This document shows positions 1-64,000 of a stretch of DNA of 64,000 nt, piece after piece. The notes below the pieces were generated by a model. It saw only the letters and a program-made list of their open reading frames with translations. It ran no database searches and had not been told where the DNA came from. The stretch comes from Candidatus Wolfebacteria bacterium GW2011_GWA1_44_24. GTDB taxonomy: Bacteria; Patescibacteriota; Minisyncoccia; UBA6257; UBA9933. Location of the stretch: positions 300,710-364,709 of the forward strand of contig LCIO01000001.1 in assembly GCA_001001115.1 (NCBI GenBank). The letters run 5' to 3'. Numbering within the stretch: position 1 is the stretch's first letter; each line of letters begins with the position of its first letter. Made by a program: the position numbers and the translations under genes.

Positions 1-1885
1 AATTTTTCAAAATTTTATTCATAAAAGTGTTCCAGATCGGCAAAGCGGCTAAAATACTGCCGGCGTTTTTTTGCATTGGTTCTTGGTGGTTGTTGCCGGC
101 CCAGACGCCGACGGCTAAAAACGGAGTGTAGCCGATGGTCCAGGCGTCGCGATAATCGTTGGTGGTGCCGGTTTTAAGAGCCACTTGATAATCGTCAAAG
201 ACCGTCAGATTAAAACTGTTTTGGTAAAGCGGCCGTCGGGCGTTTTCGTCGGACAGAACATCGTTAAGCAGCTGGACATAATGAGGTTCGACGGCTTGAG
301 TGGCTTGATCAGCCGTTGATTCAATCACATTTCCGGAAGAGTCTTCTATCTTGAGAATTATTTTTTGATTATGTTTAACTCCTTCGGCGGCAAAAGCCGC
401 GTAAGCATTAACCATATCGATTAATTTTACTTCTCCGCCGCCTAAAACCAAGGAAAGCCCGTAACGGGACGGGTCAATAAGGGTGGTGATTCCCAAATCT
501 TTGGCGGTTGAAATAGTATTTTCCAGCCCGGCCAAATAAAGGATTTTAACCGCCGGAATGTTAATCGACTGCGCCAAGGCGTTTCTAAGGGTTATCGGCC
601 CCTTGAATTTTTGGTCAAAATTTTCAGGATGATAGCAGTCTTTTGAGTCGTTTAAAAAATTAACAATTTCCGGACAATCGGGATTATTCGGGACAAATTC
701 CGTCGCTAAGTCAAAAACAATAGTTTCCGGCGAATAGCCTTTTTTAAAGACCGTTAAATAAGCAAAGGGCTTGAAAGCCGAGCCGGGCTGGCGCAGTCCT
801 TGGGCCGCTACATTAAAATTGCCTTCGTTTTTTGAGTCGAAATAATCTTTTGAGCCGATTAAGGCCAGAATTTCGCCGGTTTTCGGATTTTGAGCGACTA
901 AGGCCGCGTTTTTTCCCTGATACAATTTTTCATTGCGTTCCGCGCCTTCTTTGACAACATTCTCGGCGATTTGCTGCATATTCCAATCAAGGGCGGTGGT
1001 AATTTTTAAGCCGTTATTTTTTAGAAAATCTTCGCCATATTTGTCTATCAAATAATCGCGGACCATCATTACGAAGTGAGGAGCCTTGATGGTTCCCAAA
1101 TTTTGTTCGGCGAACTTGAGGGTAAAATTTTTAGCCCGTTCCAATTCTTCTTTGTCGATAAAACCAAGATTGAACATTTGTTCCAAAACATAATTTTTCC
1201 GCTGTTCTAATTCCTGGACATGGGCTCCCCAGGGCGAATAATAAGTCGGCGCTTTGGGAAGGCTGGCCAAAAGCGCGGCTTCAGCCAAAGACAAATCTTT
1301 GGCCGATTTATTAAAATAAACCTGAGAAGCCGCCTCGATGCCGTAAGCGTTCGAGCCGTAAGGGATTTGGTTAAGGTAAAGTTCCAGAATTTCATCTTTG
1401 GAATATCTTTTTTCTATCCAAGAAGACAAAATCAACTCTTTGATTTTTCTTTCAAAAGTGCGCGCCGGACCAAGAAAAGCGTTTTTAGCCAATTGTTGGG
1501 TGATGGTTGAACCCCCCTGGACTACTCGGCCTTTCATTATGTTGACTAAAAAAGCGCGAGTTATCGCCCGCCAGTCAAAAGCCGAATGGCCGTAGAAATT
1601 CTGGTCTTCTATGGCAATCGTCGATTTTTTTGCGTAATCGGGAATCTGGTCAAAAGGAATAATTGTTCTTTTTTCTTGGCCGTAGATTTCATAAAGTAAA
1701 ACTTGGCCCGTGCGGTCGTAAATTTTGCTTGATTGGGCGATTTGGTGGCTTGAAATAAATTGTTTTGGATCGGGCAGTTCTCTGGCAATTTGCGACAATT
1801 TTGCCAATAAAAAAAGCGTTGCTAAAAAAAATATTAAAAGCAAAATGCCAAATATTTTTAACCACCGTCGTTTATTTTGAACCAT
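1..1885 (-). CDS. Class A penicillin-binding protein (GT51 transglycosylase + transpeptidase), C-terminus runs off window
   Basis: Own minus-strand translation; absent from the ORF track because it is truncated by the window edge. Begins MVQNKRRWLKIFGILLLIFFLATLF (TM anchor). GT51 motifs EDQNFYGH and GGSTITQQLAKN. Transpeptidase motifs SAFK (SxxK), SIN (SxN), KTGTT. Confidence 0.9.
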   Translation of the reverse strand, partial: MVQNKRRWLKIFGILLLIFFLATLFLLAKLSQIARELPDPKQFISSHQIAQSSKIYDRTGQVLLYEIYGQEKRTIIPFDQIPDYAKKSTIAIEDQNFYGHSAFDWRAITRAFLVNIMKGRVVQGGSTITQQLAKNAFLGPARTFERKIKELILSSWIEKRYSKDEILELYLNQIPYGSNAYGIEAASQVYFNKSAKDLSLAEAALLASLPKAPTYYSPWGAHVQELEQRKNYVLEQMFNLGFIDKEELERAKNFTLKFAEQNLGTIKAPHFVMMVRDYLIDKYGEDFLKNNGLKITTALDWNMQQIAENVVKEGAERNEKLYQGKNAALVAQNPKTGEILALIGSKDYFDSKNEGNFNVAAQGLRQPGSAFKPFAYLTVFKKGYSPETIVFDLATEFVPNNPDCPEIVNFLNDSKDCYHPENFDQKFKGPITLRNALAQSINIPAVKILYLAGLENTISTAKDLGITTLIDPSRYGLSLVLGGGEVKLIDMVNAYAAFAAEGVKHNQKIILKIEDSSGNVIESTADQATQAVEPHYVQLLNDVLSDENARRPLYQNSFNLTVFDDYQVALKTGTTNDYRDAWTIGYTPFLAVGVWAGNNHQEPMQKNAGSILAALPIWNTFMNKILKN

Positions 1886-1926
1886 AGCCGTTAAGATAAA
1901 AAATTATAACGCAAAATTTGCGATAA

Positions 1927-1960
1927 TAAAAATAGCCCCCGCTTAGCGGAGGCTATTTTT
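1927..1960 (-). terminator. Hairpin terminator after the ruvC / small-ORF operon
   Basis: atagcccccgc / gcggaggctat stem (10 bp, 1 mismatch) with a ~5-nt loop. Flanked by an A-run and a T-run, so it is bidirectional in shape. Lies just past the stop at 1962. Confidence 0.6.
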
Positions 1961-1961
1961 A

Positions 1962-2150
1962 TTATTTCTCCAACTCTTCTTCGTCAAGAGACAACTCGTC
2001 CGTTTCTTTTTCCTCTTCTTCCGGCGAATTGCAATCGGGACAGGAACCGCTTTTCATGTCCGCTCCGCATTCTTCGCAAACTTCTTTCTTTCCTCCCGCA
2101 TCTGAATCTTCGTCATTAAGCTTGACGGTTTTTAATTCGGAAACAGTCAT
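1962..2150 (-). CDS. Small acidic zinc-ribbon protein (hypothetical)
   Basis: 62 aa with CEECG...CPDC (CxxC x2) and an Asp/Glu-rich tail. Sits 4 nt downstream of ruvC on the same strand. Confidence 0.5.
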   Translation of the reverse strand: MTVSELKTVKLNDEDSDAGGKKEVCEECGADMKSGSCPDCNSPEEEEKETDELSLDEEELEK

Positions 2151-2154
2151 TTTC

Positions 2155-2643
2155 TTAAATTAAATTAACGACCTTTGTACGTAAATGATTCGCGGCGCAA
2201 ATGGCGGTGGCCAAAGCGTCCGTGACATCATCGGGTTTGTCAATTTTATCGATTTTCAAAATTTTGGAAACCATTTTACCGACGGATTTTTTGTCGGCCA
2301 GGCCGTAGCCCGTTGCCGCCACCTTTATTTCCGACGGCGAAAATTCCAATACGGGTATTTTGCTTTGGAGAGAAATCAATGTCAAGACCCCCCGGGTTTG
2401 GGCCACCTCCAAGGCGGTTTTCATATTTTTCATAAAAAAAAGCTTTTCTATGGAGATTAAGTCGGGCCTTCGGATTTTAAGCAGCCGGGAAAAAGATTCG
2501 GCGGCTTCAATCAGCCGTTGTCCTTTGTCTTGGCTTTTTATTTTCAAAAGACCGCATTTAATCAGCTTTAAGTTGCCTTTGTTTTTTTCTATTAAACCGA
2601 AACCGATGCGGGTTGAGCCGGGGTCAATGCCAAGAATCAGCAT
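2155..2643 (-). CDS. ruvC: Holliday junction resolvase RuvC
   Basis: MLILGIDPGSTRIGFGLIE N-terminus and a DDVTDALA acidic motif. 162 aa, typical length. Confidence 0.9.
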   Translation of the reverse strand: MLILGIDPGSTRIGFGLIEKNKGNLKLIKCGLLKIKSQDKGQRLIEAAESFSRLLKIRRPDLISIEKLFFMKNMKTALEVAQTRGVLTLISLQSKIPVLEFSPSEIKVAATGYGLADKKSVGKMVSKILKIDKIDKPDDVTDALATAICAANHLRTKVVNLI

Positions 2644-2656
2644 TTTTATAGCTTAT

Positions 2657-2695
2657 AAAAAAACCCCGCGATTCGCAACAGCGCGAATAGCGGGG
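2657..2695 (-). terminator. Rho-independent terminator of the lipoprotein pair
   Basis: On the minus strand: ccccgctattcgc..gcgaatcgcgggg hairpin followed by ttttttat. Lies between the stop at 2721 and the ruvC start. Confidence 0.65.
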
Positions 2696-2720
2696 CAAAG
2701 AGAAAGCGGTTTTATGGATT

Positions 2721-3314
2721 TTAGTAGCCACTCTCGTAAATGTGGAAAATTTGGGCTTCGCCTTCGGGATGGACATAGACGGTGAATTCTTGATTTACCG
2801 TCCAGATGCCGTGAACAGCAGTCGGCTTTTCTATAGCCACCCTTACCAGGTGCTCGCCGACGCCCAAATGAAGGTCAGATGTCGCGCCGTACGGTTCAAG
2901 GATAATTGGCTGCTTGCCTTTATCAATCCAGATTCTTACCTTTCGGTAAGAATCGTTTTTGAAGATTACCAGCGACGGGTCGTCAAACGACGAATCGTAA
3001 ACGGTCTGGTAATCTGCTAAAGGCGGCGGGCCCGGCAACGGCATTGTTCCTGGCGACAGGGCCGGCGGTTTTGCCCGGTAATCGTATTTGTACACGATTA
3101 CCTGCGGCGCTTGCCCGCCGTAATTTCCCCATTCGTCGAAACCGAGAACCGGAATTTTCCAAACAGTGATTCCGGCGCCGGTTTCCGCGTGGACTGGTTC
3201 TTTGGCGGTTTGCCGTAAACCGGCGCAACCGGACATCATCAGGAGCGTCATCAGCAACAATAAACCCGTTAGGAACAACATTAACTTTGCAGGGGCATCG
3301 AATTCGATCTTCAT
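2721..3314 (-). CDS. Predicted lipoprotein, unknown function
   Basis: Start moved to the ATG at 3314, which is preceded by gaaggaggtg. Signal peptide with lipobox LLMMSGC. No family recognised. Confidence 0.6.
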   Translation of the reverse strand: MKIEFDAPAKLMLFLTGLLLLMTLLMMSGCAGLRQTAKEPVHAETGAGITVWKIPVLGFDEWGNYGGQAPQVIVYKYDYRAKPPALSPGTMPLPGPPPLADYQTVYDSSFDDPSLVIFKNDSYRKVRIWIDKGKQPIILEPYGATSDLHLGVGEHLVRVAIEKPTAVHGIWTVNQEFTVYVHPEGEAQIFHIYESGY

Positions 3315-3319
3315 TCTTT

Positions 3320-3877
3320 TCACCTCCTTCTCAGCCATTCTACCGCGTCTTCCATTATGCCCGTGCCACGGATGTCAATCAGCGGCGACTGGTAATGGTT
3401 TTGAGGAATATCTCCGGTGTAAATGCGGAGAATCCAGCCCCAGTGGCGTTTAGTGTATTCGTAGTCGTAGTAATCGGTCGGATTCCTGTTGACGGAAATC
3501 CAATTTGACGGTCTTGGGAGTTCTGCCAAATTTCTTACTTGAGGGTAGAATTGAGAGGGGTAGTAAAAAGGGAGAATTTCTATTCGATATTCTCCGTACT
3601 CCAGTTTGTGTTTATATCCCCTCACTTTGGTTCTTCCGTTGTAAACCAAAGAAGGATTTGCGCCCTTTTCGTTCCAACTCTCAATCAATCGGTCGGCTTG
3701 GTCGTAAAAATCGATTTTCGCCGCCGCGCTGCCCTCGATGATGATTATTCCCAGTCGAGGGTCGGCGTTAAATGCCGGCATCATTTCGCCTTCGTCGCGC
3801 GGCTGAGTAGCGGCGCAGCTACTCATAAACAACAGGAGACCCCCCAAAATCAGAACCTCTAAAAGTATCCTTTTCAT
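3320..3877 (-). CDS. Predicted lipoprotein, unknown function
   Basis: MKRILLEVLILGGLLLFMSSC lipobox. SD aaaggaggcg lies upstream. No family recognised. Confidence 0.6.
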   Translation of the reverse strand: MKRILLEVLILGGLLLFMSSCAATQPRDEGEMMPAFNADPRLGIIIIEGSAAAKIDFYDQADRLIESWNEKGANPSLVYNGRTKVRGYKHKLEYGEYRIEILPFYYPSQFYPQVRNLAELPRPSNWISVNRNPTDYYDYEYTKRHWGWILRIYTGDIPQNHYQSPLIDIRGTGIMEDAVEWLRRR

Positions 3878-4004
3878 TTTTATCGCCTCCTTTTTAGATT
3901 TATCGGTAATTTATGTCAAAGAATCTAATTAAATTATATTAAATTCTCACAATTTTGTCAATCCCGGGGTTGTTTTTCTCGGCGATTTTGCTATGATGCT
4001 GGCT

Positions 4005-4139
4005 ATGTCAATAACTTATCAGCCGAAAAAGCGAAAAAGGAGAAGAACACACGGATTTCTGAAACGGAGCCGGACAACGGCCGGCCGAAAGGTTTTGGCA
4101 AAAAGAAGAAGAAAGGGGAGGAAAAGAATTACGGTTTAA
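4005..4139 (+). CDS. rpmH: 50S ribosomal protein L34
   Basis: Own translation; below the track size cutoff. [44 protein letters not shown]. Directly precedes rnpA. Confidence 0.9.
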
Positions 4140-4142
4140 TTT

Positions 4143-4472
4143 GTGTTAGCCAAAAAATTTCGTTTGCCAATTCAGAATTGGTTTAAAGAAAAGAAGGGGG
4201 CGATTGTTCGCAAAAGCGATTTTTTTGCCGTAAAGACAAGGGAAAGCAATTTGCCTTTCAGCCGCTACGGCGTTGTTGTCAGCCGGAAAGTTTCCGGATT
4301 TGCGGTTCGGCGCAACAAAATCAAAAGAATAATTTTTAATTTTATCCGGCTGGAAAAACTTCAAGAGACTTCAGGCAGAGACGTTTTAATAATTGTTTCG
4401 CCTTTGGCCTCTAAATTAACAAAACAAAAAATCGAAACCGAACTGAAATCGTTGCTAACCGCTAATCGCTAA
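4143..4472 (+). CDS. rnpA: RNase P protein component
   Basis: 109-aa basic protein in the conserved rpmH-rnpA-yidC-jag order. GTG start. Confidence 0.8.
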   Translation: MLAKKFRLPIQNWFKEKKGAIVRKSDFFAVKTRESNLPFSRYGVVVSRKVSGFAVRRNKIKRIIFNFIRLEKLQETSGRDVLIIVSPLASKLTKQKIETELKSLLTANR

Positions 4473-4477
4473 AATAT

Positions 4478-5227
4478 ATGGCCGTTTTTTTCAAAACAAT
4501 TTTATATCAGCCGATTTTCAACGCCCTGGTGTTTTTATATAATTATTTGCCCGGCCAGGATTTAGGCCTGGCCATTATTGCTTTAACGTTTTTGATACGG
4601 TTGGTTTTGCTTCCTTTGTTTTATAAAAGCGCCAAAGACCAGACAATAATGCAGAAACTGGCGCCGAAAATAAAAGCCATCCAGGAAAGCCATAAAGACG
4701 ATAAACAAAAACAAACTTTGGCTTTGCTCGAGCTTTATCGTGAGCACAAAGTCAATCCGTTTTCTCAATTTCTGCTGCTTTTTATTCAATTGCCGATTTT
4801 AATCGCCTTATACCGCGTTTTTTGGCAGGGGATAACCGAGCAAACATTGGCTAACCTGTATTCTTTTGTTTCCAAGCCGGAAATTTTGAGCCATCAGTTT
4901 TTGAGGTTGATTGATTTAGGCAGCCGCAGTTGGATAATCGTCGGTTTGGCGGTTGTCGCCCAATATTTTCAGGGCCGACTTTCTTTGGCAAAAACCGATA
5001 AATTAGCCAAAGATTTAACGGCTATGGAAAGAATGAGCCGGCAGATGGTTTTTGTCGGTCCGCTTATGACAATTTTATTTTTGAGTTATTTGCCGGCCGC
5101 GGTCGGCTTATACTGGTTGACAACCTCGGTTTTTTCAATTATTCAACAGATTATCATTAATAAAAAATTGACAGTCAGCGATGACGCTTTGATTGCCATA
5201 GATAAAAAATTGCACCACCAACAATAA
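4478..5227 (+). CDS. yidC: Membrane protein insertase YidC (short form)
   Basis: LAIIALTFLIRLVLLPL and a polytopic C-terminal region typical of YidC/Oxa1. Synteny supports it. Confidence 0.9.
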   Translation: MAVFFKTILYQPIFNALVFLYNYLPGQDLGLAIIALTFLIRLVLLPLFYKSAKDQTIMQKLAPKIKAIQESHKDDKQKQTLALLELYREHKVNPFSQFLLLFIQLPILIALYRVFWQGITEQTLANLYSFVSKPEILSHQFLRLIDLGSRSWIIVGLAVVAQYFQGRLSLAKTDKLAKDLTAMERMSRQMVFVGPLMTILFLSYLPAAVGLYWLTTSVFSIIQQIIINKKLTVSDDALIAIDKKLHHQQ

Positions 5228-5231
5228 ATTT

Positions 5232-5663
5232 ATGGATAAAATTCAAGAAATTTTAAAAGAAATGATTGAATCGATGGGATTTGAGGATTTTTCCATTAAT
5301 TATGACGCCGAAAAAAGGCGGTTGGCGGCGTTTGTCAACGACGACATTGTCTCGGAAACAATCTTGCCGACCCTTGTCAACAACCTGGATTATTTAATGA
5401 AGCTCGTTGTTCAAAAAAATAATTTGGAGCCGGTTTTTATCGACATCAATAATTATCGCAAAAAGCGGGAGGGTTTGATTTTGGAAATCGCCAAAGCCAC
5501 GGCTCGGAAAGCAACGGCCGAAAAACGAGAAATAGAGCTTCCGGCAATGAACGCTTACGAACGCCGCTTGGCGCATATGGAGCTGTCTTCCCATCCCGAC
5601 GTTAAGACCGAAAGCATCGGCGAAGGCAAAGAAAGGCGCATAATCATCAAGCCGATACTTTAA
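5232..5663 (+). CDS. jag: Jag/SpoIIIJ-associated KH + R3H RNA-binding protein
   Basis: R3H-type motif NAYERRLAHMEL near the C-terminus. Position after yidC. Confidence 0.8.
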   Translation: MDKIQEILKEMIESMGFEDFSINYDAEKRRLAAFVNDDIVSETILPTLVNNLDYLMKLVVQKNNLEPVFIDINNYRKKREGLILEIAKATARKATAEKREIELPAMNAYERRLAHMELSSHPDVKTESIGEGKERRIIIKPIL

Positions 5664-6544
5664 AGCCGCTTTATCATGCTTTGAAAGCCCAGCGTTTCGA
5701 AATAAGCGGTTAATTTTTCTTTGGGCAGGCCTTGGTATTTTAAATCCTCCAAATTGATTTCAAGCGGAGCGTCGCGCCGGATTTCTCCTAAATGTTTTGA
5801 GAGCAGGGCTTGTTCTTTTAATTCGGAAATTTTTTGATAAGATTTTTCTTTTTGCCCTTGTTCCAAAAAATTTTCCAGCGAACCGTATTTTTGAATGAGC
5901 GGCGTCGCGGTTTTCGGGCCGATGCCCGGCACTCCCAAAATGTTGTCCGAGGCGTCGCCGACCAAACCCTTGTAATCGGGGATTTGTTTCGGCGCCAAAC
6001 CGTAGCGTTCTTTAACGCCCTCTTCGTTGTAAATTGCGGTTTCACTGACGCCTTTTTTGATGGTTTCCACCACCACTTTGTCGTTTTCCACCAATTGGAG
6101 AGCGTCCAAGTCGCCGGTTAAAATAATAATTTTAATTTCCGGCAGATTTTTGAATTTTTCCGCCGCGGCGCCGATTAAATCATCGGCTTCAAAACCGGGA
6201 GTTTCAAATGTTTTGATATTAAAGTTTTCCAGCAATTTGCGGGCTTCGATAATTTGGGAAACCAATTCATCCGGCGCTTTGGGCCGGTGAATTTTATATT
6301 CCTTAAAAATTTCTTTTCTGAAGGTTGGTTCCGGCCGGTCGAAAAAGCCGGTGACATAATCCGGCACGCGGCTGTTAATTCCTTCAGCGCCCGTTTTTTT
6401 ATCTGGATGCAGAATTCTAATCAGAATGCTGGCCAAGCCGTAAAGCGCGCCGCTGGGCCGACCGTCTTTGGTGGTAAAAGGCGGCAAAGCGTGAAAGCAT
6501 CGGTGGACTAAGGCATTGGCGTCGATGAGTAAAAGAGTTTTCAT
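5660..6544 (-). CDS. 5'-3' exonuclease (FEN / Pol I N-terminal domain family)
   Basis: MKTLLLIDANALVHRCFHA and GVPGIGPKTA (H3TH). Start set at the ATG at 6544. Confidence 0.85.
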   Translation of the reverse strand: MKTLLLIDANALVHRCFHALPPFTTKDGRPSGALYGLASILIRILHPDKKTGAEGINSRVPDYVTGFFDRPEPTFRKEIFKEYKIHRPKAPDELVSQIIEARKLLENFNIKTFETPGFEADDLIGAAAEKFKNLPEIKIIILTGDLDALQLVENDKVVVETIKKGVSETAIYNEEGVKERYGLAPKQIPDYKGLVGDASDNILGVPGIGPKTATPLIQKYGSLENFLEQGQKEKSYQKISELKEQALLSKHLGEIRRDAPLEINLEDLKYQGLPKEKLTAYFETLGFQSMIKRL

Positions 6545-6577
6545 TGATATTATTATACCATGTCTTACAATTAGCAC

Positions 6578-6997
6578 GTGTGGATGATTTACGCTTTTCT
6601 TTCGGCTTTAAGCGCCGCGCTAGTGGCGATTTTTGCCAAACTGGGTCTTGATCGAGTTGAGCCGATTTTGGCGACCACTGTCCGTTCGCTTATCATGAGC
6701 GGATTTTTAGTTATCGTCAGTTTGCTTTTAAAAAAATTCCAAGGATTCTCCTTAAATTCATTCAGTTCTCGCGACTGGCTTTTGATTTTTTTAGCCGGAA
6801 TCTCAGGCGCCCTTTCCTGGCTTTTTTATTTTTTTGCCTTAAAATTAGGCTTGGCTTCAAAGGTGGCGGCTGTTGACCGCTTAAGCATAATTTTCGTGAT
6901 TGGCTTAGCCGCCTTGTTTTTAGGAGAAGCAATTGGCTGGAAAATAGCCGTTGGAGCGTTTTTGATGGCTCTGGGCGCGGTTTTAATCACTTTATAA
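6578..6997 (+). CDS. Small EamA/DMT-family membrane protein
   Basis: 139 aa with about 4-5 hydrophobic helices and an EamA-like N-terminus, AFLSALSAALVAIFAKLGL. Confidence 0.6.
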   Translation: MWMIYAFLSALSAALVAIFAKLGLDRVEPILATTVRSLIMSGFLVIVSLLLKKFQGFSLNSFSSRDWLLIFLAGISGALSWLFYFFALKLGLASKVAAVDRLSIIFVIGLAALFLGEAIGWKIAVGAFLMALGAVLITL

Positions 6998-7016
6998 ATT
7001 TATTATTATTAAAATA

Positions 7017-7724
7017 ATGGACCAAAACGATAAAAACAACAATTATCTTTTGCCGATTAGCATCATTGTCGCGGCGCTTTTGATCGCCGGCGCTTGGATT
7101 TATACGGCCGGCCTGAAAAATGTCGGCAACGGGAAAACACCCGAGAAGCCGGCTGAAACTTCTCTTAATATCGAAAATGTCGCAGCTGTTAATTCAAACG
7201 ACCATATTCGCGGCAATCTTGAGGCTGAAGTGAAAATCGTGGAATTTTCCGATTTGGAATGCCCGTTTTGCAAATCTTTCCATTCAACGATGAAACAAGT
7301 AATGGAAGGATACGGCGATAAAGTGGCTTGGATATATCGCCATTATCCAATAGACCAACTTCATCCGAAAGCCAGAACTTCGGCTGTCGCTTCCGAGTGC
7401 GCGGCGGAATTGGGCGGCAACGAAAAATTCTGGGCTTATGTTGACCGTTATTTTGAGATTACGCCTTCCAATAATCAAATTGACCTCGCTGAACTTCCGC
7501 AAATCGCCCAGGACATTGGTTTAAACCGCGTTCAATTTGAGAATTGTCTTAACAGTGGCCGACATCAACAGTTAATTGAAGAGCAGATTCAAGACGCTCT
7601 TAATTCCGGCGCCCGCGGCACGCCTTACAGCATTGTTATTTCCAAAGACGGTAAAAAATATCCGATTTCCGGCGCTTATTCTTTTAATGACGTGAATCTT
7701 ATTATCAACGAGGCGCTGAAATGA
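7017..7724 (+). CDS. DsbA-family thiol:disulfide oxidoreductase, membrane anchored
   Basis: N-terminal TM segment and the thioredoxin-fold active site CPFC. Confidence 0.8.
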   Translation: MDQNDKNNNYLLPISIIVAALLIAGAWIYTAGLKNVGNGKTPEKPAETSLNIENVAAVNSNDHIRGNLEAEVKIVEFSDLECPFCKSFHSTMKQVMEGYGDKVAWIYRHYPIDQLHPKARTSAVASECAAELGGNEKFWAYVDRYFEITPSNNQIDLAELPQIAQDIGLNRVQFENCLNSGRHQQLIEEQIQDALNSGARGTPYSIVISKDGKKYPISGAYSFNDVNLIINEALK

Positions 7725-8992
7725 AACTCGGTGGCCTTGAAAAAACCGACCGCAAACTTCACCGCTTTGTTGCGGCGGAAATTAAAAGGCAAAACGAAAC
7801 AATTGATTTAATCGCTTCGGAAAATTTTGTCAGCCCGGAGATTCTGGAAGTCTTGGGCTCGCCTTTAACGAATAAATATTCCGAGGGCTATCCCGGGAAA
7901 AGATATTATCCGGGGAATTTTTATTGCGATGAAATTGAAAAATTAGCTCAAGAGCGGGCGTTGAAGGTTTTTGGATTATCTCCCAAGAAATGGGGCGTCA
8001 ATGTCCAGCCATATTCCGGTTCGCCGGCAAATTTGGCGATTTATCTGGCTTTAATGAATCCCGGCGATATTTTAATGGGGATGAAGTTGGCCAGCGGCGG
8101 CCATTTAACCCACGGTCACAAAGCCAGTTTTTCCGGAAAATTATTTAAAGCGGTTCAGTATAGCGTTGATGAAAAGACCGGATTGATAAATTATAAGGAA
8201 GTTAAAAAGCTGGCAAAAAAACATAGGCCAAAAATAATTGTTTCCGGTTATTCCGCTTATCCGCGAAAAATTGATTTTAAGCGGTTTGGCGCGATTGCCA
8301 AAAAAGTCGGCGCTTGCCATTTGGCGGATATTTCCCATGTCGCCGGATTAGTTGTTGCCGGACTTCATCCGTCTCCTTTCCTTTATGCCGATATTGTCAT
8401 GACTACCACTCATAAAACTTTGCGGGGTCCGAGAGCGGCGGTTATTTTTTCAAAGTCAAATGTTAAATGTCAGATGTCGAATGTTTCAATCAGCGAAGCG
8501 ATTGACAAAGCGGTTTTTCCGGGCATGCAGGGCGGACCGCATAATAATGTCATTGCCGCGATTGCTTTGGCTTTCAATGAAGCGTTAAAGCCGGCTTTCA
8601 AAAAATATCAAAAACAAATTATAAAAAACGCCAAGGAGTTGGCGAGCGTTTTAAAAAATTACGGCTTTGATTTGGTAACTGGCGGTACGGACAATCATTT
8701 AGTTTTAATTAATCTTAAAAATATCGGGCTGAACGGCTTGGATGCGGAAAAGATATTGGAATCAGCCGGCATTATCGTCAACCGCAATTCAATTAGCGGC
8801 GATGTTTTGCCTTTCAAGCCGTCGGGAATTCGTTTGGGAACAGCGGCAATCGCCAGCCGCGGATTTAAAGAGAAAGAAATAAGGCAAATCGCCCGATGGA
8901 TTTACCGGCTGTTGATTGAAAAAGAGAAACCAGTCATAATAAGAAAAGAAGTCATTAAGTTGACAAAATATAAAAAGTATGCTATATATTGA
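7721..8992 (+). CDS. glyA: Serine hydroxymethyltransferase
   Basis: PLP-lysine motif TTTHKTLRGPR. 423 aa. ATGA overlap with the upstream gene. Confidence 0.95.
   Translation: MKLGGLEKTDRKLHRFVAAEIKRQNETIDLIASENFVSPEILEVLGSPLTNKYSEGYPGKRYYPGNFYCDEIEKLAQERALKVFGLSPKKWGVNVQPYSGSPANLAIYLALMNPGDILMGMKLASGGHLTHGHKASFSGKLFKAVQYSVDEKTGLINYKEVKKLAKKHRPKIIVSGYSAYPRKIDFKRFGAIAKKVGACHLADISHVAGLVVAGLHPSPFLYADIVMTTTHKTLRGPRAAVIFSKSNVKCQMSNVSISEAIDKAVFPGMQGGPHNNVIAAIALAFNEALKPAFKKYQKQIIKNAKELASVLKNYGFDLVTGGTDNHLVLINLKNIGLNGLDAEKILESAGIIVNRNSISGDVLPFKPSGIRLGTAAIASRGFKEKEIRQIARWIYRLLIEKEKPVIIRKEVIKLTKYKKYAIY
8455..8482 (+). repeat. Heptamer-periodic tract, GTCAGAT family (gtcaaat gttaaat gtcagat gtcgaat, then gttt)
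   Basis: Read directly. Lies in frame inside glyA and encodes VKCQMSNV. Confidence 0.8.
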
Positions 8993-9050
8993 ATAATTGT
9001 TTCAGCTCTTTAACTTTGTAATAAGCGCGACGACGCGACAAGGAGGACGC

Positions 9051-9200
9051 GTGAAAGTAATCAGCATAATCTTCTTTTTCTTGTTTCTGGTCTTTTGGGC
9101 GTTTACAAAGATAATTTTTCCGATGAACTGGGAAATAGACGAAATGACCCGTTGTGGGAGAAAGATCTTGGAAAAATCAAAAAAGCAAAAAGGAGGATAA
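9051..9200 (+). CDS. Tiny membrane protein (hypothetical)
   Basis: GTG start preceded by aaggagga. One hydrophobic helix, ISIIFFFLFLVFWAF. Confidence 0.35.
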   Translation: MKVISIIFFFLFLVFWAFTKIIFPMNWEIDEMTRCGRKILEKSKKQKGG

Positions 9201-9470
9201 ATGATAAGACGGGAAAGGAGAGTGTTTAACAAGAAGAGGATATTCCGGTCTTTTGTCGTTTTTGCTGCTGTCTTTGTGGTGGTGATGGTGATGGCATTTG
9301 CTATCGCCGTTCTTGCAAAGAACAGCTGGGGGAAGGAAGAAAGGAATGAGTGTCTGAAGTGGCAGAAAGAAGCAAGGGAAATACAGGGGTACTTTCTTGC
9401 CAATTGGCAGGCGGAGCAGTGCGCTCGCTGGGGCGTAAAAATAAACGCGCCGATAAAAGCTGATTTCTAA
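9201..9470 (+). CDS. Small TM-anchored protein (hypothetical)
   Basis: SD aaggagga immediately upstream. One TM helix (FVVFAAVFVVVMVMAFAIAVL) and 2 Cys in the ectodomain. Confidence 0.45.
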   Translation: MIRRERRVFNKKRIFRSFVVFAAVFVVVMVMAFAIAVLAKNSWGKEERNECLKWQKEAREIQGYFLANWQAEQCARWGVKINAPIKADF

Positions 9471-9478
9471 AGAAGGGG

Positions 9479-9688
9479 GTGATTAAAGTGAGCACTCAGA
9501 TAGAGAAAGAGGTGGAGATAAAAACGAACGAAGGGTTCAATCTGGTTTTTCACAAAAAGACAGGCAACGAGATTGGTCTTCATCCCTTTTCCCGCCCCAA
9601 AGACAAACCCGATGCGATTCTCTCCGCCATGGTTGTTGAAGGGGCTCGTCGGAAGGCCGAAAAACTGTTTTTGTATTCAAGGGGGTGA
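9479..9688 (+). CDS. Small hypothetical protein ending at an in-frame TGA
   Basis: SD gaaggggg. The likely true start is the GTG at 9488. Ends ...LYSRG-TGA. Confidence 0.4.
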   Translation: MIKVSTQIEKEVEIKTNEGFNLVFHKKTGNEIGLHPFSRPKDKPDAILSAMVVEGARRKAEKLFLYSRG

Positions 9689-9901
9689 TTTGGAATAACG
9701 ACAACGATAGAGTGGACTCCCCAGGGATTTGTTTGTTCGCATTGCGGTACGTCAAATCTCGATAAGCACGACAAATGCGGCAACTGCGATGAAAATCCGT
9801 ATGAACCACTGTCAAAAGACGCTTTGTTGACGCGAGAAGAGTTATCGACTTTTCGGGCCGTAATTAGGAAAGATAAAGTTATTGTGAGGCTTTCTGATTA
9901 A
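9689..9901 (+). CDS. Zinc-ribbon reading frame with no start codon, in the same frame as 9479..9688 across the TGA
   Basis: 70 stop-free codons: FGITTTIEWTPQGFVCSHCGTSNLDKHDKCGNCDENPYEP... No in-frame ATG/GTG/TTG occurs before or within the Zn-ribbon (CxxC...CxxC); the first in-frame candidate is a TTG at codon 47. Confidence 0.4.
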   Translation, partial: FGITTTIEWTPQGFVCSHCGTSNLDKHDKCGNCDENPYEPLSKDALLTREELSTFRAVIRKDKVIVRLSD

Positions 9902-9919
9902 ATCAGAAAGCCTCTTTTT
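9886..9919 (+). terminator. Rho-independent terminator of the small-ORF cassette
   Basis: Perfect 14-bp inverted repeat gaggctttctgatt / aatcagaaagcctc followed by ttttt. Confidence 0.7.
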
Positions 9920-9927
9920 ATTCTCCT

Positions 9928-11151
9928 TTAATTCATTATTTGCTGATTTAATATTTCTTCGACTATTTTCCCTTCATCCCAAGGAATTTTTTTGCCGCTT
10001 TCCACACACATCGAAGACTCGCTTCCTTTGCCGGTTAAAATCACAATATCATCTTTTTTTGCCAAAGAAAGCGCTTTTTCAATCGCTTCTCTGCGGTCAA
10101 CAATTTCGTATAAATTAGAAATTGAAAATTGAAAATCGGAAATTCCAGACTTTATATCCGATAAAATCTGGTTTGGGTTTTCATCGTACGGGTCTTCGTT
10201 GGTTAAGATAATTTCGTCGCAATATTGAGCGGCGATTTTGCCCATTGCCGGCCTTTTCCACTTGTCTCGGCCACCGCCAGCCGCCCCAAACACGCAAATT
10301 AATCTGCGTTGATTGCCTTGTAAAGTTTTATAAACATTAAGTAAAGAATCCGGCGTATGCGCGTAATCAATGATTATTTGAAAATTTTGCCCTTCTTCAA
10401 TAAACTCCATTCTTCCGGGAATACTTTTAATTTCAGAAAGTGTCTTTTTTGAGACCTCGTTTTCAACTCCGTATATTTCCGCTGTTTTTATGGCCGCCGC
10501 GGCATTGCTTAAATTAAAATTTCCCGCAATCTGAAGTTTCAATCCTTTAACATCTTCCAAAGAATAAGCGATTTTATTTTTTGCCGAAATATTCCAAAAC
10601 TCTTCAAAATATTTATCATCTTTATTGATAATATGGCCATTTTTTACGTTTTTGAAAAATTTTAATTTTGCTTGCTTGTAATTTTCAAAAGAGCCGTGCG
10701 ATTCAATGTGTTCCGGCGCCAAATTGGTGAAAACCGCGCTGTCAAAATTTATAAATTTATGGCGCGATTGAACGACGCCCTGAGAAGTAACTTCTATAAT
10801 CGCAAATCGACAGCCGGCTTTTTGAGCTTTGGCTAAAAATTTTTGGATATGAAACCTCCCGGGCATCGTCATTTTCAATTTATTTATCCAGACCTCATCC
10901 GCTATTTTAAATTGAATTGATGAAAGAGCGGCAATTTTATATCCCGCGGCTTCAAAAATTTTGCTTAAAAAATAAACAGTTGTTGATTTTCCTTTGGTGC
11001 CCGTGACGCCGATAACAATCATTTTTCCGGAAGGAAAACCGTAAATAAAAGCGCCCAAAAAAACCAGAAGAAAATGATAAGGCGGCTGAAGGCGGCGGTA
11101 TAAAAACTTCGGAATAATATATTTTTCTATAAATCTTAAAATTTTTTCCAT
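9928..11151 (-). CDS. Mur ligase family protein (MurE-like) lacking the usual N-terminal domain
   Basis: P-loop GVTGTKGKSTT, DYAHTPDSL and GAAGGGRDKWKRP. Only 407 aa, with a hydrophobic N-terminus. Confidence 0.75.
   Translation of the reverse strand: MEKILRFIEKYIIPKFLYRRLQPPYHFLLVFLGAFIYGFPSGKMIVIGVTGTKGKSTTVYFLSKIFEAAGYKIAALSSIQFKIADEVWINKLKMTMPGRFHIQKFLAKAQKAGCRFAIIEVTSQGVVQSRHKFINFDSAVFTNLAPEHIESHGSFENYKQAKLKFFKNVKNGHIINKDDKYFEEFWNISAKNKIAYSLEDVKGLKLQIAGNFNLSNAAAAIKTAEIYGVENEVSKKTLSEIKSIPGRMEFIEEGQNFQIIIDYAHTPDSLLNVYKTLQGNQRRLICVFGAAGGGRDKWKRPAMGKIAAQYCDEIILTNEDPYDENPNQILSDIKSGISDFQFSISNLYEIVDRREAIEKALSLAKKDDIVILTGKGSESSMCVESGKKIPWDEGKIVEEILNQQIMN
10112..10146. repeat. Heptamer-periodic tract (aaattag aaattga aaattga aaatcgg aaattcc)
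   Basis: Read directly. Lies inside the murE-like CDS, where the protein reads ISDFQFSISNLYE. Confidence 0.75.
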
Positions 11152-11154
11152 AAA

Positions 11155-12405
11155 TCATCGCGCCGCCAAACCGCCGGGCAAATAATCCAGGGGGTCAATG
11201 GTTACGCCGATTGGCACAAGGCCGCAGTTGCAGTTTGGCAGATTTTGAAGTCGAATGCTCGGCTCCCAATAAAGTCCGAGATGGAGATGTCCTCGGCCAA
11301 TGGCGTAGCCGGTGTTGCCCGAATAGCCTATTAATTGTCCTTTTTTGACCAAATCGCCTTTTTTCAAAAGAGAATTATAAGAAAGATGGGCGTAAAGAGT
11401 GGCTAAGTTATTGTTATGTTTTATAAGAACGTATTTTCCATACTGATAGCGGCCGTTGTTGCCGATTGCCGTTATTTCGCCGTCGTCAGCGGAGAAAATC
11501 GCCGTGCCGATGGGCGTTCCGAAATCCATTCCATTGTGGGGTTTGCCTCGATAAAGCCGGGAAATTTCGCCGAATTTCTGAGTAATGCGCGGGTTAAGAA
11601 CGGGCCAAGCCAAAATGCCCGGACGCTTAAGCGGCAGAAGCGCGGGGTCGAAAGAGCGCCGCAATTCATCTTCCGTAAACTCAATTTCATCGCTGATGGC
11701 GCTTTGTTTTTTCTCCAAGTCGCTTAATGTTTGCTGATAAACTTTTTCCTGATTTTTAGTGGTTGTTAAAAGTGATTGTTTGTCTTTTTTAATATCTTCG
11801 GTGATTATTTTTTTGTTTTTAAGATTAAAATTTTCTTCTTCCTTGTCCAGTTTTTTATTCGAGAGTTCGTTAATTTTTTCACCTAACCGGGTTTTCAACG
11901 TTCGCATTTCGGCGATTTTATTCGATAAGTTTCCGCTTAAATCGGTTAATCCTTGGACTTCAAAAACGCTCTCGGCCAGACTTTTATTTTTGAGAAAAAT
12001 AACAAGCGGCGTTTCGCTGCTTTTTTGCTGAAGTTCTTTTAGAAGCTCGCTGACGCCTCTTTTTTGAATGTCGATTTTTTCTCCGATTTCGACAATATCA
12101 TTTTGAGCGGAATCAATTTCCAACCCTGTTTTTTCAATCAAAATTTCGCTGGCGCGGACGCTTAGATTGATTTGGTTGATTTGGGTGTTGATTTTATCAA
12201 CCTCTTTTTTCAGAGTCGCGCCTTTTTCTTTGGTTTCTTCGAGACTTTTTTGAGCTTCCTGGATTTGAGCGTTGATTTTCTGAAGTTCTTGAGTTTTTTG
12301 ACCGATGGATTCCTTTAATTCTTGCGGAGTGGCGGCAGAAACCGCTAAAACAGAAAACAGAAAACAGAAAACAGAAAACAGAAATATTTTATAAAATATC
12401 TTCAT
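11155..12405 (-). CDS. Secreted coiled-coil M23 peptidase (EnvC-like)
   Basis: Signal peptide and a long Gln/Lys/Glu coiled coil. M23 motifs HNGMDFG and HLHLGLY. Confidence 0.85.
   Translation of the reverse strand: MKIFYKIFLFSVFCFLFSVLAVSAATPQELKESIGQKTQELQKINAQIQEAQKSLEETKEKGATLKKEVDKINTQINQINLSVRASEILIEKTGLEIDSAQNDIVEIGEKIDIQKRGVSELLKELQQKSSETPLVIFLKNKSLAESVFEVQGLTDLSGNLSNKIAEMRTLKTRLGEKINELSNKKLDKEEENFNLKNKKIITEDIKKDKQSLLTTTKNQEKVYQQTLSDLEKKQSAISDEIEFTEDELRRSFDPALLPLKRPGILAWPVLNPRITQKFGEISRLYRGKPHNGMDFGTPIGTAIFSADDGEITAIGNNGRYQYGKYVLIKHNNNLATLYAHLSYNSLLKKGDLVKKGQLIGYSGNTGYAIGRGHLHLGLYWEPSIRLQNLPNCNCGLVPIGVTIDPLDYLPGGLAAR
12351..12385. repeat. Heptamer tandem repeat cagaaaa x4 plus cagaaat
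   Basis: Read directly. On the coding strand it reads ttttctg and encodes the signal-peptide core FCFLFSVFCFLFSV. Confidence 0.85.
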
Positions 12406-12411
12406 TAATTA

Positions 12412-12984
12412 TCAAGATAAATTTTTTAATGCCATCCTTAAGCGTTCGTCTATTTTACTGATTTTTGAAGGGATATCTTTCAGCGCGTCTTTAATTTCGC
12501 TTTGCTTATAACCGAGATTTTTAAGGGTTTTTTCTATATCGGCGTCAATATCCATCAAATCAATGATATTTTCATCGACTTGATTTTTGATTTTATCGCG
12601 CAATTCCAGAATAATCCGATGGGCGGTTTTTTTGCCGACGCCGGAAATTTTTGTCAAAATGTCGATGCGGTTTTTGTCGATAGCCGCCAGTAAACCGTCA
12701 ATTCGGCCGGCGCTCAAAATTTTCAGGGCGATTTTCGGTCCGACACTGGGAATAGAATTCAATAATTCAAAAATTTCTAATTCTTTTTCGCTCAGGAAGC
12801 CGTATAATTCAAGGCCGTCTTGGCGGAGATGCGGATAGCAGAACAGCTTGATTTTCGAGCCGATTTTCGGCAGGCGATGGAAGGTTTTCGACGAAACAAA
12901 AATTTTAAAACCAAGGCCGCCAGCCTCCACGACAAGAAACGGGGGTTTTTTGAAGATGAATTTGCCGAAAATAGAATAAAGCAT
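12412..12984 (-). CDS. ruvA: Holliday junction DNA helicase subunit RuvA
   Basis: 190 aa with HhH motifs (IPSVGPKIA, ISGVGKKTA) and typical RuvA architecture. Confidence 0.9.
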   Translation of the reverse strand: MLYSIFGKFIFKKPPFLVVEAGGLGFKIFVSSKTFHRLPKIGSKIKLFCYPHLRQDGLELYGFLSEKELEIFELLNSIPSVGPKIALKILSAGRIDGLLAAIDKNRIDILTKISGVGKKTAHRIILELRDKIKNQVDENIIDLMDIDADIEKTLKNLGYKQSEIKDALKDIPSKISKIDERLRMALKNLS

Positions 12985-13009
12985 GATATAAAGTTTATCC
13001 TAAAAACCA

Positions 13010-13038
13010 TTGACACTCAACCTTCTTTCGTTTAGTTT
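13010..13038 (+). promoter_or_regulatory. Candidate sigma70-type promoter of rpsT (ttgaca, 17 nt spacer, tagttt)
   Basis: The -10 ends 6 nt before the ATG at 13045 and there is no SD, which implies a leaderless transcript. Confidence 0.4.
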
Positions 13039-13044
13039 AATCCT

Positions 13045-13299
13045 ATGCCTATCGTCAAATCAGCCAAAAAAGCCCTGCGCCAGAATATCCGGCGCCGCAA
13101 ACAAAACGTTAAAAGAAAAAACGAATTAAAGTCGGTTATTAAAAATTACAAGAAATTGGTCGTTGATGGGAAAAAAGAAGAAGCAAAAACTTATTTATCG
13201 CAAGTTTATAAGAAGCTGGATAAATCGGCAAAAGCGGATTTAATCAAAAAAAACAAAGCCGCGAGATTGAAATCTCGACTAAGCAGATTGATAAAATAA
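13045..13299 (+). CDS. rpsT: 30S ribosomal protein S20
   Basis: MPIVKSAKKALRQNIRRRKQN, a typical S20 N-terminus. 84 aa. Confidence 0.9.
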   Translation: MPIVKSAKKALRQNIRRRKQNVKRKNELKSVIKNYKKLVVDGKKEEAKTYLSQVYKKLDKSAKADLIKKNKAARLKSRLSRLIK

Positions 13300-13326
13300 A
13301 AAATCCCGCTTAGGCGGGATTTTTTA
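13296..13326. terminator. Bidirectional terminator between rpsT and pnp
   Basis: atcccgc-ttag-gcgggat hairpin flanked by an A-run and a T-run. Confidence 0.7.
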
Positions 13327-15423
13327 TTTGCTTAAAGCTTTTATTGAAAGTCCAATCTTGCCGTTTTCAACTTTAATGACTTTTACTTTGACAATATCGC
13401 CGATTTTAATCACGTCCTCCACTTTTTTAACAAAACCCTCTTTAAGTTCGGAAACATGAACCATTCCGTCTTTTCCGCCCCCCAAATCCACAATGGCGCC
13501 GAATTCCAAAATTTTTATCACCGATCCTTCCAAGATTTCTCCTATTTGGAATTGGCGGGTCAGGGATTTGATGTAGCGAATGGCCGAGATAACCTTTTCT
13601 TCAGCCATGCCGGCCACGAAAACCCGGCCGCTTTCTTCGATGTCAATGGTTTCCACACCTGTGTCTTTGATGATGGCATTGATGACTTTGCCGCCCGGGC
13701 CGATGACTTCGCCGATTTGTTCGGGCTTGATTTCCAAAGTCATGATAACCGGCGCAAAGGAAGAAATTTGGGCGCGGGGCTTGTCAATGGTTTTTTTCAT
13801 AAATTCCAAAATCTCCAGACGGGCTTTTTTAGATTGCATTAAAACTTCCTCGAGTATTTTGGGAGTAACGCCTTCAATTTTAACATCCATTTGAATCGCC
13901 GTAATGCCATCGCTGGTGCCGGCGATTTTACAGTCCATATCGCCGTAGTGGTCCTCTGGTCCTTGGATGTCGGTGAGAATTTTATATCGGCCGTCCGGCA
14001 CGCTCATTAATCCCATTGCAATGCCGGCAGCGGCTTTCTTAATTGGCACGCCGGCGTCCATCAAAGACATTGAAGCGGCTGAAACGCTTGCCATTGAAGA
14101 AGAGCCGTTGGAGGATAAGATTTCCGATACTACCCGGATGGTGTAGGGAAATTCTTCCGAAGAGGGAATCAGCGGCCGAACGGCTTTATCCGCAAGATTG
14201 CCGTGGCCGATTTCCCGCCGGCCCACGCCTCCCATCCGGCCGACTTCGCCGACCGAATAAGGCGGAAAATTATAATGGAGCATAAAGCGGCGCTTGCCGG
14301 AAATTTCCATTGTTTCAATCAATTGTTCGGCGCCGGGAGCCGCCAAAGTGGTGACAGCCAGAGCCTGAGTGTTGCCGCGCGCGAATAAAGCCGAACCGTG
14401 CAGGCGCTTGAATAATCCGATTTCGGCAAAAAGTTCGCGAACCTCGTCCAGTTTTCTGGCGTCGGGCCTTTTTTCGGATTCAATGATATTTTTATGGACG
14501 AGTTTATCAACTTTTTCTTCGAATAATTGGTCTGCCGACTCGAGTCCTTGAACCGATTCTTGGAGCAGATACTGTTTCAAATTTTCCTTAAGTTCGGCAA
14601 TTTGATTTTGACGCTCGGTTTTGTCTTTGACATAAAGCGCTTGCTCCAATTTGTCGTTTAAAAAATCAACGACTTTTTCACGAAGCTCGGCCGGCGGCTC
14701 GATTAAAGCCACTTCGGCTTTTTTTTGGCCGATTTTTTGGACAATTTCTTTTTGAAATTCAATAAGTTTTTTTATTTCTTCGTGCGCCAAAACGAAACTT
14801 TCAACCGCTTCTTTCTCTTCGGCTTCATTGCCGCTAAGTTCAATCATATTGATTTTATTTTCCGTGCCGGCGATAAAGGCGTCAAAAACAATGTTTTTAT
14901 TTTCCGTAAAAAGGCGATTAGTCGGGTTAATAACTGTTTCGCCGTCTTTGATTCTTGCCGTTCTTACGCCGGCAATCGGACCGTTCCAGGGAATATCGGA
15001 AATTAAAAGAGCGGCTGAAGCCGAAAGCAAAGAAATGAAATCCGGGTCGTTTTCTTCGTCGTAAGAAAGGACAGTAACGACAATCTGGATATCGCGGCGC
15101 ATTCTGGAATCAAAAAGCGGCCGGATGCTCCGGTCAATCAGCCGGCCGGAAAGAACCGCGGCTTCCGAAGGCCGACCCTCTCTTCTGATAAATCGCGAAC
15201 CTATGATTTTGCCGGCCGCGTAAAATTTTTCTTCGTAATCGACGACGAGCGGAAGATAATCGATGTCTTTGTCTTTGTTTCCCATTACGGCCGTGACTAA
15301 GACTGAAGTATCGCCGTATTGTCCCAAGACAGCGGCATTGGCTTGCTCGGCCAGTCGAGAAACGGTTAAGGTCAACGGCTGACCCGCAAAATCAATAGAA
15401 AATTGTTGTTTATTAAAATTCAT
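13324..15423 (-). CDS. pnp: Polynucleotide phosphorylase
   Basis: 699 aa. Two RNase PH domains followed by KH and S1 (GAIVDLGGGKDGMVHVSEL). Confidence 0.95.
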   Translation of the reverse strand: MNFNKQQFSIDFAGQPLTLTVSRLAEQANAAVLGQYGDTSVLVTAVMGNKDKDIDYLPLVVDYEEKFYAAGKIIGSRFIRREGRPSEAAVLSGRLIDRSIRPLFDSRMRRDIQIVVTVLSYDEENDPDFISLLSASAALLISDIPWNGPIAGVRTARIKDGETVINPTNRLFTENKNIVFDAFIAGTENKINMIELSGNEAEEKEAVESFVLAHEEIKKLIEFQKEIVQKIGQKKAEVALIEPPAELREKVVDFLNDKLEQALYVKDKTERQNQIAELKENLKQYLLQESVQGLESADQLFEEKVDKLVHKNIIESEKRPDARKLDEVRELFAEIGLFKRLHGSALFARGNTQALAVTTLAAPGAEQLIETMEISGKRRFMLHYNFPPYSVGEVGRMGGVGRREIGHGNLADKAVRPLIPSSEEFPYTIRVVSEILSSNGSSSMASVSAASMSLMDAGVPIKKAAAGIAMGLMSVPDGRYKILTDIQGPEDHYGDMDCKIAGTSDGITAIQMDVKIEGVTPKILEEVLMQSKKARLEILEFMKKTIDKPRAQISSFAPVIMTLEIKPEQIGEVIGPGGKVINAIIKDTGVETIDIEESGRVFVAGMAEEKVISAIRYIKSLTRQFQIGEILEGSVIKILEFGAIVDLGGGKDGMVHVSELKEGFVKKVEDVIKIGDIVKVKVIKVENGKIGLSIKALSK

Positions 15424-15926
15424 CGTTTCAAAATAATTTTGGGCATTGAATCCAGGTCAATGAAAAGATCAGTCGCTTCTTTGAGTTTGGAAGAGGTGCT
15501 CCGGCCAAAAGCCGCCACTTCCACTTGCCGGCCGAGACCCCATTTTAAGTATTCAACCAGCGGAACGAAATCGCCGTCGCCGGTCGCCAGAATAATGACA
15601 TCAAGAAAGCTTGCCATCCGGATAGCGTCAACCGCCATTCCCACATCCCAGTCGGCTTTTTTGACCCCGCCGGCAAAAATTTGCAGGTCTTTGACGCGAA
15701 GTTCAATGCCGGTCTTTTCCAGAACTTCAAAAAAAGCCGCTTCGCCTTCGGCTGATTCGCTTTTCACCACATAACCAATGGCTCTTATCAGTTGCCGGTT
15801 GTCAACAAGAGAGCGGATAAGTTCTTTGTAATTGACCCGGCCGTGATAAAGGTGTTTGGCGCAGTGATAAAGATTTTGGATATCGATAAAAATGCCGACG
15901 CGCTGATTTTTGTGAGACAAATTCAT
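15420..15926 (-). CDS. NYN/LabA-like domain protein
   Basis: VGIFIDIQNLYH and ATGDGDFVPLV motifs. Confidence 0.7.
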   Translation of the reverse strand: MNLSHKNQRVGIFIDIQNLYHCAKHLYHGRVNYKELIRSLVDNRQLIRAIGYVVKSESAEGEAAFFEVLEKTGIELRVKDLQIFAGGVKKADWDVGMAVDAIRMASFLDVIILATGDGDFVPLVEYLKWGLGRQVEVAAFGRSTSSKLKEATDLFIDLDSMPKIILKR

Positions 15927-16195
15927 TACTTTTTAAGCCCCAGTTTTCTGACCAAAGTCGTATAACTTTTCTGGCTGTTTTTTGACAGATAATCAAGAAG
16001 CTTTCTCCTTTTACTGACCATCTTTAATAATCCCCGGCGGGAATGATTGTCTTTGGGATTGGTTTTAAGATGAGCGGTGAGTTCGTTAATTTGTTTGGTG
16101 AGCATCGCAATCTGAACTTCAACCGAACCGGTGTCGGTTTCATGGAGTTTGTATTCTTTAAATATGTTTTGTTTTTGTCGGACGGTTAAAGCCAT
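15926..16195 (-). CDS. rpsO: 30S ribosomal protein S15
   Basis: 89 aa with [12 protein letters not shown] and [14 protein letters not shown]. Confidence 0.9.
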
Positions 16196-16277
16196 AATTG
16201 TTTCAATTTAATTGATTTTGAAATAAAACACAAGTCTTGGGCAGGTTGTCTGTCATTCTTTATTTTGCGACATTTTG

Positions 16278-16286
16278 TGATATATT
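16278..16286 (+). promoter_or_regulatory. Extended -10 (tga tatatt) 6 nt upstream of the xer ATG
   Basis: TGnTATATT-like element with no SD before the ATG at 16293. Confidence 0.35.
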
Positions 16287-16292
16287 TATTTT

Positions 16293-17198
16293 ATGGATAT
16301 CAAAATTTTACTTAAAAATTATCTTGATTATTTGGAAATAGAAAAGAACCGTTCTCCGAAAACCGCGGAAAATTATAAGCGTTATCTGGAGGCGTTTTTG
16401 AATTTTGGGGGGATTAAAACCGAGAAAGGCATTACTTTGGACAAGGTGCGCGATTTTCGTCTCTATTTAGCGCGCAGAAAAACTCCGAGAGGCGAAAATT
16501 ATAAAAAAACCACCCAAAGCTATTATGTCATCGCTTTGCGGAATTTTTTGAAATTCTTAACAAAGAACGATTACGAAGTTTTGTCACCCGACAAAATTGA
16601 ACTGCCGAGAACTCCAAGCCGACAAATTAAAATCATTGAATATCAAGATTTGGAGAGATTACTTGAAGCGCCCAAAGGCAGTGATTTGCGGAGCCTTCGC
16701 GATAAAGCCATTCTGGAAATTTTATTTTCCACCGGCTTGCGGATTTCCGAGCTTTGTTCGTTGAATCGCTATATTGATTTAGCGAGAGGAGAATTGACGG
16801 TTCGCGGCAAAGGCGACAAATTGCGGGCGGTTTTTTTGTCCGAACGGGCAAAAAAAGCGATTGACATTTATCTTAAAAAAAGAAACGACGCTGAAGAAGC
16901 TTTATTTGTCAGTTTGACCAAGTCAAAAAATCCAAAAATCATCGGCCGTATTATTCCGCGAACGATTCAAAGAATAATTGATTTTTACGGCCGCAAGGCC
17001 GGCGTTGCGGAAAAAGTGCATCCTCATATGATTCGCCATTCTTACGCCACCGACCTTTTGATTAACGGCGCGGATTTGCGTTCGGTTCAGGAGCTTCTCG
17101 GCCACGCCAATGTTTCCACCACGCAAATTTACACCCATTTGACTAATAAAGAACTGCGGGAAACCCATCGGGCGTTTCACGGCCGGCGGAGAAGGTAA
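16293..17198 (+). CDS. XerC/XerD-family tyrosine recombinase
   Basis: HMIRHSYATDLL and LGHANVSTTQIYTH catalytic region. 301 aa. Confidence 0.85.
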   Translation: MDIKILLKNYLDYLEIEKNRSPKTAENYKRYLEAFLNFGGIKTEKGITLDKVRDFRLYLARRKTPRGENYKKTTQSYYVIALRNFLKFLTKNDYEVLSPDKIELPRTPSRQIKIIEYQDLERLLEAPKGSDLRSLRDKAILEILFSTGLRISELCSLNRYIDLARGELTVRGKGDKLRAVFLSERAKKAIDIYLKKRNDAEEALFVSLTKSKNPKIIGRIIPRTIQRIIDFYGRKAGVAEKVHPHMIRHSYATDLLINGADLRSVQELLGHANVSTTQIYTHLTNKELRETHRAFHGRRRR

Positions 17199-17258
17199 TT
17201 TTTTTGCTTGGACGCGGGGTTGACACAATGCTCGGCGTCCGTAATCTTAAGATTAAGA

Positions 17259-17630
17259 ATGACTGAACAGCAAAATTCGGAAAATAAAAATCCGATTTCA
17301 TCGCCGCCTTCTTTGGACGTTGAAATCAGGACCATGGAAACGGATATCGAATCGGTTAAAGCCAGCGGCGGCGACCTGACGAATCCGCAGTTCATCCGCT
17401 TGGGAGAATCGCCGATGGAGCCGATTAAATCGCCGGAAGAGCCGAAAACGAATTTGGATATTCCCGGTTACACCGGTCCGGAAAAAGCGATTTTCAGTCC
17501 GGCGCCGACAGTAGATTCCAAAGATAGCCAATCGCCGGCTATAAAAATAATTTTGATGATTATCGCGATTTTCATCGCCGCGGCCGCCATCGGATTTCTA
17601 AGTTATTATCTGGCGTCTAGAATTTTTTAA
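17259..17630 (+). CDS. Tail-anchored hypothetical protein
   Basis: Start set at the ATG at 17259. Pro/Ser-rich, with a C-terminal TM helix, IILMIIAIFIAAAAIGFL. Confidence 0.4.
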   Translation: MTEQQNSENKNPISSPPSLDVEIRTMETDIESVKASGGDLTNPQFIRLGESPMEPIKSPEEPKTNLDIPGYTGPEKAIFSPAPTVDSKDSQSPAIKIILMIIAIFIAAAAIGFLSYYLASRIF

Positions 17631-17632
17631 TC

Positions 17633-17965
17633 ATGCTTAAAAAAAATATTGAACAATTTAATAAAAAGCTTGAAAAAGAAAAGATGGAAATTAGGGAAGA
17701 ATTGGAAAAGCACAAAAAAATGCCCCGGTTCGGTTCCGAAACCACCGATCCCGACCAGGAAACCGACGAATCCGAAGAATACGGCAATCAACTTTCCGTC
17801 GTTCAAACCTACAAAGAACGGCTGGCGGACATTGATTCGGCTTTGAAAAAAATCAAAAACGGCAAATACGGCGTTTGCGAAAAATGCAAAAAGGAAATCT
17901 CCTTAAAACTTCTTAAAATCGATCCGGAATCAAGAATGTGCCAGGAATGCAAAAAGAAGGCGTGA
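17633..17965 (+). CDS. DksA/TraR-family C4 zinc-finger protein
   Basis: GKYGVCEKCKKEI...CQECKKK (CxxC-17-CxxC) after a coiled-coil region. Confidence 0.75.
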   Translation: MLKKNIEQFNKKLEKEKMEIREELEKHKKMPRFGSETTDPDQETDESEEYGNQLSVVQTYKERLADIDSALKKIKNGKYGVCEKCKKEISLKLLKIDPESRMCQECKKKA

Positions 17966-19503
17966 AAAATTTCTCCAAACTTTATTCCGCGGAACTTGAA
18001 GGCATTGACGCCAGATTAATTGAAGTGGAGACCGACATTAATGTCGGTCTCCACTCTTTTAATATCGTCGGTTTGGCGGATAAGGCTTTGAAAGAAGCCA
18101 AAGAAAGAGTCAGTTCCGCTTTGAAAAATTCCGGCGTTAAGCCGCCCACTAAAGAAAACAGGAGAATTACCGTTAATCTGGCGCCGGCCGACATTAAAAA
18201 AGCCGGCTCTCAATATGATCTGGCTATCGCGCTCGGCTATTTACTAGCGACCAAGCAGATAAAAGAATTTGACGCCGCTGACAAAATTTTTGTCGGCGAG
18301 CTTTCGCTGGACGGTTCTCTTCGGCCGATTAACGGCGGTTTGAACATCGCTCAGATGGCGAAAAAGAAGGGGTTTAAGTTTTTATTTTTGCCGAAGAAAA
18401 ACGCTTTCGAGGCCGCGGTTATTTCCGGCATCAACATCGCGCCGGTTTCTCATCTAGAAGAACTTATCAATCATCTGGAAGAAAGAGAATTAATTAGTTT
18501 TCAAAAGCCGATCGATATCAGGAATTTATCGGGCAGAGAAGGAGTATCGGTTGATATTTCGGAGATCAAAGGCCAGGAGAACGCCAAGCGGGCATTGATG
18601 GTCGCGGCCGCCGGCGGCCACAATATTTTAATGTTTGGACCGCCGGGAGCCGGCAAGACAATGCTGGCTCAGGCCCTGGTTTCGATTTTAACTCCGCCGG
18701 AGCCGGAAGAAGCTATTGAAATCACCAGAATTTACAGCGCCGCCGGATTTTTGAAAGAAAAAAATTTCATCAATTTTCGGCCATTTCGGGCGCCTCATCA
18801 CTCGGCTTCGCCTGTTTCCATCATCGGCGGCGGCGTCGAACCGCGGCCCGGAGAAATTTCTTTGGCCCATCGCGGCGTTTTGTTTCTGGACGAAATTCCG
18901 GAATTCCGCCGCGACTTGCTCGAAGCTTTGCGCCAGCCGTTGGAATCCGGCGCGGTTTGCATTTCGCGCGCCAAAGGAGTTATGAATTTTCCCGCGAGAT
19001 TTCTTTTGGCGGCGGCAATGAATCCTTGTCCCTGCGGTTATTCCAGCGACCCGGGAAAAGAGTGTCGTTGTAGCGCCAATGAAGTTTTCCGCTACCAAAA
19101 GAAAATTTCCGGACCGTTAATCGACCGGATTGACATTCAAATCGAAGTGCCGCGGCTTAAAATTGAAGAGTTGAGAAAGCCGAAAAAAGACGATACCGGA
19201 GATGAAATCAGAAACAAAGTGGCGAAAGCCAGAAAAATTCAGGAAGAGCGTTTTGTTAAAACCAAACCGAGAATCCGTTTGAATTCGGAAATGAGCTCGA
19301 AACAAGTTGACGAATTCGTGAATTTTTCAAGCGAAGCGGAAAATTTCTTGAAAAATATTCTTGAGAAGTCTTTTATTTCCGGCCGCGGCTATTATCGGAT
19401 TTTGAAAACCGCCAGAACTATTGCCGATTTGGAAGAAAAGGAAAAAGTCTCGGCTTCGCATTTAGCCGAAGCCTTTCAGTACCGGGTCAGGGAGAAAGAA
19501 TAA
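17938..19503 (+). CDS. comM: Mg-chelatase-like AAA+ protein ComM/YifB
   Basis: Walker A FGPPGAGKT and the cysteine cluster CPCGY...CRC. The start may instead be the GTG at 17962, which gives a GTGA overlap. Confidence 0.85.
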   Translation: MPGMQKEGVKNFSKLYSAELEGIDARLIEVETDINVGLHSFNIVGLADKALKEAKERVSSALKNSGVKPPTKENRRITVNLAPADIKKAGSQYDLAIALGYLLATKQIKEFDAADKIFVGELSLDGSLRPINGGLNIAQMAKKKGFKFLFLPKKNAFEAAVISGINIAPVSHLEELINHLEERELISFQKPIDIRNLSGREGVSVDISEIKGQENAKRALMVAAAGGHNILMFGPPGAGKTMLAQALVSILTPPEPEEAIEITRIYSAAGFLKEKNFINFRPFRAPHHSASPVSIIGGGVEPRPGEISLAHRGVLFLDEIPEFRRDLLEALRQPLESGAVCISRAKGVMNFPARFLLAAAMNPCPCGYSSDPGKECRCSANEVFRYQKKISGPLIDRIDIQIEVPRLKIEELRKPKKDDTGDEIRNKVAKARKIQEERFVKTKPRIRLNSEMSSKQVDEFVNFSSEAENFLKNILEKSFISGRGYYRILKTARTIADLEEKEKVSASHLAEAFQYRVREKE

Positions 19504-20211
19504 TTATTTCGCCAGCGGGTTTTCCGCTCCGATTACTTCGAAATGCAGATGGCAGCCGGTCGGGCCGTGAGTATTGCCGGTATTTCCCATATAGCCGATA
19601 AGTTCTCCTTTTTCGACATAACGGCCGATTAAAGAAACAATTCTTTCAAGATGGGCGTAGCGGGTTTCAGCGCCGTTGGGATGTTCTATCAAAACAAAAA
19701 GTCCGTAACCGTCGTTCCAGCCCGTTGAACCGTCTCCTAAATTTTTATCGGGAACGACTATGCCCTCGGCTGAGGCGTAAATCGGCGTGCCACAGCGATT
19801 AGCGATGTCAACGGCGTTATAATCGTGAAGAATCCTCCAGTTCCAGCCCGAAGCCGGCGGCGAAAAATAACCGGAAGAATCTTTCTTGTTTGGCTTATAA
19901 TCGGTGATACTGGCTTTATTGAGAGCGTCGGAGTTTCCAATAGAAGAATAATCAACTGTTATTCTTTCGGCAAAAGGATTGTCGGCGCTGACAGAGTCGT
20001 TATAATTAGAGGCGCTTATCGGACCGCCAAAAATTTCTCCCCTCAACATGGTTTTAGATTCGGCATTCAATGATGAAAAATCAATTATGGCAAGATTGGC
20101 CGCCGCAACCGCGATGATTAAAAAAAATCGCCAGTAAACAGCGTTTTGTTTGAATGCGTATTGAATTTTGCCTAAAATAATACTAATGAATCCATTATAT
20201 AAGAATCTCAA
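19504..20211 (-). CDS. M23 family peptidase, TM anchored
   Basis: GNTGNTHGPTGCHLHFEV and an N-terminal TM segment. Confidence 0.8.
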   Translation of the reverse strand: MRFLYNGFISIILGKIQYAFKQNAVYWRFFLIIAVAAANLAIIDFSSLNAESKTMLRGEIFGGPISASNYNDSVSADNPFAERITVDYSSIGNSDALNKASITDYKPNKKDSSGYFSPPASGWNWRILHDYNAVDIANRCGTPIYASAEGIVVPDKNLGDGSTGWNDGYGLFVLIEHPNGAETRYAHLERIVSLIGRYVEKGELIGYMGNTGNTHGPTGCHLHFEVIGAENPLAK

Positions 20212-21934
20212 TGAAAAACAAGTCGAAGCTGTGGATTATCAAAACGGCCCTCTTTTGATTGTCGCCGGCGCCGGCAGCGGCAAAACAAAGACTTTGACCA
20301 GCCGGTTGGCGGCGATTTTGAAATTGGGCGTTTCACCGGAAAATATCATTGCCATTACTTTTACCAATAAAGCGGCGGAGGAGATGCAGAACAGAATTAT
20401 GGATAAAAAGCCGCCGTTCATCGGCACTTTTCATTCTTTGGGCGCCAGGATTTTGAAAAAAGAGGCGAACTTCGTTGATCGAAGCCGGAATTTTTCAATT
20501 TTTGACAGCGACGATTCTTTGCGGCTTATCAAAAATATCATCAAGAATTTTAATTTAACTGGAGAAGAGCGGCGGGATATTAATCATTTTAAATTGCGAA
20601 AAGAATTTTCCCGAATTAAAGGCGGATTGGCCGAAATCGAAGACGAAGACGAAATTATCGGGCGGTTTTTCGGCGAATACGAAAATGCCCTGGAAAAGAA
20701 CAATGCCTTTGATTTCGACGATTTAATCGAAAAGCCGGTGAAAATTTTCCGGCAACATCCGGCAATTCTCGAAAAATACCAAAATCAGTTTCAGCATATT
20801 TTAGTCGATGAGTTTCAGGACACCAATGTCAGCCAGTACGCTTTTATCAAACTTTTGTCCCAAAAGCACAAAAATTTAAGCGTGGTCGGCGACGATCAGC
20901 AGTCGATATACCGGTTTCGCGGCTCGGATTTCCGGATTTTTTTGGATTTTGAAAAAGACTGGCCGAAAACGAAAGTTGTTTTGCTGGAGCAGAATTACCG
21001 CTCGAGCGGCAACATTATCAGAGCCGCTTCGGCTTTGATCAGCGGCAATAAATTTCAAAAACCGAAAAATCTTTGGACGGAAAATCCGGACGGCGAATTG
21101 CTCAAGGTAATTGAGCATAGAGACGAAGACGCGGAAGCGGAATGGATAGCGGAAAAAATTTCCGGATCCAAAAAGTCGAATCAATCCATTGCTGTTTTAT
21201 ATCGCACCAATGCCCAATCGCGGGCGCTGGAAACCGTCTTGATTGAACGGGGGATTCCTTACCGGATTTTCGGCGGCGTCAGATTTTATGAGCGTAAAGA
21301 AATCAAAGACATCGTGGCGGCGCTTCGCTGGGGGATAAACCCGAAAGACGCCGTGAGTTTGGAACGGCTGAAAACCAATCTTTTGAAAAAACCGTTTTTG
21401 GAAATTAAAAATGGAATACCCGAAAAAATCAAAAAATTGTCGCCGGCAGAACTCATCGCTTATGTTCTTGAAGCCACGGACTATCTTAATCAATTAAAGA
21501 AAAATTACGCGAATTACCAGGAGCGGACGGAGAACATCAATGAATTGATTTATTTTGCCGGCAATTTCGGCAATCTTCAGGAATTTTTAGAGGCAATTTC
21601 TCTTTTACAGGGAACGGATATCGCGAAAAACAACGAAACAACGGCAAATGTCCATTTGATGACCATCCATTTAGCCAAGGGGTTGGAATTCGACAAGGTT
21701 TTCATCGCCGGCTGCAACGAAGGATTGCTTCCCCACCAGATGTCTTATTCCGGCGAAGCGGAAATCGAAGAAGAGCGGCGGCTGATGTATGTGGCGATGA
21801 CGCGCGCCAAAAAGGAACTTTATCTTAATTTTTATAATCTAGCGTCGAGGTTTTTGTATGAAATTCCGCCGGAATTGGTCGAGTTGTCCGCGGAAAAATC
21901 CTTGGACGACGAAGAGCGGTATATCGAGATGTAA
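20186..21934 (+). CDS. UvrD/PcrA-family DNA helicase (short form)
   Basis: Walker A AGAGSGKTKTLT, DEFQDTN and YRSSGNI motifs. Start set at MNPLYKNLNEKQ. Confidence 0.85.
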   Translation: MNPLYKNLNEKQVEAVDYQNGPLLIVAGAGSGKTKTLTSRLAAILKLGVSPENIIAITFTNKAAEEMQNRIMDKKPPFIGTFHSLGARILKKEANFVDRSRNFSIFDSDDSLRLIKNIIKNFNLTGEERRDINHFKLRKEFSRIKGGLAEIEDEDEIIGRFFGEYENALEKNNAFDFDDLIEKPVKIFRQHPAILEKYQNQFQHILVDEFQDTNVSQYAFIKLLSQKHKNLSVVGDDQQSIYRFRGSDFRIFLDFEKDWPKTKVVLLEQNYRSSGNIIRAASALISGNKFQKPKNLWTENPDGELLKVIEHRDEDAEAEWIAEKISGSKKSNQSIAVLYRTNAQSRALETVLIERGIPYRIFGGVRFYERKEIKDIVAALRWGINPKDAVSLERLKTNLLKKPFLEIKNGIPEKIKKLSPAELIAYVLEATDYLNQLKKNYANYQERTENINELIYFAGNFGNLQEFLEAISLLQGTDIAKNNETTANVHLMTIHLAKGLEFDKVFIAGCNEGLLPHQMSYSGEAEIEEERRLMYVAMTRAKKELYLNFYNLASRFLYEIPPELVELSAEKSLDDEERYIEM

Positions 21935-21936
21935 AT

Positions 21937-22728
21937 ATGTCGAGATATTTGGGACAACATTTTTTAATAGCTAAAAGAAAGATAGGAAAAATCGTTGAAT
22001 CGCTGGAATTGAAAGACAAAGACGTTATTATTGAAATCGGGCCGGGCAAAAGCGCTTTGACGATTCCGCTTTGTGAAAATTGCCGGAAACTCGGTTGTAA
22101 AATTATTGCCGTTGAAAAAGACAAATTGCTCGCCAATAATTTGAAAGAAAAATTCAAAAACGATAAAAATGTTGAAATTATAGAAGGAGATGTTTTAAAA
22201 ATTTTATCAAAAACAATAATTCAATTTAATAATCTTTCAACCGGCAATTATAAAATTGTCGGAAATATACCATATTATATTACTGGATATCTTTTAAGAA
22301 CTTTTGGCGAATTGGAAATTAAACCGTCTTTAATCATTTTAACGATTCAAAAAGAAGTTGCGGAAAGGATAATCGTAAAACCGCCCAAAATGAATTTACT
22401 GGCCGCCAGCGTTCAATTTTGGGCAGAACCGAAAATTATCGGCTATGTTTCAAGAAAAGATTTCAGCCCGCCGCCGAAAGTAGACAGCGCGATTATAGAA
22501 TTAAAAATTAAGAATTATGAATTAAGAATTAAGGATAATTATTACCGAATTATCAAAATTCTCTTTAAACAGCCGAGGAAGACGATATTAAACAATTTAT
22601 TGTCTGGAATCGGGGATAAAAATAAAGAAGAAATTGTTGAAAAATTGAAAAAAGCGGGTATTGATCCGCGGGCAAGGCCGCAAAATTTGAGCATTGAGCA
22701 AATTATCGAATTATCCACTTTATTTTGA
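21937..22728 (+). CDS. rsmA: 16S rRNA dimethyladenosine transferase RsmA/KsgA
   Basis: SAM motif IIEIGPGKSALT, plus NIPYYIT. Confidence 0.9.
   Translation: MSRYLGQHFLIAKRKIGKIVESLELKDKDVIIEIGPGKSALTIPLCENCRKLGCKIIAVEKDKLLANNLKEKFKNDKNVEIIEGDVLKILSKTIIQFNNLSTGNYKIVGNIPYYITGYLLRTFGELEIKPSLIILTIQKEVAERIIVKPPKMNLLAASVQFWAEPKIIGYVSRKDFSPPPKVDSAIIELKIKNYELRIKDNYYRIIKILFKQPRKTILNNLLSGIGDKNKEEIVEKLKKAGIDPRARPQNLSIEQIIELSTLF
22499..22533 (+). repeat. Heptamer-periodic tract (aattaaa aattaag aattatg aattaag aattaag)
   Basis: Read directly. In frame inside rsmA, encoding ELKIKNYELRIKD. Confidence 0.8.
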
Positions 22729-22755
22729 TTATTAACCGCTATATAATAAATACAA

Positions 22756-23577
22756 ATGGCTCGCTTTAAGATTGCGGCAACGGTTTTGGTTTTAGGCGCC
22801 GGCTTAATCGGTTCTTATTTAATTGTCAAAAATTCCGCGTCCCAAGCGGATGTCCGGCAGGAAGCGCTCAAAAAAATCATTTCCGAGGTTGTTTCCGAAA
22901 ATCCGATTAAATGGCTGGAACAAAACGCCGCTTCTTTAACGGGATCGGGGGCGGAGAGCGGCAAAACAGCCCAAGCGTCAAAAGCCATAGCCAATTTCAA
23001 TTCGTTTAATTTGACCGAATTCGTCGCTCAATCGCTTTTCGGCCAGATGAAAAATCTGGACCAAAGCGGCCAGAATCCTTTTGAAAATTTTGACATCGAT
23101 GATCCGCAAAACCAAAAATTGATTCAGGAAGCCATTGCCGGCATTCAGGACCCGTCTTTGATTTTCAGCGCGGCGATTGACGATAAAGATTTGAAAATTT
23201 CAAACGACAATTCAGTTGACGCTAAAAGTCGGTATTTAAACAATTTGGCGGATATTGTTGTTAAAGATGATCCTCTAAAAAAAACTGGTGGAATAGTTGG
23301 CAGTCTGAATTTTTTAGAGCTTAAAGAAGTGGCTGATAACTATCAAGGAATTATTAATGAATTTATCAATGTGTCCGTTCCTTCCGATTGGTCTGAATAT
23401 CATAAACGTTTTATTTCTATCCTAAAAAAACAGGAAATAATTTATAGGGGTATTGTTAATTATCAGGATGATCCGATGAAAGCTGGTTTGTTTATTCAGT
23501 TGGCGCCGGAGATTATCGGGGAAGAAACAACTGTTAGAAAAGAGTTTTTCGAAAATTATTTAGGATTAAATTCTTAA
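22756..23577 (+). CDS. TM-anchored hypothetical; first gene of the T4SS-like block
   Basis: N-terminal TM helix, FKIAATVLVLGAGLIGSYLIV. No family recognised. Confidence 0.5.
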   Translation: MARFKIAATVLVLGAGLIGSYLIVKNSASQADVRQEALKKIISEVVSENPIKWLEQNAASLTGSGAESGKTAQASKAIANFNSFNLTEFVAQSLFGQMKNLDQSGQNPFENFDIDDPQNQKLIQEAIAGIQDPSLIFSAAIDDKDLKISNDNSVDAKSRYLNNLADIVVKDDPLKKTGGIVGSLNFLELKEVADNYQGIINEFINVSVPSDWSEYHKRFISILKKQEIIYRGIVNYQDDPMKAGLFIQLAPEIIGEETTVRKEFFENYLGLNS

Positions 23578-23579
23578 TT

Positions 23580-24995
23580 ATGAAATTTTTTTGGCGAAAA
23601 ACAATAATTTTCTTGATTTTTTTTGCGGTGATTTTTAATGTTAACAGCCATTTTGGATTAAATATGGCGGAGGCGGCGGCACTTCCTGTTATTTGTCTGA
23701 ATTGTTCGCAGGTGGTTGTTCAAGCAGCATGGAAAATATCGGATATTGGCCGTTGGCTTAAGGAAGATTTAATGAAATCTCTTCGCGATGTCATCGCCAA
23801 ACGGATTATAGATTACATTGTTGACCAAACCGTTCAATGGATTCAGGGCGGCGGCAAACCGCAATTTGTCACCGATTGGAAAGGATTTTTAAAGAAAGCA
23901 GGAGATATCGCTTTTGACCAGGTAATTAAAGATGTGGGCTTGGCGCGGCTTTGCGAACCCTTCAGTTTGCAGGTCAGGATTTCCCTTTTGCCGGTTCAAG
24001 GATTCTCTACGAGAATTTCTTGCACTTTGGACAGCGTGGTTAAAAACATCGAGGATTTTTATAAAAATTTTGAAAACGGCGGCTGGATTGCCTATAACGA
24101 GGCCTGGCAGCCGCAAAACAATTATTTCGGCCAGATGCTGATGATTCATGACCAGATATTGACTGAAACTTCCAAAGAAGTGACGGCTCAAGCGAACGAC
24201 GCGCTGGCCGGCAAGGGATTTTTGTCGGTTAAAAAATGTATCGCTTGGCAAACCCCCCTTGATCCGCAAACCGGTCAGCCAAGCGGCGAGAGAAAATGCG
24301 TAAGAGAAGAAATCGTTACTCCGGGCGACACCGTTGGCGTTGCGGTTGGCAATGCCATCACTTCTGATACGCAATGGGCGGCCAATATCCAATCTTGGAC
24401 ATCGGCTTTGGTAAACGCTTTAATTAACCGGCTGATTACAGAAGGTGTCGGGCTGATGGGCGGTTCGGGAACGGGGGGAGGCTCTTCTTATTACCCGCCG
24501 GAATACCAAGATGTCCGTACCGGAGAACAAAAACAACAAGACCAGCAGATGACTGCCGAAGTCCAAAAATTTACCAAAGAATGGCAGTATCTTTATGACG
24601 CCAAAAGCAAATCGCTTTCTTATAGCCAGCAGGAGTTGGTGATTTTGAACAATCTTCGAAGCCGCAACTGTCAGCCGCCGGTTTCGGACGCGGAAATTCA
24701 AAACACCCAGGCGGACATTAACCGATTGCAAACGGAAGTTAACGCTCTTAAAGCCAAAATTGACGAGGCCAACAAATTGATTGCTCAAATCAAAGATGTC
24801 GGCACTTCAACCAGAGAAAGGGCTCTGGCTCAACAGGCCTACAATGCTTTTATAAATAAATACAACACTTCGGAAGTGCAGGAGCAGATTATTTCCGGTT
24901 CGGCGCGGAATGAAGCTGTTGCCGAGACAGAAGCCAAGCGCAATGAGCTTCAAGACGCCCAGGGCCGGATGAATATGTGTTTGGCAATGCCATAG
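23580..24995 (+). CDS. Secreted hypothetical with a C-terminal coiled coil
   Basis: Signal/TM segment, several Cys, a GSGTGGGSS linker, then a Gln/Ala-rich coiled coil. Confidence 0.5.
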   Translation: MKFFWRKTIIFLIFFAVIFNVNSHFGLNMAEAAALPVICLNCSQVVVQAAWKISDIGRWLKEDLMKSLRDVIAKRIIDYIVDQTVQWIQGGGKPQFVTDWKGFLKKAGDIAFDQVIKDVGLARLCEPFSLQVRISLLPVQGFSTRISCTLDSVVKNIEDFYKNFENGGWIAYNEAWQPQNNYFGQMLMIHDQILTETSKEVTAQANDALAGKGFLSVKKCIAWQTPLDPQTGQPSGERKCVREEIVTPGDTVGVAVGNAITSDTQWAANIQSWTSALVNALINRLITEGVGLMGGSGTGGGSSYYPPEYQDVRTGEQKQQDQQMTAEVQKFTKEWQYLYDAKSKSLSYSQQELVILNNLRSRNCQPPVSDAEIQNTQADINRLQTEVNALKAKIDEANKLIAQIKDVGTSTRERALAQQAYNAFINKYNTSEVQEQIISGSARNEAVAETEAKRNELQDAQGRMNMCLAMP

Positions 24996-25008
24996 TCTTA
25001 AATAAAAT

Positions 25009-27009
25009 ATGAAATTTTCCTGGAACAAAAAAATAATTTTAGCGGTTCTGCTGACGGCGGTATTAATAAGCTTATTTGGTAATGCGGCCGATGTGCAGGC
25101 ACAAGAAAAAAATACATCAGCAGATATAACTTCAGATTCTAGTGTTACTTTATTTATTATTGTGAGGGTAGCAGCAGCGGCACTAAGTTTCACTGCTTAT
25201 TTGCTTGATTTTGCCATAAGTCTTGGTAATAAAGTGATGAGTTTAGACGCAGTTATAATTGGCTGGCAAATAATTTTGGGGTTTACCAATCTTGGCTTTG
25301 TGCTGGCAATTATTGTCATCGCTTTTGCCACGATTTTGAGAATAGAAAGGTATGGAATGAAACAAATCCTTTGGAAACTTGTCGTGGCGGCGCTTTTGGT
25401 TAATTTCAGCCTAGTGATTGCCGGGGCGATAATTTCGGTGTCTAATGTTGCTACAAATACTTTTCTTCAAGCAACAACAACGGAAAATTTAAGCAATGCA
25501 TTGGCTAATGCTTTGCAGCCTCAACGGCTTGGGCAGGTTGAACCGAGCTTTGTAGATCAAGTTAAAGGATTGTTGGATTATGCTGTAAGTTTTATGAGTC
25601 CTGGCGCGTGGATCAATTTTCTTATCAGACTTCTCTTTATTCTTGTTTTCACATTTTTAATGGTTTTATCTTTTCTTACTTTATTTGTGATGCTTTTAGT
25701 ACGCGTTTTTGCCTTAATCTTTTTGCTTATTTTGTCACCAATTGTCTGGCTTTTATGGATTTTTCCGTCTACACAAAAATACTGGCAAAAATGGTGGCAA
25801 GAATTTATTCGTTGGAATTTTTTTGCGCCGGCAGTAATGTTTTTTGTTTATTTAACGGTTAAAACGGCATCGTTAATGCAACATAAAGAAGGAAATATCT
25901 ATAGTATTATTTCCAGTAAATCTTGGTTGGGGGGAGTAACTAATTTTTTTATAGATGAAAATGTTTTTAAAAATACAATGGAATCTATTGTATTATTAGC
26001 GTTGCTTTCCGGCGGAATTTATGTGGCCAATAAATTTGGCATTGCCGGCGGCGGTATTGGGGTCAGTTTGGCGGGAAAAGCGGGCAAAGGCGCGGGCGCG
26101 TGGGCGGAGAGGAAAGGAACTAGGGCTGGAACGTGGGCGTTTAGAACCGAAAAAGGGAGAAAAATGGTCGAGGATATTCAATCTGGGAAAGGAGTGGTTG
26201 GCAGAATACCTTTTGTCGGCAAAAGAATCGGCCATGTTTTGAGTCAAGCAGGCGCGATAAGAGGAGAAAGCTTGATTAAGCAAGCTGAAGAACGATATAG
26301 GGGAACGTCCGATAAGCAATTAGCTTTGCGAATGTCAACAATGAGCGCTGATGAAAGAACCATGGCTTTATCGCGGCTGGCAAAAAACAAAAACTTGGAT
26401 ATGATTCCAGAAGGCGCGGCAAAATATATTAAAGATTCTAAAACTCAAAAGATTTTTGAAAGTTACGGACAAAAGAAATCATATAACGATTTAGAAAAGA
26501 CAGCGGGAGTGAATACGTCCATATTGAACGCGGCCGATAAGAATGAAAGAGGAAAAAGAATAAAAGAATTTATAAGAAGCTATTCGGGGCCAGATTACGA
26601 TAAATTGCAAAAAGATATTCTTGGCAAAAAAACTGCCTATGGTTTAAATCAGTCCGAACAAGATGAAATCAATGAATTGACGCGCAACGCAATTTTTGAT
26701 AACCATCCCGGAGCAATATCTAAAATAAGGGCAAAATTAGATGGAGACGATTTGACGAATTTTCAAGAAAAACTTGATGAATATATTGATAAATTTGAAA
26801 ATAACATTGGACTGCCGAGCGATAAAAGAGGCTCAGAAATTTCGATTGAACTTAAAATGGAATGGATTAACGAGCCCGGAAACGCTGTAAGTAGTTATTT
26901 GAAAGATTGGTCAAGCCGCATTTATAATGTTAGAAAAAATTTTGCCGGTAGTTTGTTGGGTGGCGGTTTTGTCGGTGCCGGAGGAGTTGGAAGCCAGCAA
27001 ACTCCTTAA
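25009..27009 (+). CDS. Polytopic membrane protein, VirB6/TrbL-like
   Basis: Signal peptide, at least 6 long hydrophobic helices, and a ~300-aa soluble tail. Position is upstream of VirB3/VirB4-like genes. Confidence 0.55.
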   Translation: MKFSWNKKIILAVLLTAVLISLFGNAADVQAQEKNTSADITSDSSVTLFIIVRVAAAALSFTAYLLDFAISLGNKVMSLDAVIIGWQIILGFTNLGFVLAIIVIAFATILRIERYGMKQILWKLVVAALLVNFSLVIAGAIISVSNVATNTFLQATTTENLSNALANALQPQRLGQVEPSFVDQVKGLLDYAVSFMSPGAWINFLIRLLFILVFTFLMVLSFLTLFVMLLVRVFALIFLLILSPIVWLLWIFPSTQKYWQKWWQEFIRWNFFAPAVMFFVYLTVKTASLMQHKEGNIYSIISSKSWLGGVTNFFIDENVFKNTMESIVLLALLSGGIYVANKFGIAGGGIGVSLAGKAGKGAGAWAERKGTRAGTWAFRTEKGRKMVEDIQSGKGVVGRIPFVGKRIGHVLSQAGAIRGESLIKQAEERYRGTSDKQLALRMSTMSADERTMALSRLAKNKNLDMIPEGAAKYIKDSKTQKIFESYGQKKSYNDLEKTAGVNTSILNAADKNERGKRIKEFIRSYSGPDYDKLQKDILGKKTAYGLNQSEQDEINELTRNAIFDNHPGAISKIRAKLDGDDLTNFQEKLDEYIDKFENNIGLPSDKRGSEISIELKMEWINEPGNAVSSYLKDWSSRIYNVRKNFAGSLLGGGFVGAGGVGSQQTP

Positions 27010-27030
27010 TGGGTAGTATGGAAAATAATT

Positions 27031-27858
27031 ATGCTTAAAATTACTCAACAACAAGCTTTAAAAAGATGGGATACATTGCCTCAAAACCTCAGGGAAGCGA
27101 TATTTTCCGAACTGAACGCCGATATTTTATGGAGGATTTGCAAAGAACAGCATTTATCCGAAGATAAAATTTATAAAATCGCCGCTTTGGCCGGAGACGT
27201 TATTATGGGTTTTATTCATCCGGAAGATTTAGCCAGAGAAATTAAACAGGAACTTGGCATAAATATAGAAATTGCCAATTCTGTCGCTATCGAAATCAAC
27301 CGTAAAATTTTCATGCCGATTAAAAGCGAAATCGATAAAGTTTACGCGCCCGCGGCGCCGGCAGAAGAAATAGAAGTGGTTGATTTAAGACAGCGGGTCG
27401 CGGAACAAAAAATCGAATCCGAAAATCCGCCGATTACTCAAGCTTCGGCTAAAACAATCGAAGTTAAACTACCCGAGACCGGCGAAGCCGAACCAATAAT
27501 TCTTCACAGGGAAGAAGAAACCAGGGCGGTTTTGGGAGCAAAAAAATCTTTAGGCGGTTTGTTTAAATTTTTGGGCAAAGAGGAAAAAAAAGAAGAAATA
27601 AAGCCGGTGGCCGCGCAAGTGGAAATAGGCGGACTGACAGCCGAACCGCTCGCGGTGAGCAAAGTCGAATCGCCGAAAGTAAAAATAGTCCATTACACAG
27701 ATTTTCGGACGCCTATTGAAAAACCGTTATTGCCCGAAATAAAACCAGCCGTTGAAATCCCAAAAATTGAGGAGAAAAAAACTGAACCGGTTAAAATCGA
27801 ACCGGATAAAAAAGAAAATGAGGGAGTAATTGATTTAAGGACATTTACAAAAATGTGA
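27031..27858 (+). CDS. Hypothetical protein with a Pro/Glu/Lys-rich tail
   Basis: Long ORF in the operon. No family recognised. Confidence 0.5.
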   Translation: MLKITQQQALKRWDTLPQNLREAIFSELNADILWRICKEQHLSEDKIYKIAALAGDVIMGFIHPEDLAREIKQELGINIEIANSVAIEINRKIFMPIKSEIDKVYAPAAPAEEIEVVDLRQRVAEQKIESENPPITQASAKTIEVKLPETGEAEPIILHREEETRAVLGAKKSLGGLFKFLGKEEKKEEIKPVAAQVEIGGLTAEPLAVSKVESPKVKIVHYTDFRTPIEKPLLPEIKPAVEIPKIEEKKTEPVKIEPDKKENEGVIDLRTFTKM

Positions 27859-27860
27859 TT

Positions 27861-28373
27861 ATGCAGTTCCAAGTCCCCCAATTTATCGATATTGAAAACA
27901 AAATCGTCGGTCCTTTGACTCTTAGGCAGTTTTTGTATTTTGCCGCGGCCGGTGGTTTGAGTTTTTTGTTTTTTTTCATTTTCGCTTCTTGGCTTTGGCT
28001 GCTGATTTCTTTAATTTTATTTTCTGTTGCCGCGGCTTTCGCTTTTATAAAATATAACGGCCAGCCGCTGGTTAATATCGCTTTCAACGCTTTGATGTTT
28101 TCTTGGAAGCCGCGGCTTTATCTCTGGCAAAGAGAATCTCAAGAACGCGCCGCGGAAATTCCAGAATTGGGAGAAAGAAAAAACTTGGAGGAGTATTTTT
28201 CCCGGATGCCGAGTGTGAGAAAACTTTTTATCAACTTGATGACTTCCAGGGGACCGATTCCCAAACGGGAAAAAACCGGGCCGGCGAGTTGGGGAAGGCA
28301 AAAAGAAAAAACTTCGGCTTTTAGAAAAATGACCGGCGAAAAAGAAATTGTAAGACGCATTGATTATCGGTAA
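27861..28373 (+). CDS. PrgI/VirB3-like two-TM protein
   Basis: QFQVPQFIDIENKIVGPLTLRQFLYF followed by two TM helices, immediately upstream of VirB4. Confidence 0.6.
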   Translation: MQFQVPQFIDIENKIVGPLTLRQFLYFAAAGGLSFLFFFIFASWLWLLISLILFSVAAAFAFIKYNGQPLVNIAFNALMFSWKPRLYLWQRESQERAAEIPELGERKNLEEYFSRMPSVRKLFINLMTSRGPIPKREKTGPASWGRQKEKTSAFRKMTGEKEIVRRIDYR

Positions 28374-28382
28374 AATAAATTT

Positions 28383-29036
28383 ATGCCAAAAGCGCAAAAC
28401 ATAGCCACTCAGCAATTCGTTGACATTGAAGAAATCCGCGACGGCGCCGTGATTTTGAAAAACGGCGGGTTGCGCCGGATTTTAATGGTTTCCGGCGTCA
28501 ATTTCGAACTGAAATCCGAAGAAGAGCAGAACATTATAATTTATTCTTTCCAGAATTTTTTGAATACTCTTGATTTTTCCATCCAATTAGTGGTCCATTC
28601 GCGGAAGACCAACATCAACGATTATCTTGAGAAATTGAACGTTCGTCTCGAGCAGGAAGAAAACGAATTGCTAAAAAATCAGATGTCCGAATATATGGAA
28701 TTTATCAGGGCGTTTGTGGAGACCAATCCGATTATGGCAAAGACTTTTTTCGCCGTTGTGCCTTACGAATCAATCGATATTTCCAAGGCTGGCGGAGATT
28801 TATTAGCCACCCTGAAATTCTGGGAAAAGAAAAAAAACGGGGAAAAAGACGATGGTTTGGAGCAAAAAATAACGCAACTTAACCAAAGAACCGATATTGC
28901 GATAAACGGCCTGAATCAAGTCGGTTTGCGCGCCGTGGCTTTGAACGACGAAGAACTGATAGAATTGTTTTATAACCTTTATAATCCGGAAACGGTCGAG
29001 AAAAAAGAATTGAAAATCGCTCATGGAGAAAATTAA
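28383..29036 (+). CDS. VirB4-like N-terminal domain encoded as a separate ORF
   Basis: FVDIEEIRDGAVILKNGGLRRILMVSGVNFELKSEEEQ resembles the N-terminus of Gram-positive VirB4/TrsE-type ATPases. Overlaps the next ORF by 14 nt in a different frame. Confidence 0.55.
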   Translation: MPKAQNIATQQFVDIEEIRDGAVILKNGGLRRILMVSGVNFELKSEEEQNIIIYSFQNFLNTLDFSIQLVVHSRKTNINDYLEKLNVRLEQEENELLKNQMSEYMEFIRAFVETNPIMAKTFFAVVPYESIDISKAGGDLLATLKFWEKKKNGEKDDGLEQKITQLNQRTDIAINGLNQVGLRAVALNDEELIELFYNLYNPETVEKKELKIAHGEN

Positions 29037-30771
29037 CATCCCTCAACCCTATACGGCTTCCGAGAAAGACATCAAGAATGTCATTTCGCCCGCGGCTTTG
29101 GAAAATAACCCGAGTTTTTTAAAATTGGGAGACAAATTTGTCAAAACGATTTTTCTTTTCACTTATCCGAGGTATCTTTCGGGTGGTTGGTTTAGCCGGA
29201 TTATCAATCTGCCGAATTTGCTGGATATTTCGGTTTTTGTCCATCCGGTTGACACCGCTTTGGCGTTGAAACAGCTCCGCAAAAAAACCGCCCAATTGGA
29301 AGCCCAATTGATTGAACGCGAAGAAAAAGGGTTGGTTCGAGACCCCCAGCTTGAGACCGCTGTCCAGGATATTGAAACTTTGCGGGATACTCTTCAGCAA
29401 GCCCGGGAAAAAATTTTTAATGTCGGAACTTACATCGCCTTTCAAGCCGATACGCTTGAGGAATTGAATAAATTAGAGGAAAGCGTTTATTCTTTGTTCG
29501 AAAGTCAGCTGATTTACGCCAAGCCGGCGCTTTTTCAGCAAATAGAGGGATTTTCCAGCGTTTTGCCTTTGGCGCAGGACAAATTGATGATTAACACCCC
29601 GCTTAACACTTCGCCGGCTTCATCTTTATTCCCCTTTGTTTCAATGGATTTGACCGCTGACGAGGGAATTTTATACGGCATCAATCGGCACAATAACGGC
29701 TTGATTATTTTTGACCGTTTTTCTTTGGAAAACGCCAATTCCGTGGTTTTTGCCAAAGCCGGCGCCGGAAAATCATTTGCCGTCAAATTGGAAATTTTGC
29801 GGTCTTTAATGCTGGGCATCGATGTTTTGATAATTGACCCGGAAAATGAATATGAAAAATTGGCGAACACCGTCGGCGGAAGTTTTTTTAAAATTTCTTT
29901 GAGTTCGGAAAATCAAATTAATCCTTTTGACATTCCGATTATTCCCAAAGGCGAAGAGCCGGCCGATGTTTTCAAGTCTCATATCTTGAATTTAACGGGC
30001 TTGGTAAAGTTGATGTTGGGAAAAATTACGCCCGAAGAAGACGCCATGCTGGACCGGGCGATTACCGAAACTTACGCTTCGCGGGGCATTACTCCGGAAA
30101 CGGAAAATTTTTCCAACATCGCGCCGCCGCTTTTAGGGGACTTGGAAACGGTTTTGGAAAATATGGAAGGAGGCCGGGGATTGGCCGAACGATTGTACAA
30201 ATTCACCAAAGGCACTTATTCCGGTTTCACCAACCGGCCGACCAACGTTGACATCAAAAACCGGCTGATTGTTTTTTCCATTCGCGATTTGGAGGAAGAA
30301 CTCAGGCCGATAGCGGTTTATATCGTGCTGAATTTCGTCTGGAATCTAATCAGGGCTGAATTCAAAAAACGGATAATGGTCATTGATGAAGCGTGGTGGA
30401 TGATGAAATATCCGGATAGCGCCTCTTTCCTTTTCTCTTTGGCAAAACGTTGCCGGAAATATTATCTGGGATTGACCACCATCACCCAGAACGTGGCGGA
30501 TTTTTTGGAATCGCCTTTTGGCCGGCCCATCATCACCAATTCCTCGCTTCAACTTTTGTTAAAGCAGTCGCCGGCGGAAATTGATGTCGTGGCTAAAACT
30601 TTCAATCTTTCCGAAGCCGAGAAACAATTGCTTTTGGAGGCCAATGTGGGCGAGGGTTTGTTTTTCGCCGGCCTGAAACACGCGGCCATCCAAATCGTCC
30701 CGTCTTATTTTGAGAATCAGATTATTACCACCAAACCCGAGGAGATATTGGAACAACAAAAAGAAATTTAA
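29023..30771 (+). CDS. VirB4/TrbE-type T4SS ATPase (C-terminal two thirds)
   Basis: Walker A FAKAGAGKSFAVK and Walker B RIMVIDEAWWMM. 582 aa. Confidence 0.85.
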   Translation: MEKINIPQPYTASEKDIKNVISPAALENNPSFLKLGDKFVKTIFLFTYPRYLSGGWFSRIINLPNLLDISVFVHPVDTALALKQLRKKTAQLEAQLIEREEKGLVRDPQLETAVQDIETLRDTLQQAREKIFNVGTYIAFQADTLEELNKLEESVYSLFESQLIYAKPALFQQIEGFSSVLPLAQDKLMINTPLNTSPASSLFPFVSMDLTADEGILYGINRHNNGLIIFDRFSLENANSVVFAKAGAGKSFAVKLEILRSLMLGIDVLIIDPENEYEKLANTVGGSFFKISLSSENQINPFDIPIIPKGEEPADVFKSHILNLTGLVKLMLGKITPEEDAMLDRAITETYASRGITPETENFSNIAPPLLGDLETVLENMEGGRGLAERLYKFTKGTYSGFTNRPTNVDIKNRLIVFSIRDLEEELRPIAVYIVLNFVWNLIRAEFKKRIMVIDEAWWMMKYPDSASFLFSLAKRCRKYYLGLTTITQNVADFLESPFGRPIITNSSLQLLLKQSPAEIDVVAKTFNLSEAEKQLLLEANVGEGLFFAGLKHAAIQIVPSYFENQIITTKPEEILEQQKEI

Positions 30772-30787
30772 AAATTTCAAAATTAAA

Positions 30788-31120
30788 ATGGACGAACAAA
30801 AAAAAATTTCATTGCCGGAAACGCTGATTTTAACGATGTATATCGGTTTTACCGATTTAATCGGCATTGTTCTTGTTTTTGCCGGCTTGGATGATTTTGG
30901 GATATTAGACGCCATAACCTTTCCGGTAACCCAATTTTATTTTAGAATAAAAGGAGTTAAAGCAACCGCGGATTTAATAGGCAACCTCATTGAACTTATT
31001 CCTTATGTCGGGGCGCTGCCGATCAGGACAATTACTTTATTGATAACGATTTACGCGGCTAACCACCCCGAGAAAATTGGGGCAATGGGAAGCTTAATGT
31101 CGGCGGCAAAAACAAAATGA
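30788..31120 (+). CDS. Small multi-TM membrane protein
   Basis: Start set at the ATG at 30788. Has 3 hydrophobic segments. Confidence 0.5.
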   Translation: MDEQKKISLPETLILTMYIGFTDLIGIVLVFAGLDDFGILDAITFPVTQFYFRIKGVKATADLIGNLIELIPYVGALPIRTITLLITIYAANHPEKIGAMGSLMSAAKTK

Positions 31121-31818
31121 GACTTCACATCCCAAAACTTAAAACCCTCGTTTTTCTATTTTCTGCTTTCTGCTTTCTGCTTTCTGCTTTCGGGGCAAAT
31201 GCTCAAACCGCGCCCCAATTTTTGGTTTCTTGGAAGGCCCAGAGTTACGTGCCTTCTTGGTATCAAGGTAAAATTTTCCCGACCAACGGCAGTCGGATTG
31301 ACGTGAATTTTGAATTAATAGATAACGGGAAAATAGCCGACATTTCAAAAAAAGTCATCCGTTGGTATGTCAATGATGAATTGATGAAAAACGAAAAAAA
31401 CGGTTTGGGCATAAAATCTTTTTCTTTCAATGCCGCCGACTATCCGGGGAAGGAAACGGAAATCAGAATTGCCATGCCCGATTATTGGGACGTGCCGTTG
31501 GACAAAATTTTCATAATCCCGATAGTTTCGCCGGAAGTTGTTATTGACGCGCCTTATCCAAGCCGCCGGATTCCAGCTGATAGAAGCTCTTTTTTAGCCT
31601 ATCCGTTTTTCTTTAACATCGGAAATTCAAACAGTCTTTCTTTCGAGTGGTTTGTGAATGACCAATCGGCAAAAGCCGGAGAAAATCCTTCGGCGCTGAA
31701 TTTGAATATTGATTCAACGGCTCCCAAAGGGTTCGCCATTGATATTAAAGTCGTAGTCAAAAATTTGTTGAATGAAATGGAATTTGCGGGCAAAAACATA
31801 AAAATGGAAATAAAATGA
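31117..31818 (+). CDS. Secreted hypothetical protein
   Basis: Signal peptide LVFLFSAFCFLLSAFGANA. ATGA overlaps on both sides. Confidence 0.5.
   Translation: MRLHIPKLKTLVFLFSAFCFLLSAFGANAQTAPQFLVSWKAQSYVPSWYQGKIFPTNGSRIDVNFELIDNGKIADISKKVIRWYVNDELMKNEKNGLGIKSFSFNAADYPGKETEIRIAMPDYWDVPLDKIFIIPIVSPEVVIDAPYPSRRIPADRSSFLAYPFFFNIGNSNSLSFEWFVNDQSAKAGENPSALNLNIDSTAPKGFAIDIKVVVKNLLNEMEFAGKNIKMEIK
31154..31188 (+). repeat. Heptamer tandem repeat ttctatt plus ttctgct x4
   Basis: Read directly. Encodes the signal-peptide core of the 31117 ORF. Confidence 0.85.
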
Positions 31819-32714
31819 CAAAAAAACTTCCGAAAATTTTAATAGGTTTGTCAATCGCCATATTTCTACTTTCCATTTTTCACTTTTTATTTTTTGATAA
31901 AATATTGGCGGCTGATTTAAATTTTCAGCCAAGTTATCCTTGGGGGGAAGGAGAACAGCCGATAGGAGGCTTGGTCTCTAAATTTTACATTTACGCTTTG
32001 GCGATTGTCGGCGTAGTGGCTTTGGGAGCGATTATTTACGGAGGAATACTTTATACGGTTTCCAGCGGCAGTCCTTCTCAACAGCAAGAAGCCAAGAATT
32101 GGATTACCGGCGCCATTTGGGGAGTGGTTCTTCTGGCGGGCGCGGTTTTGCTTTTAAGGACTATTAATCCGGAATTGGTGAAATTAACGGAGCCGGGTGA
32201 TTTAATCGACAAGAATATAACAATAACATCGCTGACGAAAAACGCCAGCACTTTGCTTTTTATCCAAGAACAAGGGGAAATCGGTTCAAATAAAAAGTTC
32301 AATTCTTTGGAAGCGCTTGATTATTTAAATGGGGTGGCTTCGGTTAAAAATCCTTGCACAGCGCTTTTGATATCCGGCGGTTCTGATTGCGTTCAGCTTA
32401 ACGGTATTAGGCAAACCACTTTGGACGAAATAAAAAATTTAAGTTTAGAAATAGGGTCCTCCAATGTGTTTATTACCGGCGCCACCGAATCCAGAATCCA
32501 TTCTTCCGGTCAATACAGCCACGAGAATGGTTATAAAGTTGATTTAAGATTGGACGATGAATTGACAAATTATATTGAGCAAAAGTTTCAATCAGCCGGC
32601 TATCGGACTGAAAGCAACGGTTCTCAATCGCCGGTTTATATAAATCCTTCGACCGGAAGCGTTTACACCAAAGAAGGAAATCATTGGGACATTTCGGTAA
32701 TTCCCAAAATTTAA
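31815..32714 (+). CDS. T4SS-pilin-like N-terminal domain fused to an M15 (VanY/CwlK)-like zinc peptidase domain
   Basis: Pilin-like hairpin GGILYTVSSGSPSQQQEAKNWITGAIWGVVLL. C-terminal SHENGYKVD (H-x2-G-x3-D) and EGNHW (ExxH). Confidence 0.6.
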   Translation: MTKKLPKILIGLSIAIFLLSIFHFLFFDKILAADLNFQPSYPWGEGEQPIGGLVSKFYIYALAIVGVVALGAIIYGGILYTVSSGSPSQQQEAKNWITGAIWGVVLLAGAVLLLRTINPELVKLTEPGDLIDKNITITSLTKNASTLLFIQEQGEIGSNKKFNSLEALDYLNGVASVKNPCTALLISGGSDCVQLNGIRQTTLDEIKNLSLEIGSSNVFITGATESRIHSSGQYSHENGYKVDLRLDDELTNYIEQKFQSAGYRTESNGSQSPVYINPSTGSVYTKEGNHWDISVIPKI

Positions 32715-32737
32715 TTTATCATAATAGAAAATATTCA

Positions 32738-33859
32738 ATGAAAAGAATTTTTATTATCATTGTCGTTATAATTATTTTTATCGCCGTCGGTTTCGGCGTT
32801 TATTTCGGTTGGAAAAAATCCAAAGAAATTTTAACGCCGCCGATGGCGGAACAAGGATCGCCGCAAGGCGCGGCGTCTCAAACTCCGGAACATCAAAGAT
32901 TGAAAATCCTGAGCGACCAGCCGGTTTTTAATTATTTTATCCGTCAAGGCATAGGTGGTTTAGCCACCTCTTCGGAGATTTTTTATGTCAATTCAAGCGG
33001 CCAAATTCTGAAAGTCAGCGGAGGGGAAGATGAAATAATCAGCGACCGGATAGTCGAAAATTTTCAAGGAATCGAAGCGGATAAAAGCGGCGACAGAATC
33101 ATCGTAAAATACGGGCTTCAAAGCGCGCCTCAGTTCGAAATTTTTGATTTGGGGAAAAAAATTTGGCAGCCGTTGAGCGGAATTTCGGCCGCGACTTTTT
33201 TGCCGGACGGAACAAAAATCGCTTATTTGGAAAATATCAAAAATTCTTCAGTCAGCAATTTAATAACGAAAAGTTTAACCGGCGTCAAACCCGTAATTGC
33301 AAAAATTTTGTCAATAAATCAAAAAGATTTTGACTTGAAGTGGCTGACTTCGAACAAAATTCTTCTGGTTTCTAAACCATCCAGTCAAATAGTCGGAGAA
33401 ATTTGGGAAATAGACATTAACAAGAAAACAATGAGATTGTTCGCCGACGGCTACGGTTTGATGATTAATTGGGCAAAAGACAATAGTTTGGGTTTGAAAT
33501 TCAGCGTAACTCAAAAAGGAGAAAGCGAATTGAATTTGATTGACAGCGCCGGCGTCGCAAAAGCCAGCCTTGGTTTTTCCACTTTGCCGGATAAATGCTT
33601 AATCGGTTTGGCGAAAATTTACTGCGCCATTCCGCAAAATTACAACGCCGTTAAAGCGCCTTTGTTACCCGACGATTATCTGAAAAAAGCGGTTTATTTT
33701 GAAGACAAAATTTATGAAATCGACATCAAAGCGAATTCTTTTTTGGAAATTCCGATTGGAGCGGAAACGGTTATTGACGCGGTTAATCTTTCACTGGCGG
33801 GAAACGCCGTTATTTTCATGAACCGGTACGATAATAAATTGTATAAATTGGATTTATAG
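32738..33859 (+). CDS. TM-anchored protein, possibly a beta-propeller (TolB-like)
   Basis: N-terminal TM helix with a repetitive beta-rich ectodomain. Weak family call. Confidence 0.45.
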   Translation: MKRIFIIIVVIIIFIAVGFGVYFGWKKSKEILTPPMAEQGSPQGAASQTPEHQRLKILSDQPVFNYFIRQGIGGLATSSEIFYVNSSGQILKVSGGEDEIISDRIVENFQGIEADKSGDRIIVKYGLQSAPQFEIFDLGKKIWQPLSGISAATFLPDGTKIAYLENIKNSSVSNLITKSLTGVKPVIAKILSINQKDFDLKWLTSNKILLVSKPSSQIVGEIWEIDINKKTMRLFADGYGLMINWAKDNSLGLKFSVTQKGESELNLIDSAGVAKASLGFSTLPDKCLIGLAKIYCAIPQNYNAVKAPLLPDDYLKKAVYFEDKIYEIDIKANSFLEIPIGAETVIDAVNLSLAGNAVIFMNRYDNKLYKLDL

Positions 33860-33863
33860 GATT

Positions 33864-35177
33864 ATGTTTCAGCGGATTCTCTTATATTCCAAATTGCCCG
33901 AGATGCGGCTTTTTTGGTTTTTTTTGCCGCTGATTTTGGTTATTTTCGGCATTGAGATTTTTTATCTTCCCGTTTTTTTTCTTTGGATAAGCGCAGGTTT
34001 TTTCATTGTTTTGGCGGCAATTATTTTGGTCAACAATCTTCGTTTGGCGCGGTCAAATTTGGAAATCAAAATCGAGCGGAATGAATTGTCGGGAATCATT
34101 TTTGCTCTTCGCGACGGCATTATCGCTTACGATTCGGATTTCAAAATTCTGCTTTTTAACAAAGCCGCGGAATCGATTTTCAACTTAGCGGCGGCAAATG
34201 TTCTGGGTCGCCGTCTTTCGCCGGAACAAATCAGGGAACCGCATTTCAATTTGTTGATTTACGTCCTTTTTCCGTCGCTGGCGCCGGTTGTTATAAAACG
34301 TTCGGAAGTCGGCGCCGAGCCCCAGATAATCGACCTTTCTTTTGACGAGCCGAGAAAAGAACTGCGGGTGATTACCAATAAAATCATCGACCCCAACGGC
34401 GCGCTTTTGGGATTCGTCAAGGTGGTCAGTGACCGCACCCGAGAAAAAGAGATGTTGCGTTCAAAAAACGAATTTATCGCTACCGCCGCCCACCAGTTGC
34501 GCACGCCCTTGACCGGCATCAATTGGGCCCTTGAAACGTTGGTTGCCGAGTCGCTTCCCGAAAATCAGAAACAGATAGTGAAATCGGGATTACAAACATC
34601 CGCTTTTTTGTTAAAAATCGTCAATGATTTGCTTGATGTTTCAAAAATCGAGGAAGGCCGGTTCGGTTATGATTTTGAAAAAACGAATTTCATCGATTTC
34701 GCTGAGAAAATTATTCTGGAAGCTGAAAAGATAGCCGATGAAATCGGCGTTAAAATTTATTTTCAAAAGCCAGTCGAGCCGGTTGAAATCAATATCGATT
34801 CCCAGAAATTAGGCATTGCTCTGTACAATCTTTTGGATAACGCCATCCGTTATAATGTCAAAAACGGCGAAGTGATTGTTAGCGTCGAAAAACTTCGAGA
34901 CAAGCCCTATATTCAGGTAAGCGTCAAAGACACGGGCATCGGCATCCCGCGAGAAGATATTGAAAATATATTCGTCAAATTCTTCCGGGCTGATAACGCC
35001 GTGAAATCGGCTCCTAACGGCAGCGGTTTGGGGCTTTATATCGTTAGGAATATTATCAAGCGTCACGGCGGAGAAATTCGGGTTGAATCGGAATTGAACC
35101 GTGGCAGCGTTTTTTATTTTACTCTGCCGATTGACCCGGAACTGATTCCGCCTAAAGAAACGGCGTATGACGAGTGA
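33864..35177 (+). CDS. Sensor histidine kinase (2 TM, PAS-like, HisKA, HATPase_c)
   Basis: H-box AAHQLRTPLT, N-box LDNAIRYN, G-box GSGLGLYIV. Confidence 0.85.
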   Translation: MFQRILLYSKLPEMRLFWFFLPLILVIFGIEIFYLPVFFLWISAGFFIVLAAIILVNNLRLARSNLEIKIERNELSGIIFALRDGIIAYDSDFKILLFNKAAESIFNLAAANVLGRRLSPEQIREPHFNLLIYVLFPSLAPVVIKRSEVGAEPQIIDLSFDEPRKELRVITNKIIDPNGALLGFVKVVSDRTREKEMLRSKNEFIATAAHQLRTPLTGINWALETLVAESLPENQKQIVKSGLQTSAFLLKIVNDLLDVSKIEEGRFGYDFEKTNFIDFAEKIILEAEKIADEIGVKIYFQKPVEPVEINIDSQKLGIALYNLLDNAIRYNVKNGEVIVSVEKLRDKPYIQVSVKDTGIGIPREDIENIFVKFFRADNAVKSAPNGSGLGLYIVRNIIKRHGGEIRVESELNRGSVFYFTLPIDPELIPPKETAYDE

Positions 35178-35179
35178 TT

Positions 35180-36085
35180 ATGCCCGAACTTCCTGAGGTC
35201 CAGACTATCGTAAACGATTTGAATAAAAAAATTTTGGGCCGAAAGATTGTTGGTGTCTGGCTTAATACCCTGAAAATCATCAAAAAGCCGAAAGCCGCTG
35301 ATTTGGAAAAGCAAATCAAGGGATTAAGAATTAAAGCCGTTAAACGCCGCGGGAAAAACATCCTTATTTATTTAGAAAAATGCCAGATGTTAAATGTCGG
35401 ATGTCAGACGTTTTTATTACTGATTCATCAAAAGTTAACCGGACATCTTTTAATGGGGAAGTGGAAAATTGAGAAGGGGCGGGTTAAAAGTTTATTAAAA
35501 GGACCGTTGGAAGAAAAAGTCAATAATTATATTCATTTAATTTTTTATCTGGACAACGGCTGGCAAATGGCTTTGTCGGATTTACGGAAATTCGCCAAAG
35601 TGCTGTTCGGCTTGAAAGAAGAAATTGAGAAATTGCCGGATTTGGCGGAAATCGGGCCGGAGCCGTTGGATAAATCTTTCAATTTTTTAATATTTCAATC
35701 AGCAATTTCCAATAAAAAAGGCAGGATTAAACAGGTTTTGATGGACCAGAAAGTAATTGCCGGCATCGGCAATATTTATTCGGATGAAATTTTGTGGCAG
35801 GCAAAGATTCATCCCTTTATTCCGGCTAACAAGCTAAAAATTAATCAGTTAAAAGCTTTGTATTCAGCGATGCGGCAGATTCTGAAAAAGGCCTTAAAAT
35901 TAAGAGGAACTTCAATCAGCGATTTTCGGGACGCCTTTGGCAAGCCCGGGAGATACGCGGAAATCAGAAAAATTTATCAACGCGAAGGCGAAAAATGCCC
36001 GCGTTGCAAAACAATCGTCAAGAGAGTTAAAATGGGAGGAAGATCGGCGCATTTTTGTCCAAGATGCCAAAGAAATCTAAGGTAA
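35180..36085 (+). CDS. mutM: Formamidopyrimidine-DNA glycosylase
   Basis: MPELPEV N-terminus with the catalytic Pro2. C-terminal zinc finger CPRC...CPRC. Confidence 0.9.
   Translation: MPELPEVQTIVNDLNKKILGRKIVGVWLNTLKIIKKPKAADLEKQIKGLRIKAVKRRGKNILIYLEKCQMLNVGCQTFLLLIHQKLTGHLLMGKWKIEKGRVKSLLKGPLEEKVNNYIHLIFYLDNGWQMALSDLRKFAKVLFGLKEEIEKLPDLAEIGPEPLDKSFNFLIFQSAISNKKGRIKQVLMDQKVIAGIGNIYSDEILWQAKIHPFIPANKLKINQLKALYSAMRQILKKALKLRGTSISDFRDAFGKPGRYAEIRKIYQREGEKCPRCKTIVKRVKMGGRSAHFCPRCQRNLR
35382..35409 (+). repeat. Heptamer-periodic tract, GTCAGAT family (gccagat gttaaat gtcggat gtcagac, then gttttta)
   Basis: Read directly. In frame inside mutM, encoding CQMLNVGCQTF. Confidence 0.8.
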
Positions 36086-37710
36086 AATATATTTTTGTCG
36101 TCGGCGGCGTGATGAGCGGCGTGGGCAAGGGAGTGACAACCGCTTCCATCGGGAAAATTTTGCAAGCCCGCGGTTTTGAAGTGACGGCCATGAAAATCGA
36201 CCCCTATGTCAATATCGACGCCGGCACCATGAATCCGACAGAGCACGGGGAAGTTTTTGTTTTGGACGACGGAATGGAATGCGACCAAGATATGGGAAAT
36301 TATGAACGATTTTTGGACCGCGATTTGACAGCCGACAATTATATGACCACCGGCAGCGTTTATCTTTCGGTGATTAACAAAGAAAGAAATCTTGAATATC
36401 ACGGTTCTTGCGTGGAAGTAGTGCCCCATATTCCACTTGAGGTTATCGGAAAAATCGACAAGGCGGCTTCTAAAAATAAAGCCGAAATAGTCATCACGGA
36501 AATCGGCGGAACAGTCGGCGAATACCAGAACATTTTATTTTTGGAAGCCATCCGAATATTGAAACTCAAAAAACCCGACGATGTTCTTTTGGTTCTGGTA
36601 AGTTATTTGCCTCAACAAGGAGAGGGCGGGGAACTTAAAACCAAGCCCACTCAGTACGCGGTTCGTACTTTAAATTCCGCCGGCATTCAGCCGGATATCA
36701 TTATCGCTCGGGCCGGCGTCCGTTTGGACAAGAAAAGAAAAGATAAAATCGGTTTTAATTGCAATGTTCGCGAGCAAGACGTAATTTCCGCTCCGGATGT
36801 CGAAAGCATTTACGAGGTGCCGCTGAATTTCGAGAAAGACAATCTCAGCCAGAATATTTTAGAGAAATTAAATCTTAAATCCCGCGGGAAAAATTTGAGA
36901 GAATGGCAGCGATTGGCGGGAATAATCAGGAAAGCGAAAAAACCGGTTAAAATCGGCATTGTGGGCAAGTATTTCGGCGCCGGAGAATTTATCCTGTCCG
37001 ATTCTTACATTTCGGTGATTGAGGCCATTAAACACGCAGCTTGCGCTTTAAAAGTCAGGCCAATCATCCAGTGGCTCAATGCCGAAGAATTTGAAGGGGC
37101 CAAAAGCGCTTCGGCTTTGAAAAAATTGTCGGATTACCATGGCGTTATCATTCCCGGCGGTTTCGGCAGTCGGGGAATCAAAGGAAAATTGGCGGTGATT
37201 AAGTATTTGCGTTCAAATAAAATTCCGTTTTTGGGGCTTTGTTACGGAATGCAATTGGCGGTAATAGAATTCAGCCGCTCGGTAGCCGGCCTTAAGAACG
37301 CCAACACCACGGAAATCGAGCCAAACACTCCTCATCCGGTAATCGATATTTTGCCGGAGCAGAAAAAAAATCTGACGGAAAAGAATTACGGCGGCACGAT
37401 GAGATTGGGGGCTTGTCCGGCGGCGTTGAAAAAAAATACCATCGCGGCAAGCGCCTACAAAAATTTTTTGATTTCCGAACGGCACCGCCATCGTTACGAA
37501 GTTAATCCGAAATATATTGAAAAATTGGAAAAGAAAGGATTGGTTTTCTCCGGTTTTTCGCCAAACCGGCAGTTAATGGAAATTATTGAACTGCCCAAGG
37601 AAAAGCATCCGTTTTTTGTCGCCACCCAATTTCATCCGGAATTCAAATCAAAGCCGTTGAAGCCGCATCCGTTATTCAGAGAATTTATGGGAGCGGCCGT
37701 TAAAAAATGA
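36055..37710 (+). CDS. pyrG: CTP synthase
   Basis: 551 aa with a GATase Cys motif (GLCYGMQL) and the C-terminal motif QFHPEF. Confidence 0.95.
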   Translation: MSKMPKKSKVKYIFVVGGVMSGVGKGVTTASIGKILQARGFEVTAMKIDPYVNIDAGTMNPTEHGEVFVLDDGMECDQDMGNYERFLDRDLTADNYMTTGSVYLSVINKERNLEYHGSCVEVVPHIPLEVIGKIDKAASKNKAEIVITEIGGTVGEYQNILFLEAIRILKLKKPDDVLLVLVSYLPQQGEGGELKTKPTQYAVRTLNSAGIQPDIIIARAGVRLDKKRKDKIGFNCNVREQDVISAPDVESIYEVPLNFEKDNLSQNILEKLNLKSRGKNLREWQRLAGIIRKAKKPVKIGIVGKYFGAGEFILSDSYISVIEAIKHAACALKVRPIIQWLNAEEFEGAKSASALKKLSDYHGVIIPGGFGSRGIKGKLAVIKYLRSNKIPFLGLCYGMQLAVIEFSRSVAGLKNANTTEIEPNTPHPVIDILPEQKKNLTEKNYGGTMRLGACPAALKKNTIAASAYKNFLISERHRHRYEVNPKYIEKLEKKGLVFSGFSPNRQLMEIIELPKEKHPFFVATQFHPEFKSKPLKPHPLFREFMGAAVKK

Positions 37711-38537
37711 TAATTTTTCTTTACGGCCCCGATTCTTATCGTCGACGGAAAAAACTGAATGAAATGGTCAGCCGGTACAAAACCAAACACTTAAGCTGGG
37801 AAAATTTTGATTTCGGTAAGTCCGAAACTGAAAAGGAATTTTCGCGATGCCGGGAGTTTTTCGCCAGCCGTTCGCTTTTTGAAAAAGAAAAATTGGGAAT
37901 TTTGGAAGATATTTTTGCCGTTCCTTCGGAAATTTTTGAGGGGATTTCCGGGGATTTGAAAAATTTTTTAAAATCCAATCTTGAAGATAAAAATTTCATA
38001 CTACTGATTTCCGGCGGGAAAACGCCGCCAAAAAGTTTCAGCTTTCTTCTGGAGAAACCGGTTTTATTTCAGGAATTTGGAAATCTCGAAGGCGACCGAT
38101 TGGTTTTTTTTATCAGAAAAGAAGCCAGGGCGCGAGGATTGGAATTGGATTCGCGAGCGGTTAATTTTTTGGCGGAGATTTTCCGAGAAGATATCTGGGG
38201 ATTGATAAACGAATTGGAAAAACTTTCACTTTTGAACTCAAAAAAAATTGATGCCACCCGCTTAAATGAGTTAATTGATTATTATCGGCCGTTGGCTCGG
38301 CCGAAATTTTTTAACCAGCTCAACGGCTTATTCAGTCATTCATTGAGCCGGAGATTGGTTGATTTGGAAATTTTATTCGGCCATCAGGAAGAGCCGGTAA
38401 AAATTTTTAATATTCTGGCCACTTCTTATCTCAACACGGTTTTTTCGCTTCAAAAGCTGGCTGATTACGACGCGGCGATAAAATCTGGCAAGTTGGATTA
38501 CGAAGAAGCATTAGTTGATTTGGCGTTAGAAGGATAA
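37707..38537 (+). CDS. Probable DNA polymerase III delta subunit (HolA-like)
   Basis: Length, the N-terminus IIFLYGPDSY, and position next to gyrB. Weak similarity call from memory. Confidence 0.45.
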   Translation: MIIFLYGPDSYRRRKKLNEMVSRYKTKHLSWENFDFGKSETEKEFSRCREFFASRSLFEKEKLGILEDIFAVPSEIFEGISGDLKNFLKSNLEDKNFILLISGGKTPPKSFSFLLEKPVLFQEFGNLEGDRLVFFIRKEARARGLELDSRAVNFLAEIFREDIWGLINELEKLSLLNSKKIDATRLNELIDYYRPLARPKFFNQLNGLFSHSLSRRLVDLEILFGHQEEPVKIFNILATSYLNTVFSLQKLADYDAAIKSGKLDYEEALVDLALEG

Positions 38538-38548
38538 AAATGGCTTCT

Positions 38549-38576
38549 TTGTCGGGGGATTTTATGTTATTATAAT
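38549..38576 (+). promoter_or_regulatory. Candidate gyrB promoter (ttgtcg, 16 nt spacer, tataat)
   Basis: Hexamers read directly, about 30 nt upstream of the ATG at 38606. Confidence 0.3.
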
Positions 38577-38605
38577 GATGCTCTTTCGAGCGTTTTCTTT
38601 TAATT

Positions 38606-40540
38606 ATGGCGCAAAAAGACATAAAAAAAACCGAAAATAACGTTTCTTACGAAGCCAAGGATATTTATGTTTTGGAAGGATTGGAGCCGGTCAGAAAGCG
38701 GCCGGGAATGTATATCGGTTCCACCGGCGTTGACGGCCTGCATCATTTGATTTGGGAAGTGATTGACAATTCGCTTGACGAAGCGATGGCCGGCTATGCT
38801 AAAAACATCAAAATTGAATTATTGAAAGGCAACAGGGTGGCGGTTACCGACGACGGCCGCGGCATTCCGGTTGATATCCATCCACAGACAAAAGTTTCTG
38901 CTTTGGAAACCGTGATGTGCACGCTTCATGCCGGCGGAAAATTCGGCGGCGAATCTTACAAAATTTCCGGCGGCTTGCACGGCGTGGGCGTTTCGGTCGT
39001 CAATGCTTTGTCAAAATGGATGAGGGTTGAAGTTTGCCGCGGCAATAATTTATATTCTCAAGAATATGAGCGGGGAAAACCGAAATATAAGGTTAAGAAA
39101 GAAGGAAAATGCGAAAGGAACGGAACCAAAGTGATTTTTGACGCTGACCAGGAAATTTTTTCCGAAATCGAGTTTGACTTGAAAAGAATCATTGACCATT
39201 TAAGGCAACAGGCGTTTTTAACCCCAAAAGCCAAAATTGAAATTATTGACGAACGGGAAAAATCGCCCTCTTATTACGGTTTTTATTTTGAAGGAGGCCT
39301 TTTGTCTTTTATCGATTATCTTAACCGTTTCCGCCAGCCGATTCAAAGAACGCCTTTTTACGTCCGCAAAGATTATGAAGACATCGAGGTGGAAACGGCT
39401 TTTATTTATAATCAAGAAATCGAAACCGATGAATTAAGTTTTGCCAACAACATATATACTCCGGACGGCGGCATGCATTTGACCGGTTTTCGTTCGGCTT
39501 TAACCCGTACTTTGAACGATTGGGCCCGGACCAACAATTATCTTAAAGCTTCGGATGAGAATTTGTCCGGCGAAGATGTGCGGGAAGGATTAACGGCGAT
39601 TATTTCGGTAAAATTGAGAGAGCCGCAGTTTGAGGGCCAAACCAAAGCTCGTTTGGGAACGCCGGCCGCCAGAACCGCCGTTGAAGCGGTGGTGGCCGAA
39701 TTTTTGAAAGAATTTCTGGAAAAAAATTCAACAGACGCCCGGGCAATAGTTGAAAAATGCTTTTTGGCGCAAAAAGCCAGAAAAGCCGCCAAGGCGGCAA
39801 AAGAAACGGTTTTGCGTAAAGGCGTATTGGAAGGGATGACTTTGCCGGGGAAATTGGCTGATTGTTCTTCCCGCAACCCCGAAGAATCGGAATTGTTTAT
39901 AGTGGAAGGCGACAGCGCCGGCGGCTCGGCCAAATCCGGCCGCGACCGCCGTATTCAAGCAATTCTTCCTTTGAAAGGTAAAATTTTGAACGTTGAAAAA
40001 GCCCGCATTGACAAAATGCTGGCCAATAATGAAATCAAATCGCTGGTCATCGCTTTGGGAACCGCCATCAGGGATAATTTTGACATTAATAAACTGCGCT
40101 ACCACAAGATTATTATTATGACCGACGCGGATACTGACGGCTCTCATATTCGAACTTTGCTTTTAACGCTTTTTTTTCGCCATTTTTTGCCGGTGATAGA
40201 AAACGGTCATCTTTATATCGCTCAGCCGCCTCTTTATAGAATTCAAAAAGGCAAAGAAATGGAATATGCTTACAGAGATAATGAAAAAGAAAAAATTATT
40301 AAATCTTTTGGCGGACCTCAAGGCGTGAACATTCAAAGATATAAAGGATTGGGAGAAATGAACCCCGAGCAATTGTGGGAAACGACTTTGAATCCTGGAG
40401 AACGAACATTGAAATTAGTGGCCGTTGAAAATGCTCAAAAGGCCAGCGAATTGTTCGATATTTTGATGGGCGAAGCGGTTGAGCCGCGAAAAGCGTTCAT
40501 CCAAAATCGGGCGGCATTTGTCAAAAACCTTGACATCTAA
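38606..40540 (+). CDS. gyrB: DNA gyrase subunit B
   Basis: GLHHLIWEVIDNSLDEA, the Toprim motif EGDSAGG, and PLKGKILNVE. Confidence 0.95.
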   Translation: MAQKDIKKTENNVSYEAKDIYVLEGLEPVRKRPGMYIGSTGVDGLHHLIWEVIDNSLDEAMAGYAKNIKIELLKGNRVAVTDDGRGIPVDIHPQTKVSALETVMCTLHAGGKFGGESYKISGGLHGVGVSVVNALSKWMRVEVCRGNNLYSQEYERGKPKYKVKKEGKCERNGTKVIFDADQEIFSEIEFDLKRIIDHLRQQAFLTPKAKIEIIDEREKSPSYYGFYFEGGLLSFIDYLNRFRQPIQRTPFYVRKDYEDIEVETAFIYNQEIETDELSFANNIYTPDGGMHLTGFRSALTRTLNDWARTNNYLKASDENLSGEDVREGLTAIISVKLREPQFEGQTKARLGTPAARTAVEAVVAEFLKEFLEKNSTDARAIVEKCFLAQKARKAAKAAKETVLRKGVLEGMTLPGKLADCSSRNPEESELFIVEGDSAGGSAKSGRDRRIQAILPLKGKILNVEKARIDKMLANNEIKSLVIALGTAIRDNFDINKLRYHKIIIMTDADTDGSHIRTLLLTLFFRHFLPVIENGHLYIAQPPLYRIQKGKEMEYAYRDNEKEKIIKSFGGPQGVNIQRYKGLGEMNPEQLWETTLNPGERTLKLVAVENAQKASELFDILMGEAVEPRKAFIQNRAAFVKNLDI

Positions 40541-40586
40541 TCGGAAAATTCATAGAGTTTCCAGAGAGTCGTGAATCAATAAAAGC

Positions 40587-40772
40587 ATGTTTTCTAAATT
40601 TATTTCCTATATTCAGGAATCGCGTCAGGAACTCAAAAGAGTCAATTGGCCGTCAAGAAACGAGACCATCAACTTAACTTTGGTGGTTATTGGAATGTCC
40701 GTCGGCATAGCGGCCTTTTTGGGACTTTCCGATTTTTTGTTTAGATATTTATTCGGGAAATTTTTAATATAA
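40587..40772 (+). CDS. secE: Preprotein translocase subunit SecE
   Basis: 61 aa with ELKRVNWPSRNE followed by a single TM helix. Precedes nusG. Confidence 0.8.
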   Translation: MFSKFISYIQESRQELKRVNWPSRNETINLTLVVIGMSVGIAAFLGLSDFLFRYLFGKFLI

Positions 40773-40775
40773 CAA

Positions 40776-41357
40776 ATGGCGCAGATTAAATCGGAAAATA
40801 AATCAAAATTGCCGGAGGACGCCAAGGCGGGCGGACGGCATTGGTACGCGGTGCACACTTATTCCGGCTATGAAGACGCGGTGGCGAGATACCTGAAACA
40901 GCGGGTGGATTCTTTGGAAATGCACGATAAAATTTTCAATATCATCGTTCCGAAAGAAAGGAAAATTAAAATCAAAAATGGTCGGCGAAAAGAAACGGAA
41001 GAGAAAATTTATCCCGGCTATGTTTTAGTTGATATGCTTATGAGCGAAGATTCCTGGTATGTTGTCCGGAATACTCCGCGGGTAACCGGTTTTGTCGGCG
41101 CCGACACCACCGAGCCGACTCCATTGTCAAAAGAAGAAGTGGACGCGATTATGACGAGAATGACCGGCGAAGAGCCGGAATTCAAAATGGAATATCAAGT
41201 CGGCGAAACGGTGAAAATCACAGACGGGCCGTTCAAAGATTACGAAGGGAAAATCAGCGCCATTGAAGAGGAATACGGCAAAATCAAAGTTATGGTACCG
41301 ATATTCGGGAGAGAGACGGCGGTGGAATTGGATTCGTTGCAAGTGCAAAAAATATAA
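40776..41357 (+). CDS. nusG: Transcription antiterminator NusG
   Basis: [14 protein letters not shown] domain and a C-terminal KOW ([18 protein letters not shown]). Confidence 0.9.
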
Positions 41358-41374
41358 TAATAAACCAAGATTTT

Positions 41375-41800
41375 ATGGCTAAGCCAATTAAAACAATTTT
41401 AAAACTTCAAATTTCAGCCGGAGCGGCCAATCCGGCGCCGCCGATCGGTCCGGCCCTGGGTCAGCACGGCGTCAATATCGCCCAATTTTGCCAGCAGTTT
41501 AATGAAGCTACCAAAACAATGGCCGGAGACATAATTCCGGCGGAAATTACGATTTATGAAGACAGAACTTTTGAGTTTAAGCTTAAAACGCCACCGGCTT
41601 CAGATTTGTTGAAAAAAGCCGCGTTAGTTGCCAAAGGTTCTGGCAATCCGCTGAAAGATAAAATAGGCAAAGTGACGAAAGCTCAGGTTCGGGAAATCGC
41701 CGAGAAAAAAATGGCGGATTTGAACGCCAACGACATTGAAACGGCGATGAAAATTATAGAAGGCACGGCAAGAAGCATGGGGATTGAGATAGAGAAATAA
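41375..41800 (+). CDS. rplK: 50S ribosomal protein L11
   Basis: [26 protein letters not shown]. Confidence 0.95.
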
Positions 41801-41834
41801 CGGAAACTTAAAAATTTAATAAGGAGGATAATGT

Positions 41835-42062
41835 ATGTTGGATCAACGATTGGATCAACGAGAAGATTTCTATTTATATACCGGGATTTTACCCGGGATG
41901 ATGGTTCCTCCAAAAGTAATTTATTTGAGACGGAAAGAAGTTTGTCCTCGGAAGAATTGTGAGTTTGGAAAAGATTGCAAGGGGCTTGAGCATGGCAGAG
42001 TTACTAAAATGGAGTGTAATTTATGGGAATTAATCAGGATGTATGGAGGAGGTGAAAAATGA
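41835..42062 (+). CDS. Small Cys-rich hypothetical protein
   Basis: SD aaggagg 7 nt upstream. 75 aa with 4 Cys. The N-terminus contains a 12-bp tandem duplication. Confidence 0.4.
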   Translation: MLDQRLDQREDFYLYTGILPGMMVPPKVIYLRRKEVCPRKNCEFGKDCKGLEHGRVTKMECNLWELIRMYGGGEK

Positions 42063-42226
42063 ATAAAAGATTGAAAGGATTACAAAAAAAAGACAAAGAC
42101 AAGTGGGTTATGTCTCCTGAATTGAAAAAAGCCGCAAAGTCTTTTCTTAAAAATAATAAAGATGTCTTAGACAAAGCGGTTCTGAACTTGAAAAATCGTC
42201 CTAATGTCGATGATTACAACGACTAA
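42059..42226 (+). CDS. Small Lys-rich hypothetical protein (55 aa)
   Basis: Own translation: MNKRLKGLQKKDKDKWVMSPELKK... SD ggaggaggtg and an ATGA overlap. Confidence 0.35.
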   Translation: MNKRLKGLQKKDKDKWVMSPELKKAAKSFLKNNKDVLDKAVLNLKNRPNVDDYND

Positions 42227-42244
42227 ATGAGATGAATAATTTAA

Positions 42245-42268
42245 GGGTGGCGAAAGCCGCCCTTTTTT
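42245..42268 (+). terminator. Rho-independent terminator
   Basis: gggtggc-gaaa-gccgccc stem-loop followed by tttttt. Confidence 0.65.
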
Positions 42269-42282
42269 ATTAGAATTATGAT

Positions 42283-43719
42283 ATGTATCAACCCGTTATC
42301 GGTTTAGAAATTCACGTGGAATTAAAAACCAAAACAAAGATGTTTTGCGGCTGTTTAAACGACCCCGATGAAAAGCATCCGAATATCAATGTTTGCCCGA
42401 TTTGTCTGGCTCATCCCGGCACTTTGCCGACCATTAATAAAAAAGCCGTGGAAGCGGTTTTGAAATTGGGTTTGGCTTTAAATTCTCAAATTCCGGAAGT
42501 AAGTAAATTTGACCGTAAAAATTATTTTTATCCAGACTTGCCGAAAGGTTATCAAATTTCTCAGTATGACCAGCCGTTGGTTTTAGAGGGTGAATTAAAC
42601 AACATTAGATTGAGGAGAATACATTTGGAAGAAGACACGGCCAGTTTAATTCACGGCGAAAAGGGAGAAAGTTTGGTTGATTTTAATCGTGCCGGCATTC
42701 CTTTAATGGAATTGGTGACAGAGCCGGTGATAAAAAGCGGCGAGCAAGCGGTTGAATTTGCCAAAGAGCTTCAATTGATTTTACGGTATTTGGAAATTTC
42801 CGACGCGGATATGGAGCGCGGACAAATGCGGATAGAAGCGAATATTTCGGTCAGCAAAAATTCCGAGTTGGGGACAAAGGTGGAAGTAAAAAATCTCAAT
42901 TCTTTCCGTTCCGTCAAAGAGGCGATTGATTACGAAATCAAGCGGCAGGAACAAGCGCTGGAAAAAGGCGGGAAAATAAAACATGAAACGCGCGGCTGGG
43001 ATGAAAACGGCCGTAAAACCGAGCATCAGCGCGCCAAAGAAGAAGCCCACGACTATCGCTATTTTCCCGAACCGGATTTGCCGCCGATGGATTTTTCAAA
43101 ATCGGATTTTGTAGATTTTAAAGAATTGGAAATTTCCATTCCGGAATTGCCGGCGCAAAAGCGCGAAAGATTCATTAAAGAATTTTCCTTAAAATCGGAG
43201 CAGGCGGAAATTTTAATCGAGGATAAAAATCTAGCTCAATATTTCGAAGATTCGGTTTCAGAATTATTAACGGAAATTCCAGGCAACGACAAAAATAAAA
43301 ATATCCAGTTGCTTTTCAATTACCTTGCCAGCGATATCAAAGGAATGGCTAATGAGGCGGGAATAACGATGAAAGATTTGAAAATTACGCCGGAAAATTT
43401 CGCCGACCTGGTGACTTTGATAATTAAGGGCGAAATTTCCAGCCGTCTTGCCAAAGACATATTAAAAGAAATGAATTCCACCGGCCTTGACCCGCGGCAG
43501 ATTATCAAAGAAAAAGGATTAAGCCAGATTTCCGACGAGGAAGTCATTCAAAAAGCGATAAAAGAAGCGGTTGAAGAAAATCCGGTTGCCGCGGGGGATT
43601 ATAAAAAAGGCAAACAAAACGCTTTGCAGTTTTTAATCGGTCAGACGATGAAAAAACTCAAAGGCCAAGCCAATCCCGGCATATTGCGAAAGCTTTTTGA
43701 GGATTATCTATCCAGATGA
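42283..43719 (+). CDS. gatB: Asp/Glu-tRNA amidotransferase subunit B
   Basis: IGLEIHVELKTKTKMFC and the typical C-terminal YqeY-like domain. 478 aa. Confidence 0.95.
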   Translation: MYQPVIGLEIHVELKTKTKMFCGCLNDPDEKHPNINVCPICLAHPGTLPTINKKAVEAVLKLGLALNSQIPEVSKFDRKNYFYPDLPKGYQISQYDQPLVLEGELNNIRLRRIHLEEDTASLIHGEKGESLVDFNRAGIPLMELVTEPVIKSGEQAVEFAKELQLILRYLEISDADMERGQMRIEANISVSKNSELGTKVEVKNLNSFRSVKEAIDYEIKRQEQALEKGGKIKHETRGWDENGRKTEHQRAKEEAHDYRYFPEPDLPPMDFSKSDFVDFKELEISIPELPAQKRERFIKEFSLKSEQAEILIEDKNLAQYFEDSVSELLTEIPGNDKNKNIQLLFNYLASDIKGMANEAGITMKDLKITPENFADLVTLIIKGEISSRLAKDILKEMNSTGLDPRQIIKEKGLSQISDEEVIQKAIKEAVEENPVAAGDYKKGKQNALQFLIGQTMKKLKGQANPGILRKLFEDYLSR

Positions 43720-44578
43720 TTTTTTTGTCTTTTTTGAACCAGGTTATCTGGCGTTTGGCGTATCTCCAGGTGTTTTTTTTAATTAAAGCCGTTGTTTCAT
43801 CGAGCGAGACTTTCCCCTGAAGATAGTTAATGATTTCTCTGTAGCCAATGGCGTCAAAAGCCGGAATGTCGAAAGGATATTTTTTAATTAAATTTTTAAC
43901 TTCTTTTATTAAGCCGTTTTTGAGTATTTTATCCGCTCGCTTATTGATTTTTTCGCGCAGCTTTTCTTTTGGCAGAGAGATGCCGATTTTCAGACAATTA
44001 AACAATTTTTTGCCTGATTTTCTTTGTTGAGAAAACGGTTTTTCGGTTTTTAAGGTTATTTCCAGCGCCCGGACGATTCTTCTGGGATTTTTTGAATCAA
44101 TAATATAGGCCGCTTCGGGGTCAAGTTCAATCAGTTTTTGATAAAGATAATCAAGTCCTTTTGATTTTAATTCTTTTTCCAGTTTTTCCCGGAGTTGAAA
44201 ATCGGGTTTTACTTCGGGGATTTCAAGATTATCCGCGATAGTTTTGATGTAAAGGCCCGTGCCGCCGACCAAGACAGGAATTTTATTTTTGGCCAAAACC
44301 ATTTTAATCGCTTTCAGGCAGTCTTTTTTATATTGGGCAACGGTATAATTTTCATCGGGATTTTTGATGTCAATAAGGTGATGAGGGATTTTTCTTATTT
44401 CCGTTTTCGCCGGTTTGGCGGTGCCGATGTCCATACCGCGGTAAATTTGCCGCGAGTCCGCGGAAATTATCTCGCTGTTGAATTTTCCGGCTATTTTTAT
44501 CGCTAAATCGGATTTTCCCGAAGCAGTCGGCCCGACAATAACGATGATTTTTGGTTTTCTTGGGCGGGGGGTTGACAT
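43658..44578 (-). CDS. miaA: tRNA dimethylallyltransferase
   Basis: P-loop VGPTASGKS and DSRQIYRGMDIGTAKP. Confidence 0.9.
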   Translation of the reverse strand: MSTPRPRKPKIIVIVGPTASGKSDLAIKIAGKFNSEIISADSRQIYRGMDIGTAKPAKTEIRKIPHHLIDIKNPDENYTVAQYKKDCLKAIKMVLAKNKIPVLVGGTGLYIKTIADNLEIPEVKPDFQLREKLEKELKSKGLDYLYQKLIELDPEAAYIIDSKNPRRIVRALEITLKTEKPFSQQRKSGKKLFNCLKIGISLPKEKLREKINKRADKILKNGLIKEVKNLIKKYPFDIPAFDAIGYREIINYLQGKVSLDETTALIKKNTWRYAKRQITWFKKDKKIIWIDNPQKAFAICRDWLGL

Positions 44579-44600
44579 AATAATTTTAATATGCTATCTT
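44572..44600 (+). promoter_or_regulatory. Candidate promoter of the 44636 cassette (ttgaca, 17 nt spacer, tatctt)
   Basis: Hexamers read directly. The -35 overlaps the miaA start codon on the other strand. Confidence 0.4.
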
Positions 44601-44635
44601 ATTTTTAGCACTAAATCAAATCAAAGGAGGAAAAT

Positions 44636-44926
44636 ATGGGGATAGAGATGGTTGTAATTGGAACAATCAGACGGGTTTTAACATTCGCATTGTTTGTCAA
44701 TCTGAATGGTAAAAAGCATAAAGAGGAGAAGAGGTTTCTCATAGTTGATAAGGACAGAGCCGTCATCGGCGCATACGAGCCCGGGCTCGGCACCATGTCC
44801 ATCGAACAGCTCGAGCTGGAGAAAAAGGGGGACTATGTGACCTCCTTGCCCCACAGCAAAATCGGTGCGTCTATGGATATCGGAAAGGATTACTATCTGG
44901 TTATGCGCCGCGCCGCCCAATCCTAA
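44636..44926 (+). CDS. Hypothetical protein (96 aa)
   Basis: SD aaaggagg 5 nt upstream. No family recognised. Confidence 0.4.
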   Translation: MGIEMVVIGTIRRVLTFALFVNLNGKKHKEEKRFLIVDKDRAVIGAYEPGLGTMSIEQLELEKKGDYVTSLPHSKIGASMDIGKDYYLVMRRAAQS

Positions 44927-44939
44927 AAGGAGGTGAAAG

Positions 44940-45029
44940 ATGGCAAATGTTGTCTCTTGCGGGACTCTTAAAATCAAAAGACGTCCGAGAAGGCAGAAAA
45001 AGCCTCATCCCCGCAAAAAAAAGAGTTGA
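44940..45029 (+). CDS. 29-aa Arg/Lys-rich peptide (hypothetical)
   Basis: Own translation: MANVVSCGTLKIKRRPRRQKKPHPRKKKS. SD aaaggaggtg 5 nt upstream. Confidence 0.3.
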   Translation: MANVVSCGTLKIKRRPRRQKKPHPRKKKS

Positions 45030-45075
45030 TAAAGTCCAATAAAATCTGATAAGGATATAAAGTAATTTGTAAGTT

Positions 45076-45109
45076 CGCCCAAGGGAGCATATCTCTTGGG
45101 CGTTTTTTT
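45076..45109 (+). terminator. Rho-independent terminator
   Basis: cgcccaag...cttgggcg hairpin followed by ttttttt. The T-run overlaps the thrS stop codon. Confidence 0.65.
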
Positions 45110-46877
45110 ATTTTTTATCTTTAATTTCTTTTTTAATCTGCTCCAGAAATTTTTCTAAATTCATAACATTTTGTTCTCTCTTTCTGGAACGGACAGCTAC
45201 GGTGTTTGTTTGAACTTCTTTTTCGCCAATGATCAGAATATAAGGAATTTTTTGAAGTTCGGATTCGCGGATGCGTTTGCCCAAAGTTTCGTTGCTTGGC
45301 GCAAGTTCGGCTGAAACGCCGTTATTTTTTAATTCCGTTAAAATTTTTTGAGCGTAATTGTCTTGTTTTTCGCTTATTGCAAGAATTTTCACTTGGATCG
45401 GCGCCAGCCAAAGCGGCAGATTGCCGCAGGTTTTCTCGATGAGAAAAGCAAAAAATCGGTCAAATGAACCGAAAATCGCGCGATGGATAATAATAGCCGG
45501 TTTTTCTTTCCCGTCTTTGCCGATGTAATTCAGATTGAATTTTGGCGCGGAATAATAATCAACCTGAATGGTGGCGATAGTGTCTTCTTTTCCCCAGATG
45601 TCTTTTATCTGGATGTCGATTTTCGGGCCGTAAAACGAGGCTTCGCCGACGGCTTCGATGAATTTATGTCCGGCATTTTTCAACGCTTTTTCCAAAACCA
45701 ACGCGCCTCTTTGCCACATTTTTTTATTTTTGACATCGCCGAATTTTTCTTTGTTTTTGAAATCCGGCAATGAAAGGCGATACCAATAATCATTGATATT
45801 GAAATCGTCAAAAACTCTTTTATGGAGCTTCAAGATAGAAACAATTTCATTTTCCAGATTTTCTTCATATGTGTAAACATGGGCGTCATTTTGAGTAAAT
45901 CCGCGCACCCGAATTAAGCCCGACAAGACGCCGGAGCGTTCATGGCGATAAACGGTGCCGAATTCCGCCAGCCGCAGGGGCAGTTCCCTATAACTTCTTT
46001 TGTGATGTTTGTAAATTGAGTGATGGTGCGGACAATTCATCGGCTTGAGATAATATTTTTCATTGTCAATCGCAATCGGCGCGTACATATCTTCTTTGTA
46101 ATGAGCCAAATGCCCGGATTTTTTATATAAATCTTCTTTGGCAATGTGCGAAGTCAGAATGTGCAAGTAGCCGTTTTGTTCTTCCAAATCATAAATGTAG
46201 TTTTCCAATTTTCGCCTTATGGAATATCCTTTTGGCAGCCACAAGGGAAGACCCTTGCCGATTTCTTCGTCAATCATAAAAAATTCCAAACGTTCGCCGA
46301 GATTCCGATGGTCGCAACGCTCGGCCTCCGAAAGTTTTTTTTCATACTCCGCCAATTCATTTCTGGTTTCAAAAGCCGCGCCGTAGATTCTGGTAAGCAT
46401 CGGATTTTTTTCGCTGCCGCGCCAGTAAGCGCCGGCGAGTTTTGTCAATTTGAAGGCATTGGGGTCGATTTCGGAAGTTGATTTAATGTGAGGTCCAACG
46501 CATAAATCCGAGAATTTAGCGGTTTTATAAACGGTTAATGGTTTTTTGCCGGTTTTTTGGAGTTCTTTAGCGAGTTCTAATTTATACGGTTGGTTTTTAA
46601 AAAGTTTTTTTACCGCAACAGTGGAAATAATTTCTTTTTTGAATTGCAGATTTTGCTTGATTAACTCGCGCATTCGATTTTCCAATTTCGGCAGATCTTC
46701 GGGCGATAAGGAAATATCGCCGAAATCATAATAAAAGCCGTTTTCAATAACCGGACCGATGCCGAGTTTGGCTTTGGGGAATTTTTCCAAAACCGCCATT
46801 GCCAGCAAGTGAGCAAGCGAATGGCGGATTTTTTCCAAATGTTTTTCGTTTCGCATGTTTATTTTTAATAATAGCAT
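45108..46877 (-). CDS. thrS: Threonyl-tRNA synthetase (no TGS domain)
   Basis: HSLAHLLAMAV editing-domain motif and the class II core. An alternative start is the ATG at 46856. Confidence 0.95.
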   Translation of the reverse strand: MLLLKINMRNEKHLEKIRHSLAHLLAMAVLEKFPKAKLGIGPVIENGFYYDFGDISLSPEDLPKLENRMRELIKQNLQFKKEIISTVAVKKLFKNQPYKLELAKELQKTGKKPLTVYKTAKFSDLCVGPHIKSTSEIDPNAFKLTKLAGAYWRGSEKNPMLTRIYGAAFETRNELAEYEKKLSEAERCDHRNLGERLEFFMIDEEIGKGLPLWLPKGYSIRRKLENYIYDLEEQNGYLHILTSHIAKEDLYKKSGHLAHYKEDMYAPIAIDNEKYYLKPMNCPHHHSIYKHHKRSYRELPLRLAEFGTVYRHERSGVLSGLIRVRGFTQNDAHVYTYEENLENEIVSILKLHKRVFDDFNINDYWYRLSLPDFKNKEKFGDVKNKKMWQRGALVLEKALKNAGHKFIEAVGEASFYGPKIDIQIKDIWGKEDTIATIQVDYYSAPKFNLNYIGKDGKEKPAIIIHRAIFGSFDRFFAFLIEKTCGNLPLWLAPIQVKILAISEKQDNYAQKILTELKNNGVSAELAPSNETLGKRIRESELQKIPYILIIGEKEVQTNTVAVRSRKREQNVMNLEKFLEQIKKEIKDKK

Positions 46878-46904
46878 AATTTTTGAAAATTGCGAATTGA
46901 GGGG

Positions 46905-46933
46905 TTGATTGTTTGGGATATTTATTGTATACT
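46905..46933 (+). promoter_or_regulatory. Candidate promoter of the 47013 cassette (ttgatt, 17 nt spacer, tatact)
   Basis: Hexamers read directly. Confidence 0.4.
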
Positions 46934-47012
46934 AATTTCAGTAATTTTTGGATTAAAATTAAAATAAGAATGTTGGAGAGAATACAAAAACCTTAAATTA
47001 AAGGAGGTTGCC

Positions 47013-47432
47013 ATGGGAAGACATATTCGTTTTTTTGAGGATATTTCAGATTTAATGAGAGCAGGGGCAGAGGTTGAGGTAGGAGAAATTTTCCCCGAAG
47101 AGATTGAAGACGAAGAAAGAATTGGGGGCAAAAGAAATTTTATCTCCATCGAAGAAATCCCCGATGAGAATTCAGACCCCCTCGACATTTTGTTGAGGAT
47201 GGAAGAGGCGCGCTCATATTTTTTGATTCCAAATAAACAGATTCCAGAGAAACAGGCCCCGGAGAAATACAAGTTATTTTCCCGAGAAAACCTGAAGCCG
47301 TTTTTTCTTGAAAAAGATGAAAAGCCGGATTTCGCTCCGGAAGACATTTTTTCTTCGTCGGTGGGAGTAAGAGCCGAAAGGAAAGCCTTGAATCACAAAA
47401 AAAGACTCAAGGGGAAAGGGAGAAAAAGATAA
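47013..47432 (+). CDS. Acidic hypothetical protein with a basic tail
   Basis: SD aaaggagg upstream. 139 aa, Glu/Asp-rich, ending KKRLKGKGRKR. Confidence 0.4.
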   Translation: MGRHIRFFEDISDLMRAGAEVEVGEIFPEEIEDEERIGGKRNFISIEEIPDENSDPLDILLRMEEARSYFLIPNKQIPEKQAPEKYKLFSRENLKPFFLEKDEKPDFAPEDIFSSSVGVRAERKALNHKKRLKGKGRKR

Positions 47433-47455
47433 TTCGTAGTATAAAATTGTTGTAG

Positions 47456-47483
47456 TGGGGGCGATATATTCGTCCCCATTTTT
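47456..47483 (+). terminator. Rho-independent terminator
   Basis: 9-bp stem tgggggcga / tcgtcccca (one G-U pair), 5-nt loop, then ttttt. Overlaps the dnaE stop. Confidence 0.6.
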
Positions 47484-50400
47484 ATAACTCCATCGCGCTT
47501 TGAACAATGAGTTTCGGCTCGTCGTCTTTCCACGACAATCGTCCTTCAACAATTAAAATTTTATTTTCCTGCCACAAGGCGGGATTTTTTGAAAAAGTAT
47601 CGGAAAAAATCAATACTTCCATATTGTCGTTTGAATCTTCGATTTTGGCGAAAATCATCGGCTGGCCGTTTTTAGTGACAATTTTCTGGATTTTAGTAAT
47701 CACGCCGGCGATACGATAAACGCCGCCAATCTCTTTTTTGCCGCTCATCAATCCGAAAAGTTTCGGGTCTTTCATGGTTTTAATTTCTTTAATCGGCTTG
47801 ATTTTTTTTATTTTAAGGACATCAATATATTCTTTCATGGGATGGTCGGAAATATACAAGCCGACCAGTTCTTTTTCCCAAAGCAGTTTTTCTTTGTTGG
47901 AAGCCGCCGGAGCGGGTTTTAATTTTAAAGAAGCAATGGCATAATCCGAGCCGAAAAGGCTGTTTTGGGAAGAAATAGCCGCTTTTCTGGCATTCTGGCT
48001 GAAAGCCAGAATTTCTTCAATATTGGACAAGAGCGCGCCCCTTTCAATATCCAGCGAATCAAAAACTCCGGCTTTAATCGAACTTTCCAGGGATTTTTTG
48101 TTTAAATCTTTGTGGCGCGCCCGGTTCAGAAAATCAGCGAAATTTTGAAAAGAGCCGTTTCTGATTCTTTCTTCGATAATCGCTTCCACGACGGCGGCGC
48201 CGACATTTTTAATCGCTAAAAGTCCGAAGCGGATATTTTTTTCTTCCGGCGCGAAATTGACGAAACTTTTGTTGATATCCGGCGGCAGAACTTGAACGCC
48301 GATTTTTTTAGCTTCATCAATTAGAAATGAAATTCTTTCCACATCGCCGCTTTCGGCGTTAAATAAAGATGTCATGAATTCAACGGGATAATGGGCTTTA
48401 AGATAAGCGGTTTGATAGCTGATTAAGGCGTAGCAGACGGCATGACTTCTGTTAAATCCGTATCGGGCGAAAGGCGGAAACAATTCCCAGATGGCTTCGG
48501 CGGTTTTTTGCTCAATGCCGTTTTTCAGCATTCCATTTATCAGTTTTTCTTTTTGGGCGTCCAGGAGGGATTTTATTTTCTTGCCGATAGCTTTGCGCAG
48601 AGTGTCGGCTTCGGACAGGGTAAAGCCGGCCAAATCCCGGGCGATTCGCATCATTTGTTCCTGATAAACGCCGATGCCGTAAGTTTTTTCAAAAATCGGC
48701 TCAAGTTTTGGATGAAGATGGGAAATTTTTTCAAGACCGTGTTTTCTTTTAACGTATTTCGGAATAAGTTCCATCGGGCCGGGCCGGTAAAGGGCGACCA
48801 TCGCGACAATATCTTCAAATTCCGTCGGCTTCAATTCTTTCAGCCATCGCCGCATGCCGTCGGATTCAAACTGAAAGACCGAAACCGTCTCGCCTTTTTG
48901 GAATAACTCAAAAGTTTTTTTGTTATCAAGCGGAATTTTGGCAATGTCGACTTCCTCGTTTTTCATTTCTTTAATAAGCCGGACGGTTTCTTCGATAATG
49001 GTTAGATTTTTCAATCCCAAAAAATCCATTTTTAAAAGGCCCAAATCTTCAACACTTTCCATTTCAAATTGAGTGATGATAATGTTTTGATTTTGGGGCG
49101 CGTATTGAAGCGGCGTGTAATTTGTCAGCGGTTCCTTGGAAATGACGATGCCGCAAGCGTGAACCGAAGCGTGGCGAGCCACGCCCTCAAGGTGTTTTGC
49201 CGCGTCGATGATTTTTTGGGCGTCGTGATTGCTACTGTACAGAGCGTTTAATTCTTTGATGTTTTCCATCGCTTCGGTCAGATTTTGATTAAAAGGAATC
49301 AGTTTGGCTATTTGGTCGCCCAGGGCGTAGGGGAAATCCATAGCGCGAGTGGCGTCTCTAATAGCGGCCCGGGCCGCCATTGTTCCGAAGGTGATGATTT
49401 GCGCCACTTTGTTTTCGCCATATTTTTGCCGGACATAGGCGAAAATTTCGTCCCGCCGGCTGTCGGCAAAATCAATGTCAATATCCGGCATCGCGATTCT
49501 TTCCGGATTCAAAAATCTTTCGAAAAGCAAGTCGTATTTTAACGGGTCAACGCCGGTGATTCCCAAAACATAAGAAACTAAACTGCCGGCTGCCGAGCCG
49601 CGGCCGGGTCCGACCGCAATACCGCGTTCTTTGGCCCAATTGACGATATCTTGGACAATCAAAAAATAATCGGCAAAATTGGTTTTTTCAATGACATCAA
49701 GTTCGTGTTTCAGGCGTTCTTTCAATTTTTCGTCCGGATTCGGAAATTTTTCCGGAAGTTTTTCCGCTATCAATTTTTCCAAATACTGGTTGGCGTTGAC
49801 GGATTTTTCAAGAGGGAAAGACGGCAAAAGAATTTGTCCGAGTTTAATATTGACATTGCAGCGTTCGGCGATTTTTGCCGTGTTTTCAACGGCTTCGGGG
49901 AAATCTTCGAATAATTTCGTTGCTTCTTCGGCTGAAAACATTGAAAAATCGTCGATTTTGAGCGTCAGCCGGTCGTCATCGCTTAATTTATTGCCGGTTT
50001 GCACCGCCAGTAAAATATCCTGATATTGGGCGTCTTCGGGCCTGATATAATGGATGTCTTGAGTGGCGACAAGGGGGATGCCGGTTTGGCGGGAAATTTT
50101 TGTTATTTCTTTTTTGACTTTGACGACTTCCGGGATATTGGGGTGTTCGCCGATTTCAAGAAAAAAATTTCCATTGCCGAAAATTTCGGAATATTCTTTG
50201 ACGACTTTTTCGGCTTCCTCAAAATTTTCCCGCAAAATAAGCTGGGGAATTTCTCCTCTGGGACAGCCGCTTAAAGCGATAAGCCCCTCGCGATGTTGTT
50301 TTAAGAGTTCTTTGTCTACCCGCGGTTTGTAATAGAATCCTTCCAGATTGGCTTTGGTGACCAATTGAATCAGATTTTGCCAGCCGGCGTTGTTTTCCGC

Positions 50401-50676
50401 CAAAAGTGTCAAATGAAAATATTTGTCGTTGTTTTTGCCGGCTTCTTTGTCGAATCGGCTGGCCGGCGCCACATAAATTTCCGTTCCTAAAATTGGCTTA
50501 ATTCCTTCTTTAAGCGCTTTTTTATAAAATTCAATTGCGCCGTAAAGATTGCCGTGGTCCGTTAGAGCCAGAGCTTCCATTTTCAGTTCTTTGGCGCGGC
50601 CGATAAGGTCGTCAATTTTAGCCAAGCCGTCTAACAGAGAATAATGGCTATGAGTATGGAGGTGAACGAATTTCAT
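47482..50676 (-). CDS. dnaE: DNA polymerase III alpha subunit
   Basis: PHP N-terminus FVHLHTHSHYSLLDG. 1064 aa. Confidence 0.95.
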   Translation of the reverse strand: MKFVHLHTHSHYSLLDGLAKIDDLIGRAKELKMEALALTDHGNLYGAIEFYKKALKEGIKPILGTEIYVAPASRFDKEAGKNNDKYFHLTLLAENNAGWQNLIQLVTKANLEGFYYKPRVDKELLKQHREGLIALSGCPRGEIPQLILRENFEEAEKVVKEYSEIFGNGNFFLEIGEHPNIPEVVKVKKEITKISRQTGIPLVATQDIHYIRPEDAQYQDILLAVQTGNKLSDDDRLTLKIDDFSMFSAEEATKLFEDFPEAVENTAKIAERCNVNIKLGQILLPSFPLEKSVNANQYLEKLIAEKLPEKFPNPDEKLKERLKHELDVIEKTNFADYFLIVQDIVNWAKERGIAVGPGRGSAAGSLVSYVLGITGVDPLKYDLLFERFLNPERIAMPDIDIDFADSRRDEIFAYVRQKYGENKVAQIITFGTMAARAAIRDATRAMDFPYALGDQIAKLIPFNQNLTEAMENIKELNALYSSNHDAQKIIDAAKHLEGVARHASVHACGIVISKEPLTNYTPLQYAPQNQNIIITQFEMESVEDLGLLKMDFLGLKNLTIIEETVRLIKEMKNEEVDIAKIPLDNKKTFELFQKGETVSVFQFESDGMRRWLKELKPTEFEDIVAMVALYRPGPMELIPKYVKRKHGLEKISHLHPKLEPIFEKTYGIGVYQEQMMRIARDLAGFTLSEADTLRKAIGKKIKSLLDAQKEKLINGMLKNGIEQKTAEAIWELFPPFARYGFNRSHAVCYALISYQTAYLKAHYPVEFMTSLFNAESGDVERISFLIDEAKKIGVQVLPPDINKSFVNFAPEEKNIRFGLLAIKNVGAAVVEAIIEERIRNGSFQNFADFLNRARHKDLNKKSLESSIKAGVFDSLDIERGALLSNIEEILAFSQNARKAAISSQNSLFGSDYAIASLKLKPAPAASNKEKLLWEKELVGLYISDHPMKEYIDVLKIKKIKPIKEIKTMKDPKLFGLMSGKKEIGGVYRIAGVITKIQKIVTKNGQPMIFAKIEDSNDNMEVLIFSDTFSKNPALWQENKILIVEGRLSWKDDEPKLIVQSAMEL

Positions 50677-50753
50677 AATTCATATATTACTATAAAGTTA
50701 AAGAGGATTAAAACAAATAGGGAACTTGAGAAAACGCCGATAATCTTATAGAA

Positions 50754-51728
50754 TTGAATATGTCAAAAGTTTTCATTACGCGAAAAATTCCGGAAGCTGG
50801 CGCAAAATTATTAAAAGAGAAGGGTTGCGAAGTCGATATCAGCGCTAAAGACGGGGTTTTGACCAAAGAAGAATTGATGTTCGCGCTTCGCGGCAAAAAA
50901 TACGATGCCGTGCTTTGCCTTTTAACCGATAAAATCGACGGAGATGTTTTTGAATCCGCCGGGTCGCAGTGTAAAATTTTTGCAAATTTTGCCGTTGGTT
51001 TTGACAATATTGATTTGGCGACTGCCAAAGAAAAAGGAATATTGATAACGAATACGCCGGGGGTGCTGACGGAAACCGTGGCAGAACATACTTTTGCCTT
51101 AGTGCTGGCCATAGCTCATCGAATCGCCGAATCCGACCGTTTTACCCGTAACGGGAAATATGTGGGTTGGCAGCCGATGCTTTTTTTGGGGACAGACGTT
51201 TCCAGAAAAACGTTGGGAATTGTCGGTTTGGGGAGAATCGGTTCGCGGGTGGCTTATCACGCGGGCAAGGGATTCGAAATGAAGATTTTATATTATGACC
51301 CGAAGCCTAATCCGGCTTTTGAAAAAGAATTCGGAGCGCGATTCGTTGATTTAGAAACTCTTCTTAAGGAATCTGATTTTATTTCCATTCACGTGCCGCT
51401 CTTGCCGGAGACCCGCCATTTAATCGGAGAAAATCAATTAAAAATGATGAAAAAAAACGCTTATCTGATAAATACTTCCCGCGGCCCGATTATAGACGAA
51501 AAAGCTTTGGTTCAAGCGCTGAAAGAAAATTGGATTCGCGGCGCGGCTTTGGATGTTTATGAAAACGAGCCGGCTTTAGCGCCCGGTTTGGCGGAATTGG
51601 ACAACGTTATTTTAACTTCCCATATTGCTTCGGCCACCGAAGAAACGCGGGCAAAAATGTCCGAATTGGCGGCAACGAATATCATTGAAGCGCTTGAAGG
51701 CAGAATGCCGCCGAATTTGGTCAAATAA
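50754..51728 (+). CDS. D-isomer-specific 2-hydroxyacid dehydrogenase (glyoxylate/hydroxypyruvate reductase-like)
   Basis: NAD motif GIVGLGRIGSRVA and a catalytic region LTSHIAS. Confidence 0.85.
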   Translation: MNMSKVFITRKIPEAGAKLLKEKGCEVDISAKDGVLTKEELMFALRGKKYDAVLCLLTDKIDGDVFESAGSQCKIFANFAVGFDNIDLATAKEKGILITNTPGVLTETVAEHTFALVLAIAHRIAESDRFTRNGKYVGWQPMLFLGTDVSRKTLGIVGLGRIGSRVAYHAGKGFEMKILYYDPKPNPAFEKEFGARFVDLETLLKESDFISIHVPLLPETRHLIGENQLKMMKKNAYLINTSRGPIIDEKALVQALKENWIRGAALDVYENEPALAPGLAELDNVILTSHIASATEETRAKMSELAATNIIEALEGRMPPNLVK

Positions 51729-51729
51729 C

Positions 51730-52104
51730 ATGGTTTTTATCTACATCTTTAATCGTTTTCTTTATCGCATTAAGGAATTTTTCCGTCATTGGTACGTTAA
51801 AAGTTTTTTTATTTACACCCATTTCGTTATTTCTTTGCTGGAAAAAATTGACCGTTATTTCGCTTTCAAAATAACTTTGCGCCATCTTTTTGTCCCCCTG
51901 TATCTTGACAGGAGCGTTATCGGTTATATCTTGGGCTTTATTTTCAGGCTGGGAAGGTTGATTTTTGGAGGGACGGTTTATTTGTTGATTATTCCGGCGG
52001 CCGTATTTTTTTATCTTGTTTGGCTGGGAATACCGTTTTATGTCGGCTATCGGATAATTTTTGATTATGTTGGACTTGGACCTCAAAAATTTATCTTTTT
52101 CTGA
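51730..52104 (+). CDS. Small membrane protein (hypothetical)
   Basis: Start set at the ATG at 51730. Two or three hydrophobic helices. Overlaps the start of the Clp-family gene. Confidence 0.4.
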   Translation: MVFIYIFNRFLYRIKEFFRHWYVKSFFIYTHFVISLLEKIDRYFAFKITLRHLFVPLYLDRSVIGYILGFIFRLGRLIFGGTVYLLIIPAAVFFYLVWLGIPFYVGYRIIFDYVGLGPQKFIFF

Positions 52105-54619
52105 GCCGCGGCTTCAATTTAGCGCTGTTTCGCGTTTTTTGATACGGCTGGTTTGTTATTCTTTTTACGCGGTTTTGGCGGTTTCAGCCGTCACTTTTCT
52201 GCTTTCCGATATCGAGCGGCTTTTTTGGTCGGGAATTTTAATTTCTCTTTTTTTAGCCGATCGTTTGAGACATCGCGGCGAGGCCGAAAGGTCAACCGTT
52301 GAATTATTGCGGCATTTGCCGAGATTAAACCGCCGCAAGGAAAATATTTTCAGCGCCGAAATCCGCAACACCGCTTATTATCTGATGCCATCAAGTCTTT
52401 CCGTGTTGGAAAGAGCCCAGGATAAAACCTTGATTCTCGGCGGAGATTTTTATCTCTATCTGGTGAAATTTTTAATTCAATTGCCAGAAGTAAAAAAGGG
52501 ATTATTGCGGATGGATGTCCAAATAGACGATTTTGGGCAAAAAATTGAAGAGTTTATCGAGTCCGGAGAAAACAGAAAAATAAAAATTTCCAAGGAAGAT
52601 TGTTTGAAAAATATAGAAATAATCGTCAAGTCGGCTTTTTTGTCGGCCCTCGACTCGAAAAATTCTTTTATCGAACCGGTTAATTTATTTGCGGCGTTTG
52701 AAAACGCCGGTAGCCTGATCGTTAACAGGCTTTTTAATATATTCGATATCAATCCGGCTGATTTGGAATACGCCATTATTTTCAGCCGTTATGGAAGTTT
52801 TTGGAGCCGATTGCCGAAAACTCTCGGCGGATTTATTTCTCAACCGCGCCGATTAAGGCATCGGGTGATGAATCGCGCCTGGACTAGCCGTCCAACGCCG
52901 ACACTCGACGCTTTTGGCGTTGATTACACCGATTTGGCGCGTTCAAGAGAAATCGGTTTTTTAATCGGTCATCAGCAGGAATATGATCGGTTGGTTGATG
53001 TTTTGTCGCGGCCAACCAAACCTAACGCTTTGCTGGTCGGCGAACCGGGCAGCGGCAAAGAAGCTGTTGTCAAGTCATTGGCTTTCGCCCTGATTAAAGA
53101 CGAAGTGCCGGAAGCGATTTTTGACAAACGTCTGGTGTCTTTGGAAATCGGCCGTTTGGTTTCCGGCGCGAAAACCGAAGAAATTTCGAGCCGTTTGAAT
53201 AAAATTGTTGAAGAAATAATTATCAGCGACAATGTCATTCTTTATATTCCCGATATCCATAATCTGGCTAAAACTTCCAGTGAAGGAGTGATGAGCGCGG
53301 CTGATATTCTGATGCCGATTGTCAGCAATGACGCTTTTCCGCTTATCGGTGCCGCTTATTCGAGGGAGTTTAAGCAATTTATCGAGCCGTTAAGCGATTT
53401 TTCAAATGCTTTTGAAATCATCCGAATTGAAGAAATTTCCGAAGCTGAAGCCGTAAAAATATTGACTTACGAGAGTTTAATTTTGGAAAAGCAATATAAA
53501 CTGACCATTAGTTTCGGCGCCATAAAACAAGCGGCGTTATTGGCTCATAAATATTTCCGGCAGAAATTATTGCCCTCAAGCGCCGAGGACTTGCTCAAAG
53601 AATCATTGGCTTACGCGAGTCAGCGCGGAGACAAACTGCTTCAAGCAGATGATGTTATTGCGGTGGCGGAGAGGAAAATCAACGTGCCGCTTCACGCGCC
53701 GGGAAAAGGAGAGGCGGAGAAATTGCTCAATCTTGAGGATTCAATCCATCAATTTTTAATAGACCAGGAAACGGCGGTTTCGGCAGTAGCTCGGGCTTTA
53801 AGGGAATATCGCAGCGGTTTGTCCCGTAAGGGAGGGCCGATCGCCGCGTTTTTGTTCGTGGGGCCGACCGGCGTCGGCAAGACCGAATTGTCAAAAATTC
53901 TAGCGAAAATCCAGTTCGGCTCCGAAGCCGCGATGGTTCGTTTTGATATGTCCGAATATCAAACTCGGGAAAGCATTTCAAGATTTATCGGCTCAAGCGA
54001 CGCTCAAATCGCCGGCGCTCTAACAGAAGCGATTATTCAAAAGCCTTATAGTTTGATTTTGCTTGATGAGTTTGAAAAAGCCCATCCGGATATTTTGAAT
54101 TTGTTTTTGCAGGTTTTTGACGACGGCCGCTTGACCGACAGTTTGAACAGAACGGTTGATTTCACCAATACAATTATCATCGCCACCTCCAATGCCCATT
54201 CCAATTTCATTAAAGAACAAATTGAAGCCGGAGAGAAAATCGAAAAAATCGGGGAAGAATTAAAGAAAAAACTCACCGAATATTTTAAGCCGGAGTTGCT
54301 GAACCGCTTTTCCCAGATTGTGGTTTTCAAAAATCTTTCAGCAGTCGACATTGAAGCCATCGCGCGACTCCAATTAAAATCTTTGGCAAAAATTCTTGAA
54401 GAAACAAATGGCATCGGCTTGGATTTTGACGAAGCAACGGTAAAAAAAATCGCGGAACTCGGCTATGATCCGGTTTTCGGCGCCCGGCCTTTGCGCGGCG
54501 TGATTTCGGAAAAATTGAGGAGTCCTTTGGCGGAAAAAATTTTAAGAAGAGAAATTGTCAAAGGCAACAGCGTCAGAATTGTTTTGGAAGACGAGGGGAT
54601 AAAGTTTATAGTCGGTTGA
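52061..54619 (+). CDS. Clp/Hsp100-family double AAA+ ATPase with an N-terminal membrane segment
   Basis: D1 has GEPGSGKE and ILYIPDIH, both atypical. D2 has GPTGVGKTE and LILLDEFEKAH. N-terminal hydrophobic helices. Confidence 0.8.
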   Translation: MIMLDLDLKNLSFSEPRLQFSAVSRFLIRLVCYSFYAVLAVSAVTFLLSDIERLFWSGILISLFLADRLRHRGEAERSTVELLRHLPRLNRRKENIFSAEIRNTAYYLMPSSLSVLERAQDKTLILGGDFYLYLVKFLIQLPEVKKGLLRMDVQIDDFGQKIEEFIESGENRKIKISKEDCLKNIEIIVKSAFLSALDSKNSFIEPVNLFAAFENAGSLIVNRLFNIFDINPADLEYAIIFSRYGSFWSRLPKTLGGFISQPRRLRHRVMNRAWTSRPTPTLDAFGVDYTDLARSREIGFLIGHQQEYDRLVDVLSRPTKPNALLVGEPGSGKEAVVKSLAFALIKDEVPEAIFDKRLVSLEIGRLVSGAKTEEISSRLNKIVEEIIISDNVILYIPDIHNLAKTSSEGVMSAADILMPIVSNDAFPLIGAAYSREFKQFIEPLSDFSNAFEIIRIEEISEAEAVKILTYESLILEKQYKLTISFGAIKQAALLAHKYFRQKLLPSSAEDLLKESLAYASQRGDKLLQADDVIAVAERKINVPLHAPGKGEAEKLLNLEDSIHQFLIDQETAVSAVARALREYRSGLSRKGGPIAAFLFVGPTGVGKTELSKILAKIQFGSEAAMVRFDMSEYQTRESISRFIGSSDAQIAGALTEAIIQKPYSLILLDEFEKAHPDILNLFLQVFDDGRLTDSLNRTVDFTNTIIIATSNAHSNFIKEQIEAGEKIEKIGEELKKKLTEYFKPELLNRFSQIVVFKNLSAVDIEAIARLQLKSLAKILEETNGIGLDFDEATVKKIAELGYDPVFGARPLRGVISEKLRSPLAEKILRREIVKGNSVRIVLEDEGIKFIVG

Positions 54620-54718
54620 AAATATTGATTTCTCGCCGCATTTGTGATAATCTGATTTGAATCAAAAGGCATTTAATTGTTTTTTTGTTTTTTTAATAAA
54701 TTAAAAAGGAGGAAATAA

Positions 54719-55123
54719 ATGGAGGGGGCGAAAAAAACAGATAAGAGAGTGCTCATAGTTGATGATGAAGAAAGCCTTAGGGTAGGGCTTTCTTATCTCA
54801 TTAAGGAGAATATCGGCGGCTATGAAGTATTAATTGCCGACAGCGCCGAAAAAGCGATTGAGATTTTATTCTCAGGGGAGAAGATAGACATACTCCTGAC
54901 TGATTTCAGGTTTCGACTGAAGGGGAAAAACGGCATTGAATTAATCTGCTATACCAAAATTCAGTACCCCTTCATTATCAGGGCGATTTTGATGTCCGAC
55001 TTTATCAACGAAATAGACGAAAGAATCGCTAAAGAAGCAGGAGTCGATGATATTCTTCGCAAGCCCTTTTCACTCGATGTATTGGAAGGAGCTTTAAGGG
55101 GACTGTTGCCTGCCAATTTATGA
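54719..55123 (+). CDS. Stand-alone response-regulator receiver (CheY-like)
   Basis: VLIVDDEE, ILLTDF and RKPF motifs. SD aaaggagga upstream. Confidence 0.75.
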   Translation: MEGAKKTDKRVLIVDDEESLRVGLSYLIKENIGGYEVLIADSAEKAIEILFSGEKIDILLTDFRFRLKGKNGIELICYTKIQYPFIIRAILMSDFINEIDERIAKEAGVDDILRKPFSLDVLEGALRGLLPANL

Positions 55124-55142
55124 AGTTTACGAAACTGATTTT

Positions 55143-55174
55143 GGCGCCATTTTTAATTAGAATGGTGCCTTTTT
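55143..55174 (+). terminator. Rho-independent terminator
   Basis: ggcgccat / atggtgcc stem (one G-U pair), 11-nt loop, then ttttt. Confidence 0.55.
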
Positions 55175-55211
55175 ATTTTATTCAATTAAAAATATAATTA
55201 TCTAAAAGAGT

Positions 55212-56963
55212 ATGCTTAACCAGGAAATAGCCAAAATTTTTTATCAGATCGCTCAATATCTTGAAATTGAGGGCGTTGCTTTCAAGCCGCAGGCGTATGA
55301 GAAGGTGGCAATGAATTTGGAAATATTAAGCGAGAATATTTCCGACATTTATAGAAAAGGCGGACTTGGGGCGTTGGAACAGATTCCCGGCATCGGCAAA
55401 AGTATAGCGGAAAAAATCGAGGAATATATGAAAACCGGAAAAATCAAAGAATACGAGAAATTAAAAAAGAAAATTCCGGTTAATATCGAAGAATTAACGG
55501 CGGTTGAGGGAATCGGTCCCAAGAAAATCAAAATTTTATATCAGAAATTAAAGATTAAAAATCTGAAAGACCTGGAAAAAGCCGCCAAAGCCCGTAAAAT
55601 CGCGCCCCTATTCGGTTTCGGCGAAAAAACCGAAAAAAATATTTTGGAAGGCATAGAATTTTTGAAGCGAAGCAGGGGGAGATTTTTGCTTGGAGAGATT
55701 TTGCCGACAGTGGAAGAAATAATCAGGAAACTGGAAAAATTAAAAGAAGTGAAAATAATTTCGCCGGCCGGTTCGGTCAGAAGAATGAAAGAAACCGTCG
55801 GCGATGTTGATATTTTGGCGATTGTCGAAAATCCCGAAAGAATTATGGATTATTTCGTTTCTTTGCCGGAAGTTGTAAAAATTTGGAGTAAAGGACCGAC
55901 AAAAGCGTCAGTAAGGATGTCTCGGGGGTTTGATATTGATTTGCGGGTTTTGCCGGAAAAAAGTTTTGGTTCGGCGCTTCAATATTTCACCGGTTCAAAA
56001 GAACATAACATCGCGTTGCGGAAAATAGCCATTGATAAGGGATTGAAATTGTCCGAATACGGCCTTTTCAAGCGGACATCCGCCGGCTGGCGGATGATTG
56101 CCGGCGAAACAGAAGAAGAAATTTACGAAAAATTAGGGCTTAAATTGATTCCGCCGGAGATGCGGGAAAATTCCGGAGAAATTGAAGCGGCTTTGGCGGG
56201 AAAATTGCCGAGAATAATCGGTTATGGCGATATTTTAGGGGATTTGCACGTTCATTCGGATTGGAACGGCGGCAAGAATTCAATCGAAGAATTGGCCAAA
56301 GTGGCGATGGCAATGGGCTATCAATATATCGGCATTTCCGACCACACAAAATTTCTGGCAATTGAACACGGGCTTGATGAAAAAAAATTGGAAAAGCGGA
56401 ATAAAGAAATAGACAGGTTGAATGTCAAATTTAAAAGTCAGTTGTCAGGGGTCAGGGGTCAAATGTTTAGTATTTTAAAGGGTTGCGAAGCCAATATAAT
56501 GGCCGACGGCTCGATTGATATAAAAGACAAGGCTTTGGCAAAATTGGATTATGTAATTGCCGGCGTTCATTCGCAGATGAAAATGCCCAAAGAAAAAATG
56601 ACCGAAAGAATCATTAAGGCAATGGGAAATCCTCATGTTGATATAATTTCCCATCCGACCGGTCGGCTTATCGGCAGGCGCGACGAATATGAAATTGATT
56701 TTGACAAGATTTTGAAAGTTGCCGGAGAAACCGGCACGGTTTTGGAAATCAACGCTAATCCGCATAGATTGGATTTGAAAGATGTTAATATCAGGAAAGC
56801 CAAAAAAGCTGGCGTAAAATTGGTTATCAATAGCGATGCCCACCATAAAGACCAATTGAATCTTATGGAGTATGGCGTTAATCAAGCTTGCCGCGGCTGG
56901 GCCGAGAAAAATGATATTGTTAATTGCTGGCCGGCGAAGAAGATGTTAAAAATGTTAAAATAA
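55212..56963 (+). CDS. Family X DNA polymerase with a C-terminal PHP domain
   Basis: HhH GIGKSIAEKI, catalytic GSVRRMKETVGDVDIL, and PHP LHVHSDW. Confidence 0.9.
   Translation: MLNQEIAKIFYQIAQYLEIEGVAFKPQAYEKVAMNLEILSENISDIYRKGGLGALEQIPGIGKSIAEKIEEYMKTGKIKEYEKLKKKIPVNIEELTAVEGIGPKKIKILYQKLKIKNLKDLEKAAKARKIAPLFGFGEKTEKNILEGIEFLKRSRGRFLLGEILPTVEEIIRKLEKLKEVKIISPAGSVRRMKETVGDVDILAIVENPERIMDYFVSLPEVVKIWSKGPTKASVRMSRGFDIDLRVLPEKSFGSALQYFTGSKEHNIALRKIAIDKGLKLSEYGLFKRTSAGWRMIAGETEEEIYEKLGLKLIPPEMRENSGEIEAALAGKLPRIIGYGDILGDLHVHSDWNGGKNSIEELAKVAMAMGYQYIGISDHTKFLAIEHGLDEKKLEKRNKEIDRLNVKFKSQLSGVRGQMFSILKGCEANIMADGSIDIKDKALAKLDYVIAGVHSQMKMPKEKMTERIIKAMGNPHVDIISHPTGRLIGRRDEYEIDFDKILKVAGETGTVLEINANPHRLDLKDVNIRKAKKAGVKLVINSDAHHKDQLNLMEYGVNQACRGWAEKNDIVNCWPAKKMLKMLK
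56437..56464 (+). repeat. Heptamer-periodic tract, GTCAGAT family (gtcagtt gtcaggg gtcaggg gtcaaat, then gtttagt)
   Basis: Read directly. In frame inside polX, encoding SQLSGVRGQMF. An extra gtcaaat unit lies at 56424-56430. Confidence 0.8.
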
Positions 56964-56967
56964 AATT

Positions 56968-57414
56968 ATGCCAAAAGAAATATCCGCCGGTATAATAATT
57001 TATCACAAAACAAGAGAGGGAATAAAATTTTTACTGCTTTATCACGGCGGCAGTTATTGGAATTTCCCCAAAGGAAAAATCGAAAAAGAAGAAAAAAGTT
57101 TTCAGGCCGCTTTAAGGGAAATTAGGGAAGAAACGGGATTGGGGCAGGGAGACCTTAAATTCAAAAGCAATTTTAAGGTTTACGAAAAATTCACTTTTTG
57201 GCGCCGCATTGTAAATAAAAATGTTAAGGTTTTTAAAATTGTGATTTTTTATTTAGCCGAGACAAAGAATCCGATAATTAAGATTTCCAAAGAACACAAC
57301 GGTTATGGCTGGTTTACTCATCGGGAAGCAATTAAGATTTTAGAAAAATACAAAGACAGCCAGAAGGTTCTAACACAAGCATGCGATTTCCTTCGAAAAG
57401 GAAGACCTATTTGA
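56968..57414 (+). CDS. NUDIX hydrolase
   Basis: Nudix box GKIEKEEKSFQAALREIREETGL. Confidence 0.85.
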   Translation: MPKEISAGIIIYHKTREGIKFLLLYHGGSYWNFPKGKIEKEEKSFQAALREIREETGLGQGDLKFKSNFKVYEKFTFWRRIVNKNVKVFKIVIFYLAETKNPIIKISKEHNGYGWFTHREAIKILEKYKDSQKVLTQACDFLRKGRPI

Positions 57415-57751
57415 TTTTTTCAATTACTTTTCCAAAAACTTTTGGTTCGGTTTTAGCCAAGTCAGCTAAAATTTTTCTGTCCAGAATTATATTTTGTTTT
57501 TTCAGGCCGGCGATAAGCCTGCTGTAAGTTAAGCCGGCATTTCTTGCGCCGGCGTTAATTTGAACATTCCAGAGCGCCCGGTAATCCCGTTTTTTTTCTT
57601 TTCGGCCCCGAAAAGCGTGCGTCCAAGCGTGAAGTAGGGCTTCTTTAGCCGCCCGTTCTTTGGACTTTCTTCCCCAGCGGAAACCCTTGGTGTATTTCAG
57701 GATTTTTCTTCTTTTTTTGGTTGCGATTTTGCCGCGTTTAACCCTGGTCAT
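57407..57751 (-). CDS. rplT: 50S ribosomal protein L20
   Basis: MTRVKRGKIATKKRRKILK. Confidence 0.95.
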   Translation of the reverse strand: MTRVKRGKIATKKRRKILKYTKGFRWGRKSKERAAKEALLHAWTHAFRGRKEKKRDYRALWNVQINAGARNAGLTYSRLIAGLKKQNIILDRKILADLAKTEPKVFGKVIEKIK

Positions 57752-57753
57752 AA

Positions 57754-57927
57754 TTATAAATATTTTTTTACAATTTTTTTGCTTAAATCGTCAATTCCGC
57801 GTATTTTTTTTCTGCGGTTAAGCTGCGCGCCTCTTTTTTTGGCGCGAAAATGGTCTTGACCCATTGCTCTCCTTATAACTTTCCCGGTTTTGGTTATTCT
57901 AATGCGATTGGAAACAGATTTTTTCAT
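57754..57927 (-). CDS. rpmI: 50S ribosomal protein L35
   Basis: Own translation; below the track cutoff. MKKSVSNRIRITKTGKVIRRAMGQDHFRAKK... ATGA overlap with the infC stop. Confidence 0.85.
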   Translation of the reverse strand: MKKSVSNRIRITKTGKVIRRAMGQDHFRAKKRGAQLNRRKKIRGIDDLSKKIVKKYL

Positions 57928-58430
57928 TTCTTGGTGATTTGTGTTATTAATCCTCTTCCGCCGAATCGCGGCTCCATGGTGATTTTACATTCCGTAGGAA
58001 TCATTTTTAAAAATTCGTTTAATTTTTGGAAAGCCCATGTTCGGTTGTATTTTTCTCGTCCCCTCAAAGTCAGCATAATTTCCACTTTATTGCCCTCGGC
58101 TAAAAATTCCTCTATTTTTCTGACCTTGGTTTCTAAGTCATTTTTGGCTTCCCGGGCGCTTATCTGAACTTGCTTTAATTCGCTTATCTTCTGCGACGCT
58201 TTTTGTTTCTTTAATTCTTTTTCTCTCTGGTAGCGGAATTTGTCAAAACTGATTATTTTGGCGACTGGCGGCTTAGCGGTCGGCACGACCTCAATCAAGT
58301 CCAATGTTTTATCCTGCGCCAATTTTAATGCCGCCTCAAGCGGCATAATCCCCAGATTCTTTCCTTCCTCGTCCAACACTCTCAGTTCGGGTGATTTTAT
58401 TTGATTGTTTATTTTATATTGCTGAATAAT
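57924..58430 (-). CDS. infC: Translation initiation factor IF-3, probable non-AUG (ATT) start
   Basis: NNQIKSPELRVLDEEGKNLGIM matches the IF-3 N-terminus. That region lies upstream of the track's GTG start and has only ATT/ATA/ATC codons. The exact start is uncertain. Confidence 0.8.
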   Translation of the reverse strand: MIQQYKINNQIKSPELRVLDEEGKNLGIMPLEAALKLAQDKTLDLIEVVPTAKPPVAKIISFDKFRYQREKELKKQKASQKISELKQVQISAREAKNDLETKVRKIEEFLAEGNKVEIMLTLRGREKYNRTWAFQKLNEFLKMIPTECKITMEPRFGGRGLITQITKK

Positions 58431-58443
58431 ATCTTTGATTTAG

Positions 58444-58755
58444 TGGAAGCGAGCGGAATTGAACCGCTGTCCAAAGATTATCGGAAAAAATTTCTACAGG
58501 CTTATCCGCCTTTGGCGGAGATTTTTGCTCCTTATTTGTCTCCGGATATCGGAGCGTTTTTCCAGAGTTTGCCCAATTATTACACCGGTTGTCCCTTATT
58601 AGGCGTCAGGGGCCGATGGCTTCGGCGATTTATGCAAACGCCGGAGCAAAAGCCAAATTTTTGTTGGCAGTTATTTTGTTTTGATTGGATTAATGAGACA
58701 ATCGGCTCAGCCTGCGGTTTTATCGGAAAAATCTTTGTCGAAGCCTAGCGCTCCC
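58444..58755 (-). ncRNA. ssrA: tmRNA (ssrA)
   Basis: 5' GGGAGCG pairs with 3' CGCUUCC-A, including a G3:U wobble. T-arm AGCGG-UUCAAUU-CCGCU. Tag frame GCC AAC AAA AAU UUG GCU UUU GCU CCG GCG UUU GCA UAA encodes ANKNLAFAPAFA (58668..58630). CCA is not encoded. Confidence 0.85.
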
Positions 58756-59182
58756 GTTGTATTTCCCTTCCAATTTCTCTTTTTCTGATCAATTCTCTTT
58801 TGTCTGCTTTTTTTCGGCTTTTTCCCAAACAGATTTCTATCTTTATTTTCGAGTTTTTAGTATAAATCTTTAAAGGCATCAAAGTCAAGCCTTTTTCATG
58901 GATGCGGCCAATAAGGTTTTTAATTTCCGATTTTTTGAGAAGCAGTCGGCGGTTTCGTTTTGAATTATAATCAAGCGGCGCGTTTTTTGGCTGATAGGGC
59001 GGAATATCGGCGTTTATCAGCCAAGCTTCGTTGTTTCGGATAATGGCATAAGAACCGACAAGATTTATTCTTCCGGATTTTATGGACTTAACTTCAAACC
59101 CTTTCAATTCCAAGCCCGCTTCATAAGTTTCAAGGATTTCGTAGTCGAATCTCGCTTTTTTATTTTCCGCGATTATTGGCAT
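58745..59182 (-). CDS. smpB: SsrA-binding protein SmpB
   Basis: NKKARFDYEILETYEAGLELKGFEVKS. Confidence 0.9.
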   Translation of the reverse strand: MPIIAENKKARFDYEILETYEAGLELKGFEVKSIKSGRINLVGSYAIIRNNEAWLINADIPPYQPKNAPLDYNSKRNRRLLLKKSEIKNLIGRIHEKGLTLMPLKIYTKNSKIKIEICLGKSRKKADKRELIRKREIGREIQRER

Positions 59183-59217
59183 AAATTAAGTATAACTTAT
59201 CCAGAAATTTTAGAAAT

Positions 59218-59242
59218 AAAAAAGGGGCGTTAGTTTCGCCCC
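59218..59242 (-). terminator. Rho-independent terminator of the peptidase gene
   Basis: On the minus strand: ggggcg-aaactaa-cgcccc followed by tttttt. Confidence 0.6.
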
Positions 59243-59258
59243 TATGGAATAAGATGAT

Positions 59259-59837
59259 TTATGTACTACCCAAAAGCCTCCAGAAATCTCCCATTTCTCG
59301 ATCTTGTCTCAGGCATTTTATAAGCCTTGTGTCCAAATAAAAATGGAGGGAGTTTTGTATTTTTTTTATCCATTCCGAATATTCTTCCTTCTTATCATAG
59401 ACGTCCCTTCCAAGATCCAAAAAATGAATCCGCATATCTCTCAAATTAGCAACACTATTGCCAAGACTGGCAAAAAGCATTGTTATGGCAAAGACATCGC
59501 AAAGGAGTTCCCTCATATAGCCGCAATAGGGCACATAGAGGGGTTGTCTTAGCAGCACAAAATGATGTCCTAATTCATGAAATGTCAAGAAATCCAACCA
59601 CATTTGACAATTCGAAACTGGGAGGATCACGACCCTCTTGCAGGGGGGTTTTTCTCCCCTCTCGCTTAATCTTAAATAAGCTGTCGTCTCTTTCTGCTTA
59701 AAATCTGTTATTATCTGAATGTTGCAAATTTCGCAAAGGTTTTTGGCCGACCTTCCTTTAAATTCATCATAAATGTCCAAAAGAACTTTTAAGATTTTCT
59801 TTCTGTGGTGTATTCTTTCGTCAAATATCGTTGCCAT
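59259..59837 (-). CDS. HExxH zinc metallopeptidase, ImmA/IrrE (M78)-like
   Basis: FHELGHHFVLL motif. 192 aa with several Cys. The family call is from the motif only. Confidence 0.5.
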   Translation of the reverse strand: MATIFDERIHHRKKILKVLLDIYDEFKGRSAKNLCEICNIQIITDFKQKETTAYLRLSERGEKPPCKRVVILPVSNCQMWLDFLTFHELGHHFVLLRQPLYVPYCGYMRELLCDVFAITMLFASLGNSVANLRDMRIHFLDLGRDVYDKKEEYSEWIKKIQNSLHFYLDTRLIKCLRQDREMGDFWRLLGST

Positions 59838-59847
59838 TTTTCTTTTT

Positions 59848-59914
59848 CTCCCTATTAAGTTTTAATTTTAATCTTTTTAAATTATAATAAAGTTAAATGA
59901 TTAAATCAAGAATT
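59848..59914. repeat. 67-bp direct repeat, copy 1 (decayed copy of the argS promoter and first codons)
   Basis: 63/67 identical to 60731-60797. Contains tataat and atgattaaatcaag, which reads MIKSRIIF-stop. Confidence 0.85.
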
Positions 59915-60016
59915 ATATTTTAAGTATCAAGCATTAAGCATTATAAAAATAAAAAAGGCCTACTCAACATATAAATGTTTTTCGGCCATATTTTTTTAGG
60001 ATTTTCCCCAAGATTT

Positions 60017-60415
60017 TTATTTTTTTCTCGGATTTTTTCCGTTTTTTTCTGACCTTCCATCACAATCGGGACATGTTTCGTTTTTGAGATATTTATTTCT
60101 CGTAGGCGCAGCGCACATTTTACACCGCACTGCAAGCTCATTTATGAGTAAGGCTACGTCATCGACGCAGGGATCGCCTCCAAAGCGAGATTCTGCATAC
60201 TTGGAGAAAGGGCGATACTGAAAAAGCATTCGCGCTTCTTCTTTTGTCATGGGTTGTATTACAACGCCGACTCCTCCCTTTATTTCGTAAAATTTAACCA
60301 CCTTTTCTTCCTCGTATCGTTGTCTGGCATAGTCGATCAATCCTTTGTCAACTGAAAAAAGTTTTATGTGTTTTGGGTCAATAGCTGGGTTCATCTTGCC
60401 GCATTCTTCGCACAT
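60017..60415 (-). CDS. Hypothetical protein with N- and C-terminal zinc ribbons
   Basis: MCEECG... and CKMC...CPDC. SD aaggaggg upstream. Confidence 0.45.
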   Translation of the reverse strand: MCEECGKMNPAIDPKHIKLFSVDKGLIDYARQRYEEEKVVKFYEIKGGVGVVIQPMTKEEARMLFQYRPFSKYAESRFGGDPCVDDVALLINELAVRCKMCAAPTRNKYLKNETCPDCDGRSEKNGKNPRKK

Positions 60416-60502
60416 TTTTCCCTCCTTATTTGATAATTCTTTTTGATGTATTCGTAAAGAATGCCGTCTTTTTTTCTGGAGATTTTTACTAACCCCCTTC
60501 TT

Positions 60503-60721
60503 TCACAGTAAGAGAAGAAATCCTGTATTTTGTATTCTAAGCTCCTTTCTTAATTTCTTAAAGAAGAATTCATTAAGCCCGACTGGTTTTGAAAAACGAG
60601 ATAAGGTTGTTAAAAGCAATTCCCGTGTCCTTATCACGTTTTTTATAAAACCCTTTGGGGGACCAAAAACATCATAATAAACGTGAGCGATTTCCTTATT
60701 AGTAAGATTTTTCTCTCTCAT
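60503..60721 (-). CDS. Small hypothetical protein, possibly a disrupted winged-helix regulator
   Basis: SD aaggagggg upstream. Ends at a TGA, but both the 0 frame and the +1 frame stay open to 60415. Confidence 0.4.
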   Translation of the reverse strand: MREKNLTNKEIAHVYYDVFGPPKGFIKNVIRTRELLLTTLSRFSKPVGLNEFFFKKLRKELRIQNTGFLLLL

Positions 60722-60730
60722 TATCTACCC

Positions 60731-60797
60731 CTCCTTATTAAGTTTTAATTTCAATCTTTTTAAATTATAATAAAGTTAAATGATTAAGTCAATAATT
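60731..60797. repeat. 67-bp direct repeat, copy 2 (functional argS promoter and start)
   Basis: See copy 1; offset 883 bp. tataat at 60766-60771 and the ATG at 60780. Confidence 0.85.
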
Positions 60798-62384
60798 GAA
60801 AATTATCTTAAAAAAGCGATTAAAGAGAATATTGAGATAGAAGTTTTTGTTTCAGAAGGGGAGCAATTCGGACATTATTCGACGAATGTCGCTTTGAAAT
60901 TGGCGAAAATCAAAAAAGAAAATCCGATGGAAATTGCCGTAAAAATCGCGTCAGATGTCAGACATCGGATGTCAGATGTTTTTAATAAAGTAGAAGTCGC
61001 GCCGCCGGGTTTTATAAATTTTTGGCTCAAGCCGGAAGTTTTTCAAAACGAATTAAAAGAAGTTTTAAAGAAAAAAGAGAAGTACGGCAAATCGCAAATT
61101 GCAAAGCGTAAAGCGTGTAAAATTCAAATTGAATTTATTTCGGCTAATCCCACTGGTCCCTTGACTCTTGCCAATGGCAGGGGAGGTTTTTTAGGTGATG
61201 CTTTAGCTAATATTTTAGAATTTTGCGGATATAAAATTGAGCGGGAATATTATGTAAACGACACCGGCAATCAGATTTTAACGCTGGGAAAATCAATCTT
61301 GGCGGCCGGCGGATCCGTTCCATTCGAAGAAAAATTTTATAAAGGAGAGTATGTAAAAAAATGGGCAAAGAAAAATTCAGCGATAGTGAAAAAATACAAA
61401 GATAATCCATTAAAAGTGGGGAAATTGGCGGCTAAAGATTTTTTGACCGGAATTAAAAAAGTTCTTCAAAAAGAGGCAAAAATTAGTTTTGACCGCTGGA
61501 CTTCGGAAAATAAACACATTCACAAAAGAAGTTATATCAAAAAAACGCTGAATATCTTTAAAAAATCCGGTTTGGTTTATGAAAAAGACGGCGCTGTTTG
61601 GCTTAAAACTACGAAATTCGGAGATGATAAAGACCGCGTCCTGATTACCGGCGATAATTTTCCGACTTATTTTTTGGCCGATTCCGGCCATTATTTGGAA
61701 ACCAAAGAGCGGGGTTTTAGCGGGAAAATTGCTATTTGGGGACCGGACCATTTTGGCTATATCAGGCGCATTCAAACGGCGGCGGAAATTATGGGTTTTG
61801 AAAATTCCGAAATTATCATTACTCAGGCAGTTCGGTTGATGAGTCAAGGCAAGGAAGTTAAAATGTCCAAAAGGACCGGCGAATTTGTGACTTTTGAAGA
61901 ATTGATTAAAAAAGTCGGCGTTGACGCGACGCGGTTTTTCTTTTTAATGCATTCGCCGGATTCTCATATGGATTTTAACCTTGATTTGGCAAAAGAAAGG
62001 TCTTTGAAAAATCCGGTCTATTATGTTCAATACGCGGCAGTAAGATGTCAAAGTATTTTAAAAAAATCAAAAATCAAAGGCCAAAAACCAAAGGCTAAAT
62101 ATAATTTATTAAATACGCCGGAAGATATAAATTTAATTAGATTACTGGCGCGGTTTTCGGAAGTTGTTGAAGAAGCCGCTGGAAAATTAAACCCGCAGAT
62201 TTTGGCGCGTTATTCTTTGGATTTGGCGCGGCAGTTTCATAATTTTTATGAGAAAGAGCGAATAATCGGCGAAAATATTGATAAAAATTTATCATTGGCG
62301 CGTTTGGAACTGATAAAAGCTGTCCAGGCAGCTTTTAAAAATTTATTCGGACTTTTGGGTATTTCTATGCCGAAGAAGATGTAG
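60780..62384 (+). CDS. argS: Arginyl-tRNA synthetase
   Basis: SANPTGPL, KMSKRTG, and a C-terminal DALR-type anticodon-binding region. 534 aa. Confidence 0.9.
   Translation: MIKSIIENYLKKAIKENIEIEVFVSEGEQFGHYSTNVALKLAKIKKENPMEIAVKIASDVRHRMSDVFNKVEVAPPGFINFWLKPEVFQNELKEVLKKKEKYGKSQIAKRKACKIQIEFISANPTGPLTLANGRGGFLGDALANILEFCGYKIEREYYVNDTGNQILTLGKSILAAGGSVPFEEKFYKGEYVKKWAKKNSAIVKKYKDNPLKVGKLAAKDFLTGIKKVLQKEAKISFDRWTSENKHIHKRSYIKKTLNIFKKSGLVYEKDGAVWLKTTKFGDDKDRVLITGDNFPTYFLADSGHYLETKERGFSGKIAIWGPDHFGYIRRIQTAAEIMGFENSEIIITQAVRLMSQGKEVKMSKRTGEFVTFEELIKKVGVDATRFFFLMHSPDSHMDFNLDLAKERSLKNPVYYVQYAAVRCQSILKKSKIKGQKPKAKYNLLNTPEDINLIRLLARFSEVVEEAAGKLNPQILARYSLDLARQFHNFYEKERIIGENIDKNLSLARLELIKAVQAAFKNLFGLLGISMPKKM
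60950..60977 (+). repeat. Heptamer-periodic tract, GTCAGAT family (gtcagat gtcagac atcggat gtcagat, then gttttta)
   Basis: Read directly. In frame inside argS, encoding SDVRHRMSDVF. Also contains the nested palindromes gatgtc-a-gacatc-g-gatgtc. Confidence 0.8.
62062..62096 (+). repeat. Heptamer-periodic tract (aaaaatc aaaaatc aaaggcc aaaaacc aaaggct)
   Basis: Read directly. In frame inside argS, encoding KSKIKGQKPKAK. Confidence 0.7.
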
Positions 62385-62494
62385 AATTGCTGGCCTTGAT
62401 TTTTTTAGGTTAAATATATACTCTTTTACGGAGTAAAAGAGCTAAAGTGAATTTTTATATGTTCTTCTAAAATTTAATAAAGGAGAGATAAAAC

Positions 62495-64000
62495 ATGAAG
62501 AAAAAAATCGGTAATGGATTAAAGCCGTTGGAAATGCTTGACCTGAGTAAATGTCAGACAGTCAGCGATATCGTCGATGGTATGTCGCGTTGCGCGTTTG
62601 GCGCGCGGATGTTGGGCGAAGTGGCAACGAAGCTGACAGATTGGTGCAGGGAGAGGGAACACCCGTTCATTATCTTTGACGGGAAAAGAGACACCTCGTT
62701 ATATAGATACCTTATTAAGGAGATGATGGGTTGCGGATTCCATAAGATCATCACTTCTCAAGAGTATAATGAGAGGTATAATGATCGTCGGTATTATGAT
62801 TACGGCGAGAGATGTGATATTCATCCGGCGCTGGTTGTCGGAATGTATTCTGAAAAACATGCCGACATGCTTTATGCGCGGCATAACGGCACCACGGTCT
62901 ACATCAATCAGTTTGACTTGGCAAAGCCGGGGCAAGTCAAGGACGGTTATTTCCCGGATGCGGTTTTTTCGGACCCGAGATTTATTATCCCGCTTCTGTG
63001 TTTCACTATCAGAGAGCGTTTGACGGGGAAAAAAGGGTCTGTAGCGGAGTTGATCGCGGTTTTACGGCAAGAGCAATTCGGTGGCTTGGCTGATCAAGTG
63101 GTTCATGGCGCTGATACTATGCTTGCCATGATGCAGGATCCGAAATGCTTTAGGTTTTTGACGCTTTCCGGCGCTATGACCATCGCGCAAATGTCGCTGG
63201 TGATTTGTGAAATGATTGAGCGGGGTATCGCTCAATCAATCACGGCTACGGGCGCGTTGATGGCGCATGGACTGATGCCAGGATTGGGGCTGAAACATTA
63301 CAAATACAATCCAGCAGATAACGATTTGAAATTGGCAAAGGCGGGGCTTAATCGAGTTACGGATACGTTGGAGCCGGAAACAAACTTTGACCACCTTGAT
63401 GAAGTTATGAATAAGGTATTGAATCAAATTTCCGGGGAGAAACCGATAAACCCGAGCGAGCTTCATAAAGGAATAGGACGGTATTTGAAAAAAACCTATC
63501 CTCAACAGCGCGCAATCATGAAGTCAGCTTTTGAGCATAAAGTTCCGGTTTTTGTTCCAGCATTTGTCGATTCAGAGCTGGGAAATGATGTGTTTGTCTC
63601 CAATATCGAGCGAAGGATAGTTGGAAAGTCTCCTATTGTTATGGATATGGAGATAGACTCGATGAAGTTGATGGATATCATGGCGGAGGCGGAACATCCG
63701 GCTATCATCTCAATCGGCGGCGGCGTTCCTCGCAACAATGTGCAAAATGTCGCGCCGCTTATGGAGATTTATAACAATCGCCTCGGGTCATTGTTTAAAA
63801 AACACCCCGAGCTGAAACGGCCAGTAAAGAAATTTCGTTACGGCTGTCGCATTTGTCCCGATAAGCCGCACATCGGCCATTTGTCGGGATGCACTTACCA
63901 GGAAAATATGTCTTGGCGCAAGATGGACCCAAACGGAATGTTTGCGGAAATTCAGGCTGACGCCACCATCGTTTGGCCATTCCTGATTAAATACATCATG
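62495..64000 (+). CDS. Deoxyhypusine synthase-like protein with a long N-terminal extension, C-terminus off window
   Basis: Own translation; not in the track. LTLSGAMTIAQMS, ITATGALMAHG, SIGGGVPRNN and ENMSWRKM resemble DHS-family motifs. SD aggagag 8 nt upstream. Confidence 0.75.
   Translation, partial: MKKKIGNGLKPLEMLDLSKCQTVSDIVDGMSRCAFGARMLGEVATKLTDWCREREHPFIIFDGKRDTSLYRYLIKEMMGCGFHKIITSQEYNERYNDRRYYDYGERCDIHPALVVGMYSEKHADMLYARHNGTTVYINQFDLAKPGQVKDGYFPDAVFSDPRFIIPLLCFTIRERLTGKKGSVAELIAVLRQEQFGGLADQVVHGADTMLAMMQDPKCFRFLTLSGAMTIAQMSLVICEMIERGIAQSITATGALMAHGLMPGLGLKHYKYNPADNDLKLAKAGLNRVTDTLEPETNFDHLDEVMNKVLNQISGEKPINPSELHKGIGRYLKKTYPQQRAIMKSAFEHKVPVFVPAFVDSELGNDVFVSNIERRIVGKSPIVMDMEIDSMKLMDIMAEAEHPAIISIGGGVPRNNVQNVAPLMEIYNNRLGSLFKKHPELKRPVKKFRYGCRICPDKPHIGHLSGCTYQENMSWRKMDPNGMFAEIQADATIVWPFLIKYIM

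Follow-up and report, generated by a model that had tools for sequence, protein, structure and literature searches.

A direct repeat that duplicates the putative promoter and first codons of argS brackets small accessory genes in the genome of an uncultured groundwater bacterium. The question raised by this locus is whether these genes arrived with an element that integrated into, and rebuilt, the 5' end of argS, or whether the repeat is host DNA that became duplicated. In the following, the window denotes the whole stretch of DNA that was analysed (64 kb), and its features at the locus are collected in Table 1.

Table 1 Coordinates of features at the smpB-argS locus of the window
Feature	Position	Strand	Evidence or remark
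tmRNA gene	58441..58755	-	Rfam RF00023, 136.5 bits; ARAGORN tag peptide ANKNLAFAPAFA; conserved neighbour of smpB
smpB, left core gene of the slot	58745..59182	-	Pfam SmpB, E = 4.6e-51
Frame segment a1-T1	59183..59258	-	Predicted smpB -10 box and terminator of the 192-aa gene
Slot-1 cargo, 192-aa HExxH protein (p192)	59259..59837	-	Putative divergent ImmA/IrrE (Peptidase_M78)-like; remote relatives by phmmer
Left repeat copy	59848..59914		SD GGGAG of the 192-aa gene, 5' UTR, symmetric -10 ATTATAAT, -35, first 18 nt of argS (promoter elements predicted)
-35 of the left copy, TTGATT	59904-59909	-	Consensus match
Dead argS stub MIKSRIIF*, 8 codons	59897..59923	+	Sequence; sister stub has one synonymous difference
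Frame segment a2-T2, apparent decayed paralogue of the smpB-proximal segment	59915..60016	-	Alignments vs shuffles, seven-sequence alignment A2, fold
Slot-2 cargo, 132-aa Zn-ribbon protein (p132)	60017..60415	-	Uncharacterised family with conserved 75-aa core
Slot-2 cargo, disrupted 133-aa gene (p133)	60391..60721	-	Listed ORF 60503-60721, 72 aa
Right repeat copy	60731..60797		SD GGAGG of the 133-aa gene, 5' UTR, symmetric -10 ATTATAAT, -35 (promoter elements predicted)
-35 of the right copy, TTGACT	60787-60792	-	Inside argS codons 3-5
argS, right core gene of the slot	60780..62384	+	Pfam Arg_tRNA_synt_N, tRNA-synt_1d, DALR_1

Identification and occurrence of the repeat

Repeat finding in the window returned a direct repeat of 67 nt whose copies agree at 63 of 67 positions (94%), and direct reading of one copy against the other placed the mismatches at 59852, 59869, 59905, and 59910, exactly as the first-pass annotation of the locus had listed them. 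The copies share a perfectly identical core of 35 nt (59870-59904). They lie 883 nt apart from start to start in the window, as opposed to 954 nt in all sibling contigs, relative to which the window lacks 71 nt at 60539/60540; the insert length of 883 bp given earlier is hence correct for the window and too short for its siblings. A 50-nt core of the repeat, searched with up to three mismatches, matched the 64 kb only at the two copies (no match in 100 shuffles, 0.00 expected), as did a 23-nt core, and blastn-short yielded no third copy in the window. Within or beside the repeat, repeat finding reported no inverted repeat. The core was not found in viral contigs, and a metagenome scan returned two contigs, one of the window strain and one of a sister strain; the collection scanned did not contain some JGI contigs known to carry the repeat, which limits the power of its negative result. 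A search for further copies had been suggested with the original claim; in the window, it gave none beyond the pair.

Predicted promoter and ribosome-binding signals

The promoter scan called a minus-strand promoter in each copy, i.e., TTGACT-17-TATAAT in the right one (60792..60764, 11/12 consensus matches) and TTGATT-17-TATAAT in the left one (59909..59881, 10/12 matches). Promoter calls are consensus matches here, and we infer promoter use as well as leaderless translation from the sequence. In ATTATAAT (60764-60771 and 59881-59888), the -10 hexamers of opposite strands overlap. The plus-strand TATAAT of the right copy (60766-60771) stands 8 nt upstream of the ATG of argS, which starts at 60780 with ATG ATT AAG TCA ATA ATT and without an SD. 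In the left copy, the same TATAAT (59883-59888) is followed at 59897-59923 by ATG ATT AAA TCA AGA ATT ATA TTT TAA. Both readings agree with the earlier description, as does the supply of an SD by each copy to a minus-strand gene: the starts at 59837 and 60721 are preceded by GGAG and GGAGG, respectively, from within the repeat.

A plus-strand -35 for argS was not called by the promoter scan, nor was an smpB promoter in a1. As the distance from -10 to ATG is 8 nt and the entire smpB-argS intergenic region of the cargo-free relative L022 is 22 nt long, argS is probably leaderless. Rfam at gathering thresholds gave the tmRNA only, and therefore no T-box or other RNA leader precedes argS.

One end of the repeat coincides with the SD, and the other lies 5 nt past the -35 box, such that the repeat is predicted to form a single leftward module, complete with promoter and ribosome-binding site. 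The argS codons would have been copied because the leftward -35 box lies within argS codons 3-5. This placement of the -35 was also found in L022, where it is predicted to drive smpB, in the single-slot relative L025, and in both copies of the sister strain.

The smpB-argS gap in relatives

In L019 and L021-L028 (relatives from Candidatus Wolfebacteria and allies), smpB and argS keep their divergent arrangement, and the order PolX-NUDIX-L20-L35-IF3-smpB <-> argS is conserved in eight relatives. The two genes are 22-183 nt apart in L022, L024, and L028, and the gap measures 0.5-1.7 kb in the remaining relatives, with unrelated small genes inside; the smpB-argS gap is a hotspot for such genes. 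None of the relatives carries p192, p132, or p133 (p192 was absent from L019-L029 by tblastn), and the local argS start was not repeated upstream in any of L019-L027. L019 and L021 carry unrelated palindromic repeats instead.

On the smpB side of the window, the putative -10 box TATACT (reverse complement of 59189-59194) is located 6 nt before the smpB ATG, and the layout CAT-N5-6-AGTATA of smpB start and -10 is kept in relatives; its spacing suggests a leaderless smpB. The intrinsic terminator of the 192-aa gene (T1, 59223-59243) was called by scan and has a fold z of -2.6. As the gap is a hotspot of unrelated genes, p192, which lies to the left of the repeat, is also accessory cargo. A peptidase gene directly divergent from argS, which had been put forward as the form lacking the insert, is consequently not the empty site: p192 is non-ancestral, and it is smpB that relatives show divergent from argS.

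Cargo genes

A word-based search with p192 matched only p192 itself, and full phmmer recovered five remote relatives. In the resulting six-member family, H87, E88, H91, E110, C113, and D114 are invariant, i.e., the HELGH motif and the downstream E are kept throughout. p192 has no Pfam match; its relative P0054 scores 25.4 against PF06114 (Peptidase_M78; cutoff 22), and two further relatives do not reach the cutoff.

Homologues of p132 form 45 clusters, and alignment A1 contains 19 invariant columns, including CxxC...CPDC. No match to p132 was found in Pfam, NCBIfam, PDB sequences, Foldseek, or viral contigs, and the PDB profile search gave zinc-finger noise only (E > 0.1). The AlphaFold model of p132 is poor (pLDDT 63.6), and Foldseek against the PDB returned nothing below E = 3.6.

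Intact p133 in sibling contigs overlaps the 132-aa gene by 25 nt, and its family comprises three clusters only. Due to the 71 nt missing from the window, the 72-aa ORF listed there is the frameshifted front part of the 133-aa gene; of the two genes described earlier between the repeats, the Zn-ribbon gene stands, and the small wHTH-like gene is p133 truncated by this deletion. Nothing significant was found for p192, p132, p133, or the 66-aa protein of the sister strain in Pfam, PHROGs, PADLOC, or NCBIfam, and the cargo of the two slots (p192 vs p132/p133) is unrelated.

The stub and the head-to-tail junction

By local alignment, homology between the left copy and argS ends with the 67-nt block, and there is no similarity to argS past nt 18. 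At base pair 59914/59915, argS nt 18 is fused to the 'AT' of an smpB start codon, and the sequence from 59915 to ~59990 appears to be a decayed copy of the DNA beside smpB, with -10 box, leaderless start, and terminator. It holds a putative -10 remnant, GATACT (reverse complement of 59923-59928), and, after the 132-aa gene, a weak hairpin with T-run (T2, 59957-59987, by fold). Local alignments were scored against shuffles: the smpB side of the window and the junction side of the sister strain gave z = 18.6 (57 columns, ~84% identity), and the junction side of the window against the smpB side of the sister strain gave z = 9.6. Inside the window, a1 and a2 are weakly similar (z = 4.1, 19-nt stretch). 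In alignment A2, both junction sequences align, starting at the 'AT' of the smpB CAT, with the smpB sides of five genomes, e.g., ATATTTTAAGTATCAAGC at the junction and CATATTTTAAGTATAAGC on the smpB side of L025. Common functional constraints (-10 box, A-tract and hairpin) rather than descent could account for some of the a/T similarity.

As a2-T2 would be a copy of smpB-side DNA, the stub is taken to mark a head-to-tail junction; and as the left end of the supposed insert is paralogous to a host segment, the duplicated unit would be the host intergenic region.

The sister strain and sibling contigs

Both copies are also present in a diverged sister strain (L030-L032, L035), with stub and junction as in the window. 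Its cargo differs: a 66-aa gene replaces p192, and there is no intact p132. smpB and infC are 76-78% identical between the strains, and the repeat copies are 91-98.5% identical; this far higher similarity points to constraint or gene conversion acting on both copies. One mismatch only, at 59910 (G vs T), is common to the left copies of both strains, which fits one ancestral event. The frames are similar cross-wise, slot 1 of the window resembling slot 2 of the sister strain and vice versa, which requires recombination among frames. Since the same junction is associated with different cargo in a strain that is ~77% identical in smpB and infC, the structure is old and fixed rather than the result of a recent integration.

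An empty site or the junction of an excised circle, which had been named as things to look for, was not seen in any of ~25 sibling contigs, and the contexts of ArgS, p132, and p192 (17-24 contigs each) showed the occupied arrangement in all cases.

Alternative explanations

The first-pass annotation had proposed integration or recombination at the argS 5' end, by analogy to islands that rebuild a tRNA gene; a rearrangement there, with the duplicated promoter and six codons, the dead stub, and the bracketed lineage-specific genes, is supported, and the integrase-island analogy is not supported. Spelled out, a small integrative element (a2-T2-p132-p133 and an attP mimicking the argS promoter and start) would have entered an attB over the argS 5' end, regenerating argS and leaving the stub as attL, its integrase acting in trans or having been lost. 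The repeats do have att length, the right copy keeps the argS start intact and the left one is a dead fragment, and the identical 35-nt core could serve as the crossover region. However, no recombinase lies in the segment (the absence of an integrase there had been remarked on before) or was called within ~10 kb on either side, and the cargo has no such match in Pfam, PHROGs, PADLOC, or NCBIfam. The ends are not specific to an element, as the left one is paralogous to the smpB-proximal promoter and terminator of the host, unexpected in an autonomous element, and p192, which lies outside the repeats, is equally non-ancestral. p133 was found at this locus only, and the relatives of p132 are solitary chromosomal genes, none of which is flanked by argS-like repeats in the contexts examined. 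Further arguments against this element are the lack of empty sites and circles, both copies being carried by the only other strain, and the occurrence of the same junction at ~23% divergence in smpB and infC, and we regard it as highly improbable. A transposon or IS element with target-site duplication was rejected, as there is no transposase match and no terminal inverted repeat; a 67-nt duplication is also far longer than usual target-site duplications. An integron was rejected for lack of an integrase within ~10 kb on either side and of inverted repeats within or beside the repeat.

That the repeat pair is an expanded or collapsed assembly artefact, or a chance or convergent likeness of two AT-rich promoters, is scarcely credible. 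Short-k assemblies do break at repeats, L008 and L045 begin inside the repeat, and contigs of GCA_000996445.1 end nearby; yet the same copies with the same four differences were recovered in >20 contigs that had been assembled independently, with different assemblers and from different samples (NCBI, JGI, ENA, Logan), in addition to the diverged sister strain. Chance likeness is at odds with the shuffles and with an identity that runs through non-promoter positions into argS codons. Homologous recombination could alternatively have stacked cassettes, with the repeat and a-T as portable homology arms: circular or linear slot copies from a sibling strain would enter by RecA-type recombination in the repeat, and [terminator-cargo-repeat] cassettes would be added, swapped, and lost, as in an array of promoter-bearing cassettes that needs no integrase. 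The cross-wise similar frames and the differing cargo of both slots agree with this, and the right copy together with the first 200 nt of argS is 95-98% identical between strains against a background of 76-78%, which suggests recent homologous exchange. This alternative largely overlaps with the duplication of the slot preferred below and differs only in the frequency and manner of exchange; two strains with one junction type, however, point to a single founding event rather than to repeated insertion, and neither a third slot nor a single-slot sibling was found, making repeated stacking unlikely. A doubtful extension would regard the repeat and a-T frames as an integrase-free cassette-exchange locus of Wolfebacteria, in which the repeat acts as both plug-in expression signal and homology arm, genes bounded by terminator and repeat are stacked at the smpB/argS promoter and are exchanged and lost among strains that live side by side, and gene conversion keeps the repeat copies near-identical.

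Proposed origin of the duplicated slot

The whole smpB-argS intergenic slot was probably duplicated in direct orientation, and the 67-nt copies would be the best-kept remains of this event and not the ends of a mobile insert. This duplication, or a merger of two alleles, is best read as having added one more slot in which accessory genes find their expression signals ready for use. We infer the order of events and the recombination mechanism as follows. Ancestrally, as seen in relatives, smpB and argS would have been divergent and leaderless, with a tiny common promoter region, overlapping -10 boxes on opposite strands, and the -35 box of the leftward promoter within argS codons 3-5. In an older step, of which single-slot relatives exist, accessory genes may have settled between smpB and argS; on the smpB side, the -10 and leaderless start (a) would have been retained as a copy with a terminator (T) behind it, and on the argS side the full leftward promoter, now driving cargo via a 5' UTR that ends in a strong SD. 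In the common ancestor with the sister strain, the region that begins with the smpB start codon and ends with argS nt 18 would then have been duplicated head to tail by illegitimate recombination, either through unequal exchange between chromosome copies or, equally, by joining of two different slot alleles after DNA uptake from a sibling strain, to give ...cargo1 <- left copy - stub / a2 - T2 - cargo2 <- right copy -> argS. Cargo turnover in both slots and small deletions (p132 loss in the sister strain, the 71-bp deletion in the window) would have followed.

The near-intact state of the left copy would be explained by its predicted role as a complete module (-35, -10, UTR, SD) for leftward expression of the gene on its left; the argS codons, which contain the -35 box, would have been carried along as passengers. 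A novel head-to-tail junction, as expected of a tandem duplication, is present (z-scores and alignment A2 above), and homology between the units is confined to the frames. As the cargo of the two slots is dissimilar, a plain tandem duplication needs later cargo replacement, or else two alleles must have merged; neither was observed. A single-slot allele with p192 beside argS is absent from 23 contigs, and no contig was found in which p192 or p132/p133 stands beside argS in a single-slot allele; the parental alleles assumed here are thus hypothetical.

Implications and comparison with known systems

The smpB-argS locus opens no long-standing question. It does illustrate how accessory genes can still be gained by a genome whose intergenic regions are very short and whose core genes are probably leaderless: the shared 22-nt smpB/argS promoter could not be split without killing one gene, so each gain would bring a duplicated promoter part, and as the predicted leftward -35 sits inside argS codons 3-5, a duplicate would have to carry a dead argS start. 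For island finders, the locus is a caution that direct repeats rebuilding a gene end can come from duplication of host regulatory DNA without a mobile element. Moreover, three uncharacterised small proteins are flagged as strain-variable cargo in CPR (Candidate Phyla Radiation) bacteria, namely a putative divergent ImmA/IrrE-like peptidase, a family with a highly conserved 75-aa Zn-ribbon core, and a rare 133-aa protein.

Integrative islands and prophages with tyrosine-recombinase att sites enter tRNA or tmRNA genes at the 3' end, which they restore on insertion. As in those islands, direct repeats surround accessory DNA here, and one copy keeps the target gene while the other is partial and dead; unlike in those islands, what is repeated belongs to a protein gene (its 5' end and promoter), there is no integrase within ~10 kb and no sign of mobility or an empty site, the insert boundary appears to be a copy of the neighbouring host promoter, and the gene outside the repeats is also accessory. 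Tandem or segmental duplications by illegitimate (microhomology) recombination share the head-to-tail junction, direct adjacent copies, and intact flanking essential genes, but here the cargo of the copies is unrelated and the frames alone are recognisable (repeat ~94%, a-T weaker). Integron cassettes are mostly promoterless. Integron arrays likewise stack small accessory genes at a fixed chromosomal position with repeated sequence between them, whereas this locus has no IntI within ~10 kb, no palindromic attC-like sites, a predicted promoter of its own for each unit, and two units only.

Bidirectional prokaryotic promoters with symmetric, overlapping -10 elements have been described ('Widespread divergent transcription from prokaryotic promoters', bioRxiv 10.1101/2020.01.31.928960; PMC12825309). 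In the same manner, ATTATAAT in the repeat and AGTATAAT in cargo-free L022 can be read as -10 on both strands, with divergent genes on either side; what differs here is that the whole predicted bidirectional unit is duplicated and the putative -35 is embedded in coding sequence. With accessory-gene hotspots ('islets') between core genes, the locus shares conserved flanks (smpB, argS) and unrelated variable content, but this hotspot is predicted to lie inside a 22-nt shared leaderless promoter, so that each gain would have had to duplicate promoter parts.

The repeat and its gene neighbourhood

The repeat search of the window recovered the two 67-nt direct copies exactly as the first-pass annotation had described them, with 63/67 identical positions, mismatches at 59852, 59869, 59905 and 59910, and starts 883 nt apart. 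The sequence and the argS domains confirmed a TATAAT in both copies, the start of the bona fide argS in the right copy (R_R), and a dead argS stub in the left copy (R_L). On the minus strand, the Shine-Dalgarno (SD) sequences reported for the divergent genes were present, a GGAG/GGAGG from each copy preceding a start codon (59837 and 60721). Within the 64 kb, a 50-nt core (up to 3 mismatches) and a 23-nt core of the repeat each occurred at these two sites only, where shuffles predicted none, and no copies beyond those of the known strains were found in viral contigs or a metagenome DNA scan (collection incomplete). Contigs matching the window come from Candidatus Wolfebacteria bacterium GW2011_GWA2_42_10 and from sibling groundwater assemblies; since both copies are carried by more than 20 contigs of the same population (NCBI, JGI, ENA, and Logan assemblies), the duplication is not an assembly artefact.

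Features of the smpB-argS region and of related loci
Feature	Position	Strand	Remark
R_L	59848-59914		left copy
R_R	60731-60797		right copy, argS side
R_L TATAAT	59883-59888	+	sequence reading
R_R TATAAT	60766-60771	+	sequence reading
R_L leftward promoter	59909..59881	-	TTGATT-17-TATAAT, 10/12
R_R leftward promoter	60792..60764	-	TTGACT-17-TATAAT, 11/12
argS stub MIKSRIIF*, 8 codons	59897-59923	+	in R_L and beyond
p192	59259..59837	-	192 aa
p132	60017..60415	-	132 aa
p133	60391..60721	-	133 aa, disrupted
a1-T1	59183..59258		smpB-proximal segment
a2-T2	59915..60016		paralogue of a1-T1, right of stub
Promoter-like site	59940-59967	-	TTGAGT-16-TATAAT, 10/12
tmRNA gene	58441-58755	-	
115-aa ORF	58401-58748	+	
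Palindrome copies	L019 4358-4411 / 5105-5158		
Palindrome copies	L021 4473-4512 / 5198-5237		

The minus strand carries, in order, tmRNA, smpB, a 192-aa ORF, R_L, a 132-aa ORF, a 72-aa ORF, and R_R, followed by argS on the plus strand. JGI contig Ga0209210_1000071 agrees with the window at 100% identity over 13 kb, apart from 71 nt that the window lacks at 60539/60540 and that are present in all ~25 sibling contigs (L001 9690-9760). In every sibling contig, the gene adjoining argS is a 133-aa ORF overlapping the 132-aa gene by 25 nt; the deletion frameshifts it to the 72-aa ORF and accounts for the larger spacing of the copies in the siblings (954 nt). The small winged-helix-like gene reported earlier is thus present as an ORF and not as an intact gene, and the winged-helix-looking part (…DFFSYCERRGLVKISRKKDGILYEY…; read by eye) lies in the portion removed by the frameshift. 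The deletion ends share 4-5 nt of microhomology, TCTA(A). Contigs of GCA_000996445.1 stop less than ~100 nt from 60539/60540, which hints at population heterogeneity there. Further indels among sibling assemblies (~70-117 nt; window 52066-52135 vs L003 and ~51226-51341 vs L002) lie within or near a ClpB-like gene (826 aa vs 850 aa). The 115-aa ORF, a gene in some JGI records, sits wholly over the tmRNA gene and is in all likelihood spurious. At its own 5' end, the tmRNA gene shares 11 nt with the end of smpB (58745-58755).

Related loci and the head-to-tail junction

Eleven loci of other species were fetched with ArgS as bait; smpB is divergent from argS in nine of them, and the upstream block PolX-NUDIX-L20-L35-IF3 is mostly conserved too in eight. 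Only 22 nt separate the smpB and argS start codons in L022 (5979-6000), the gap measures ~100-180 nt in L028 and L024, and in the remaining relatives it spans 0.5-1.7 kb filled with unrelated small genes. None of these loci encodes relatives of p192, p132, or p133. The gap is a hotspot with p192 as cargo as well, and, given this synteny and the lack of p192, the ancestral empty site is smpB|argS, not peptidase|argS. Relatives without the insert do exist, as short smpB|argS gaps; the suggested arrangement with the peptidase gene directly divergent from argS was not among them. In L019 and L021, the gap encodes a 190-197-aa protein (…VRWDxLWRVxIFDIPE…), the gene being flanked by directly repeated copies (725-747 nt apart) of a near-perfect palindrome of 40-54 nt, AATTxCGGTTATTxCAxCGATCGxTGxAATAACCGxAATT, which is unrelated to the repeat and could be an operator or a bidirectional terminator.

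The structure is carried by two strains only. The second (L030-L032, L035) is a sister strain found in the same aquifer, with 77.5% identity in smpB and 75.7% in infC; it has the order smpB, terminator, 66-aa gene, R_L including the same stub, terminator, a 147-aa p133 homologue (71% identity), R_R, and argS, with the copies 667 nt apart and a p132-like start reduced to ~12 codons (read by eye). In one contig of this strain, two ORFs (339 + 197 aa; L030 4340-5942) stand in place of argS, owing to a frameshift or assembly error, and an ORF with a GIY-YIG domain (L031 3099-3242) lies beyond infC, where the window has rpmI.

In local alignments against shuffles, the smpB side of the window matched the junction side of the sister strain (z = 18.6, 57 columns, ~84% identity), and its junction side matched the sister smpB side (z = 9.6). 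The DNA right of the stub is thus homologous to the DNA just upstream of smpB, including the terminator. In a seven-sequence alignment, the match between both junctions and the smpB sides of five genomes starts at the 'AT' of the smpB start codon (junction, AATT-AT-ATTTTAAGTATCAAGC; L025 smpB side, CAT-ATTTTAAGTATAAGC). Because of this homology, the stub is read as a head-to-tail junction joining smpB nt 2 to argS nt 18. Such a junction points to the whole slot (the smpB-argS intergenic region) having been directly duplicated, or to two slot alleles in tandem, and not to a boundary of foreign DNA.

Cargo proteins

HExxH…E…CD is invariant in the six-member family of p192; one relative exceeds the Pfam Peptidase_M78 (ImmA/IrrE) threshold, p192 itself does not, and the protein is best described as a putative divergent ImmA/IrrE-like metallopeptidase. 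p132 belongs to a family of ~100-aa uncharacterised proteins (P0004-P0048) with a zinc ribbon (CxxC…CPDC) and a highly conserved 75-aa core with 19 invariant columns (PMTxEEARxxFPYRPxSKYAESRFGGNxxxDDxALLLNxxAxRCxMCxAPTxxEYLxxGxCPDCDGRSExNGxxPR). Its relatives are solitary genes in varied, CPR-like chromosomal contexts, at least one with archaeal-type ribosomal genes; p132 had no match in Pfam, NCBIfam, PDB, or Foldseek, and no relatives in viral contigs. p133 was found at the smpB-argS locus of the two strains only. The cargo proteins gave no sign of mobility functions.

Promoter content and conservation of the repeat

Promoters, like terminators, were called as consensus matches, and the promoter scan gave a strong minus-strand match in each copy. 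In both, the -35 hexamer lies opposite argS codons 3-5, as their reverse complement. The repeat extends 5 nt past the -35 on one side, and its other boundary is the SD of the gene read leftward; as it spans -35 to SD, it is predicted to form one complete leftward expression module. The cargo-free L022 has TTTACT-17-TATACT, with the -35 inside argS codons 3-5 and the smpB ATG 7 nt after the -10, and this predicted promoter would drive smpB. The single-slot L025 has TTGACT-16-TATACT, and both copies of the sister strain have TTGACT-16/17-TATAAT. A leftward promoter with its -35 in argS is probably the ancestral geometry. No SD precedes argS, and 7-8 nt separate the TATAAT from its ATG, a layout that suggests a leaderless mRNA; in L022, given the distance between the start codons, both essential genes, smpB and argS, would have to be leaderless. 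The additional promoter-like site within a2-T2 faces R_L and the 192-aa gene.

The four copies of the window and the sister strain show 91-98.5% mutual identity vs 76-78% for the strain background, and identity between strains over the first 200 nt of argS is 95-98%, a sign of purifying selection, gene conversion, or recent homologous exchange, not separable from one another. At 59910, the left copies of both strains have G where their right copies have T; this is the only mismatch common to both strains, the other three being private to R_L of the window, and fits one founding event before the strain split.

Origin of the duplication

Illegitimate recombination that duplicated the slot, or merged two slot alleles, is the explanation we consider fairly probable; the product would have been retained because R_L supplies the gene to its left with a working promoter and ribosome-binding module, with cargo turnover and small deletions following later. 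Repeated cassette exchange through homologous recombination in the repeat is a close variant of this explanation and rather unlikely. The first-pass annotation had proposed integration or recombination at the argS 5' end, by analogy with islands that rebuild a tRNA 3' end. A rearrangement at this end is supported; an integrase-type island is disfavoured as highly improbable, since gene tables ~10 kb to either side list no recombinase, the end of the supposed element is host promoter DNA, neither an excised circle nor an empty site was seen among the sibling contigs, other copies of the repeat were not found in the window, viral contigs, or the incomplete metagenome collection, and the structure is old and fixed. 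Artefact or chance resemblance can in practice be dismissed, given the number of contigs with both copies and the shuffles.

The -10 of the repeat is symmetric (ATTATAAT in the window; AGTATAAT in L022, where the -10 hexamers overlap). Bidirectional promoters include an overlapping-hexamer type (bioRxiv 10.1101/2020.01.31.928960, PMC12825309), and the -10 of the repeat is like these bidirectional prokaryotic promoters in its overlapping symmetric hexamers.
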